DNA from: a virus
Lineage: Duplodnaviria; Caudoviricetes
Direction: 5' to 3' (one strand)
DNA length: 46,685 bases
IMG/VR virus record: IMGVR_UViG_3300033562_000494
Span: 1-46,685 of that record
The position numbers and the translations under genes were made by a program. Below, in pieces: positions 1-46,685 of this stretch; the first letter of the stretch is position 1; every line of letters begins with the position of its first letter. The notes under the pieces were generated by a model. It had not been told where the DNA came from. It was given only the letters and a program-made list of their open reading frames with translations, and did no database searches.

Positions 1-387
1 CAAACGGGGGTCGCAAGCGGCGACACTCAAGGGCCAGTAGAGTATTACTCAACTGGCTACTCCATGCTGCCGAAAGGCATGGATATCGGCGACGGACTTG
101 AGTGGCTAGAGGCGTGGCAAAACGAGTATGACCTGACCGCCCTATTGGGGCAGAAACCGATATGCGGTGGTGTGTCGGTTGCGGAAGTCCTTAAAAGGCT
201 GGTTGATGCGCAAAAGAGTTGCAGCAGCAATAAGCTGCTGGCTGCGGCGGTGACTGGCCTATTGCCGCTCGGCGGGGTTTTAAAATTCTTTCGGGGAGGT
301 AGCACAGTCCCTATATGGGTGGTGTCGGTTGTGGGCGGCGCGGAGTGGCAATGGGACTCTACTTTCTCACGGGCGGAGCAAGTTTAA
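1..387 (+). CDS. Hypothetical protein, probably 5'-truncated
   Basis: The frame is open from position 1 through the listed ATG at 64 to TAA at 385-387; no recognisable motif. Confidence 0.55.
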   Translation, partial: QTGVASGDTQGPVEYYSTGYSMLPKGMDIGDGLEWLEAWQNEYDLTALLGQKPICGGVSVAEVLKRLVDAQKSCSSNKLLAAAVTGLLPLGGVLKFFRGGSTVPIWVVSVVGGAEWQWDSTFSRAEQV

Positions 388-404
388 AAAAAGGAAAAAT
401 AAAT

Positions 405-566
405 ATGAATAAAAAACAAAAGGAACAGCTCGCTAACATGAGGATGCTTTTACGAGCACTACAGGGCAAAGCCAGCGTAGAAGCCGCTGGGAAAAAACTA
501 AACAAGGCGCAGGTAGAATTACTCGCATATGCTATGTATGCCCGCGCTATCGGAGTAAAGGTTTGA
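405..566 (+). CDS. Small basic hypothetical protein (53 aa)
   Basis: ATG at 405 follows AAAAAAAGGAAAAATAAAT, the same RBS cassette as the next gene; start reassigned from 315. Confidence 0.7.
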   Translation: MNKKQKEQLANMRMLLRALQGKASVEAAGKKLNKAQVELLAYAMYARAIGVKV

Positions 567-599
567 CTAAATAAATAAACAAAAAAAGGAAAAATAAAT

Positions 600-1100
600 A
601 TGAAAAAAACAGTAAAAAGTAAAAAAGTAACTAAGGCAATCTTTGCATTGCCAGATGGTTTGGAGTACAAAAACAGCCAGCATCTGCTGGCCATGGCCAG
701 CGACTGGCTCTTGTCCCGTGATGGGATGGACGGCAGGCGTCCTAAGAAGGGAAAGCCTGCTTACAGGCAACCTCTCCAAAAAATGGTTTTGGAGCAAGGA
801 CAGCCGTATAGTGTATCTATGCTTTGGTCAGAAGTCAAAGGTCTGCCGCTTGCGGCAGTAAAACCGCCAAGTCTGGTAGAGTTGGAGGCGGGTTATACCG
901 CCTACGAAATGCCCCTGCGCGGGGCGATCGGGGCGAACCCTGTTTTGCTCTTAGGGGAGAGCGAGGACTGGAGGCTGGTGGTGTATCTTAACTGCGCCTC
1001 ATGGGCGCACAAAGCGGCGTGCGTAGCCGCAGAGACGGCCAACGCCCGCAACCACGCACTTCTCAAGTGCGTAGAGGAAGCGGAACTTTGGTTCATCTAA
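600..1100 (+). CDS. Hypothetical protein (166 aa)
   Basis: AAGGA RBS, followed by a terminator hairpin; no motif recognised. Confidence 0.75.
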   Translation: MKKTVKSKKVTKAIFALPDGLEYKNSQHLLAMASDWLLSRDGMDGRRPKKGKPAYRQPLQKMVLEQGQPYSVSMLWSEVKGLPLAAVKPPSLVELEAGYTAYEMPLRGAIGANPVLLLGESEDWRLVVYLNCASWAHKAACVAAETANARNHALLKCVEEAELWFI

Positions 1101-1117
1101 TCAGATAAACCTTAACA

Positions 1118-1153
1118 AAGATAGCCCATGACAATATGGGCTATCTTCTTTTT
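1118..1153 (+). terminator. Intrinsic terminator
   Basis: AAGATAGCCCAT-gacaat-ATGGGCTATCTT, a 12-bp stem followed by CTTTTT. Confidence 0.8.
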
Positions 1154-1175
1154 GTCCAGACAGGCTATATGCCGT

Positions 1176-1425
1176 GGCAAGCGACATTCCAGTTTGCTCC
1201 CTTTTAGTATTAACTTGTCCTGACAGTGGGCAAGCGACTTTCCAGTTTCGAGCAATTTATTATTAACTTGTATTGCCACCGAAACAGAGGTAAGCGATCG
1301 TTTCACTTTGCATCCATGAAGGTATTAACTTGTATTACCACTGGAACAACGGTAAGCGACTTCTCCCTTTGCACTCCCGAAAGTATTAACTTGTTCTGAC
1401 ATGGTAGTGCAACCTACTAACTTGT
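1176..1425. repeat. Degenerate tandem repeats (~53-62 bp unit) in a non-coding region
   Basis: TATTAACTTGT at 1208, 1261, 1323, 1384 (variant at 1415; another copy at 1610), alternating with GGYAAGCGAY at 1176, 1229, 1289, 1351. Confidence 0.85.
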
Positions 1426-1550
1426 GTTGCCGTGTTGGTGCAAGCCCTTAAAACTTGGCTAAGCCCACCAAGTGACTCCCAAGACTGTTAGGTAGCTCCT
1501 AGCCCCCTCCTAGCTCCATTAAACCGCCCCTGATAGGCACACCCTTTTGA

Positions 1551-1568
1551 TAATTTAGACCTAAATTC
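1551..1568. promoter_or_regulatory. 18-bp palindromic motif copy
   Basis: TAATTTAGACCTAAATTC, ~50 bp upstream of a sigma70-like promoter. Confidence 0.8.
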
Positions 1569-1616
1569 CATATTTTCGCTGGTTTAAAATTCTTTTTACT
1601 TGGCATCATTATTAAC

Positions 1617-1645
1617 TTGTGCTACCAAGTTGGTGTTGCTATAAT
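1617..1645 (+). promoter_or_regulatory. Sigma70-like promoter with extended -10
   Basis: TTGTGC-N17-TATAAT with TG at the extended -10 position (TGcTATAAT). Confidence 0.7.
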
Positions 1646-1693
1646 GAGTGCGTTGACAATCATAGTATAGTAACAACCAAAAAGGAGCCAACG

Positions 1694-1912
1694 ATGAAAA
1701 CTTATCAGCAGATGAACAAGACGCAGCAGGCAGTTGCCGTGAATACTGCCTCTAACTACTTACTTTTAATCGAGATGGGTCAGTATAGCCACCCACCCGT
1801 AACTTTGGTGGAGCTTAAATCGGCTTTGACTGCCTATGACGCGGCGGCTAAAGTGATTAAGCGTGAGATTTATTTGAAACAGCAAGCCAAAAAGAGCGAG
1901 CGTTCAGTTTAA
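1694..1912 (+). CDS. Hypothetical protein (72 aa)
   Basis: AAGGAG RBS before ATG at 1694, downstream of the promoter; start reassigned from 1619. Confidence 0.75.
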   Translation: MKTYQQMNKTQQAVAVNTASNYLLLIEMGQYSHPPVTLVELKSALTAYDAAAKVIKREIYLKQQAKKSERSV

Positions 1913-1949
1913 ACCATTTCCTACGACTGCCGAGTGGCAGCGGCGGGGG

Positions 1950-1996
1950 CGGCAGCCCCTTGAAGTTTTGTATCGTTCCTTCTTCAAGGGCTGCCG
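1950..1996 (+). terminator. Long hairpin, possible terminator or attenuator
   Basis: CGGCAGCCCCTTGAAG ... CTTCAAGGGCTGCCG followed by TTAGTTTT. Confidence 0.55.
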
Positions 1997-2038
1997 TTAG
2001 TTTTGAAAAAAGGAATATTAATAAAGGAAATCACAGTT

Positions 2039-2401
2039 ATGAAAGAACTATTGAGTTTGAAGGTAGCGTTATTAGCGGACTATTTTTGTGAGCACTACAA
2101 AGTTTACCTTATTTTGGGCTGCTTGTTGATTGGCATTGTTGTCCCTATTCTCCTTGCCCAGCTTGCCCGCCTTCCCGAAGGTGGTGTCCCTCCTGCTGGA
2201 TGGAAAGTTGAAGTCCTCGACTCTTCGGCGTTTATCAATCGAGTCAAGCAGGTGACTGCACCAGACGGTCGCACATGGATTATTTACGAAGCCGATACGG
2301 GCGGCTGCTTGGAGCTAGACCGCGTTGACCCAACGCAGAATTTTGGAATAGAAGAATTTCGTGCAACAGAAGAATTTCGTGCAACAGAAGAATTTCGGTA
2401 A
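2039..2401 (+). CDS. Putative single-pass membrane protein
   Basis: Hydrophobic stretch VYLILGCLLIGIVVPILLA; ATG at 2039 after AAGGAA; C-terminal EEFRAT repeat. Confidence 0.65.
   Translation: MKELLSLKVALLADYFCEHYKVYLILGCLLIGIVVPILLAQLARLPEGGVPPAGWKVEVLDSSAFINRVKQVTAPDGRTWIIYEADTGGCLELDRVDPTQNFGIEEFRATEEFRATEEFR
2350..2397 (+). repeat. 18-bp tandem repeat (x2.7)
   Basis: AGAAGAATTTCGTGCAAC repeated exactly; encodes EEFRAT. Confidence 0.9.
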
Positions 2402-2433
2402 AACTTGGTAAAAACCTAAAAAGGAGTATCAAT

Positions 2434-2787
2434 ATGGCAAAAGTATGCAAACATTGTGGGCTTCCAGAAGCGAAGCATTATAACCCCGCGCCTTTACTTC
2501 CTTCGGTAGCTGCCCCTTCGGTAGTTGCTAAGGAGGAAGACGCACCTAATAAGGACAAAAAGCGAATCGTGGTAGATGTAGATGATGAAGAGCTTTCGCA
2601 TTTGGAACAAGCAGAAGCCCGCAAGAAGTTTATTGCGGCGCAACTGGATGGCATAAGACCTAGGCTTATTCAAGCCATGGCCGACTATATCATTCCCAAG
2701 CTCGCTTGCCCTTTTGCACCTTCTATTAAGCGCGAGAACCCTCGGGTTAAGTCATTCAGTTCACTATTCACTTGGGAGGCTTGCTGA
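2434..2787 (+). CDS. Hypothetical protein with N-terminal CxxC...H motif
   Basis: AAGGAG RBS; CKHCGLPEAKH. Confidence 0.7.
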   Translation: MAKVCKHCGLPEAKHYNPAPLLPSVAAPSVVAKEEDAPNKDKKRIVVDVDDEELSHLEQAEARKKFIAAQLDGIRPRLIQAMADYIIPKLACPFAPSIKRENPRVKSFSSLFTWEAC

Positions 2788-2789
2788 TT

Positions 2790-3236
2790 ATGGAAACACC
2801 AGAATATAAGTTCGGCGATTTGATTCTTTGCGCTTTATCCCCTACTGCCCCTGCGGAGGATTGGGTTTTGCAAGTGTTCCTTGGTCAGTGTGAAACGGGC
2901 GACTGTTTATGCACGACCGTAGAGGGGTTTAGGACAGCCTCTAAAACAGATAAGTCGGCTCCTTTTTATCGGATGCCCTATTATCAGCCTTATGTCTCTC
3001 CTACTCGGAAGATGACTGCGAAAGAATTAGCAGGGAAATGGGTTCGCAATATAAAAGACGGGCCCGCTAGGTTAGTCATCGGTATCTCTCAAAGCGGCGA
3101 CGATTTTATCTACGCGGCTTTGCTAAGCATGGACGAGGATAGAGAAATCGGAGAGTTTAAGGCTTCGGATATGAAAGAATACTCAGAAAACCCTGGCGAC
3201 GATAATTCGTGGAAATCAACGGAGGTAGCGCGATGA
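2790..3236 (+). CDS. Hypothetical protein
   Basis: GGGAGG RBS before ATG at 2790; ATGA overlap with the next gene. Confidence 0.7.
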   Translation: METPEYKFGDLILCALSPTAPAEDWVLQVFLGQCETGDCLCTTVEGFRTASKTDKSAPFYRMPYYQPYVSPTRKMTAKELAGKWVRNIKDGPARLVIGISQSGDDFIYAALLSMDEDREIGEFKASDMKEYSENPGDDNSWKSTEVAR

Positions 3237-4024
3237 AATTATTTAGACCTAAATTATCTCAGGAGCCAAAAGCTCCTAAAATTCCTAGCGAAGTTACTAA
3301 GCTGCTGGAGCTTGTTGCTTCGGGGCATATCCACTCCCTCGAAAAACAAACGCGCTACTGCCAGTGGGCGGTGAGCGATTACTTATTTGTGTTCGGCGAG
3401 CACACTTTAGTTTGGACAGACTCTTGTTTGCTCGTCCAGACCGAAGTTACGCCGAAGCTCGGCGGCGGCATCCGCTGTATTAGGGACGAGTGGGGTATTC
3501 TAACCAAGCCGCACACGGTGTATAAGTTCCCCACCCCGTTACTCGGGAGTAGCTTGCGAGCTTTGCATAATGTGGTGTCTCCTTACTTTGGGGAAGAGCG
3601 TTATGAGAAGTATAATCATTCGGGCGGCGAACGGATTGTAGTCAAGAAGCCTGTAGCTTTCTTGACCAAGATGAAGAGAATAGATGGCAAAGTTAATCTA
3701 TTCTCATTAGAAGACGGACAAGCAGACCCTTGCTGGATAAGCGCAGCTTACCTCGACAAAATCGTTGCTATCTTGGAAGCGTATGATGTTTCGGCAGTTG
3801 AAATTACATTCGCAGCAAAAGACTCGGTGCGCCCCACGGAGTGCTTTGAGTTTATCAGCGACGATATTTACATCGTGTGTAGTGCTATGTTCAACCAGGT
3901 AGCTGAAAAACCGCTGAAAGAAGAAGACGGGCGCGTTAAGCTTTCTTCCGCTGATTGCGGTAACATTGGGCGCAGCGTAGCTAAGAAAGTAGTTGTTGTA
4001 ACGGAAGACGACGATGAAGATTAA
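3233..4024 (+). CDS. Hypothetical protein; C-terminal region weakly resembles a sliding-clamp domain
   Basis: GGAGG RBS before ATG at 3233; ISAAYLDKIVAIL...VEITF...DDIYIVCSAM pattern; acidic tail. The function is speculative. Confidence 0.6.
   Translation: MKLFRPKLSQEPKAPKIPSEVTKLLELVASGHIHSLEKQTRYCQWAVSDYLFVFGEHTLVWTDSCLLVQTEVTPKLGGGIRCIRDEWGILTKPHTVYKFPTPLLGSSLRALHNVVSPYFGEERYEKYNHSGGERIVVKKPVAFLTKMKRIDGKVNLFSLEDGQADPCWISAAYLDKIVAILEAYDVSAVEITFAAKDSVRPTECFEFISDDIYIVCSAMFNQVAEKPLKEEDGRVKLSSADCGNIGRSVAKKVVVVTEDDDED
3239..3256. promoter_or_regulatory. 18-bp palindromic motif copy in codons 3-8 of a CDS
   Basis: TTATTTAGACCTAAATTA, encoding LFRPKL. Confidence 0.75.
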
Positions 4025-4517
4025 AAAGTATTCGGCTCCTACGATTCTGCCGACTAATGCACCCAAGCCCGTCTTGGTGGATAGAAAATGGAGGAATTTG
4101 TTAAACAAGATAGGCTGGCGATGGCTCCCTTCCATGCGCCTGATACGCGGGAGTGTTAAAGGAAAGCGGTGGCTGATGCACAAGTATATTGCAACAAAAT
4201 TAGCTAAGAAGCCTTGGGACGAAGTATTCTTTGAAAACGGCGACCGCTTCGACATGCGCCTAGTTAATCTGCGCCCTTACGACCGCTCTTTCGACGGCGC
4301 GACCAGAAAAGTGTTCAAAGGGCGCAAAAGAAAGGGCGTTTATTTCAACCGCTCTACTTTACATTGGTATGCTTTGCTCAAGTTTAGGAACAAACTCCAC
4401 TATTTAGGAACTTTTAAGAGCGCAGACGGAGCCGCCAGAGCTTATTTGGATGCCCGCAAACAGATTTTAGCGAATAAATCTTTTGGCAGCGTGCCTAAGT
4501 TATTCGGCGATAAATAG
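4014..4517 (+). CDS. HNH-AP2 family DNA-binding protein with degenerate nuclease motif
   Basis: MHKYI...VFFENGDRFDMRLVNLR (HNH-like, lacking the catalytic His) followed by an AP2-type domain KGVYF...WYA...HYLGTFKSADGAARAY. Confidence 0.75.
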   Translation: MKIKKYSAPTILPTNAPKPVLVDRKWRNLLNKIGWRWLPSMRLIRGSVKGKRWLMHKYIATKLAKKPWDEVFFENGDRFDMRLVNLRPYDRSFDGATRKVFKGRKRKGVYFNRSTLHWYALLKFRNKLHYLGTFKSADGAARAYLDARKQILANKSFGSVPKLFGDK

Positions 4518-4530
4518 TTAGAGGTAATCC

Positions 4531-4558
4531 TTGCACGGATTTATTATTTAACTAAAAT
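4531..4558 (+). promoter_or_regulatory. Putative sigma70-like promoter
   Basis: TTGCAC-N16-TAAAAT in the intergenic region upstream of 4656. Confidence 0.5.
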
Positions 4559-4655
4559 GATTTTACCGCACAAATACTAAGTTGAGCTACCGAGTGGCAG
4601 CTTTGACGCAGGTAAGCGTGTTGTATTAAACCAAAACAGAAAAGGAAATTGCAAA

Positions 4656-5432
4656 ATGAAAGACCTGACGAAATTAGAAAACGCGATTGATGCACTCAAG
4701 GAAGCCCTGCTGGAAGTTCTTGAATCTTCTGGAGGTTCTGCCTCTACCCAAGGAGCAGACGAAGTTAGCCTTGCTGAGGCCAAAATTGACGACATGACGA
4801 TGGAAGAGCTTACTACCCTTGCCAACGCCGTTCGTATTCCAACGGACAGTCTCGAAGAAGAGGACTTGCGTGGCTTGCTCACCACGGCGCAGAAAGTGGT
4901 AGCTGATGACACAGTGACCCCACGGGCAATCAAGATGCTCGCTTTGTCCATCGGGCTGACACCCTCGAAAGATGCGGAAGAAACCATAGCAGAAGTTGCT
5001 ACCTACTTGACTACACCAGCAGAGGACGAAGTTCCTGAAAAAGCCAAGAAGTCAAAGAAGGCCGCTGCAACAGTCGAGGACGATGATGATGATTCTGTGG
5101 AAGAAGTTTCTGAGGAGGATAAACTCGAAAGACTCAACGCCTACAACGAAGTTGCAGATGAAGCAATCGAGTTTGACGCCTCCTCAAGCAAAGCGGTTAA
5201 GTCAGCTTACGCGAAACTCGAAAAGCTCTTGAAAAACGATGACGGCGAGCTTATCGAGTGGGGCGTTCCTTATATCAAAGATGGCAGCGGCTTCTGCTGC
5301 GGTCTTGAACTCGATGAAGTCAAAGTCAAGGGCGTGTCTGATGCGCTAGGCAAGTGCTTGGTGACAGACAAGACCTTCAAGTATGACAGCGACACGGATA
5401 CCTTCGCCCCTTACAAAGCGGCGAAGAAATAA
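4656..5432 (+). CDS. Highly acidic hypothetical protein (258 aa)
   Basis: D/E-rich with a poly-D tract; short helical module IDDMTMEELTTLA; C-terminal CC...C; has its own putative promoter and terminator. Confidence 0.8.
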   Translation: MKDLTKLENAIDALKEALLEVLESSGGSASTQGADEVSLAEAKIDDMTMEELTTLANAVRIPTDSLEEEDLRGLLTTAQKVVADDTVTPRAIKMLALSIGLTPSKDAEETIAEVATYLTTPAEDEVPEKAKKSKKAAATVEDDDDDSVEEVSEEDKLERLNAYNEVADEAIEFDASSSKAVKSAYAKLEKLLKNDDGELIEWGVPYIKDGSGFCCGLELDEVKVKGVSDALGKCLVTDKTFKYDSDTDTFAPYKAAKK

Positions 5433-5453
5433 ACTGAACCCCATTTGAAGTGT

Positions 5454-5484
5454 AAGGCGAGGGACAACCAACCTCGCCTTTTTT
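5454..5484 (+). terminator. Intrinsic terminator
   Basis: AAGGCGAGG-gacaaccaa-CCTCGCCTT followed by TTTT. Confidence 0.8.
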
Positions 5485-5489
5485 ATTAA

Positions 5490-5507
5490 AAATTTAGCTC
5501 TAAATTA
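5490..5507. promoter_or_regulatory. 18-bp palindromic motif copy
   Basis: AAATTTAGCTCTAAATTA, ending 3 nt before the ATG of the AAA ATPase. Confidence 0.85.
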
Positions 5508-5510
5508 TTT

Positions 5511-6719
5511 ATGCCTAAGAAAAGAAAAGTGACCATTGCAGATACTACCGAGGAACTCCGAGACGATTACTGCGAGCTTTTTGACAGCATGGAGCGTCGT
5601 GTTATAGGCCACAGTTCTGCCTTGCACAAAGTTAAGCTCGCCTTGCTTATCAAAGAACATGTCATGCTCTCAGGCAAGCACGGACTAGCTAAGTCCTTTC
5701 TTGCTAGTGAAGTTTTTGCCTCCTTTCGAGGGGCATGTTTTTATAAGAAGCAACTATCTAAAAGCACCCAAGCAGAAGAACTTTTCGGCCCCCTAAATCT
5801 TAAAAAATACCAAGAAGAAGCTATTTGGGAGAACAACACAAAAGGGATGCTCCCTACTGCCCACTTCGTTTTCTTGGATGAAGTGTATCGCGCCGCCGAT
5901 ATGCTCCTGCCTACTTTGTTGGGTATATTGAACGAGCGTGAAGTCATTAACGGGGGAATTAAGTATATCTGCCCCTTACAGACCGCGATTGGAACCACCA
6001 ACTTTATCACCACCCAAAACGCCCAGCTAGATGCTTTCCATGACCGCTGGCTTTTTTGGGACGAAATGAGTCCCTTGGGGCGAACAGATAAGATCAGTAT
6101 GTTAATTCGCCAGACCGACCAGACGAGCGCACGAAAGCACACGATGGCGTATGCTGACTTGGTTATCTTGCAAGAGAAAGTTGCAGCTCTTCCCATAGAG
6201 GAGGAAACTTTAACCCTCCTCGTTGAAATGTCGGAGATGTTTGCGAGTAAAGACCCCGACACTTATATTTCAGACAGACGGCTTTGCCAGATTGTAAAAG
6301 GGATCAAAGCCATCGCCTTCTTAGAAGGAGCCTCGATTGCATCACCAGAGCATCTGGTAGTCTTTAGCAAAATGTTGCCTTACTCGACCACGCAGCGATC
6401 TAAACTAGATATGCTCGCAGGAACAACTTATTCGACTCTCGTAGGTTCTTATATTACAGAGAGAGAGGAGAACACTAAGCTTTCTGCCTTTGAACAAGAA
6501 GTGCTATCTATTTATAGGCGATGCGATAGCTCTCTTAGTAGCTCGGCAAAGCAACTTCTTATGGAAGTTTCGCAAGAACTTAGAGATGAGATTCTCAGCT
6601 TTAATGCCGTTACGCCTAATGGGATGAACAAGCGAGGCCACATGCTTAATCGCTTAATCGATATCTTAGCGATGTGTGGAGCAGTATCTCCTGCCGTTCC
6701 TGCGATTCCCGCCAGCTAA
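5511..6719 (+). CDS. MoxR/RavA-like AAA+ ATPase
   Basis: Walker A GKHGLAKS, EELFGP, Walker B FVFLDEVYRA, LLGILNER, AFHDRW arginine finger, ISDRR sensor 2; adjacent to a vWA gene. Confidence 0.9.
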   Translation: MPKKRKVTIADTTEELRDDYCELFDSMERRVIGHSSALHKVKLALLIKEHVMLSGKHGLAKSFLASEVFASFRGACFYKKQLSKSTQAEELFGPLNLKKYQEEAIWENNTKGMLPTAHFVFLDEVYRAADMLLPTLLGILNEREVINGGIKYICPLQTAIGTTNFITTQNAQLDAFHDRWLFWDEMSPLGRTDKISMLIRQTDQTSARKHTMAYADLVILQEKVAALPIEEETLTLLVEMSEMFASKDPDTYISDRRLCQIVKGIKAIAFLEGASIASPEHLVVFSKMLPYSTTQRSKLDMLAGTTYSTLVGSYITEREENTKLSAFEQEVLSIYRRCDSSLSSSAKQLLMEVSQELRDEILSFNAVTPNGMNKRGHMLNRLIDILAMCGAVSPAVPAIPAS

Positions 6720-6720
6720 A

Positions 6721-6738
6721 TAATTTAGACCTAAACTA
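6721..6738. promoter_or_regulatory. 18-bp palindromic motif copy
   Basis: TAATTTAGACCTAAACTA between the AAA and vWA genes. Confidence 0.85.
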
Positions 6739-6763
6739 ATAAAACAAAAAAGGAAAAACCAAA

Positions 6764-8362
6764 ATGAGATTGATTAACTTCAAACTGTTACCTGACACCC
6801 GAAAAAGCTTAGAAGACTTAGCCGCCAGCTACGGCAAGTCGGCTGATATGGACTGGATAGAAGACCTATATGCTTTGATGGTTGCCCGAGGTAGTCTAAG
6901 CCAGATTCCTAACGACCAAGAGATTGAAACCAAAGTCGCCGCCCTTGCCCTTAAAGAAAAATGGGCGAGCGTTAAAAGCTCTTTAGTCCGTTGGGCTTAT
7001 TTGAAACGGGCTAGTGCGTTGCGAACCGCTTGCGGTAAAACCTTTATGGCCGCTGCCGTTGCCTTTTATGACGACCCATTAAAAGGTTTAAGCGTTTATC
7101 TCCTTTTGCTCTTAGAGCTTTCTTGTAAGCGGAGAGAAAACCTATGTGCCGACTGCAAGCTTTTAGCTGCCTGTTCTTTCGGGACACAGTTTTCTGCAAT
7201 TCTCGCCAAGTCAGTTGATAAGTTAGTTTTGTTCGAGGATAGCGCGAAGCTTACTCATCCAGACTGTCCAAACAAACCTACTGCTGCCTTAGATAAAGAT
7301 GTTTGGTTAGATCAGAATAACAGGCTGCTTGACGAGATGCTTCTTCAACTAGAGAGCTATGCGAACTCTCCCGATTACGGACTTTTAGAAGAAGTTGTTC
7401 TTTCCGAAGAGGAATCCGACATGAAGCAGCTCTCAGGATCGGGTGCATCAGCGTTTGGCCGCTTACGCATGGCAGCTAATGCGTCTTTCACCGCGATGGA
7501 AAATTTTGTTAAGGAACTAACAAAGCAGCAATGGGCCATCTTTGATCTAGGGAAAGAGCTTGCTCACGCTTTAGGGAAAGCCCCGACCATCCTTTTAGAA
7601 AAGACTATAGAAGTTGCAGAGGACTCCGAGCAGAACTTTATATCTTCTGCCAGCGATTTGCCCAAGATGCTTTCGAGCCAGTTGGCGCTGCCTAAAGAAC
7701 TTGTAGAGCACAAGTTTGCCTCTAAAAGTTTGGTTGTTGAACAGCAGATGAAACCCGAACAAAAACAGAAGCTTCTTTACATTTTGCTTGATACTTCTGC
7801 GTCAATGGGAAGCCCTCTTGCAGCGGGTGGTAGTCTTTCGTGGCTTAACCTCCTAAACAGATCACAGTTTGCTAGAATCTTAATTAAGGCGCTTTTGCAC
7901 CGTTGCGAAGAGGTAGAGACGCTTGTTTATCTTCGCACCTTTGACAGTCGTGTTTCAGAGATGGCTTATGCCAAGAAAAAAGGGGAATACGAACTCCTTA
8001 GAAAGCAAATAACATATACTGCCTTTAACGGATGCTCCACATTTTTAGGTCTAGCTATGATCGCAGCAGCTAAGGATATTTTAGAGGCTACGGATGACTT
8101 GACTTACGCCGAGCTTCTTGTGCTTACGGACTGTGAGGCGGTTATTCCCGACAAAGAAAAGCTACAAATCCACAACGCACTTTCTGTAGCCGCTCAAGCA
8201 GGGAACCAGATGAAGAAAGGCTTCGACTTTTGCTTAGTTAATTTAGACTCAGTGAAGCATAAAAAAGATTCATTGCAGTGGCTTAAAGAAAAAGCAAAAA
8301 GTCATTTCACGATTAGCTCAAACATCACCAAAGTAGAGGAAATCTTAGTTGTCGTTAAATAA
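6764..8362 (+). CDS. von Willebrand factor A (vWA) domain protein, ViaA-like partner of the MoxR ATPase
   Basis: MIDAS motif YILLDTSASM, then GCST and LLVLTD; typical MoxR-vWA gene order. Confidence 0.85.
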   Translation: MRLINFKLLPDTRKSLEDLAASYGKSADMDWIEDLYALMVARGSLSQIPNDQEIETKVAALALKEKWASVKSSLVRWAYLKRASALRTACGKTFMAAAVAFYDDPLKGLSVYLLLLLELSCKRRENLCADCKLLAACSFGTQFSAILAKSVDKLVLFEDSAKLTHPDCPNKPTAALDKDVWLDQNNRLLDEMLLQLESYANSPDYGLLEEVVLSEEESDMKQLSGSGASAFGRLRMAANASFTAMENFVKELTKQQWAIFDLGKELAHALGKAPTILLEKTIEVAEDSEQNFISSASDLPKMLSSQLALPKELVEHKFASKSLVVEQQMKPEQKQKLLYILLDTSASMGSPLAAGGSLSWLNLLNRSQFARILIKALLHRCEEVETLVYLRTFDSRVSEMAYAKKKGEYELLRKQITYTAFNGCSTFLGLAMIAAAKDILEATDDLTYAELLVLTDCEAVIPDKEKLQIHNALSVAAQAGNQMKKGFDFCLVNLDSVKHKKDSLQWLKEKAKSHFTISSNITKVEEILVVVK

Positions 8363-8379
8363 ACAAGGAGAAATAAAAA

Positions 8380-8805
8380 ATGAATACAGCACCTACCGAA
8401 CAAGAAGTAATAGACTGGTTAAGCGACAGAGGAAGCTCCGCCTGTTATTTTGAGGCAATTTCCCGATACTTAGCCGAGCGGTGCAACATGCCAAAAGATG
8501 AACAAGATATTATGTTCGCTCAAGGCGACAAGGACGCTTTGATGCTCTCGACCTTCTATTTTATCCGAACCAACACAGGAACTAGCCTCCAAGAGTTAGT
8601 CGGGGAAGTTAGTATTCAAGAAGCCGCCCCTAAATTTCCTAGGAGAAATAACCCGTCAACCGTCTCCACTCATACAACTGATGAGGTTTATAACTGGTTG
8701 TTAGAGGCTCTGGTTGACTATATCTCCAAAGAGTCTTCTGATTACTTGGCCACAGAAAAGGCTCGCTATCCTCAAGATGACGATGAAGACGAGGCTCCTT
8801 ACTAG
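8380..8805 (+). CDS. Hypothetical acidic protein
   Basis: AAGGAG RBS; no motif recognised. Confidence 0.75.
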   Translation: MNTAPTEQEVIDWLSDRGSSACYFEAISRYLAERCNMPKDEQDIMFAQGDKDALMLSTFYFIRTNTGTSLQELVGEVSIQEAAPKFPRRNNPSTVSTHTTDEVYNWLLEALVDYISKESSDYLATEKARYPQDDDEDEAPY

Positions 8806-8820
8806 ACAAAATTCGACTTG

Positions 8821-8856
8821 ACCGCCGAGGCTATTTAGGCGTATAGCTTCGGCGGT
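8821..8856 (+). promoter_or_regulatory. 14-bp hairpin abutting a start codon
   Basis: ACCGCCGAGGCTAT-ttaggcgt-ATAGCTTCGGCGGT immediately followed by ATG at 8857. Confidence 0.7.
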
Positions 8857-9714
8857 ATGAAACTGAAAATTACAAAACGCCCATTCCAGCCTAGCGGAGC
8901 TTCCCCTAAGAAGCGTAATAAGCTAGTCATTCACCACGCCCGCAAACAAGGGGCGATTCCCGTTAAGCCCGAAAAGCGGCTTGCCTTAAACGACCCCCGT
9001 TCTGCTGATTATAATCCCGCCTTGAACAAGGCAGGGACTTCGACAGGGATTCATAACAGGCTTAATCCCCCTGACCCCGAATACATGAAAAAAATTCGGG
9101 CGATGCGAAAATTCTATTCCCCAAAGATGCCTTGCTTGCAATGCAACCTTTGTTCTTTCTCTTCGGCTTGCCCTCAGTTTAAGGCAGGGTATGAGTGCGC
9201 CTTCCTCCCTTTCTTAAACTCCCATAAGATAGACACCACGGACGACCTCCTTCACTACATGAAGGAACTTTTGTCGGCTAATATGCGCCGAGCGCATTTG
9301 TCTATGATGATGGAGACTTTGACAGGTGCGCCCCCAAGCCCCGAACTCAGCGAGTCTTTGAACTTGGCGTTCGCCCAGCTAACGAGCCTCCATGACAAAA
9401 TGAGCGAGTCCACCGAAAACATTTTGGAACTAGAAACCGATGACAACTCCATTATTGGAAAAATTTTTGGAAGTTTGGTAGCCCTTCAAGATGACACGAA
9501 GAACGCCGTAGAAGAAGCGGTTGAAGTAGAAGCCTCCGTTATATCTTCCGCAGAGCTAGACACGGAGAAGCAGAATCGAACTTACAACGGGATCGAACTC
9601 CCTCCTACTGATACTGATTTGCTTAACGACTTTCAAAAGAGTTTGCTTTCTTCCCAAGAGTCGGTTATCGTTTCGCTGGAAAAGAAAATACATGAGCAAC
9701 ACCCTACAACCTAG
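8857..9714 (+). CDS. Cys-rich hypothetical protein, possible terminase small subunit or regulator
   Basis: Basic N-terminus; CLQCNLCSFSSACPQFKAGYEC cysteine cluster; helical acidic C-terminus; lies upstream of terL. Function inferred from position only. Confidence 0.55.
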   Translation: MKLKITKRPFQPSGASPKKRNKLVIHHARKQGAIPVKPEKRLALNDPRSADYNPALNKAGTSTGIHNRLNPPDPEYMKKIRAMRKFYSPKMPCLQCNLCSFSSACPQFKAGYECAFLPFLNSHKIDTTDDLLHYMKELLSANMRRAHLSMMMETLTGAPPSPELSESLNLAFAQLTSLHDKMSESTENILELETDDNSIIGKIFGSLVALQDDTKNAVEEAVEVEASVISSAELDTEKQNRTYNGIELPPTDTDLLNDFQKSLLSSQESVIVSLEKKIHEQHPTT

Positions 9715-9961
9715 CACTTCGCCAGAGGATGCTTTTAAAGAATACACCCGTCTTTATTTTGAGACGGAAAAAGTCGTTCGTGAAAGCTTAGAAGAAGCCA
9801 AACAAAAAGAAGCCGAACAAGCGGCGAAGCTGCACCCCGCAGCCTCCCTGACTCCTAGCGGCAAAGAAGCCGCCATTGTGACCCGCAAAACTTTACACGG
9901 TAAGACAGCTATGACTGCCCAAGGTAAAAAGAACATTCAACAAGCAAAGGAGAAACCCTAA
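9692..9961 (+). CDS. Hypothetical protein
   Basis: Overlaps the previous stop; coupled to the next ORF (TAATG). Confidence 0.65.
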   Translation: MSNTLQPSTSPEDAFKEYTRLYFETEKVVRESLEEAKQKEAEQAAKLHPAASLTPSGKEAAIVTRKTLHGKTAMTAQGKKNIQQAKEKP

Positions 9962-10161
9962 TGAAAATTGCAACTGTAACCCCCGATTATATCACGCGAG
10001 GTAGTGGAGCCGAAAATGGCACGCTACCTTCCCCTAAACCGCTGGAGGCTTCCGAACAGCTAAAGCCCGACTTCGATTTAGGTGTCGAATCCGCTCGCCT
10101 TGCCATCACAGGCTTCTTTAAGAACGCCGTTGTGATTCCGATGGGCGGCGAGTCTATCTAA
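9961..10161 (+). CDS. Hypothetical protein (66 aa)
   Basis: AAGGAG RBS and TAATG overlap. Confidence 0.65.
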   Translation: MKIATVTPDYITRGSGAENGTLPSPKPLEASEQLKPDFDLGVESARLAITGFFKNAVVIPMGGESI

Positions 10162-10165
10162 AGGA

Positions 10166-10183
10166 TAATTTAGAGCTAAATTA
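10166..10183. promoter_or_regulatory. 18-bp palindromic motif copy
   Basis: TAATTTAGAGCTAAATTA upstream of the terminase. Confidence 0.85.
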
Positions 10184-10280
10184 TTTTAGCTCTTTCTTTT
10201 GCTTCTATCACTTAAACCTACACGAACATTGTCGTTTTAAAGCCGCTTAAACGCCGCTTTAAGCCGCTTTAATCCTTTTT

Positions 10281-13200
10281 ATGAGTCAACTTGTCCAAAA
10301 ACCACAGGTATCGTCTAAACGAGTCCTAAATGCCTCCATTAACGACCCTGCCAAGCAGCTAGACCTAAAGAAGCTCGTTTTGAGCATTGTCACGCTTGCC
10401 CAAACGATTGCCCAAAAGAAGCTATACCCTCCCCAAGTCAAGGTATGCTATCGCATCGCCGAAGCGGTCTTAGAACATGAAGGCGAAGTTGTCTGTTCCC
10501 TCATCTCACGCCAGTTCGGAAAGTGTTTAGCCGAAGGAACCCAAGTGATGATGGCAGATACTACGGTGCGCTCCGTAGAAAAGATTAAAATGGGCGATCG
10601 CGTTATGGGAGATGATGGGACTCCGAGAACCGTGACTTCTCTAGCGTCTGGTTCTGAAAAGATGTATGAGATTCGCCCAAGGACTAAATATGGAGACAGT
10701 TATACCGTCAACGAGTCTCATATTTTGTCTCTCTTAGCAACAAAGCGAGATGCCCCAAGTAGAGTAGAGGACATCTGCGTAAAAGATGTCTTAAAAGACT
10801 CTCGTATAAAAACGAGTCACCTTTTAGGTTATCGAGGCACTTTTGATTTTCCAGAGAAAGAAGTCCCGATAGACCCTTACTGGCTCGGTTTATGGTTAGG
10901 AGACGGAAATAGCCGCTCCCCTGCTATCTATAATAAAGACCCCGAAGTTTTGCTTCGCATTTACAAATATGCAATTAAACTAGGTGGCGATGTTTCGGTT
11001 TATGAAGAACCTACCTGTTACGGTTACAACATTGTTGGAACTGACTTAAACCTTCGCCTAAAAGCTCTTCGGTTAAAGACGAACAAGCATATTCCACGAG
11101 CTTATTTTACCAATTCAAGAAAAGTCAGGCTCGAACTCTTAGCGGGTTTGATTGACTCAGACGGCTCACTGAACAAACATACTCAGACGACTTATGAGAT
11201 TTGCCAAACTTCAAAACGGTTAGCCGATGACATTGTTTTTTTGGCTAGGTCTTTAGGCTTTAGGGCATATCACTATCCCCGAAAAACGAAGTGTCAGACA
11301 GGCGTAGAAGGCGAAGCTTACCGCTGTTATATCTACGGAGACATTTCAACGATTCCCGTTGTCGTAAGACGCAAAAAAGCCAAGAAGCAAGCTGTTAGAG
11401 AAAACCCGTTAAGCTACGGAATTAAAATTGTCCCGAAAGGTGTAGGTAAGTACTACGGCTTCACCCTCTCGGGTAAAAACCGTCGCTTCATGTTAGGAGA
11501 CTTCACTGTTACGCATAACACCGAAGCACTCGGAGCTATCATCGCCGCCCTTTGTGTGATGCTCCCTTACTTGGCGAAGAAGTATCCCGACTCTTGGCAT
11601 CTAAACATCACCGATGATAACGGAGTCTATCGCGGCTTTCGTTTTGGATTTAAAGTGGGTATCTACGCCCCTCGGCGAGCGCAAGCGCAAATTATGTTTG
11701 ACCGTATCAAAACAATTTTTGCAACAGACTCAGCCAAGCAGGTGTTAAAAGAAATCAAGCTCACCCAAGAAGTCAGTAACGGTAACTCCGTTAAGCTCTC
11801 CAATAATTCTAGGATTCTTTGCGAGTCTGCATCCGAGCAGTCCAAGATTGAAGGAGCGACCCACGACTTACTTGTAGCAGAAGAAGCGCAGGATATTAGT
11901 GACTTGAAAATTCGTAAAAGTTTGCGCCCGATGATTGCGTCCACCAAAGGCTGTTTTGTTATGATCGGAACCGCCACAGGTAAAAAGTGTGAGTTTTATT
12001 CCGCTTTAAAAATTGCCCAAAGGTCGCAACTCGTGACAGGCAAGCAAAACTCTTTTGTTTATCCCTATTCCATTTGTCAAAATTACAACTCTCTCTACCG
12101 AGATTATATCGCCAAGGAAAAGATACGCTTAGGCGAAGACTCAGACGAGTTCTTGACTTCCTACGGCTGTTTGTTGCCCGACTCGCGGATTACTACATTG
12201 GACGGAAGTTCTAAAAAGTTAAGGGAGATCACGACGACGGACTTTGTGCTAGGACACACAGGTAATTTTAGACCTGTTACTTACGGGGCTAAGAAAAAGT
12301 GGAGACAACCTATCTATAAAATAGACCTTTTAGGGCATAGCGACTCCGTAGAACTTACTCACGACCATGAATCTCTGACAGGGCGTGGCTGGGTTCGTGC
12401 TGACGCGCTTAGAAAAGACGACATCCTTTTATACCCATGTTTTGAACTTTCAGAGAAGGTTAGCATTGTCGAAGTTCAATCCCGAAAGACTAAGGGAGGC
12501 TTTTGTCTTCCGTCAACGCTTCTGCTAAGTGCCGATTTGGGAGAACTCTTAGGCTGGTATATCGCAGAAGGATGTTCAAATCAGCAGAATAAATCGAATG
12601 TTAGCTTTTTTCTAAATAAAAAAGAGAAACAAGAAGCCCAGCGAATACGGCAACTCCTTCGTTCCTTTTTCGGAGTAGAAGCTCGCTTACGCTACCTCCC
12701 TACTTCGTTGTCAGTCACAGTAAATTGCGCCCATTTAAATCGCTGGCTAACCCTTCAATTTGGACATTTAGCAAAAAACAAAAAACTTCCTTCTTGGTTT
12801 TTAAATGCCCCAAAAGATTTTCTTCGGGCGTTTATTCGCGCTTACTTTGAAGGAGACGGTTGCTACTCTCGTTCTGGTAAAAAGCGTTGGGTAGCTTCGG
12901 CGGGGTCAGCGAGTCGAGCTTTGCTTGAGCAGATAGGGGTTATCCTTAGCGGGTTTAAGATAGCATCTTCTTTTCATGAAGGAGTTAACGCACGCTCTGT
13001 CATAAACGGACGACAAATAAAAGAGAGTCGGTTATACTGTCTTTATGTTTATGGGTTAGCCTCTCAAGATATTTTTGATAAGCATAATACGAAACGAGCT
13101 TCCAGCTATCTTTCAAAAGGTTATTTGTTTCGTCGCATAAAGAGAATAAGTCGCCGCCCCTATATCGGCGAGGTCTGTGACATCACAGTGGATAAGGATC

Positions 13201-13994
13201 AGAGCTTCTCAACAACAGCGTTTGTCGTGCATAATTGTATTTGGATCTTTGAACGAGGGATGTTTGTTACTCAAGAGCAGTTGTTTAATGTTTCCACCGC
13301 CTGTAAAGCAGGAGCCTTCTCCTACCTGTATCCTGACGGGCATCGAAACGCTTTGGGAGGTTACTCCTTAGTGGCTGGAATTGATTGGGGCAAATCGCAC
13401 GACAGCACCGTCGTTTGTCTTGCCGCTGTTAATTGGAATCATCCACAGGAGCGAGGAACCTATAACCGTCACGGCGTTCAAATAGAATACCAGACTTTCA
13501 AAAAGCACATCGTAGGCTTTATGGAGCTTATGGGCGACAACTACGAAGCTCAATTCTGGTCTATCGTGGAGTATCTTTCTAAGTTCCCGCAACTCGCTAA
13601 AATAGTCAACGATGCGAACAGTTGCGGGACACCCATGAATGATCGCTTAGATGCTTTTTACAAACCTCGCGGCGTTCTTGTGGAAGGCTTCACCTTCCAA
13701 GCAAAGTCAAAATCAGATTTGTATAAAAGCTATTACAGCGACCTTTGTGGGCATCGGGTGACTTTTCCGTGCGGAGAGGCATCGAGGCAGACAAAAGAAT
13801 ATCGCAAGTTTGTTGGTCAGATGTTGGACTTGACCAAGACCTATCGGAACGGGAATATGGTAGTTTGCCACCCACCAGAAAAAGATTGCCATGATGATTT
13901 TCCAGACGCTTCGGCTCTAGCTCTATGGGGATGCAACACTTCGGGCTACGCCAACAGCATTGACATGCACGATAATATCTTTTATAGGAGATAA
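10281..13994 (+). CDS. terL: Terminase large subunit containing two inteins (mature ~549 aa)
   Basis: Walker A SRQFGK|T (intein-split), GIYAPRRAQA, Walker B LLVAEEAQD, GTA coupling motif, nuclease motifs AGIDWGKSHDST and HDDFPDA. Confidence 0.95.
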   Translation: MSQLVQKPQVSSKRVLNASINDPAKQLDLKKLVLSIVTLAQTIAQKKLYPPQVKVCYRIAEAVLEHEGEVVCSLISRQFGKCLAEGTQVMMADTTVRSVEKIKMGDRVMGDDGTPRTVTSLASGSEKMYEIRPRTKYGDSYTVNESHILSLLATKRDAPSRVEDICVKDVLKDSRIKTSHLLGYRGTFDFPEKEVPIDPYWLGLWLGDGNSRSPAIYNKDPEVLLRIYKYAIKLGGDVSVYEEPTCYGYNIVGTDLNLRLKALRLKTNKHIPRAYFTNSRKVRLELLAGLIDSDGSLNKHTQTTYEICQTSKRLADDIVFLARSLGFRAYHYPRKTKCQTGVEGEAYRCYIYGDISTIPVVVRRKKAKKQAVRENPLSYGIKIVPKGVGKYYGFTLSGKNRRFMLGDFTVTHNTEALGAIIAALCVMLPYLAKKYPDSWHLNITDDNGVYRGFRFGFKVGIYAPRRAQAQIMFDRIKTIFATDSAKQVLKEIKLTQEVSNGNSVKLSNNSRILCESASEQSKIEGATHDLLVAEEAQDISDLKIRKSLRPMIASTKGCFVMIGTATGKKCEFYSALKIAQRSQLVTGKQNSFVYPYSICQNYNSLYRDYIAKEKIRLGEDSDEFLTSYGCLLPDSRITTLDGSSKKLREITTTDFVLGHTGNFRPVTYGAKKKWRQPIYKIDLLGHSDSVELTHDHESLTGRGWVRADALRKDDILLYPCFELSEKVSIVEVQSRKTKGGFCLPSTLLLSADLGELLGWYIAEGCSNQQNKSNVSFFLNKKEKQEAQRIRQLLRSFFGVEARLRYLPTSLSVTVNCAHLNRWLTLQFGHLAKNKKLPSWFLNAPKDFLRAFIRAYFEGDGCYSRSGKKRWVASAGSASRALLEQIGVILSGFKIASSFHEGVNARSVINGRQIKESRLYCLYVYGLASQDIFDKHNTKRASSYLSKGYLFRRIKRISRRPYIGEVCDITVDKDQSFSTTAFVVHNCIWIFERGMFVTQEQLFNVSTACKAGAFSYLYPDGHRNALGGYSLVAGIDWGKSHDSTVVCLAAVNWNHPQERGTYNRHGVQIEYQTFKKHIVGFMELMGDNYEAQFWSIVEYLSKFPQLAKIVNDANSCGTPMNDRLDAFYKPRGVLVEGFTFQAKSKSDLYKSYYSDLCGHRVTFPCGEASRQTKEYRKFVGQMLDLTKTYRNGNMVVCHPPEKDCHDDFPDASALALWGCNTSGYANSIDMHDNIFYRR
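10524..11519 (+). mobile_element. Intein 1 (332 aa) with LAGLIDADG homing endonuclease
   Basis: Starts CLAEGT, TVNESH block B, motifs WLGLWLGDG and LLAGLIDSDG, ends VTHN|T; inserted between Walker A Lys and Thr. Confidence 0.95.
12168..13235 (+). mobile_element. Intein 2 (356 aa) with LAGLIDADG homing endonuclease
   Basis: Starts CLLPDS, LTHDH block B, motifs LLGWYIAEG and FIRAYFEGDG, ends VVHN|C; inserted at SYG|CIW in the ATPase-nuclease hinge. Confidence 0.95.
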
Positions 13995-13996
13995 GT

Positions 13997-15628
13997 ATGA
14001 GCATACCTATTGCAACTTTTCGCAGGACGGATTTTCAAGGAATGACCGACACTTACGGCTACCCTCGCTATCTCTCTTCCGTAGCATCTAGCCCCGTTCA
14101 AGAGGATACGGGGGCGAGTGAAATCCAACGAGCTTTGAACGGAATTGCGCCCTTAGATGTCAGCGGTCAACTAGCTGCTGCCACAGAGGACGCAGCTTCC
14201 CGCCTAAACCGCTATCGGTTGCTCAAACGCTTCTATACGCAAGAGAACGAAAACCGAATCCGTGAAGACGGAGATTTGAGTGTTATCTTCAACTACTGCA
14301 AGAAAACGATTACCACAGGAACAGATTGGCTCGTAGGCGCAGGATGGGAAGTTCGTTGTCCTAAAGGGTACGAAACTGTAGCCGCGTATCTCAATCGAGT
14401 TTGGGCCGCTAATAAGCACCTCGTTCTCTTAGAACTTTTGGGGCAAAGTGGGGGACTTTACGGGGACGCTTTTCTAATGGTGTCTGTTTCTACCCAAGAT
14501 AAAAGTAACCCTCCTAAGATTGTTATAGCTCCTATTCAACCGAACTATTGTTTCCCTGTTTGGGAGTCGGTAGCTGGGCAATCCAAACTGACCAGCGTGA
14601 TGATCCAGTATCCGCAGAACGGAAAGAAGCCCGACGGCTCCCCGTATAGTCTCTATACTTTGTATATCACGCCAGAAACTTATGAAGTTTGGCTAGATCG
14701 GGACAGTCAAGGGGAACAACCGAATCAATTTGGTGAAGTGAATGTTATCCATATTCCAAACCAAGTGAGCATAGATACCCCTTTCGGGTCTTCTGATTTG
14801 CAAGAGCTTGGAAGCGTAAACACAATTTTAAACTCTATTACAAACAAGACCGTCCAGATTATTGATTACCATGCTGAACCGACTACCTGTATTTTTGGAG
14901 CAAAAGTTTCTTCGCTGGAAAAAGGAGCAGGTAGGCTTTGGTCAAACCTTCCCGTAGATGGCAAAGTCGAAAATTTAGCTCTAAATACCGACCTTGCGGC
15001 TATCTACAACTTGCGTGAGTCCTTGAAAAAAGAAATTTCGGAATTGGGAGAAATACCAAGAGTGGCGTTAGACCCTAGCGATTACCACTTCACGAACACT
15101 TCGGGAATCGCCATGCAGCTAATGTTCTTGCCGCTTATTACGAAGACCACGAGAAAGCATCGGGTTTATGGGGCAGCGTTGCAACAAGCAAACACCCTGA
15201 TTCTTAAAGCAGCTAAACTACTTGAAGTTTTTCCTGTGCTTCCTGAAAGCGAACAAGATTTTGATGGCACTACGGAGCTTGTCTTTAAGTCTCTGCTTCC
15301 AAGAGATGTCCAAGCCGAAACCGACTTGGCGGTTAAGAAAGTTGAAATGGGCGTTTGGAGTCGAGCCGAAGCTATTAGGCAACTTTCGGGGGTCAGTGAT
15401 ATGGGGCGGCTCACTTTGGAGCTTGCCGCTGACGCAAGTCGAGAGCTTTTGATGGCGTATGAAAACCAGAAATCTACACAGGGAGTTGCGCCCAATATCG
15501 GGGCGACCTTTATCGGCTCCGAGCAGCTTCTAAACTCTCATACAGAACTAGCCGCCGACATAAACAAACAGGTAGAAGCGGCCCTCTCTCAAAAAAGTGC
15601 AAAAAAGAACTTGCCAGAAACAGAATAG
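13997..15628 (+). CDS. Portal protein (SPP1 gp6-like)
   Basis: Follows terL; FNYCKK, GLYGDAF, VIHIPN...PFGSSDL, NTSGIAMQLMFLPL motifs; 543 aa. Confidence 0.88.
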   Translation: MSIPIATFRRTDFQGMTDTYGYPRYLSSVASSPVQEDTGASEIQRALNGIAPLDVSGQLAAATEDAASRLNRYRLLKRFYTQENENRIREDGDLSVIFNYCKKTITTGTDWLVGAGWEVRCPKGYETVAAYLNRVWAANKHLVLLELLGQSGGLYGDAFLMVSVSTQDKSNPPKIVIAPIQPNYCFPVWESVAGQSKLTSVMIQYPQNGKKPDGSPYSLYTLYITPETYEVWLDRDSQGEQPNQFGEVNVIHIPNQVSIDTPFGSSDLQELGSVNTILNSITNKTVQIIDYHAEPTTCIFGAKVSSLEKGAGRLWSNLPVDGKVENLALNTDLAAIYNLRESLKKEISELGEIPRVALDPSDYHFTNTSGIAMQLMFLPLITKTTRKHRVYGAALQQANTLILKAAKLLEVFPVLPESEQDFDGTTELVFKSLLPRDVQAETDLAVKKVEMGVWSRAEAIRQLSGVSDMGRLTLELAADASRELLMAYENQKSTQGVAPNIGATFIGSEQLLNSHTELAADINKQVEAALSQKSAKKNLPETE

Positions 15629-15663
15629 ACAGGTAAGGAATAAATAACTTAACAAGGAGTTTT

Positions 15664-15861
15664 ATGGATAACGCACAAGCAACTGAACACAATGCCACCT
15701 TCTCTCAGGGAGCGAAAGCCATTGATAAAGTGGAATACTTTACGAAGATGAACGCCATTGACCCTCAGACGGGGATTCAATCGCCCACCCCTGTTTTCTA
15801 TGATGAAAAAGGCGGCGCGAATCCTTCCCCTTCGATTGCTCGTGGTCAATCGTTGCCGTAA
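15664..15861 (+). CDS. Small hypothetical head-region protein
   Basis: AAGGAG RBS; lies between portal and scaffold. Confidence 0.7.
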   Translation: MDNAQATEHNATFSQGAKAIDKVEYFTKMNAIDPQTGIQSPTPVFYDEKGGANPSPSIARGQSLP

Positions 15862-15862
15862 C

Positions 15863-15895
15863 TAATTTAGACCTAAATTATTTAGTGCTAAAGCT
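15863..15895. promoter_or_regulatory. Tandem pair of palindromic motifs (15-bp offset)
   Basis: TAATTTAGACCTAAATTA overlapping TTATTTAGTGCTAAAGCT. Confidence 0.85.
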
Positions 15896-15968
15896 TGGCG
15901 CGGGTGCGTCAGGCATAAACAAAAAACAAAAACTACATTACAAGGAATCCTTTTAGGATATTTCATTT

Positions 15969-16667
15969 ATGGACGAGACACAGATTAAAGAAGCGATTGA
16001 GAAAGCTAGGCTTGAAGAACGAACAAAGATTCACGACAAGCTTTCCCAAGCCGAACAAGAAGCTGCCCGTATGAAGGCGGCTAAAGAAGAGATGGAGCTT
16101 GCGTTTAAAGAGGCGAAAGATCAGGAGCTTAAAGCTCTTGACCTTGTTAAAAAAGCCAACGAAACCAATGAGGCTCTTAAAGCGTCTATCACAGCGGATA
16201 AGACCGTTGATGTTGACAAGCTTGTTACGGAGGTAGCTAAAAGCACTAAAGCCGCCCTTGAAGGCGAATATACCAATCAACTTTCGGAATTGAGCAACAC
16301 CGTGAAGTCTCTGAGCGCAGAGCTTTCCACATCACGGCTCAGTTCCTATCGAACCGAAGCCATCCAGAAAGCAGGAGGCGAAAATGTCCTGATTACTGAG
16401 TTGGTGCATGGAAATAGCCCTGCTGAAATAGATGCGTCTATTCAAACAGCTATTGCCGCGTTCCAGCGTGTTAAGGCTACGGTTCAACCATCTTCCACTA
16501 ATACTGTAATTCCAAACGCCCCAAGTGTAAGCGTGCCGCCAGTCCCTTCCACGGCATTGAGTCAACCGAGTAATTTGCAAGGAGGAGTCAAACAGATGAC
16601 TAATGCAGAATACGCGAAGGAAAGGACAAGGCTCCTAGCTGAGTCTGCTGCGGCAGTTTCCGCGTAG
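15969..16667 (+). CDS. Capsid scaffolding protein
   Basis: Coiled-coil N-terminus, P/S-rich linker, C-terminal helix MTNAEYAKERTRLL; directly upstream of the major capsid gene. Confidence 0.8.
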   Translation: MDETQIKEAIEKARLEERTKIHDKLSQAEQEAARMKAAKEEMELAFKEAKDQELKALDLVKKANETNEALKASITADKTVDVDKLVTEVAKSTKAALEGEYTNQLSELSNTVKSLSAELSTSRLSSYRTEAIQKAGGENVLITELVHGNSPAEIDASIQTAIAAFQRVKATVQPSSTNTVIPNAPSVSVPPVPSTALSQPSNLQGGVKQMTNAEYAKERTRLLAESAAAVSA

Positions 16668-16742
16668 TAACAGCTAAGAGTTAAAAAGGTGTCCCCTCGT
16701 GGGGCAAAAGTCGAATAAAAATTAAATAAGGAGTAACAGTAT

Positions 16743-17723
16743 ATGGCGAATAAATTAACAGTTGTGGCAGGAGCGGGAGATTTAGTCCCCCTGTCTAATG
16801 CGGTGTTGGATGTGTGGTCAAAAGAACTTTTGTTCCAAGCCCAGCCCATCCTTCGCTTTGCGAGCGTAGGTAAAATCAAAACGGAGCTTGGAGGCAAACC
16901 CGGTAAAAAGCTTTCTTTCTTGAAGTATGCTGCCCTTTCAGGGTCGAGTGCTTTGACGGAAGGCGTTGCGATGACGAAAAAGGCGTTGGGAACTTCCAGT
17001 GTATTTATCGAAGTCAGCGAACATGGCTACGCCGTCGCAGTCAGTGAGTTCTTGCTCAAAACAACCTTCCTCAACATTATGAACGACACGGCTCTCTTGC
17101 TCGGTCGGCACTATGCCACGGAGTATGATTCGATGTGCCGTGATGCTCTGATGACCTGCACCAACTCGGTGTTTTCGCAGAAAGGTGGCGCAGCAGGAAC
17201 TCGTGCTGATCTTACTGCGGGCAGCACCTTCGATGTCAACGCTGTCCGTGATGTTCAAGAACTTTTGGCTACCCTCAAAGTGCCGAAGTTTGGCGGCGAC
17301 GCTTACATCGGGTTTATTACCCCTCACCAAGCTCGTAACTTGCGGGAAGACTCCGCTTGGGTTAATGCGAACCTCTACGCTTCGCCTGAGAACATCCTTC
17401 GCGGTGAAGTTGGTCGCATTGAAAATGTCCGTTTCGTGGAAACCACGCAATGCCAAGTCATTGACGCTGGCACGAACGACATTTTTGCTGACTCCGTAGA
17501 TACAGGTAACAATGTTGCGGGCGCAGCGGCTCCTGCGGGTGTGGATGTCCACCGTGCGGTTGTCGTGGGCGACTATTGCCTCGGTATTGGTGAAACCCTC
17601 CCTGTCGAACTCCGTGACGATGGCGTTACCGATTTCGGTCGGGAACATTCCCTCGCCTACTACGGTATCTTCGGTGCAGGCTTGATCGAGTCCTCGCACG
17701 CTGTTATTGTCGAAACTGCCTAA
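16743..17723 (+). CDS. Major capsid protein (HK97 fold, N4-gp56-like)
   Basis: WSKELLFQAQPILRF, LTEG, EHGYAVAVSE, GEVGRIENVRFVET, DFGREHSLAYY; strong TAAGGAG RBS; biased codon usage. Confidence 0.9.
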   Translation: MANKLTVVAGAGDLVPLSNAVLDVWSKELLFQAQPILRFASVGKIKTELGGKPGKKLSFLKYAALSGSSALTEGVAMTKKALGTSSVFIEVSEHGYAVAVSEFLLKTTFLNIMNDTALLLGRHYATEYDSMCRDALMTCTNSVFSQKGGAAGTRADLTAGSTFDVNAVRDVQELLATLKVPKFGGDAYIGFITPHQARNLREDSAWVNANLYASPENILRGEVGRIENVRFVETTQCQVIDAGTNDIFADSVDTGNNVAGAAAPAGVDVHRAVVVGDYCLGIGETLPVELRDDGVTDFGREHSLAYYGIFGAGLIESSHAVIVETA

Positions 17724-17739
17724 TAAACGGTTAGCTAAC

Positions 17740-17773
17740 TAGGGCAGGGAAGCTTTTAAACTTTCCTGCCCTA
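17740..17773 (+). terminator. Hairpin after capsid gene (terminator or mRNA stabiliser)
   Basis: TAGGGCAGGGAAG-cttttaaa-CTTTCCTGCCCTA; weak U-tail. Confidence 0.65.
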
Positions 17774-17804
17774 TTCGCTATAACCCAAAACAAAAGGAGA
17801 TTTT

Positions 17805-18185
17805 ATGAATCAAACAAATCCTATTCAAATGGAAGAGCCTAAGAAAATGCTCAGTGGCGTTAAGTCCTTAGCAGGTGGCGCAGGTGCTACCGTTATTGCT
17901 AAGTTGGCAGTTCCTGTGGGAGTCACTTACTTCGTGAAGTGCCTCGTTAAAGCCGTTGATACTACGGCTGATGAAGCCGCCAGTTATATGCTTCAAGTAG
18001 CCGTTCGTCGTTCTGCGGCAGGAGCCGTTGCTCTTGTGGGCGCGGTAGATGCTGTTAGCGGTGAAAATGATGCTACTTGGGCAGCCACACTGGTCGCAGA
18101 CGATGTGAACAAGTCAATCAACCTGACTGTTACGCCTGACGCGGCAAATACTACGGTGTTCACCTACTCGATGGAAGCCGTCTAA
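17805..18185 (+). CDS. Putative head decoration/virion protein
   Basis: AAGGAG RBS; Ala/Val/Thr-rich beta-type sequence directly after the capsid gene. Confidence 0.6.
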   Translation: MNQTNPIQMEEPKKMLSGVKSLAGGAGATVIAKLAVPVGVTYFVKCLVKAVDTTADEAASYMLQVAVRRSAAGAVALVGAVDAVSGENDATWAATLVADDVNKSINLTVTPDAANTTVFTYSMEAV

Positions 18186-18201
18186 ATTCAACCCTTCGCA
18201 G

Positions 18202-18234
18202 AAGTTTAGCCCTAAACTATTTAGAGCTAAACTT
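18202..18234. promoter_or_regulatory. Tandem pair of palindromic motifs (15-bp offset)
   Basis: AAGTTTAGCCCTAAACTA overlapping CTATTTAGAGCTAAACTT. Confidence 0.8.
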
Positions 18235-18274
18235 TTTGCGGAACTTAAACCCCAAAAACACAGAAAGTAAAAAT

Positions 18275-18607
18275 ATGAAAGTTAATAAATCGAAAGCTAA
18301 AGTTATCATTGCGGAAGACGAGCCTACTACGGCTCTTGACCCCCAGCTACCTGAGGAAACCGCCGCCCTTCCAGAAGCGTCCATCATTGACGACACCGTG
18401 ACTCCTGATTCGGTTCTTCCTAGAGTGGAGGGCAATATGCGAATCACTATGCTGGAATCCATCCGCTCACCGAGAGTCGGCTTCCATGACATTCGCCGCT
18501 TGCTCAAAATAGATGAGATGAAGGCGCAAGCGACCTACACCGTTCCCGCCCAAGTCGCCCATTTTTTGGTTGATGCTAAAAAAGCAGTTATTCTCAGCCT
18601 AAACTAA
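18275..18607 (+). CDS. Hypothetical head-completion region protein
   Basis: ATG at 18275 preferred over the TTG at 18236; position after capsid genes. Confidence 0.65.
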   Translation: MKVNKSKAKVIIAEDEPTTALDPQLPEETAALPEASIIDDTVTPDSVLPRVEGNMRITMLESIRSPRVGFHDIRRLLKIDEMKAQATYTVPAQVAHFLVDAKKAVILSLN

Positions 18608-18620
18608 ACCCTTTGCGTAT

Positions 18621-19673
18621 ATGGCATCCTTGCAAGAATTGCGGACGAGGTTAATCTCTCAAGCCAGAGTTCAAGACAGCGAGCGCATCGCAAATGAGAC
18701 TTTGGACGCGTTCTTGCAAGATGCCATGACGCAACATAACCCCAACTACACTTATGCCACGCTTCCTATGCGTGAGGTGGAATTGGTGATTACGCTGGCA
18801 TGGATTAGCGTTTGTTTGAATCGAGCTTCTGTTTATGTCAATACGACAGACCTAAAAGGAGCCACGCACCCCGCTGGCGGTTACGGGCATGAAAGAGGGT
18901 CGCCCTTTGGTAAAAATATGGAGATGGTCAGCTTCCTCCAAAAACGCTACCAGCAACTTTTGAATCAACTTTCAACCACGGACAGTAGCCCTTCGGGGCA
19001 AATTGTCGTCGGTCGAATCATTCGCCGAGGGAATACCTCTGCGGCAGAAGCCTTACCCATTAAGATTGCGCCTATTGTGCCTATCAGTTTGTTTATTACA
19101 GCTATTGATGCCACTTCGGTAACGCTCACTTGGGCTTACTTAGTATCTGCCGAAGTTTACGCCGTTTCTTTGTGGTCTTCAACTTCACCCATCCGAGAGG
19201 AATGGAACATAGACGGACTTGAAGGAACACCCCAAGTTTCTTCAACAGCTACTTTGGTGACAGCGATTACGAATACCGACACTAAAACGGTTAAAGTGAC
19301 AGGACTCATTGCAGGGACGACTTACTACTTCTTAGCTACTTTGAAGACCTACAATGATAGGGTTTCATATTCTAACGAGCTTTCTGCATCCCTTTCTACG
19401 CCCGTTATTGCCCCCAGCCACTCAATCCCCGTCTTAACGACCTTGGCGAGCTTAAACCTAGCTTTAAACGCCGCCATGACCCCTTTCCAAGTGACCGCTT
19501 CCAATAGCCCCACCGCTTATACATTCTCGCCCCTTCCCGTAGGCTTGGTTTTTGACCTAAATACGGGCATTTTGAGCGGAACACCTACTGTAGCAGGAGT
19601 TACAGCAGCTACGATTACCGCAAGCAACTTATCAGGAGTAGGCAACGCTGCTATCAGTATCTCCGTTGCTTAA
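18621..19673 (+). CDS. Putative head-tail adaptor with C-terminal FN3-like and Ig-like domains
   Basis: Helical N-terminal domain; SVTLTW...VTGLIAGTTYYF...SYSNE (FN3-like); LPVGLVFDLNTGILSGTPT (putative Ig). Confidence 0.7.
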   Translation: MASLQELRTRLISQARVQDSERIANETLDAFLQDAMTQHNPNYTYATLPMREVELVITLAWISVCLNRASVYVNTTDLKGATHPAGGYGHERGSPFGKNMEMVSFLQKRYQQLLNQLSTTDSSPSGQIVVGRIIRRGNTSAAEALPIKIAPIVPISLFITAIDATSVTLTWAYLVSAEVYAVSLWSSTSPIREEWNIDGLEGTPQVSSTATLVTAITNTDTKTVKVTGLIAGTTYYFLATLKTYNDRVSYSNELSASLSTPVIAPSHSIPVLTTLASLNLALNAAMTPFQVTASNSPTAYTFSPLPVGLVFDLNTGILSGTPTVAGVTAATITASNLSGVGNAAISISVA

Positions 19674-19678
19674 ATTTT

Positions 19679-20263
19679 ATGGGCAATCGCGGGGATATTA
19701 AGGTTAGGATTCAAGAACGAGATGTAACGAAGCTGATGGCTTCGATGAATAATTTCCCCAAAAGGCTTCAAGGGATTCTGAAAGACATGTTTCGTGTTTG
19801 GGGGTATGAGACTGAGGCTAGGCTCCAAACAAATTATCCAAGAGAAGAAAACAAACACCAGAAGCGGCTGGAGTCCGACTATTGGCTGCGTATCGTCCCC
19901 GACCATGTAGCCGAAGGGTGGAAAGCGCACCTGTTTGGCACAGCAGCAGGAAGATTTGGTTTTTCCGTTAAGAATAAGTATTCCACATTGCACGAACAGG
20001 CTAGAGCCGTTATTGGAGCACTTGAGTATGGAAGTAAAGGGGGCGTTGTAATTACCCCGAAAATAGCAGAGTCGCTAACTTTCAAAAATCTCGTCAAGGT
20101 AACACCGAAAAGGAAGTTGCGCCGTTATTCTTTTGTTCATGTTATGCGCGTTAAGCAAAGTCCCATGAGAGCAAAGCACCCCGTGCAGAAAGAGGCGACA
20201 GCTTTAAAGAAACGGATAGCTTATTCCCTCAGTAGATTAGACATTAACAAGGCGTTTATATGA
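19679..20263 (+). CDS. Putative neck/tail-completion protein (HK97 gp10-like)
   Basis: Basic protein with ALEYGSK motif; position in the neck module. Confidence 0.6.
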   Translation: MGNRGDIKVRIQERDVTKLMASMNNFPKRLQGILKDMFRVWGYETEARLQTNYPREENKHQKRLESDYWLRIVPDHVAEGWKAHLFGTAAGRFGFSVKNKYSTLHEQARAVIGALEYGSKGGVVITPKIAESLTFKNLVKVTPKRKLRRYSFVHVMRVKQSPMRAKHPVQKEATALKKRIAYSLSRLDINKAFI

Positions 20264-20742
20264 ATATGACACTCGCTATCAGGAATGAATTGGTCAGGAT
20301 GGTTAGGGACGACTTTGTTTCAACGAAGACCTACACCCTTCCAGATGGAATCGTTCGCAACTACACTAACAGCTTTTTTAATGTCGGCGAACTTTATAAT
20401 GCCGAAGCGGGCAGGTCAGAAGACCTAGACTACCCAAAAGCGTATGTCGTCTTTTACTCGGGGCATGAAGAAGTCGAGATGTCAAGACGAACCTTGGTGT
20501 CCGATTTTTTCGCCATTATTTTTGTGACGAAGTTTTGTGGCGGGGTTGGAGAAGCTTCCTCAGCAACTAAGATTTTGACTATCCTCGATGAATTTAAAAT
20601 TTTCCTACAACAGTATCCCACCTTGAATGACAAAGTAAATTGGGCGTTTATAAGGGACTACAACATTGACGGCGGCATCGCAGAACCAGAGGCTATTTTG
20701 TCTATTCTGCTGGAAGTGAGCTACCATAACGACTTTTGCTAA
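20260..20742 (+). CDS. Putative tail terminator protein
   Basis: 160 aa, DYPKAYVVF motif, immediately upstream of the tail tube. Confidence 0.6.
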   Translation: MNMTLAIRNELVRMVRDDFVSTKTYTLPDGIVRNYTNSFFNVGELYNAEAGRSEDLDYPKAYVVFYSGHEEVEMSRRTLVSDFFAIIFVTKFCGGVGEASSATKILTILDEFKIFLQQYPTLNDKVNWAFIRDYNIDGGIAEPEAILSILLEVSYHNDFC

Positions 20743-20760
20743 TAATTTAGACCTAAATTA
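20743..20760. promoter_or_regulatory. 18-bp palindromic motif copy
   Basis: TAATTTAGACCTAAATTA directly after a stop codon, upstream of the tail tube. Confidence 0.9.
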
Positions 20761-20829
20761 TTAAACAAAAAGGATTGCACCCCCTTCTAAAACGGTGTAA
20801 AAAATAAAGAACTTAACAAAGGAGTTAAT

Positions 20830-22218
20830 ATGATCGCCAAAGGCGCAAAAAGCGTAATCTCGTTTAAAGAAGAGGTTACATGGGGAACAGAACCCACGAC
20901 AGGGTATCAAGACATTTCGTTTTCGAGTGAGAAATTCACCGAAAAGATTAACACCGTCATGTCAGACGAGATTCGTAGGGATCGTAGTGTTCCTAATGTT
21001 CGCGGCGGCAACATTGCGGCTGGCGGCGATTTGACCACTGACTTCGGCATCTCTCGTTGGGGTAATTGGCTGCGGCACGCTTTGGCAGCTACATCAGCTT
21101 CGGCTGCGGTTGTTTCAACTCCTTTGGAAGCAGGTGTCGTTGCTATTGGTGATGTTCGTGTGTCAAACGGCAAAGCGTATGCTTGTTTGCATGGGGGAAC
21201 TTTGACGAACACGGAAGCAGCCATAGCAGCTACTGCCGATAATCTCACAGGAATTATCAACTGCCCTCCAGCGCACTTGTTGACCACAGGACGCGCCTTC
21301 TTTCTTACGGGAACCACTGCCCCTGCGGGGTTAGCATTGAACACGGTGTATTACGCCATCGTTATTGATGCAGACGACATTAAACCCGCTTCTTCGTATG
21401 CAAACGCTCTTGCAGGAACAGCTATTGCCTTCACAGATGACGGCACAGCTATTTCTATCAATGCGACTCCTTCGCTGGTGGCAACCTCGGGAACTGCTAC
21501 TTTGCAATCTACGAAGTGGGTTTATATCGGGGCTTCAACGCTTTCCCTTAACAAACATGTTCTCACAGCGGGCGCAGATATGCCAGCGGGCGGTATCGCC
21601 GTCGAGAAGGGTGTTTTGGGCGGTGACGAGAACTTCTACCTCACGCTGCTTGGTGGACGCATCAATACACTGGATATTAAAATCCAGAAGGAAAAGATGG
21701 TCGAGTCCACTTGGGGCTTGTTGTTCAAAGAAGCGGTGCAAACTACGACTCCCCACGCTGCGGCTGGAGATTCGATCACGGATACTTCCGTGATGTGCTA
21801 TGATGTTGCGTTGGTGATTGGCGATACGCTTGCGTGCCGTCCCGTTACTGAGGGTGACATTAGCTTGAAGAACAATATTGCGGAAGATGTTTATACCCTC
21901 TGCTCCCGCTATCGGGAAGAGCTTCCAGAAGCTAGGCGCGAAGTTTCAGGCAAAATCTCTACCTATTTTAGAGATGCCACGGAATACACCCTGTTCAAGA
22001 ATGAAACCACCTTCTCATTGGTTTTCAGCTTCACTTCTTCGGGCAAGACGCTGATTATTGAACTTCCTGAGAACAAATTCACTGGCTCACCTACGCCTAC
22101 CGTTAGCGGTCAAGGCGTGATTACCTCTGACTTTGAGTTCACTTCGTTCAAGAACACGGCGAACTACGACATCCGTGTTACCATCATTGACGGCAACGCC
22201 GCTTTGATCGGTATCTAA
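20830..22218 (+). CDS. Major tail tube protein with internal accessory domains
   Basis: KEEVTWGTEP, SDEIRRDR, GGDLT, REVSGKISTYF, IELPENKF motifs; strong RBS; ~135-aa insertion at residues ~100-234. Confidence 0.85.
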   Translation: MIAKGAKSVISFKEEVTWGTEPTTGYQDISFSSEKFTEKINTVMSDEIRRDRSVPNVRGGNIAAGGDLTTDFGISRWGNWLRHALAATSASAAVVSTPLEAGVVAIGDVRVSNGKAYACLHGGTLTNTEAAIAATADNLTGIINCPPAHLLTTGRAFFLTGTTAPAGLALNTVYYAIVIDADDIKPASSYANALAGTAIAFTDDGTAISINATPSLVATSGTATLQSTKWVYIGASTLSLNKHVLTAGADMPAGGIAVEKGVLGGDENFYLTLLGGRINTLDIKIQKEKMVESTWGLLFKEAVQTTTPHAAAGDSITDTSVMCYDVALVIGDTLACRPVTEGDISLKNNIAEDVYTLCSRYREELPEARREVSGKISTYFRDATEYTLFKNETTFSLVFSFTSSGKTLIIELPENKFTGSPTPTVSGQGVITSDFEFTSFKNTANYDIRVTIIDGNAALIGI

Positions 22219-22235
22219 TAAAGATTGGATCAAAC

Positions 22236-22272
22236 ACACCCTCCTTGGCGAGTGCTAGGGAGGGTGTTTTGT
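22236..22272 (+). terminator. Intrinsic terminator
   Basis: ACACCCTCCTTGGC-gagt-GCTAGGGAGGGTGT followed by TTTGT. Confidence 0.8.
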
Positions 22273-22305
22273 TCACAGCAAACAAACAGAAATAAGGAGA
22301 CATAT

Positions 22306-22749
22306 ATGGAAAACATTGAATTAGCATCTTTGATTAAAGCAAATGACAAACCCGAGACTTGGGTAGAATATCGAGACGGGATTACTTTCAAGCTGACCTA
22401 TCTCTCTCGTCCAGAGCTTCAAAAAATCGTCAAGCGAAGCACCGTGTTCAAATACGACGAGAAGGCCAAAACCCGTGTTCAGACAACGGACTCGGAAAAG
22501 CTTACTGAAGAGTTTTGTAAGGCAGTTGTGAAAGACTGGAAGGGCGTTACTTTCCGTTCTCTAGCAACTATGACCAACATAGACCTCAAAGCGATCGCCG
22601 AGGAGCGCAGAGACTTTGAAATTGCGTTCTCTCACGATAACTGTGTCACGCTTATGCGAGAGGCGTATGATGTGGATACCTTCATCCAAGAAGCTTCTAC
22701 GGACATTCGCTATTTCAACGCGGGACACGCCGAAGAAATAAAAAACTAA
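22306..22749 (+). CDS. Tail assembly chaperone (lambda G-like)
   Basis: TAAGGAG RBS before ATG at 22306; VVKDWKGV motif; between tube and tape measure; ends in a slippery site. Confidence 0.85.
   Translation: MENIELASLIKANDKPETWVEYRDGITFKLTYLSRPELQKIVKRSTVFKYDEKAKTRVQTTDSEKLTEEFCKAVVKDWKGVTFRSLATMTNIDLKAIAEERRDFEIAFSHDNCVTLMREAYDVDTFIQEASTDIRYFNAGHAEEIKN
22740..22746 (+). other. Programmed -1 frameshift heptamer A-AAA-AAC
   Basis: X-XXY-YYZ heptamer directly before the TAA; the -1 frame is open from here (LTDFADWHFNKANLSCEDC...) to 23099. Confidence 0.85.
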
Positions 22750-23099
22750 CAGACTTCGCAGATTGGCATTTTAACAAGGCTAATTTGTCCTGCGAAGACT
22801 GTAGTCGCTTCCATAGGGATTTTGAGCGGGTGGAGCCGCCTTGCAACACCACCTGCCCAAAACCTGAGCTTATGCCAGAGAACGAAATGGCATGGAATCT
22901 CGCCATCCAGCTTACCTCACAACTGAGGTTTGCTGGTATGAGCGGAGTTATTGTTGGTTTTGATTTTGCTGTTCTCCCTATGTATCTTACTGCTTACTTT
23001 GTCCCACAGAGTGAATGGCAGTTTTATATTGAAAAGATTACCGCCGTAGGTAGAATAATGACCGAATATTGGAAACCCGATACGCCCACCAAAGACTAA
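22746..23099 (+). CDS. Frameshift extension of tail chaperone (lambda T-like)
   Basis: In the -1 frame with no own RBS; PELMPENEMAW...SQLR...GFDF motif. Confidence 0.8.
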   Translation, partial: LTDFADWHFNKANLSCEDCSRFHRDFERVEPPCNTTCPKPELMPENEMAWNLAIQLTSQLRFAGMSGVIVGFDFAVLPMYLTAYFVPQSEWQFYIEKITAVGRIMTEYWKPDTPTKD

Positions 23100-23105
23100 G
23101 CAAAA

Positions 23106-23123
23106 TAATTTAGAACTAAATTT
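23106..23123. promoter_or_regulatory. 18-bp palindromic motif copy
   Basis: TAATTTAGAACTAAATTT, 6 nt before the tape measure ATG. Confidence 0.85.
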
Positions 23124-23129
23124 TTCAGT

Positions 23130-26100
23130 ATGGCTAAAAAGCAGACAGTAGAACTAGACTTTATAGGAGATACTTCGCAGCTTGAAAAAGCAGCGAAGCG
23201 CGTAAAAGCGGTTATTTCCGACTTACCTAAAAACGCTCCCATATCTGATGTCGGGCGTAGCACGGCGGGATACCTAGAAAAACCGTCAGGTAAGCTTAAA
23301 CCGACGCTCAAGACTACCACTTCGGAGCAAAACGGAGTCACTACTACCGTATCCAAAGACCAATTAGGTAATATAAGCTATAAGCAGCATATGTCGGGTT
23401 CGAGTGTCTTACGCAGCCGCCTTGCTCAAGCAGCGCAAGCGTATGACAATAGTCTGGCTCAGATGGTTGACCCCTTCAAAAGAGGGCAGCATATTTTGAA
23501 AAAAGCGTCCGCCCTTGAAGATGTCGTTCGTAAGCACGGAGCCGAAGGTAGTAGTGCCAATGCTCGCGCAGAAGGGCATATTCGTTCATTACGCAGAGCC
23601 GCAAGCAAAGAAATTAGCTCAGGTGTCAGTAACCAACTACAAGGAATACTGTCCACACTAAAGAACGAAAATTTAAAAACGAAAGATAGCAACCTCCACG
23701 AAGCCAACTATCTAAAAGCGGCTACCAGCTTAAACAAGTTGAAGAAGGCGGCTGGAATAAGTAGCAAAGATGTAGCCGCGATAGAGAAGGCGCACAAAGC
23801 CCTAGATGCCACTCTTCCTCGTATGGGAGAACACCAATTTAGAGCTAAAGTATCAACCACAGCGGAGTCTTTTGACGCTAAGTTATCTAAGGTTATTGAC
23901 CCGCTTAAACGGGGAGCCTTGCTTAATAAAAAAGCCGAAGCCCTTCAAGGTCTTAGAGATTCTTATAGCGGAGAAGAAGGAGCGACTACTCGTAAAGTTG
24001 CCAAGGACATTCGTGCAGCTAAACAAGCGGCGGCAAAAGCCATAAGTGACGGAGTTACCTCCCAAGTTTCCGATATAAAAACTCGTCTGGATATTGCAAA
24101 CAGACAAGCCCCCGATGCTGACACAAAACTAACAAACTACGCTAATGCGCTGTCTGAGCTTAATAAAGCGAAGAACGCTTTAGGCGCAAGTAGCAAGGAT
24201 AAAGCTGCCATAGATAAAGCACGCAAGCAGCTTCAAGCAGACTTACCGAAAACATGGACGAACCAGTTTAATGAAAACTTAGCTTCCGTGGAGGCGAGCT
24301 ACGCAAAAAAGATAGCTAAAATCACTGACCCCATGAAACGGGCTAAACTTTTGGATAAGCAAGCCGCCGAACTTCAAAACATTATAGACACTCAAGGCAA
24401 AGAAGATAGTGCTGCCACTCGAAAAGCGGCGGCAAGTGTGCAGAGACTTAGTAAAGCGTCAGCGAAGGCGATGTCACAAGGCGTAAGCGAAAGACTAAAA
24501 GGTATCACAAATACCTTAGAAAACGATAACAGGAAAGAGACAGATAAAGGTAGAGTCACTGATAACTACATACGAGCCTCTGATGCTATAAATAAACTAA
24601 AGAAGACGGCGGGAATAAGTCAAAAGGATGTGGATGCCCTAACAAGGGCGCAACGAAAGTTAGAGTCTTATCTGCCCAAAACAAATGTTGCAGCCTCCCA
24701 AGAGCGATTAGCTGACAAACTTGGAGCCATTTCACATATTATGAAGTCTGCCTTCGCAAAAAATGCTTCTTCCCCTCTTCTAAGTAAAAGCGACCAGATA
24801 CAGCAGGATTTGGTTCACGCAAATGAAGCTCTTAGCCGTATAAATCAGTTAGAGAATCAAGCTAACTCTGCCCGGGCGCAGAAACAGATATCGAAAGCGC
24901 GCTTAGGTGTGCAAACCAAGATAGGCGCACTAACCGCCTCCCAAGCTAGTCTTGACCATCAAGAGGTTCGCCGAGAAGCCGCACAGAGAGCGAACGCTAA
25001 TATGGAGATAGGCTGGGGAGCGCAGTTTGTAGCTTTTGGTCTTTTCCAGTCAGCCTTGGATGTTGTTACGAGAGCGTTTTACTCCCTTGTGTCCGTTGTG
25101 CAACAAGTCGCAATGGGGCTTAAAGATATGTTTCTCAGCTTTCTTCGTGTCAATGAGAAGTTTGCGGGGATGGAGACTACCGTAGCCTCTGCCTTAGGCG
25201 ATCCTAAGCACGCAAAAAATATCGTAGATGAAATAGCTACCATTGCAGGTAAGTCCTTTCTGCCCACCGACGACCTCTTGAATATGTATCGCTCGGCATC
25301 CGTTCTCCCACAATTTAGGTCTAAATTTATTGAAGAATCTTCGGCAGGGGCGTTAGGAGAGAAAGATAGCTCCTTTCAGCAATTTCGGCAGCTTATTGAG
25401 CAAATGGTTACTTTCCGTCCTGATAAAACGGCTACGGATGCCATCTTCTCTTTGCGTGAAGCTTTGGGCGGCAACTTTGTTTCTTTGGGCAAACGCTTTG
25501 ATGTCTCCGTGAATACGATTGCCAATGTTACAGGAACTTCGCGGGCAGCAATGAAAGCCAGCCCCGAAAAGACCCTAGAGACTTTACAGAAGTTTTTTGG
25601 GGCGATTATATCTCCCGAAGCGGTAGCCAAGATGACCAACCAGCCGACAAGGTTGTTTGAAAACATCATGGAGCAATTTACAGTGTTGATGCCCCGCATT
25701 TTAGGGAATACTTTTTTTGCCGAGGTCGGGCAATCGCTTTATGAATACGCCTTGAACCCTTTTGTCCAGTTGCTAGAAGATGTCTTGTCTCCTTTTTTTG
25801 AAGAAGACGGCACTTTTGAACAGACCTATGCAGAAGACTTAGCTAAGGCAGTAAAAAATCTTTTTGATACGCTCGTTGCGGCGGTTCGTGTGCTGGCACA
25901 GAATATCCTACCTCACATAGAGAAAGCCTTTGGGATAAACTCTACCGACGCAGACTCTTCTGCTAAAGGGCTTTTAGGAAGAGCTATAGCCGCGTTTACT
26001 GCCTCTTTGAACTGGTTAAGTGATAAACTCCCTACCGTAGTTAGTGAGGTCGTAAAAGTGCTTCCTGCCCTCGTTAATATGTTCAAAACACTTCTTAGTG

Positions 26101-29100
26101 TCTTGGAGGGTGTTCTTGGCGTTTTTAAGATTCTTTTTGCTATAAGCCCTAAACTAGCTGCCGCAGGTATGATAGCCGCGCCGTCTTTGCCTATTCTTCT
26201 TGCCTCTATGGTGGGTGCAGGTCTTCGCACAGGTATTCGCGGTTCAGCGAGTCTTGCAGGTGACGCAGCCATCGCAGCTAGTGGGAGTGACGGCGACAAC
26301 AAACGAGGTAGCTGGTATAGTTGGAGTAGAGCAGTCGCCCGTCCTTTTGAAGTAGGAAAAGCGACTACCGCAGGGATTTTAGGTAAAGCTCCTGCCGATA
26401 TGCCCGGTAATTATGTTGCTAGATTGGGTGCGCTTGGGACAGATATGAAGGGTTGGTTTAACAACAAGTTTGTTCCAGGATGGCAAAATGTAATGCGTGC
26501 TTGGCAAGTTCCTGATGGCTTTATGGAGAGACTTCGTAACTTTAAGCAAACATCAGGAAACATCGTCTCTTTTAAAGATAGCGGCTTATCCCCCACGCTA
26601 GGCGAGCGTGTCAAGAGTGCTTCCACCGCCGCAGGACTTCCTAGTGGGGGTAGTGTAGCTAGTGCCGTCGGTGGATTTGTCGGAGGAGGGTTAGCTCGTT
26701 TAGGTGGTCTAGCCGCAGGAGTTGCTGTTGGTTTCGGAGAGCTTGCCCTAGCTATCGCCGCAGTCATGGGAGTTATGTGGTTACTCGAAAAAGCAATCAA
26801 AAAGATAGCTGGTTGGGTTCAAGGGAAAGAAGATATTAAAAATCTAGGTTCTAAAACGGCTAATCCTGTCTCGCTCAAAGCAGTAAGCCCAAATGAAGCG
26901 GTAAAAAAATATATGGATGCCAGAGCTAACGGCGAAATCCCCTACAATCCAGAGGAAGAAGACTTTGAAACTCAAAAATTTTTTGAGAAGAATCAGTTCT
27001 ATAAAAATTTTGCGGACTTAGCGGAAGCTAATAAAGTTTTAAATGCGGTTAGTAGCAAGACGGATAAAGATAAAGCAGAAGAATCTCTAAAAAAGGCTAC
27101 CAAGAACATCGAGCTTACTTTTGCTGAATATGAAAGCCTATCCATGTCAAATAAGGCGATTGTTACTAACCATATACAAAAGATAGCCGCACAGCTTCAT
27201 GGCGCGGAATTTGACCAACCAGTAGAGATTGACGGAGAGCAACTGGGTAAATCCGCGCTTAAAGCCTTAACCGAGACATATCAACGCTTTGGAACCTCTT
27301 TTGAAAAGCAATTTGCAGAGCAGTATTCTAAACGGAAACCTGTCCTCTTTGACCCCTTTAGAAAACCCAGTAGGCTGGATGCAAATATCCTCCCTAGCGA
27401 TTCCGAAGGTTCTACCCCTAGCGGGCGTAAGCTTCCTACGGTTAAGTATCAAGAGACAGTAGAATCCTTAACAGCAGCCTCCGAGTATTTTAAAGGAATT
27501 GATTCTGCGATGGTGGATCTATACAGTCGTATTGATATTATTACGGAAGCAGCTTCCAAAGCAGACCACACTAATATAAATGATCTAGTAGCTCATAATA
27601 TTAAGGTCTTAGATCAGACAGAGGAGATCGTCGAAACCTTTAAGACCAAGTTAGCAAATACGCTCACCAATATAGCGACCGAAATTAGCAAAGGTAATAA
27701 CGACCTTGTTAATCTAGGGGTTAACTCCTTAGACTTAAAGAATCCCGAAGAATTTTTGAGTAAAATGAAAGCAGCGGTTAAACTCAAACAGGCGGGGCAT
27801 GACGACGCTATTGGGCAATTTGAGGAAATTTGGGAGAGTGTTCTAACCGAGCTATTAGATAAAAATCTTTCGGCTCTTATAACACCTCTGAAGACTATGA
27901 CGGCTACCGTTAAAGGAAAACAGTCCGAGATTGAAGGCTTAGGTTTAAGCGAAAAGATCGCTTTATGGGTGAAAACAGTATCAAATGATATTAGAGGCGT
28001 TACGCTTTCTCTAAATAACTTAGGTGTTACTGTTCCGACGGGATTAGAGACTCAACTTGTCATCCCTCCTCTTCTCCCTCCTAAAGATAAAGGCACAGGC
28101 GCAGTTATCGCAGAAGGCGTAAAGACTAGATTAGGTAGAACGGGTGGCGCAGGTGGAACCCATAAAGAATTTGACCCTTGGGCATCCATTCTCAGTGTTA
28201 CAAGTAGTGAGCATCGCCAGACCGCCCTTGCAGGTATGCTCAAGAGGCAAGCAATGGGCGCAATTAAGCAAATTGGAGACGAAGGAGACTTGGGCAACAA
28301 GTTTATGACGGCTTTCTTTAGCACGAACGACTCTTCGATGATTTCTCAGCAAATCACTGTTTTAGAGCAGTTGAGAGACAAAGCGATTGAAGCAGGGCGC
28401 GGGCTTGATGTTACCTCTGAGGGGTTCACTAAAGCCGCGCATAATGCGGCAGCTTTCCAAGACAAAATATCTCAGTTGAAAGAAATAAGGATTCAGAATG
28501 ACCCGATGATGCAGTCGTTGAAGGAAATTAGCGAAGCTTTTAAAAACAGTTTAGGTTCCGCCATTTCTGACTTCATCATGGGAACTAAATCGGCGGGCGA
28601 AGCCATGCGAGCGTTTGCCTCAGAGTTCATTAGCGCGGCAGTTAGAATCTTAGTTAACAAAGCCGTGGAGTCTATCTTTGGCAGTATGTTTGGCGGCGCA
28701 GGAGGCGGTAAAGGTGGCGCAGGCGGCGCAGGGGGAGGAGGGGGAGGAGGGTCTATCTTTGACGGTATATTTAAGTTTTTCGGTTCTCTCTTTGGGGGAG
28801 CTACGGGCGGCAAAGTTAGTGCTTTTGGTATCGGTAGTAATCAGCCCCTTCACTTTGCCACAGGGGGCGGCGTTTATGGTGGTTCAGGCAAAGAAGACGA
28901 CATTCCCGCAATGCTCATGGGCGGCGAGTTTGTTGTCAGGAAGTCCGCCGTTGATAAATATGGCATAGACATGCTTGAACGCCTCAATAGCGGCAGACTT
29001 CACCAGATGGCTTTAGGCGGCAAAGCAGACTACCTTCCTAAGTATGCGATGGGTGGCAGAGTGGGTTATATGCCCCAATACGCCAACGGGGGAGCCGTAG

Positions 29101-29375
29101 AGATGCCCCATTATGCCGAGGGCGGTAATGTCATGCCTCTCATCCCCGCCCCTGCCGCAGCAGGATCCGCATCTTCGCAGCAGAATAACAATATCAGCAT
29201 CACGATTAACAAAGATGGAACTTCTTCGGAGAAGAAGTCAGGAGACAACAATGACAACAGTTCAGAGATGGCAAGGCAGATTAAACACTCGGTCTTGGAA
29301 ATACTTCAAAATGAGCAACGCCTTGGAGGTATGTTCCGTAAAGGAGCTATGGGAACCGCCGTTTCAGGTAGATAA
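23130..29375 (+). CDS. Tape measure protein (2081 aa)
   Basis: Long Ala/Lys-rich helical protein after the chaperones; hydrophobic segments; C-terminal FATGG...DDIPAMLMGGEFVV motif. Confidence 0.92.
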   Translation: MAKKQTVELDFIGDTSQLEKAAKRVKAVISDLPKNAPISDVGRSTAGYLEKPSGKLKPTLKTTTSEQNGVTTTVSKDQLGNISYKQHMSGSSVLRSRLAQAAQAYDNSLAQMVDPFKRGQHILKKASALEDVVRKHGAEGSSANARAEGHIRSLRRAASKEISSGVSNQLQGILSTLKNENLKTKDSNLHEANYLKAATSLNKLKKAAGISSKDVAAIEKAHKALDATLPRMGEHQFRAKVSTTAESFDAKLSKVIDPLKRGALLNKKAEALQGLRDSYSGEEGATTRKVAKDIRAAKQAAAKAISDGVTSQVSDIKTRLDIANRQAPDADTKLTNYANALSELNKAKNALGASSKDKAAIDKARKQLQADLPKTWTNQFNENLASVEASYAKKIAKITDPMKRAKLLDKQAAELQNIIDTQGKEDSAATRKAAASVQRLSKASAKAMSQGVSERLKGITNTLENDNRKETDKGRVTDNYIRASDAINKLKKTAGISQKDVDALTRAQRKLESYLPKTNVAASQERLADKLGAISHIMKSAFAKNASSPLLSKSDQIQQDLVHANEALSRINQLENQANSARAQKQISKARLGVQTKIGALTASQASLDHQEVRREAAQRANANMEIGWGAQFVAFGLFQSALDVVTRAFYSLVSVVQQVAMGLKDMFLSFLRVNEKFAGMETTVASALGDPKHAKNIVDEIATIAGKSFLPTDDLLNMYRSASVLPQFRSKFIEESSAGALGEKDSSFQQFRQLIEQMVTFRPDKTATDAIFSLREALGGNFVSLGKRFDVSVNTIANVTGTSRAAMKASPEKTLETLQKFFGAIISPEAVAKMTNQPTRLFENIMEQFTVLMPRILGNTFFAEVGQSLYEYALNPFVQLLEDVLSPFFEEDGTFEQTYAEDLAKAVKNLFDTLVAAVRVLAQNILPHIEKAFGINSTDADSSAKGLLGRAIAAFTASLNWLSDKLPTVVSEVVKVLPALVNMFKTLLSVLEGVLGVFKILFAISPKLAAAGMIAAPSLPILLASMVGAGLRTGIRGSASLAGDAAIAASGSDGDNKRGSWYSWSRAVARPFEVGKATTAGILGKAPADMPGNYVARLGALGTDMKGWFNNKFVPGWQNVMRAWQVPDGFMERLRNFKQTSGNIVSFKDSGLSPTLGERVKSASTAAGLPSGGSVASAVGGFVGGGLARLGGLAAGVAVGFGELALAIAAVMGVMWLLEKAIKKIAGWVQGKEDIKNLGSKTANPVSLKAVSPNEAVKKYMDARANGEIPYNPEEEDFETQKFFEKNQFYKNFADLAEANKVLNAVSSKTDKDKAEESLKKATKNIELTFAEYESLSMSNKAIVTNHIQKIAAQLHGAEFDQPVEIDGEQLGKSALKALTETYQRFGTSFEKQFAEQYSKRKPVLFDPFRKPSRLDANILPSDSEGSTPSGRKLPTVKYQETVESLTAASEYFKGIDSAMVDLYSRIDIITEAASKADHTNINDLVAHNIKVLDQTEEIVETFKTKLANTLTNIATEISKGNNDLVNLGVNSLDLKNPEEFLSKMKAAVKLKQAGHDDAIGQFEEIWESVLTELLDKNLSALITPLKTMTATVKGKQSEIEGLGLSEKIALWVKTVSNDIRGVTLSLNNLGVTVPTGLETQLVIPPLLPPKDKGTGAVIAEGVKTRLGRTGGAGGTHKEFDPWASILSVTSSEHRQTALAGMLKRQAMGAIKQIGDEGDLGNKFMTAFFSTNDSSMISQQITVLEQLRDKAIEAGRGLDVTSEGFTKAAHNAAAFQDKISQLKEIRIQNDPMMQSLKEISEAFKNSLGSAISDFIMGTKSAGEAMRAFASEFISAAVRILVNKAVESIFGSMFGGAGGGKGGAGGAGGGGGGGSIFDGIFKFFGSLFGGATGGKVSAFGIGSNQPLHFATGGGVYGGSGKEDDIPAMLMGGEFVVRKSAVDKYGIDMLERLNSGRLHQMALGGKADYLPKYAMGGRVGYMPQYANGGAVEMPHYAEGGNVMPLIPAPAAAGSASSQQNNNISITINKDGTSSEKKSGDNNDNSSEMARQIKHSVLEILQNEQRLGGMFRKGAMGTAVSGR

Positions 29376-29381
29376 GCCTCA

Positions 29382-29399
29382 AAATTTAGACCTAAATTA
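29382..29399. promoter_or_regulatory. 18-bp palindromic motif copy
   Basis: AAATTTAGACCTAAATTA, 3 nt before the next ATG. Confidence 0.9.
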
Positions 29400-29402
29400 T
29401 TT

Positions 29403-30014
29403 ATGAAAGTAGCCGTAACCTTCGACCACAACACTTCGGGCGGGACTGTTGCTACCGCCAATTTGCTTTACTCCTTGGCGCGAGTTAAAATGACGGCTAC
29501 TGCGTTACCTTCGGGAGCGTCACTTTCTACCTACTACTACCCAAGGATGCTCTCAGATACCGCCTACACGCTCCACACGACCCAGCAAGGAGCTTATGAC
29601 GGGTCTAACCTTGTCTCCTTTGCAGATGACGGTAGTGGAATCGAGCTTTATACCACGGACATTTCCCAAACATTCTTTTATCGCCCATCTCAAAGCTCTG
29701 AAATGGAAGCTGAACCTAAAATCCGCAAAGTGCAGTTTGGGGACGGCTATGAACAGCGCAGCAAGGACGGAATCAATAACAACCCGCTCACTTTTCATTG
29801 CAACTTTATGAACATCTCTTCACGAAGAGCACATGATGTCAGCAACTTTTTGAAAGACCTAGAAGGGTATAAATGGTTTTGGTGGATGGCTCCTGAGCCT
29901 TATGATGACTCTCTTAAAAAATTTGTGGCAGGAAAACATAGTATTAGGTATGATGCCCCCAACATTAGAACAATCACAGTGGACTTTAAACAATCATTTG
30001 AACCAGGCGCATGA
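29403..30014 (+). CDS. Minor tail (distal tail) protein, lambda gpM-like, with extra N-terminal domain
   Basis: VQFGDGYEQRSKDGIN...FWW...FKQSFEP signature; ~83-aa N-terminal addition. Confidence 0.9.
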   Translation: MKVAVTFDHNTSGGTVATANLLYSLARVKMTATALPSGASLSTYYYPRMLSDTAYTLHTTQQGAYDGSNLVSFADDGSGIELYTTDISQTFFYRPSQSSEMEAEPKIRKVQFGDGYEQRSKDGINNNPLTFHCNFMNISSRRAHDVSNFLKDLEGYKWFWWMAPEPYDDSLKKFVAGKHSIRYDAPNIRTITVDFKQSFEPGA

Positions 30015-30850
30015 GTGTAGATACTGAAACAATTCAAAAGGAAATCGTCAAGCTATCTCCTGATACGCTTGTCGAACTTTATATTTTAGACGCTTCGGAT
30101 ATAGATGGCGATGTCGTCTATTTCCACGCAGGAACCAACAATAATTTGCAGCCAATTACTTTTAAGGGCGACATTTACCAACCGCTTCCCGTAGAAGTTG
30201 AAGGATTTGTCTTTAACGGTAAAGGTGAGATGCCCCGCCCCAAAGTTAAAGTTGCTAATTTGGATGGAGGCATTTCTGCTTTGTGTCTCGCTTATCAAGA
30301 CATGATTGGAACCAAGTTCATCAGGCGCAGAACCTTTGCCCGTTTCTTAGACGGTGGAGATAGAGAGAACGACTTGGCGCAACTTCCCGACGATGTTTTT
30401 TATGTCGAGCGGAAAGTTTCTGAAACAAAAGAAGTTGTCGAATTTGAGCTTTCTTCCCCTTTGGATGTTGACGGGGTGATGCTCCCTCGCCGCCAGTTTA
30501 TGACAAATCAGTGTGGCTGGAAGTATCGTTCCGCAGAATGTTCTTTTGCTGGTGACTACCTAGTAGCCGATGACACAGATGCTGCTATGACGGGAACTAA
30601 TCGCGGGGAATGGAACGAGTTAGCACAGTATAACACCAACGACTTCGTTTGGCGGTATGTTAGAGGGCGCAGATTTTACTATCTCGCTTTGATAGACAAC
30701 ATTGTAGGGGAGTTGATGCGCCCACCTAGAGCAGGTATCTGGAAACAGGAAGTTTGTTCCAAAAGACTCACAGGGTGCAAACTTCGCTACGGCCAAAATG
30801 CAGAATACCCTTTTGGTGGCTTTCCTGCCATCCGCAAAGCTAACGGTTAA
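30011..30850 (+). CDS. Minor tail protein, lambda gpL-like (predicted Fe-S)
   Basis: LVELY, FHAGTN, PRPK, RRRTFARFLD, EFELSSPLD; four Cys in CGWKYRSAEC and CSKRLTGC. Confidence 0.92.
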   Translation: MSVDTETIQKEIVKLSPDTLVELYILDASDIDGDVVYFHAGTNNNLQPITFKGDIYQPLPVEVEGFVFNGKGEMPRPKVKVANLDGGISALCLAYQDMIGTKFIRRRTFARFLDGGDRENDLAQLPDDVFYVERKVSETKEVVEFELSSPLDVDGVMLPRRQFMTNQCGWKYRSAECSFAGDYLVADDTDAAMTGTNRGEWNELAQYNTNDFVWRYVRGRRFYYLALIDNIVGELMRPPRAGIWKQEVCSKRLTGCKLRYGQNAEYPFGGFPAIRKANG

Positions 30851-30853
30851 ACT

Positions 30854-31585
30854 ATGAACACCGATTATCAATCTTTGGTTAAATGCTATGCCCTTGCAGA
30901 AGCTCCTAGAGAATGTTGCGGCTATATCTTAGCACAAGGCGACCGCTTTGAAGTAAGACCTTGCCATAATGTTTCTCAATTTCCAGAGGCATACTTTCAG
31001 ATGGATGCCGCAGAGTTTTTAGGGATTAAAACGCACTACAAGATTCATGCTGTCTATCACAGTCACCCCACGACTTCGGTAGAATTTTCAGAAGCCGATA
31101 AAAGAGTTGCCGAGGAAACCCTTATTCCTATCTTGGTCTATTCGATTCCTGATGACGCTTTTGCTTACTACACCCCCACAGGGCATTGTGCGCCCGTAGA
31201 AGGGCGGCTTTTTGTGCCTCTCGTGTTTGACTGCGTAAACCTTGTTAGAGACTATTTGAAGCAAGAAACAGGTGTCAATATCGGAGACTTACGCCGAGAT
31301 TTATCAACCATTCAGTTAGGCACAGACCAGATGAAAGCCTACTGTGAAACCAACGGGTTTGAGATCGTCACAGGGCATCCTTTGAAGAAGTATGACATTG
31401 TAGTAATGCAGCTAGGCAGAGTCGAGCTTCCCAATCATGTCGCTGTCTATATTGGCGGGGGACAAATAATTCACCAAGTCATTCACAGAGCCTCTACGAC
31501 CGATGTTTATGGCGGCTATTGGGAAAAACATACCGTTGCAATTTTAAGAAATAAGGTAATATCAGGGAAGGAGACAAAACAATGA
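30854..31585 (+). CDS. Tail assembly protein, lambda gpK-like (JAB/MPN + NlpC/P60)
   Basis: PRECCG...HSHP...SEAD JAB motif; FDCVNLVRDY...NHVAVY...IIH NlpC/P60 motif. Confidence 0.92.
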   Translation: MNTDYQSLVKCYALAEAPRECCGYILAQGDRFEVRPCHNVSQFPEAYFQMDAAEFLGIKTHYKIHAVYHSHPTTSVEFSEADKRVAEETLIPILVYSIPDDAFAYYTPTGHCAPVEGRLFVPLVFDCVNLVRDYLKQETGVNIGDLRRDLSTIQLGTDQMKAYCETNGFEIVTGHPLKKYDIVVMQLGRVELPNHVAVYIGGGQIIHQVIHRASTTDVYGGYWEKHTVAILRNKVISGKETKQ

Positions 31586-32256
31586 GAGTAGATATTCGCT
31601 TGCATGGAAAATTGGGGAAAGAAATAGGAGAACACTGGCAACTTTATGTCAACTCCGTGGGAGAGGCTATGCGTGGCATAGAAGCCAATAGCAAGAAGTT
31701 GTTCCAATACTTTTACGAGTGCGAAAAAGATGGAGTTGAATACCGCGTGCTAATTAACGGGCGTGACCATACGGACGACTCCGATCTAGTTGTTAGCCGC
31801 AAAACTTTGAGAGAAATAGACATTGTTCCTGTTCCCGCAGGAGCGGGCGGCGGTAACGGTGGAATGTTTAAAATGATTATCGGGCTTTTTCTCGTCATTG
31901 TAGCTTCCGTAGTCACTTTTGGCGTAGCCGCTCCAGGTGCCATCGTAGGTTTTGCCTCCTTCTTTGCCACAATGGGAACTGTTTTTGCTATGAAAGCTGT
32001 TTTCATGTTTGGTGCAGCTTTGCTGCTTGGTGGACTTTTTGAGCTTGTGTCAGGCTCACCAAAAAGTTCAAACGGAGGTAACAACGATATGGGTAGTGGT
32101 GAATCGGAGAAAGCCGAGCTTGCGCCTTCTTATCTTTTCGGAGGAGCCGTGAATACCGCCAATCAGGGCAACCCTATTCCTATTGGGTATGGGCGGCTCC
32201 GTATTGGTAGCCAAGTTATCGCAGCAGGAGTTCGTTCAACGGCCATCCCTGTTTAA
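31582..32256 (+). CDS. Tail assembly protein, lambda gpI-like (ubiquitin-like N-terminal domain)
   Basis: IRLHGKLG...IDIVPVPAGAGG, a hydrophobic segment, then SYLF...NTANQGNPIPIGYGRLRIGSQVI. Confidence 0.92.
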   Translation: MRVDIRLHGKLGKEIGEHWQLYVNSVGEAMRGIEANSKKLFQYFYECEKDGVEYRVLINGRDHTDDSDLVVSRKTLREIDIVPVPAGAGGGNGGMFKMIIGLFLVIVASVVTFGVAAPGAIVGFASFFATMGTVFAMKAVFMFGAALLLGGLFELVSGSPKSSNGGNNDMGSGESEKAELAPSYLFGGAVNTANQGNPIPIGYGRLRIGSQVIAAGVRSTAIPV

Positions 32257-32271
32257 TTTAGACCTAAATTA
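32254..32271. promoter_or_regulatory. 18-bp palindromic motif forming the whole I-J junction
   Basis: TAATTTAGACCTAAATTA: the first three nt are the I stop codon and the last nt is the A of the J ATG. Confidence 0.9.
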
Positions 32272-35200
32272 TGGAAGAGTATAACGAAAGTCTCGCACCA
32301 CAGCTAAACGACTTAATAGGGGCGGGCGGTGGTTGTTTCCACGAAAACACGCCAGTCTATACGCTCAAAGGCTACCGCCCTATCTGCCAGCTACAAGCAG
32401 GTGACGCCATTTACAGCTTCAACGAGTTTGGCAAAATAGAAGAGGATGAAATTGAGCAAGTTCTTGTCCACCCTAACCAAGCTTTAGGTTTGTTCAGATT
32501 TTGGGGCGGTAAAGTCTTAGTCACACCTATCCACTGGTTTTTGTCTGACCGCAACTCCTTCAAAGAAGCCCAAGCCTTTGATGTTCACCGCTGCGTAATG
32601 GATGTCGAAGGTGGCTTACGCTCGTTCCACTCATACACGCCTAATGTTGAAGAAGGTGTAACCGTCTATAACCTCATCGTAAAGAAGAACCATACCTACA
32701 TCGCAGGTGGTTTGAGAGTCCATAACGGCGGTGGAGGAGGTGGAGGAGGTAAAGGCTGTTTCAGTTTTGATACTCTCATTGAAACCCCAATGGGAGATGT
32801 GCCTATTTCTTCTTTGAAGAAAGGAGATAAAGTTTTTAGCTTCGATGAAAAAGAGAACAAACATATAGACTTCGTGGATGAAGTTTTAGTCCACGAAAAC
32901 GAAGTTTTGGGGCAGTTTGAGTTTAACGGTGGCAAAGTCCTCGTGACTCCTATCCACTGGATGCTATCGCACAACAACTCCTTTACCGAAGCCCAAGGAT
33001 TTAGCTCTAAACTTTCTGTCGTTAATGCGAAAGGGTATTTACAAGCCTTTCAGCACTATACCCTTATAGAAGGTCGGCATACTGTCTATAACCTTTTAAT
33101 TAAGAAAAACCACACCTTCATTGCGGGTGGGCTAAGAGTCCACAACGGAGGAGGAGGCGGCGGGGGCGGTAAAAGCGGTGGCAATGATGGCGGTATGTCT
33201 TCGGCTAGGGAAGTCCACGAAGACCCCGAAAGTTTGCGGTCAAGGTCTTACGCACGAGTAATTGATGCTTTGTGCGAAGGGGAGATTGAGGGGCTTGTAG
33301 ATACTTACGGCACAGTCCAGTCAGGAACAAATGTCGCTAAAGGTGTCTATGTTGACGGCGTTCCTCTGATGGGGTCAGACGGAGTTTGGAACTACGCAGA
33401 TGTGCTTATTGATTACCGCACAGGAACCCAAGATCAATCCGCTTTTGCAGGAGTTGTAGGAACTGAATCCACCACTAATTTAGGCTCTCGTTTAAGGACT
33501 CCCGCAGGAGGAGCCGTCCCACTCTACTATGCGTGTATCAACCCCGAAGTAGATGAAGTGGAGTTTGGAATTAGAGTCGCTTCGTTAGTTCGCCAAGACA
33601 AAACGACGGGCGATTTATTTGGGTCAGAAGTTTCTTGGCAAGTTGACTATAGGATTAACCAACAAGTTTGGCTTCCTGCGTTTACTTCTACCGTGTCGGG
33701 CAAGACTTCTTCGGCCTATATGCACTCCCAAACCTTTGCCATCCCTAAAGGAGGCATTATTGGCGGTATCAGCTTGATAGAGTTTAGGCTGACGCGTATT
33801 ACGCCTGACTCAACTTCAAGCTCTTTGCAGAATGAAACTTATTGGGATTATGTAACCGAGCGGATAAACGCAAAGTTTAAATATCCCAATACCGCAATGG
33901 TTGGTATTCAAATCAACGCCGAGCAATTCGCTTCTATTCCATCGAGGGCGTTTGACTGCAAGCTTTTGAAAATTAAAGTTCCTACCAATTATGACCCTAG
34001 CTCTCGTGCTTATACAGGCATTTGGGACGGCTCTTTTAAAGTAGTGTGGTCAGACAACCCCGCTTGGTGTTTTTATGACCTCGTAACTAACTCCCGCTAC
34101 GGGCTAGGCGATTATTTTCCCGCAGACACTTTAGACAAGTGGACGCTCTACACAATAGGGCAATACTGCGACGAATTAGTTCCTAGCGGCTACGGTGGAA
34201 ACTTTGAACCCCGATTCACTTGTAACCTTTATCTTCAAACGAGAGAGGAAGCTTACAAAGTTGCAACGGATATGGCTTCCATTTTTAGGGCGATGCTTTA
34301 TTGGGGAAACAATACCTTAATTCCATCCCAAGATCGCCCAAAACAGCCCCTTGTCCACTTCCACGCCGCCAATGTTAAAGACGGACGGTTTAGCTACACA
34401 GGGTCAGCCAAACGCGCTAGGCACACTTGCGCCCTCGTTGCGTGGAACAACCCCATCACAGGCTACGCTCGTGAAATCGAATATGTAGAAGATGTTGACG
34501 GTATTAACCGTTTTGGGGTGCGAGAGGTCGAAGTAGCCGCTTTCGGTTGCACCTCTAGGGGACAAGCACACCGTTTAGGAAAGTGGATTCTATACACTGA
34601 ACGAAAAGAGTCTGACTTGATTACCTTCCGTGCTGGTATGGAAGGGATGTTTTTGAGACCTGGTGACTTGTTCAAGGTTAGTGACTCTTTCCGTGCGGGA
34701 GTGATTAACGGCGGGCGTATAATGGGTATTGCCAGTGATCGCCTAAGTATCACTTTAGACCGCCCTTTGCCTTTAGTGGCAGGAGCCACTTACACTCTTC
34801 ATGTTCAATGCCCACAGGCGTTTGTCCCTTATGATGTCCCTTTGACCGATTCAACTCAAGCGGAACTCCGTAGGACAGCACAGATCGTCACGCGAACAGT
34901 TTTGACTCCTTCCCAAGAGGGAACTTACATCCTAGCCTTTGCGGAAGCGTTGCCTTCTAATGCCGATGTCGGAATGATATGGACAGTAGAAAGCAGCGAA
35001 ATTTCAGCACAGTTGTTTAGAACGCTCACGGTAGAAGAAATTGCCGCTCACGAGTTTGAAGTCACAGGGATGCAATATGACCTCAATAAATTTGCGGAAA
35101 TTGAGCAAAACATCGTATTTGACCCTTCCCCTATCTCGGTGTTGCCAAATCAACTCCTAGCCCCTGAGCCGCCCACTAATTTAGCCGTTGTTCAACGCAT

Positions 35201-38200
35201 TGAAACCTCTTTATTCGCCCCTACAAAGCTTTTGTTAGATATTACATGGGACAGGGTAGATAATCCGCTCGTTTCGGGCTATCTGGTTTATGTCAAACGA
35301 ACAGGAGATAACCGCCGAGTCTTGGGAGAGTATCAGGACAACTCGGCTATTTATGAAGTCACGCAGCCCGGTGAATACACGGTGGAAGTTCAAGCCGTCA
35401 CCCGTTTTGGTAAGCGGTCTAAAAGCATTTATTTGACGACTACCGTAGCCAACCAAAATCCCGCCCTCGCCCCTTCGGTGACTCACTTAGAAATCTACGG
35501 GCAAGGGAATGATACAGAGTTTTTAACAAGAGATGTCCGTTTTACTTGGATGCTTTATTCTCCCTCTTTTGGAGAAGACTTGACAGTGAACCCCCTTTCA
35601 ATGGGAAAGAAAGACCCCTACTTTTCGCACTTCATTATCCTTGTTCGAGACTCTACTAGCGGGGTTGTAGTTAGAACTGTCGCTTGCGATGTTTCGGAAT
35701 ACACTTATTCTTTCACAGACAATTTTTCAGACCCTTCGGGGCCTCGTAGGTCTTTCATCTTTGAAGTGTATGCCGTAGATATTTTTGGGGCTTGGTTAAA
35801 CCCTGCCACGATTACCGTTGCCAACCCACCCCCTGCTTTGCCGCAGTTTGTGGAGCTTTCTTCCTTTGCAGGAAACATCGTTTTTAAATGCGCCCAAACT
35901 CCTAACGTGGACTTTAAAGGTTACTTGGTTTGGATTAGTTCTTCTAGCGGTTTTGACACGCAGCTTCTTCTTCCCGCTTATGAGGGAGCCAACAACCCCG
36001 CTTTAATCCCGATAACGGACGAAGCCGTTTACTACATCCGCTTTGCCGAGTTTGATGTTTTTGGAAAAACCGATCTCATTATTTCGGATGAAGTGAGCCT
36101 GTATGCTTCTTTTCGCTTAAACCCCTTCCCACCCGCTTACCCCAAGAATTTAGCTCTAAATTCTTTGTTGGTGTCCCTTGTTGGCGTGCCTCCCTACGCC
36201 GCCATTACCGCCACATGGGATGCGAACACAGAATCCGATTTATCCGTTTATGAAGTTTCCGTTTCTGACAACGGGGGCATTTCTTGGATAAACACCGTAG
36301 TTCAAACGCCCACTTATACCTTTGAAGGAACCCCAGGACTCACTTATCGAGTTCAAGTGAGAGCGACCAACACTTCGGGCGTAACTAGCCCTTACTGTCC
36401 CTATTTGGACATCATAGCGACTCCCGATGCCGAATCCCCTGATAGCATAACGGGATTGACTTCGGCGACTTCTTTCAATCAAATCTTCTTGAGTTGGACA
36501 AATCCTACCGCCAATGATTTTCGGTCAGTCGAAGTTTGGGAAGCCTCCGCTGACGACTTTACGCAAGCCGTCTTAAAAGCAGACACTTCTAGCGGCTACT
36601 TTACGATGCCCGCCCTCACGGACTCGACTCACTATTTTTGGCTCATCGCAAAGGACTTTTCTGCCAACGAGTCTGCGCCCGTAGCGAGCGGGGCTATCGT
36701 GACGGGCAAAATCGAGAATAAGGATTTGAGCGACTTTGCAATTAACGCTTCCAAGATGTTCACGAGAGCGATTGTCTTGGACGGAGACAGCTGGACAAAT
36801 CGCTCGCCCGACCCTTCTTCTATTTCATGGAATGACCACTCGGTTTATTATGCGGGAGTCAAATATGACATCCCTGCTGCTTCGACTTCGGATAAATATA
36901 TCTGGTGGAGCTTATCTGACGGGCTTTATCACACGGATAACGCTTATCCTGTTTTGGGCGATGACGAGTTCATGGTAGCTACGAATGTTGACGGCTATTA
37001 TGACTTGGCATGGAACGCTCTCGCTAATGCTGTTATCGGAAGTGCCTACATTCAAGACGCGGCTATCAACAATGCAAAAATTGCCGACCTTGCCGTAGAT
37101 GCTGCCAAGATTGCAGACTTGGCGGTGACGACGGCTAAGATTGATGACTTAGCTGTAACGGATGCCAAAGTAGAAAGTCTTTCTGCTTCCAAGATTGTGA
37201 TTGCGGGAACAACTACGCTCGCTGATTGGAGACACGGAGCCGACTTAACCAAGATAGACGGCGGGACGATTGCCGCCAATACGATTGCCGCCAACTCTGC
37301 CACTTTCGGTTTGAGGGGCTTGGATGTTTCAGGGCTACAATTTGAGTGCCAGAAAGACAGTAATGGGATACCCACAGACACTTTAGGTTGGACAGCAGGT
37401 AGCGTGTCCTATGTAGATAATGACGGAAATCCTGTTGTCAAAAATATCCTTTCGGGAGAAACGACAAGTGCCTCTCTTGTCTTCGTTTATTATGACAACA
37501 CTTTACCTGACGGGAGTGCTTTGGGAGTTACCCCTGACCCCGCCGTAGCTTATGGGGCAGACAAAATCGTTCTCGCCACTTTTGCGGGAGGATTGAACCT
37601 TAATGCCACTTATGGGCGCACAAAGATTGACGGTTCTCAAATCATTGCAGGCTCCGTTACTTCTGATTTGATTAGGACAAACACTTTGAACGCAGAAGTG
37701 ATTCAAGGCGGCACGCTGGACATCAACAAAATAAACGCCGACATCGCTTTGACGAAGGATTTGATTATCGGAGACGCTTTAGGGGACGGAGCTATTCGTT
37801 CCAGAAATTACGACCCGTTAGCCGACCCATTAGCTCGCCAAGGCTTCATTATTGACGGTAATGGTAATGCCGAGTTCTATAACATGAAAGTGCGCCAAGA
37901 TATTGTCGGCGGCACGATTAAGATAGGACTTGCGCCAGAAGGTAACTTAGATGGCGACCCCAATACAGGGCTAGGCGTAGATGCTTACGGCAACTTCTGG
38001 ATAGGAAAAGCTGACTATGCCACCGCCCCTTTTAGAATTAGCAAAACGGGCGAGCTTTATTTCGAGCTAGTTAGCCCGTTGATTCCGCAGTCGGCTAGAG
38101 AAGATTTGATTAAAGGCGTTCAATGTCAAATTAGTTTCGGGATCACTCGTCCCCAACTAAATGCAGTTTATTATCTTATCGTTAATTCGTTGTTTAAGTT

Positions 38201-38360
38201 TAAAATAACTCACTTATACGCTTCGGGAGGAGACGGACATTATTGGAGTAACGGAGGAAGTATAGGCACGCCGTATCTTGAAGGAGGAGCCTTCTACTTA
38301 GTCGCAACCGCACGGTCATCGAATCCTTTATATGGGAGAGTGGGATACATCCGCTGGTAA
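32271..38360 (+). CDS. Central tail fibre/tip attachment protein, lambda gpJ-like, with two N-terminal Hint domains
   Basis: IDALCEGEIEGL, YPNTA, VPTNYDP, WDGSFK...SDNPAW, FGCTSRGQAHRLGKW, multiple FN3-like domains, AKIADLAV repeats. Confidence 0.95.
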   Translation: MEEYNESLAPQLNDLIGAGGGCFHENTPVYTLKGYRPICQLQAGDAIYSFNEFGKIEEDEIEQVLVHPNQALGLFRFWGGKVLVTPIHWFLSDRNSFKEAQAFDVHRCVMDVEGGLRSFHSYTPNVEEGVTVYNLIVKKNHTYIAGGLRVHNGGGGGGGGKGCFSFDTLIETPMGDVPISSLKKGDKVFSFDEKENKHIDFVDEVLVHENEVLGQFEFNGGKVLVTPIHWMLSHNNSFTEAQGFSSKLSVVNAKGYLQAFQHYTLIEGRHTVYNLLIKKNHTFIAGGLRVHNGGGGGGGGKSGGNDGGMSSAREVHEDPESLRSRSYARVIDALCEGEIEGLVDTYGTVQSGTNVAKGVYVDGVPLMGSDGVWNYADVLIDYRTGTQDQSAFAGVVGTESTTNLGSRLRTPAGGAVPLYYACINPEVDEVEFGIRVASLVRQDKTTGDLFGSEVSWQVDYRINQQVWLPAFTSTVSGKTSSAYMHSQTFAIPKGGIIGGISLIEFRLTRITPDSTSSSLQNETYWDYVTERINAKFKYPNTAMVGIQINAEQFASIPSRAFDCKLLKIKVPTNYDPSSRAYTGIWDGSFKVVWSDNPAWCFYDLVTNSRYGLGDYFPADTLDKWTLYTIGQYCDELVPSGYGGNFEPRFTCNLYLQTREEAYKVATDMASIFRAMLYWGNNTLIPSQDRPKQPLVHFHAANVKDGRFSYTGSAKRARHTCALVAWNNPITGYAREIEYVEDVDGINRFGVREVEVAAFGCTSRGQAHRLGKWILYTERKESDLITFRAGMEGMFLRPGDLFKVSDSFRAGVINGGRIMGIASDRLSITLDRPLPLVAGATYTLHVQCPQAFVPYDVPLTDSTQAELRRTAQIVTRTVLTPSQEGTYILAFAEALPSNADVGMIWTVESSEISAQLFRTLTVEEIAAHEFEVTGMQYDLNKFAEIEQNIVFDPSPISVLPNQLLAPEPPTNLAVVQRIETSLFAPTKLLLDITWDRVDNPLVSGYLVYVKRTGDNRRVLGEYQDNSAIYEVTQPGEYTVEVQAVTRFGKRSKSIYLTTTVANQNPALAPSVTHLEIYGQGNDTEFLTRDVRFTWMLYSPSFGEDLTVNPLSMGKKDPYFSHFIILVRDSTSGVVVRTVACDVSEYTYSFTDNFSDPSGPRRSFIFEVYAVDIFGAWLNPATITVANPPPALPQFVELSSFAGNIVFKCAQTPNVDFKGYLVWISSSSGFDTQLLLPAYEGANNPALIPITDEAVYYIRFAEFDVFGKTDLIISDEVSLYASFRLNPFPPAYPKNLALNSLLVSLVGVPPYAAITATWDANTESDLSVYEVSVSDNGGISWINTVVQTPTYTFEGTPGLTYRVQVRATNTSGVTSPYCPYLDIIATPDAESPDSITGLTSATSFNQIFLSWTNPTANDFRSVEVWEASADDFTQAVLKADTSSGYFTMPALTDSTHYFWLIAKDFSANESAPVASGAIVTGKIENKDLSDFAINASKMFTRAIVLDGDSWTNRSPDPSSISWNDHSVYYAGVKYDIPAASTSDKYIWWSLSDGLYHTDNAYPVLGDDEFMVATNVDGYYDLAWNALANAVIGSAYIQDAAINNAKIADLAVDAAKIADLAVTTAKIDDLAVTDAKVESLSASKIVIAGTTTLADWRHGADLTKIDGGTIAANTIAANSATFGLRGLDVSGLQFECQKDSNGIPTDTLGWTAGSVSYVDNDGNPVVKNILSGETTSASLVFVYYDNTLPDGSALGVTPDPAVAYGADKIVLATFAGGLNLNATYGRTKIDGSQIIAGSVTSDLIRTNTLNAEVIQGGTLDINKINADIALTKDLIIGDALGDGAIRSRNYDPLADPLARQGFIIDGNGNAEFYNMKVRQDIVGGTIKIGLAPEGNLDGDPNTGLGVDAYGNFWIGKADYATAPFRISKTGELYFELVSPLIPQSAREDLIKGVQCQISFGITRPQLNAVYYLIVNSLFKFKITHLYASGGDGHYWSNGGSIGTPYLEGGAFYLVATARSSNPLYGRVGYIRW
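32334..32726 (+). other. Hint domain 1 (131 aa, no endonuclease)
   Basis: CFHENT start, VTPIH block B, VYNLIVKKNHTYIAGGLRVHN end; +1 residue is Gly. Confidence 0.92.
32757..33146 (+). other. Hint domain 2 (130 aa, no endonuclease)
   Basis: CFSFDT start, VTPIH block B, VYNLLIKKNHTFIAGGLRVHN end; +1 residue is Gly. Confidence 0.92.
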
Positions 38361-38363
38361 TTT

Positions 38364-39149
38364 ATGCCCTTTTGTAATTCTACTCTGTTTGAATTTTGGC
38401 GAGAGCGTTGGGAAGGTGTTATCTTTGACGGGCAGCTTTCTCCCGTAGATAGCCGACTTATCCGGGTAGATTATGTAGGTTTTAGTGATGAAAAGCCGTC
38501 GGTTCAAACTTATGAGGTTGTTGACGGAGCCTATGTTTGGTTTCCTACGGGAGAAGCCGGTAATACTTTTGCGCTTGTGCCTGTTTTGGAACCAATATAT
38601 CGCGGAAGCTTTTCAGGAGTATATCCCCAGTATGGTTTAAAATATCAGTATAACTTTACGGTTCCTGAGCCAGCAGGTTGCGATGAAACTTGGCTGGAAG
38701 GTATCGCCATAGATACTTTTTACTGCGGAGAACCTTTTCCTATTCGTAATCCAGCTAATATGGGAGATGCCGACTTCAACTATTTTGGTGAAGGAGGTCG
38801 CCCTCACGGACATATAACAACGACTTTAGGGAGTATAGATGAGCGTCCTCGTAGCTCGTCAGGGTATATCTACCCTTATTTGGAAAATCTCGATAGGAAC
38901 TATTATGGAGACGGCTTTCGTTGGACTGCGAACGCGTATGGGTGGGAAGGTATTCCCGTGTATATCTATATCAGTGGCGAAGTTCCAAGCGGAGCCGTCG
39001 TCACTATAACTTGGTATGCAGGTCTATATTATAGCTACTATCTAGGTAACTACCAAGCAAACGGGCTTCCTGCCGAACTACCTAAATTTTGGACAACCCT
39101 ACGAGCGATTCCAAGAATCCCGTATAAGGGAGAGCAGTTTGTTCCTTAA
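38364..39149 (+). CDS. Hypothetical aromatic-rich tail tip protein
   Basis: Directly after J; rich in Y/W/F/G/P. Confidence 0.7.
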   Translation: MPFCNSTLFEFWRERWEGVIFDGQLSPVDSRLIRVDYVGFSDEKPSVQTYEVVDGAYVWFPTGEAGNTFALVPVLEPIYRGSFSGVYPQYGLKYQYNFTVPEPAGCDETWLEGIAIDTFYCGEPFPIRNPANMGDADFNYFGEGGRPHGHITTTLGSIDERPRSSSGYIYPYLENLDRNYYGDGFRWTANAYGWEGIPVYIYISGEVPSGAVVTITWYAGLYYSYYLGNYQANGLPAELPKFWTTLRAIPRIPYKGEQFVP

Positions 39150-39166
39150 AATTTAGACCTAAATTA
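39149..39166. promoter_or_regulatory. 18-bp palindromic motif copy
   Basis: AAATTTAGACCTAAATTA overlapping a stop codon. Confidence 0.9.
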
Positions 39167-39207
39167 TTTGAAATGGACATTTTTATCAGCTAGGAGTAAA
39201 AGTTTAT

Positions 39208-42024
39208 ATGGCTCAAATAAAATCTGGAACCGTTAGGGTAACAAGTGGCAGTAGCTATGTCTATGGCAGCAGTAATGTCCAGTGGACGACTCTTTTTGCA
39301 GGAAGTTTGTTCACCGTAGAAGAACACGACCCCTCTTACCAAGTTGCCTCTATTACGGCAAATCCTCCCGCCGTTTCGGTAACAGCCGTTCCCGCAGACT
39401 CCCAACTCGTTTATTCTGCCGCCCACGGAATAACTTCGGGCAGAGAAGTCGTTCTTAAAGGAACCGCCGCCCCCGCAGGACTAGGGTTAGAAGTCCAGTA
39501 TTTTGCTTATGCTTTTGCCGCAGATAAAATAACGCTACACACGACTTACGCCAATGCGCTGACAGGAGCCAACCCTGTTCTATTTACAACAGCGGGAACT
39601 TCCGTTGCCGTAGCCGAAACTCCTTGGCTTACTTTGACCGCCCCTTATGGTGGAGATTCGGTAATAACTAAAAAGTATGCGATCACCAACTATTTCACCC
39701 CGCACTTTAGTCTGCCTTTACTTTCCCAAGGAGACTTAAATTCGCCCACGGTTATCAATCGGGCGATGACGATTATTGACGAATACTTGTCCTATGCCGT
39801 TATTGCGGGACATCCTTTGATTGTTTCGACTGATTACACTATTCTGCCAGACGACTTGACGGTATTAGTTAGCGGCGCAGCTACTATTACTCTTCCCGTT
39901 GCCTCTAGCCGTTTGAGGACAGTGACGGTTATCAATCTAAGCAATTTTCCCGTTATTGTCGCAGCGAGAGGCGGCGATTTGATTGAGGGCAACCAAGCCA
40001 TAACGCTCCAGCCTTATGAGGGCAGAACCTTTAACTCAGTATCCAATACCTACTACATTATTGGCGGCATTTTTTCCCTAGATGCTCAAATTGCTAGAAC
40101 AGGTAGAATTGCAGAAGCGTGGACAGCCCTTAACATCGTTTTAGCCTCTTCGGTTAGTGCAGCTACTTCTTATGGGCTATCGTCTTCCGTTGGAGTTTCA
40201 ACAGAGTTTGCGAGAGCCGACCACACGCACGGAACCCCCTCCTTAGCCGCCCACGGAGTCGCCAGCAGCCTTTTGCCACCTAAAAGCGATGACCCACGCC
40301 TTTCTGATGCTAGGACTCCCCTAGCGCACGCCAGCAGCCATTTAAGCGCGGGTAGCGACCCTATTGCGCTCGCTACGCCCTCAACCGCAGGGTTAATGTC
40401 TGCCGCAGATAAAACCAAGCTTAATGCCGCCCTGACGGTTCCTTATTCTCACCCGACAAGTGACGGATACCACCATGTTCCTCCAACTGCCTCCCAAACT
40501 AGGAAATTCCTTGTTTGCAGCAATTTGACCGCAGAAAGCGAAAGCTGGGGCGCGATTCTTTGGAGTGATATAGGAAGCCTACCTTCTTCTTTTGCCCCTA
40601 CGATTGGTGCAGGAGCCAATGAAGCGGTAGCAGGAAACGACCCCCGCTTAACCGACTCTCGTAATCCTTTAAGCCATGTTCTCGCCACAGGAACCGCTTT
40701 AGGGGGCGATCATACTATTTCGGGAGCCTCCGTAGGTTCTGTCCTTAGAGCGTCTTCTTCAACTTCCGCAAATTTTCAAAGACTTGTTTGGATAGACATA
40801 GATAGCAAGCCAGCGACTTTTGCGCCTATTATCGGAAGCTCGGCGAACGAAGCCGTTGCAGGGAATGACCCCCGTTTGACTAATGCGAGGACACCCGCTT
40901 CCCATGTTCTTGCCACTTCCGCAGGTTTAGGGAGCGAGCATACCGTAGCTGACCTCACGAGCGGAAATGTTCTAAAAGCGACCTCTCCAACTACCGCCGC
41001 TTTTAGTGCGCTTTTGTGGGAAGAAGTCGCCAACAAACCTTTGACTTTTGCGCCCATTATAGGGGCAGGAGCTACCGAAGCCGTAGCGGGAGACGACTCC
41101 CGTTTAACCGATGCCCGATCTGCAACGGGAACTCCTTTAAGCGCGGGAAGCCTTTGGTTAGGTAATAGCTCCGACCTTGCTACCGTAACCGCTATTTCGG
41201 GAGACATTACGCTCGATAGTGCAGGAGTCGCCACGATTGGTTTAAACCGTGTGGGTTTAACTAAGATTGCCGCTGGACTCGCAGGTAGCATCCTTGTGTA
41301 TAGTGCGTCAGGACAAGCTACGGCACTCCCTCCCTCAAATACCGTAGGTTCTTTACTTATTTCAAACGGAACAGGAAATGTCCCTGTTTGGGGAGATGCT
41401 TCCATTATTCCTACGCAAACTTCTATTGAGATTAGCTATCTTGCACTAGAATATAATAGTTACACTCTGACAGGGTATAACCAGCAAGTTGTTGCTTTTA
41501 ACGGTTATTCAGCCGCCCCAAGTTGTATCTTTACCGAAGGCTCTTCTACGGAGTTTTCGCTTGTTCCGAATATCCCCAACTACGCAGGGATTCGTATTAA
41601 GTTTACAGAAGAAGTTAATCCAGAGCTTCCCGTAGGACTCAGCTACGACACTTACTACTTTTTGTCAGGAACAGCAAGTGCCGCCAAGCTGCATCTTACA
41701 CGAGCAGATGCTTTGGCCGCGATAAATCCCGTAAGCTTTACGCCGATAAGCCTCACTTGTTACTTTGTAAAAACTGTAAAAATTATTGCAGCAAACAGTA
41801 GCATGAAGCAAGTGGTGCTAGTCTTCTGTAACTGTGAGTGGGAAATACTCGCTAACAGCGGTATTTCCTTTTATTCTGGCGGGCAGAACATTCCCGCAGC
41901 TACCCACCGCTTGCGCTCGCTAGGCGAAAATACGAGCATCACGCTAAGATATGTGTCAGGAGCTTCCCTTCTCCAAGTTGTTTCTGTTACAGGCACTCAA
42001 GAAATCGTAGGTATCAATGAATAA
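39208..42024 (+). CDS. Side tail fibre protein
   Basis: N-terminal GTVRVTSGS anchor-type motif, ARADHTH, GLMSAADKTKL, and AGNDPRLT repeats with a 76-aa period. Confidence 0.85.
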   Translation: MAQIKSGTVRVTSGSSYVYGSSNVQWTTLFAGSLFTVEEHDPSYQVASITANPPAVSVTAVPADSQLVYSAAHGITSGREVVLKGTAAPAGLGLEVQYFAYAFAADKITLHTTYANALTGANPVLFTTAGTSVAVAETPWLTLTAPYGGDSVITKKYAITNYFTPHFSLPLLSQGDLNSPTVINRAMTIIDEYLSYAVIAGHPLIVSTDYTILPDDLTVLVSGAATITLPVASSRLRTVTVINLSNFPVIVAARGGDLIEGNQAITLQPYEGRTFNSVSNTYYIIGGIFSLDAQIARTGRIAEAWTALNIVLASSVSAATSYGLSSSVGVSTEFARADHTHGTPSLAAHGVASSLLPPKSDDPRLSDARTPLAHASSHLSAGSDPIALATPSTAGLMSAADKTKLNAALTVPYSHPTSDGYHHVPPTASQTRKFLVCSNLTAESESWGAILWSDIGSLPSSFAPTIGAGANEAVAGNDPRLTDSRNPLSHVLATGTALGGDHTISGASVGSVLRASSSTSANFQRLVWIDIDSKPATFAPIIGSSANEAVAGNDPRLTNARTPASHVLATSAGLGSEHTVADLTSGNVLKATSPTTAAFSALLWEEVANKPLTFAPIIGAGATEAVAGDDSRLTDARSATGTPLSAGSLWLGNSSDLATVTAISGDITLDSAGVATIGLNRVGLTKIAAGLAGSILVYSASGQATALPPSNTVGSLLISNGTGNVPVWGDASIIPTQTSIEISYLALEYNSYTLTGYNQQVVAFNGYSAAPSCIFTEGSSTEFSLVPNIPNYAGIRIKFTEEVNPELPVGLSYDTYYFLSGTASAAKLHLTRADALAAINPVSFTPISLTCYFVKTVKIIAANSSMKQVVLVFCNCEWEILANSGISFYSGGQNIPAATHRLRSLGENTSITLRYVSGASLLQVVSVTGTQEIVGINE

Positions 42025-42039
42025 TTTAGACCTAAATTT
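42022..42039. promoter_or_regulatory. 18-bp palindromic motif forming a whole gene junction
   Basis: TAATTTAGACCTAAATTT starts at the stop codon and is followed directly by ATG at 42040. Confidence 0.9.
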
Positions 42040-43017
42040 ATGAAAACGAGTCAAACGAATCTTCTGGAAGTTCTTAAACTGGATAGTCTTACACCTATTC
42101 AGTTGACCGACTTACTTGTAGTTTACTCAGGAAATCAGCTTTATCGAGCGACTGTTCTTGAACTCATTACTACTCTTTCCCAAGAAGCCGCCGCTTCGGG
42201 AAAGATACCGAGAGCCTTGGGAACAGGAAAGCTAGACGCTTCTTGGCTCCCTGTGGGCGGCGGGGGAAGCAACGAGTATGAAAACGCGGTTCAAGTGCCT
42301 GTTAGTCTAGGGGGCGTAGATGCAGGGACGACCTTTCCGCTTGGGACGACAGTTCAAGATGTTTTGACGATGCTTTTGTATCCGTATGTCTCCCCGACTA
42401 TTTCGGCTTTCTCTTTTGAAGACTCAGGGCTTTTTCCTTTAGAAGTAGGAGCCACCTATGACGGAGGCGCAGCCGTTACCTTCAACTGGACGACAACTTC
42501 GCCTAGCAACATTGTTGCTGCTTCGGGAGAGCTTAAAGATTTGACAGATAACATCAGTAGGGCTTCGGGACTTAATGATACGGGAACAACTGATTGTAAT
42601 TTGCCGCAAGTTGTCAAAACCGTAGCTGCTTCTCACCAGTGGCAGCTAAAGTTTTCTCAAACAGAGGGAGCAGATATTACCCGCAGCTTTTCTGTTTCGT
42701 GGCAATGGCGGGTTTATTATGGGACTTCCGCAAATGCTTCTTTGACCGAAAATCAAATTGAGGCATTAACCAGTGCGCCTTTAAAAGCTGCCGCTTCGGG
42801 AAGCTACTCTTTTGCCGCTGGAAATTACAAGTGGCTTTGCTACCCGACCGCGATGGGTTTGAGAACTTCTTTTATTGACCCCCAAACAAATTTTGAGGTT
42901 TCGATGGAACCTGCCACTACCGTCTCAGTCACCAACACCTACGGCGTTACCACGAATTATTACTGCCACCGCACAACGAATACTTTAGGCGGAAGTTTAA
43001 CCATCAATGTAGGATAA
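42040..43017 (+). CDS. Putative tail fibre/virion protein
   Basis: GKLDASWLP motif, Thr/Ser-rich beta-type C-terminus; within the fibre cluster. Confidence 0.7.
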   Translation: MKTSQTNLLEVLKLDSLTPIQLTDLLVVYSGNQLYRATVLELITTLSQEAAASGKIPRALGTGKLDASWLPVGGGGSNEYENAVQVPVSLGGVDAGTTFPLGTTVQDVLTMLLYPYVSPTISAFSFEDSGLFPLEVGATYDGGAAVTFNWTTTSPSNIVAASGELKDLTDNISRASGLNDTGTTDCNLPQVVKTVAASHQWQLKFSQTEGADITRSFSVSWQWRVYYGTSANASLTENQIEALTSAPLKAAASGSYSFAAGNYKWLCYPTAMGLRTSFIDPQTNFEVSMEPATTVSVTNTYGVTTNYYCHRTTNTLGGSLTINVG

Positions 43018-43021
43018 TTTT

Positions 43022-43483
43022 ATGTCTGTAAGAGTAACCGACTTTATTTCGACTACCGACCCCGCAGATACTTACCCTACGCATAAAGCGGAAATGGGTA
43101 AAGGCGGGCATCGAACCGTTGCTTCCCTTGTAGATAGAGATGCTATTTCAGCTACCAGAAGAGAAGAAGGCATGACGGTTTATGTAATCGCCACCGCAAC
43201 CACTTACCGCTTAGGAGCAAACCTGACCAGTTGGACTGCCCTTATAGACGGCGGCGGGATGCCTAAGTTTTCAGCAGATTTTGGGGACGAGGTTAATTCC
43301 GTGTTTGATATAACCCACGGATTAGACAGCGAAGATATTTTTGTTCAAGTTTGGCGTAAAACCACGAAGTCTTTAGACTCGCTTGTAGGTGTCCGTATAT
43401 TGGACTCCAACCAAGTTCGGCTTGACCTTGGGGCAGAAATACCTAGCTTGAATGAAATGACGGTTAAAATATCGAGATTCTAA
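43022..43483 (+). CDS. Putative tail fibre-associated protein
   Basis: RDAISATRREEGMTVYV and ITHGLDSEDIFVQV motifs, of the kind seen in fibre domains. Confidence 0.7.
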   Translation: MSVRVTDFISTTDPADTYPTHKAEMGKGGHRTVASLVDRDAISATRREEGMTVYVIATATTYRLGANLTSWTALIDGGGMPKFSADFGDEVNSVFDITHGLDSEDIFVQVWRKTTKSLDSLVGVRILDSNQVRLDLGAEIPSLNEMTVKISRF

Positions 43484-43504
43484 AATTAAACAAAGGAGAA
43501 CTTT

Positions 43505-45478
43505 ATGCCTAAGGCACAGTATGACATCACGGCTCAACAGCGTGGAACCAATCAAGACCAACCGATAACATGGAAAGCAAGCGAAACGATAGGAACCGCA
43601 AAGCTGCTCGCCATTGATGCTTCGGGCGCACCTACGCTCGTTAATATCCCGACCTCGACTGTAATCAATGTCAACTTCGAGAAAACATTGTTTGTCAACC
43701 CTACGGCTCCTAATGCGACCGACACTCGTTCGGGAAATGCCGCTGACAAATACGATGCGAACTACCCGTTCGTTACGATGGAGGCTGCTATGAACGCAGC
43801 AGTCACAGGAGACAACCTGTTTATTGGTGGTGGCGACTACACTTGGACGCTCACCGCAGCTAAAGACTACTCGGCGAAAGTCGTTGATTGGCACTTCGGC
43901 GCGGGGACTAGCTTCACAGTGGCGGGCAGTTACGCGCTAACCCACAACGGAGATGTTTATGGGGATTGCGGGGCGTTCACCGTTACCGCTCCTGCCTATA
44001 CTAATGAAAAACTAGGGGGAGCCAGTTTCTCCGCAGACTCCTTAGTTGCTAACGGAGCTTTCACGCTCACAGGCGGTAAAATCGCCTTGAGGGGAAATCT
44101 TTCAGGAACAGGAGAAGTTCTAGCAACTAAGCTCACTTGTGCCAACATCACAGGGACATCGAGTTTAGGACTTTCAATCTCAGATGTTAGCTGTTACGAC
44201 ATCACTTCGCCTACATGGGTGATTGATGCTACGATCAACTGTCACAACATTACGGAAGTGAACGGTGACACTAATACTTATCCTTTTCTTATGATCAATG
44301 CGAGCGGTGTTATTGGTAACATTGATAACCTAGAGGGGTTGAACCTTGTTGCCTACTCTGTGGGGAACATCAGCGATTCAGACGCTATGTTAGGCAGCGT
44401 TGTTATAGACTCTCAAAATTCGATAGGAACTATCTCTGCCCAAACCGCAATCTCTATTATTACAGCTAAGTGCGGAAACACTTGCGGCAACATCTCGCTC
44501 GGCGTAGATGCAATTTGTGTAGTGAAGCTCATCGGCGGCGACTTTGGTAATGTTGGCAACGAGAACTTCGGAGCAGCTTCGGTCAATTACGCTTGTGAAA
44601 GCGTGGGAGATGTTTATGCACAATCTCACTCTGGAAAAGTTGATTCGGCTGGCAACTTGCTTGGCATTGCTGCCTCTAGCATTGAGGCAGCAACCGTTTC
44701 AAAGTTTAGTGCAAACTCGGTAACGCGGTTAGACACAAAGAATGTCTCAAACTCCAGAATCGAAACTCTCGGAACTCTGAACATCTCGGATATTTCGGCT
44801 GCGCCGACCATCAAACTTGAATGCAACCGAATCACCAATCCCGTTGCGGTTGATTTTACGAACGGAAACCAAAGCGGAGCGTCCATTGACATCTCCGCAA
44901 AATACATCGGCGGCTATGTCACGGCTGGTCAAGACAACAACCAGGACGCACACACTGTGGTTTTGCGCGGGGCGGCTATCGCGGCTCAACCCGTCTTGGC
45001 TCCCGGATGCGCATTGCACCTCTACAACTGCTACATCAAGAGTTCTCAGACAACGGCTCTTGGAGTTGACTACTCCCCAGCAGACGAAACCAGCATCTTC
45101 GCTACGGTGACTCGTGAGCGTTCGGCTACGCATTGCACCCTTGAGCTTGCAGACGCTTCCACCTTCACGGCTGGGGACAAAGTGAGCGTGAGACTCACAG
45201 GCGGGACGGGCTACAACTCAGCAATCGGAACTGACATCGAGGACGGCATCGTGACGCTGACCGCCGCCGATGCGACTACGATAACCTACCTAGCAACGAG
45301 CGGCTCCACGCCAGAAGCCAACACCGCAGATGTTGGTGGGCAGGTGTATAAAGCCGTTGAAAATGTCTCGGTGCGTGCTTACCAAGGCGCGACTGACAAG
45401 CCTCTGTATAGCGCGTGTGTGGTTGGATTGATTGACTCGTCCAACACAATCTACGACGCTGACATGCTTCCAGTCTAA
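43505..45478 (+). CDS. Putative tailspike/beta-helix virion protein
   Basis: PFVTMEAAMNAAVTGDNLFIGGGDY beta-helix cap motif followed by GNI-type repeats; AAGGAG RBS. Confidence 0.65.
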   Translation: MPKAQYDITAQQRGTNQDQPITWKASETIGTAKLLAIDASGAPTLVNIPTSTVINVNFEKTLFVNPTAPNATDTRSGNAADKYDANYPFVTMEAAMNAAVTGDNLFIGGGDYTWTLTAAKDYSAKVVDWHFGAGTSFTVAGSYALTHNGDVYGDCGAFTVTAPAYTNEKLGGASFSADSLVANGAFTLTGGKIALRGNLSGTGEVLATKLTCANITGTSSLGLSISDVSCYDITSPTWVIDATINCHNITEVNGDTNTYPFLMINASGVIGNIDNLEGLNLVAYSVGNISDSDAMLGSVVIDSQNSIGTISAQTAISIITAKCGNTCGNISLGVDAICVVKLIGGDFGNVGNENFGAASVNYACESVGDVYAQSHSGKVDSAGNLLGIAASSIEAATVSKFSANSVTRLDTKNVSNSRIETLGTLNISDISAAPTIKLECNRITNPVAVDFTNGNQSGASIDISAKYIGGYVTAGQDNNQDAHTVVLRGAAIAAQPVLAPGCALHLYNCYIKSSQTTALGVDYSPADETSIFATVTRERSATHCTLELADASTFTAGDKVSVRLTGGTGYNSAIGTDIEDGIVTLTAADATTITYLATSGSTPEANTADVGGQVYKAVENVSVRAYQGATDKPLYSACVVGLIDSSNTIYDADMLPV

Positions 45479-45494
45479 CAGCTAATCAAAACAA

Positions 45495-45526
45495 CTCCCC
45501 TCTTGCAGTATAGAGGGGAGAATTTT
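45495..45526 (+). terminator. Hairpin, possible terminator
   Basis: CTCCCCTCT-tgcagtat-AGAGGGGAG followed by AATTTT. Confidence 0.55.
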
Positions 45527-45536
45527 GGAGAGAGTT

Positions 45537-46685
45537 ATGATTGAAGCAAATGATGGTATTTGGAGTAAGCGAAATTCTGACAACACTTCTGACGAGCGGG
45601 TAGCCGTTAAAGATGTTGACGGAAAGTTTTTGAAGTTCGGCGCTAACGGCGTTCCTCTTGCTTCCAACTACGGAGATAGCGATATTCTTGTGAAAGAAGC
45701 GGGAGTCCTCACGCAAGGCGAATACGGGGTGACGGAGCAAGTCGAATGGGATATTGCAGAGAAAGGATGGCGTGCCATTCTTGATCTGGAATATGTCAAC
45801 GGAGTTTCCAATCTCGACAACTACCTCTTTTTCATCAACGCCGCTTCTGGCGCAACTTACGAATTGCTAGTGCGGAATGTCAGCGGCACGACTTCGGTCA
45901 ACTTGATTCTTGGCGGGAATGACTACAACCTTTTGACAGGAGCAACCGCAGAAACATTTTCGCTTGCTCCAAACAAGGTTATCACGATCAAGCTTTCATG
46001 TGACGGACTCAATTTTTATTATGTCTGGAATGATGGGATTATGCCCAAAGCCACGGCAAGCGATTCTACGAAAATTGCCACGATTGATGCAGAGGGCAAA
46101 GTAGTCGAAAGCACCGAAAAGTTAGTAGGCCGACTTGTTAGCCAAGCTTCCCACGGTTTTGTTGCGGGAAATGTTCTCTATTTGAACGGGGGCGTCTGGA
46201 CAGCCGCCCAAGCCGACACAGGCGCAAAAGCAGAAGCCGTCGGGGTTGTAGAGAGTGCCACCACAAATACTTTTATCCTTAAACGGACGGGAGAAAGTAT
46301 CACGCTTTCTGGCTTAACAGCAGGAGCCATAGCTTACTTGTCCCAAACGACCGCAGGAGCTTTCACTTTCACGGAACCAACTTCGGGCATTTCCAAGCCT
46401 ATTTTGATCGCAGAAAGCACCACAGTTGCAACCGTTCAAATCATGCGTGGCGTTGACCTTTCCACAAGCTCCATCGGGGGTAAGCAGACAATTAGCATGA
46501 ACGCTGGCGGGATGACCTCACAAAACACAAACGGAGCCGCCGCAGGTAGCATAGAGCTTGCTACGAACAAGCAGATGATTGTATCTTTTGACTTCGATGC
46601 GGCTACCATTGAATATATCCAGTTTAGCGCAGTTATGCCGAAGTCTTGGGATGTCGGAACCTTTACCGCTTTCTTTGTTTGGAGC
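45537..46685 (+). CDS. Putative tail fibre/virion protein, 3'-truncated (absent from the ORF track)
   Basis: GGAG RBS; MIEANDGIWSKR... open for 383 codons to the window end; SHGFVAGNVLY...AQAD...EAVGVV and FDFDAATIEYIQF...MPKSWD motifs. Confidence 0.8.
   Translation, partial: MIEANDGIWSKRNSDNTSDERVAVKDVDGKFLKFGANGVPLASNYGDSDILVKEAGVLTQGEYGVTEQVEWDIAEKGWRAILDLEYVNGVSNLDNYLFFINAASGATYELLVRNVSGTTSVNLILGGNDYNLLTGATAETFSLAPNKVITIKLSCDGLNFYYVWNDGIMPKATASDSTKIATIDAEGKVVESTEKLVGRLVSQASHGFVAGNVLYLNGGVWTAAQADTGAKAEAVGVVESATTNTFILKRTGESITLSGLTAGAIAYLSQTTAGAFTFTEPTSGISKPILIAESTTVATVQIMRGVDLSTSSIGGKQTISMNAGGMTSQNTNGAAAGSIELATNKQMIVSFDFDAATIEYIQFSAVMPKSWDVGTFTAFFVWS

Follow-up and report, generated by a model that had tools for sequence, protein, structure and literature searches.

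The central tail fiber gene (J) in the 46,685-nucleotide viral DNA analyzed here (a Caudoviricetes record of IMG/VR, IMGVR_UViG_3300033562_000494; hereafter the window) encodes two Hint domains in tandem between a short leader and an otherwise normal J protein, and thereby raises the question of what intein-like domains do at the start of a structural protein of the virion. A first-pass annotation, made from the sequence alone, took them for a domesticated maturation device. The reading tentatively favored here, at a probability of roughly 45%, is that each Hint is a self-excising, likely mobile passenger with no endonuclease, that the leader is most likely joined to the side chain of a downstream lysine, and that J is left nearly normal.

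The J precursor and its two Hint domains

Homologs of gpM, gpL, gpK and gpI precede J in the order of a lambda-type tail operon (Table 1), and J, downstream of these genes, has the hub and FNIII domains of a lambda-type gpJ. It carries Pfam domains PF24801 and PF13550; the lambda-type J begins after linker 2, where the NCBIfam model lambda_TipJ matches from residue 308 with a score below its full-length cut-off. The leader (residues 1-21) ends in IGAGGG. The order of parts given in the first-pass annotation (leader, Hint1, Gly8-Lys, Hint2, Gly8-Lys, J) was confirmed by the open reading frame, Pfam and predicted folds. Lys161 is a candidate amine acceptor for Hint1, a role suggested by the lysine signal of the whole family (see below), and gpK is a candidate peptidase for trimming the leaders of both gpI and J.

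Table 1. Features of the tail operon and the J gene in the window.
Feature	Position	Strand	Basis
gpM-like minor tail protein	29403..30014	+	homology
gpL-like minor tail protein	30011..30850	+	homology
gpK-like JAB + NlpC/P60 peptidase, catalytic residues intact	30854..31585	+	homology
gpI-like tail assembly protein (PHROG 32), without Hint in the window	31582..32256	+	homology
P-A-G-A-G-G-G motif ending the gpI ubiquitin-like domain; site of the Hint family in other phages	31834-31854	+	sequence
Lambda-type central tail fiber / tip attachment protein J precursor, 2029 aa	32271..38360	+	ORF, Pfam, NCBIfam
J leader (N-extein), 21 aa, ending in IxG[AS]G(n) motif	32271..32333	+	sequence
Hint1, J residues 22-152 (C22-N152)	32334..32726	+	Pfam, alignment, AlphaFold2
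Linker 1, Gly8-Lys-Gly; Lys161 at 32751-32753	32727..32756	+	sequence
Hint2, J residues 163-292 (C163-N292); catalytic set as in Hint1	32757..33146	+	sequence, AlphaFold2
Linker 2, Gly8-Lys-Ser; Lys301 at 33171-33173; equals native Gly-run/Lys start of J	33147..33176	+	sequence

Both Hints have Cys1, a T-P-I-H motif, a terminal His-Asn and Gly at position +1; the full catalytic set of Hint1 is Cys1, His46, T64-x-x-H67, block F Asn113 and His120, and the terminal His-Asn. Their length of 130-131 aa leaves no room for an endonuclease. The two are 52-53% identical (52% over 130 aa), with a dN of 0.41 and saturated dS, in a repeat unit of 423 nt. The PT-HINT model PF07591 scores 30.5 bits with Hint1 (cut-off 27.7) and 27.0 bits, slightly under the cut-off, with Hint2. 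AlphaFold2 models Hint1 with a mean pLDDT of 97.8, and in its model of J residues 1-334 both copies have the Hint fold and the leader and linkers are disordered (pLDDT <50). The nearest folds are the Clostridium thermocellum BIL 2LWY (TM 0.91) and Tetrahymena BUBL1 BIL2, 6Y75 and 6TMM (TM 0.89); the ESM Atlas gave generic Hint clusters only. Maintenance of both copies by selection, as the first-pass annotation proposed, agrees with a median dN/dS of 0.14 for the Hint versus 0.18 for J (405 non-independent pairs). Any element obliged to excise would be under purifying selection just as much.

The tandem in other assemblies

That the duplication is an assembly artefact, a possibility allowed for in the first-pass annotation, is ruled out by the recurrence of the tandem in another IMG/VR contig and in several assemblies of sequencing runs. 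This other contig (L001) matches the Hint1 query at 100% identity and has both Hints. Four sequencing runs that are possible sources of the window each span the whole stretch in a single contig, and two further runs cover it, X5 in two abutting pieces and X6 in one piece (31600 to 33123). The runs are labelled as microbial mat metagenome. No deletion joint was seen in the run contigs, which drop rare variants. A metagenome scan with the J protein of the window gave one identical copy and otherwise J proteins at 35-49% (L291 matches from residue 22), and only two-Hint forms, none with a single Hint or no Hint, were found among its relatives at >57% identity.

Glycine and lysine as the native start of J

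A search with J residues 14-340 yielded 406 matches among 5,664 candidates. The best 120 of the 406 are without exception J proteins, and in each the Hint occupies the same site, in 116 as one copy and in four as two. A profile search of 1.84 billion representatives (5,445 matches at E<=1e-10) added 48 more J proteins among its best 133 new matches; no record of the GenBank phage collection matched, and a single-Hint J is present in cultured Leptolyngbya sp. PCC 7375 (EKU98057.1). With a query of J alone, three two-Hint proteins were followed by 117 J proteins with no Hint (0/117). The survey of J homologs for copy number proposed in the first-pass annotation thus finds zero, one and two copies.

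Among the Hint-less J proteins, most of which are from one clade, 114/117 open with the motif IxG[AS]G(n)K. Among J chains of known structure, those of lambda, F2 pyocin and two further phages also have a Gly/Lys motif at that place, and its lysine is present in lambda, T1-like and F-pyocin J. Gly-Lys is therefore J's own N-terminus, and the Hint interrupts a native Gly run. A reading of Gly8-Lys as a device made for this gene is unsupported, since it is the normal N-terminal motif of J, and the idea of G8K as a Hint-specific invention in J is rejected on the same grounds. Hint-less alleles resemble a leader joined straight to the Gly run and Lys.

The residues C1, H46, H67, N113, H120, H130 and N131 are invariant in 124/124 Hints (120/120 proteins), which measure 129-131 aa. 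The parser demanded C1 and His-Asn (no protein failed parsing) and the set was ranked by likeness to the query, and decayed Hints would therefore be under-sampled in these counts. At the junctions, position -1 is Gly in 122 of the 124 Hints, position +1 is Ala in 65 and Gly in 59, and position +2 is Gly in all. The earlier assignment to Hints of the BIL/pretoxin type, with no Cys, Ser or Thr at +1, thus holds for the whole set. Two flank types were found in J: in one, that of the window, the Gly run and Lys come straight after the Hint and no IxG motif lies downstream; in the other, a short spacer and a second IxG[AS]G(n)K follow. This second motif, found in many relatives, could let gpK remove the whole block, as would suit Hints that do not process themselves in vivo and either stay on J or are removed by gpK alone. 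Such inertness is very improbable, given the invariance of all splice-junction residues (124/124) and the lack of a downstream IxG motif in the window's type.

Presence, absence and duplication of the Hint

Eighty viral loci were chosen by J alone around the single-Hint J protein P0011; 48 have the Hint, 26 do not and six are cut. After two cut loci were reassigned by inspection and cut or identical rows removed, 64 close J proteins remained, of which 41 have the Hint and 23 do not, with at least 11 presence changes on the tree. The Hint and J mostly diverge together (Mantel rho 0.43, n=53; Spearman 0.60), and only 2/595 pairs combine near-identical Hints with diverged J, so that recent homing-like spread is not seen. 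This co-divergence argues against homing; the pattern is most simply read as repeated loss, on a tree whose change counts alone give no direction.

In the Hint tree, the two Hints of the window are sisters (100/96), as are the two of P0005, and those of P0003/P0004 are not; in P0351 the two copies share 77% identity, against 37% or less with other Hints. In the J tree, the J protein of the window is sister to P0003/P0004, and this clade may therefore share an old tandem that was homogenized later; the two-Hint state is common to three J proteins at 57% identity. The tandem thus has at least three origins (the window/P0003/P0004 clade, P0005 and P0351). Recombination between the Gly-codon runs on both sides would be able to delete the element or to duplicate it in tandem, which makes the second copy probably incidental.

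The same Hint family in other virion proteins

Members of the family lie directly after the ubiquitin-like domain of gpI in 27/28 loci of one gpI clade, the 28th being cut, which is to say in all 27 complete loci. A Hint stands at the N-terminus of the gp7-like DNA-ejection protein P0465 (PHROG 598), others are in glycine-rich gp38-like adhesins (P0474, L097, L103), and further tail proteins, as well as bacterial proteins, carry members of the family. The tree built from 80 Hint domains (131 columns, SH-aLRT support only, many forks open) has the J, gpI, ejection, gp38-like and bacterial Hints interleaved.

Several of these sites are processing sites, and for two of them, in gpI and gp7-like proteins, processing is known. 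In F-pyocin, the homolog of gpI is reported to lose its N-terminal part before tip attachment (preprint 10.64898/2026.02.24.707460), and the JAB domain of gpK was proposed, in the available text of PMC1779556, to cut gpI after the ubiquitin-like Gly. P22 gp7, according to the accessible part of PMC8402733, loses 20 residues to OpdA and then starts with Lys-Gly-Gly-Lys-Gly, and works at about 60% when made with no leader. The leader motif of J is similar to the one with which the ubiquitin-like domain of gpI ends, and we infer that gpK also trims the J leader. The JAB and NlpC residues of gpK are invariant in 26 gpK sequences and intact with or without a Hint, which rejects the notion that the Hint replaces a dead gpK. 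At the Ala/Ser position, the J leader and gpI agreed in 6/8 cases, which is not significant (p=0.11). A gpK-type motif was seen in the window's tape measure protein, but in 0/3 weak homologs, and was set aside.

These observations bear on the suggestion that the phage gains from the Hint, which might act as a timer or sensor of tip assembly, stand in for gpK or a host protease, acylate a lysine of J or cross-link J to a tail protein. The family is old and for the most part diverges together with J; though often lost, it has persisted with neither an endonuclease nor an evident drive; the 27/27 presence in the gpI clade, the two-Hint state shared by the three J proteins and the recurrence at processing sites (gpI, P22 gp7) all suit a domesticated device. 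Such a device is nonetheless rather improbable, as close J proteins differ so often in presence of the Hint, gpK is intact with or without it, no partner or co-varying gene was seen, and the purifying selection would be shared by any element that must excise. The stronger claim of the first-pass annotation, of a maturation device that J needs, is not supported, given the repeated absence of the Hint from close J relatives, its occurrence in unrelated virion genes and the recurrence of tandems; nor was any sign found of two other roles that the annotation had considered, a cross-link between J and a second tail protein and a functional G8KG peptide. The Hints are thus best described from these distributions as probably mobile passengers rather than essential parts of J. 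The co-divergence and the constant presence in the gpI clade are not obviously explained by a neutral passenger. Since the family persists despite frequent loss, a conditional benefit is conceivable; the chemistry of the Hint and its benefit are partly independent questions.

Lysine next to the Hints

The flanks of the 203 non-J Hints were reduced to 87 by removal of the KG-array type and to 61 distinct flanks. Lys is at +1 in 27/61 (control mean 3.1, maximum 10 in 2,000 draws) and within +1 to +6 in 49/61 (control 15.4, maximum 27 in 2,000 draws), these being counts of best-scoring matches only, with statistics that ignore phylogeny. Seven of the 12 remaining flanks have Cys, Ser or Thr at +1. 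In gpI, Lys is at +5 on an added Gly arm in 27/27 complete Hint-bearing loci, and three or more Gly directly followed by Lys were found in 0/26 distinct Hint-less flanks (10 loci were unparsed and one cut Hint locus was set aside), of which 11/26 have a Lys within 8 residues. For the gp38-like host, a search for Hint-less relatives, meant as a control for imported Lys, gave two loci. In J, Lys is within 20 residues in 64/65 dereplicated Hints and the nearest is 11-20 residues away in 24/65; no Lys is close by in the P0005 and P0407 linkers or in the L089 flank. As Lys is native to J, its conservation there needs no Hint. The attention that the first-pass annotation gave to Lys is supported by the signal across the family.

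A further observation concerns the dereplicated J Hints with a second motif downstream, in 30/31 of which the IxG motif of the upstream leader is kept (background for I/V/L 0.20). This is expected if the leader stays attached to J, and the upstream motif would be redundant under linear splicing or cleavage. The two motifs agree within a protein beyond chance (variable position 10/31 versus 2.7), and duplication or conversion, rather than selection, may therefore preserve the upstream one.

The favored reading accounts for these features as follows. Cys1 would form a thioester with the preceding Gly; the epsilon-amine of a Lys on the flexible Gly arm would attack this thioester in place of the +1 Cys/Ser/Thr, forming an isopeptide branch as in BUBL1 BIL2; and cyclization of the terminal Asn would free the Hint. 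Trimming of the leader at IxG[AS] by gpK would then leave an oligo-Gly/Lys start of J near the Hint-less type, with a small branch. Cleavage with no ligation would give almost the same J, and the site therefore tolerates the element.

The same passenger might instead use the chemistry of classic type-A BILs, in which, as proposed in the available text of PMC4031507, a thioester and Asn cyclization are followed by attack of the freed alpha-amine, with cleavage dominant. The alpha-amine would here be that of the Gly freed by Asn cyclization, the outcome would be linear splicing, restoring the Hint-less N-terminus, or cleavage only, giving a J that starts with the Gly run and Lys, and Lys would be a bystander. 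The +1 Gly/Ala and +2 Gly of 124/124 J Hints suit ligation by the alpha-amine equally well, the best structural match is 2LWY, Hint-less alleles have the look of the linear product, linkers with no Lys exist (P0005, P0407, L089), and the accessible parts of the reviews PMC4031507 and PMC7664689 describe cleavage products as dominant. We nevertheless regard a purely classic chemistry as unlikely, though a serious competitor, since it does not account for three features: a Lys at +1 or up to +6 although the host proteins are unrelated, the extra Gly-Lys arm of gpI, and the keeping of an upstream motif that would be redundant. Self-cleavage with amine ligation through the Gly linkers, as foreseen in the first-pass annotation, is likely.

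Comparison with known systems

The J Hints share with type-A BILs (2LWY, PF07591) the Hint fold of about 130 aa (TM 0.91), Cys1, the T-x-x-H of block B, the terminal His-Asn and the lack of both a +1 Cys/Ser/Thr and an endonuclease. Unlike type-A BILs, which in the available text of PMC7765530 are placed in hypervariable regions of non-conserved bacterial proteins, the J Hint sits at a fixed Gly/Lys motif of a conserved phage tail protein, and where 2LWY has Arg, the J Hints have the invariant His46. BUBL1 BIL2, reported to form a Lys isopeptide (accessible part of PMC8616854), is alike in fold (TM 0.89), in having His48 aligned with His46 and in the availability of a Lys downstream, one that is native to J and missing near some Hints, and the gpI relatives share its order of ubiquitin-like domain, Hint and Lys. 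The N-extein of the window's J is a 21-aa disordered leader and not a ubiquitin-like fold, and the zinc site of BIL2 is half present, with H125 aligned to N113 (BIL2 numbering by hand from the alignment). The element is thus considered to work like a type-A BIL and possibly like BUBL1 BIL2, while lacking one defining feature of the former and two of the latter.

Class 1 mini-inteins and LAGLIDADG inteins resemble the J Hints in the Hint fold, Cys1, His-Asn and precise presence or absence among host alleles, whereas the J Hints have no +1 nucleophile and no homing endonuclease and occupy a flexible terminal linker, not the active site of an enzyme. The phage of the window also has a LAGLIDADG intein-type element in its terminase (10281-13994). 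The autoprocessing domain of Hedgehog likewise has the Hint fold and resolves its thioester with a nucleophile other than a +1 side chain, but it differs from the J Hints, which retain the terminal His-Asn and lack a sterol region. A role of His46 as the general base, after Asp46 of Hedgehog, is unsupported, as the gain of 1.8 bits for D46H fits profile column 44 (1.75) and not column 46 (3.79).

The gpK/gpI/gpJ maturation of lambda-type tails (available texts of PMC1779556 and the F-pyocin preprint) matches the window in gene order, in the intact JAB and NlpC/P60 residues and in the ubiquitin-like gpI, the N-terminal part of which is removed in F-pyocin. Those available texts make no mention of a Hint or of cleavage of the J leader in lambda-type or F-pyocin tail-tip proteins. 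Among the literature matches listed, from a search that mostly did not extend to subscription journals, no description of Hints in phage tail proteins was found, and the inteins named in the accessible parts of the phage papers PMC3556154 and PMC5259590 are in terminase or ribonucleotide reductase only.

Implications for tail assembly and intein-like elements

Hints of the BIL type at Gly/Lys motifs in virion proteins represent a widespread and apparently undescribed placement, and the interest of the locus lies in this family, its Lys signal and its link to gpK-type processing, the tandem itself being probably incidental. This placement illustrates how intein-like elements might remain in genomes and move with no homing endonuclease. 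Because the Hint is found behind the ubiquitin-like domain of gpI, near the N-terminus of J and at that of a gp7-like protein, the targets of gpK in lambda-type assembly, the J leader included, become testable.

More speculatively, and with some doubt on our part, these elements may form a large undescribed class of "lysine inteins" with no endonuclease, in which the epsilon-amine of Lys takes the place of the +1 Cys/Ser/Thr and splicing produces an isopeptide, and which hop among the Gly/Lys motifs of virion proteins (J, gpI, ejection proteins, adhesins) and secreted bacterial proteins and settle at sites of proteolytic maturation. If so, the positions of the Hints would reveal, in lambda-like tails, a hidden processing step by gpK (JAB) at the N-terminus of J, and the tandem of the window would give J an oligo-Gly tag with two branches, with no expenditure of ATP. 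Should the lysine chemistry prove right, the isopeptide splicing known from a single ciliate protein would be widespread in phages, and the Hints would offer a compact, ATP-free tool for making branched proteins.

Glycine-rich and intein-like features of the phage genome

Judged from the sequence, the genome that carries the two Hint domains of the central tail fibre J also has canonical inteins, in the terminase large subunit; one candidate intein end, His-Asn-Thr, lies around residue 413, and the other, His-Asn-Cys, around residue 985. The GC content of Hint2 is 41%, compared to 47% in Hint1, J and the window. Upstream of the terminase are both a queuine tRNA-ribosyltransferase-like gene and a MoxR-type AAA ATPase gene. 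The tape measure protein contains the motif Gly-Ala-Gly3-Lys 228 residues before its C-terminus, within the glycine-rich region in which gpH of phage lambda is cleaved by an unknown enzyme (PMC12617516); the motif was not seen in three tape measure homologs, each of which is a weak match. A near-palindromic 16-bp motif has 16 sites in the window (28 strand matches with at most two mismatches, versus 0.08 expected), which are intergenic for the most part and include one directly 5' of the J start codon; this motif is possibly an operator, a phage promoter or a translation signal.

Locations of features in the window
Feature	Position	Remark
MoxR-type AAA ATPase gene	5511-6719	
Queuine tRNA-ribosyltransferase-like gene	8857-9714	PHROG 887
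Terminase large subunit	10281-13994	two LAGLIDADG-bearing intein regions
Gly-Ala-Gly3-Lys of tape measure protein	28689-28718	
Hint2 of J	32757-33146	
16-bp motif sites	1552, 3240, 5491, 6722, 10167, 14972, 15864, 20744, 23107, 23836, 25312, 29383, 32255, 36147, 39150, 42023	

Hint domains in other proteins

A Hint with a Gly4-Lys arm directly follows the ubiquitin-like domain in the gpI tail assembly proteins P0391-P0401, P0404, P0405, P0408, P0409, P0427, P0442 and P0445, and gpI at loci L292-L318 is of this type. Such a gpI is a phage counterpart of the BUBL layout, in which an intein-like domain follows a ubiquitin-like domain. In many cases the large protein encoded downstream of gpI likewise contains an internal Hint, whose flank varies and is followed by a Lys 7-12 residues on. 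Locus L090 contains two gpI-like ORFs.

The proteins P0239-P0243, P0245, P0253, P0256, P0270, P0272, P0327 and P0384 open with a signal-peptide-like start and continue with three to five Hints in tandem, which Lys-Gly(n) linkers connect; the +1 residue is Lys throughout, and Tim44-like domains are C-terminal to the Hints in those scanned. Glycine-rich sites in DNA-ejection or internal virion proteins also carry Hints (P0465, P0476, L089, P0322), and in P0465, which matches PHROG 598, a four-residue start precedes the Hint. In the gp38-like glycine-rich adhesins (P0474, P0478, L097, L103) the Hint is internal and Gly(n)-Lys comes after it; because both of its flanks are large, ligation is probably needed in these adhesins.
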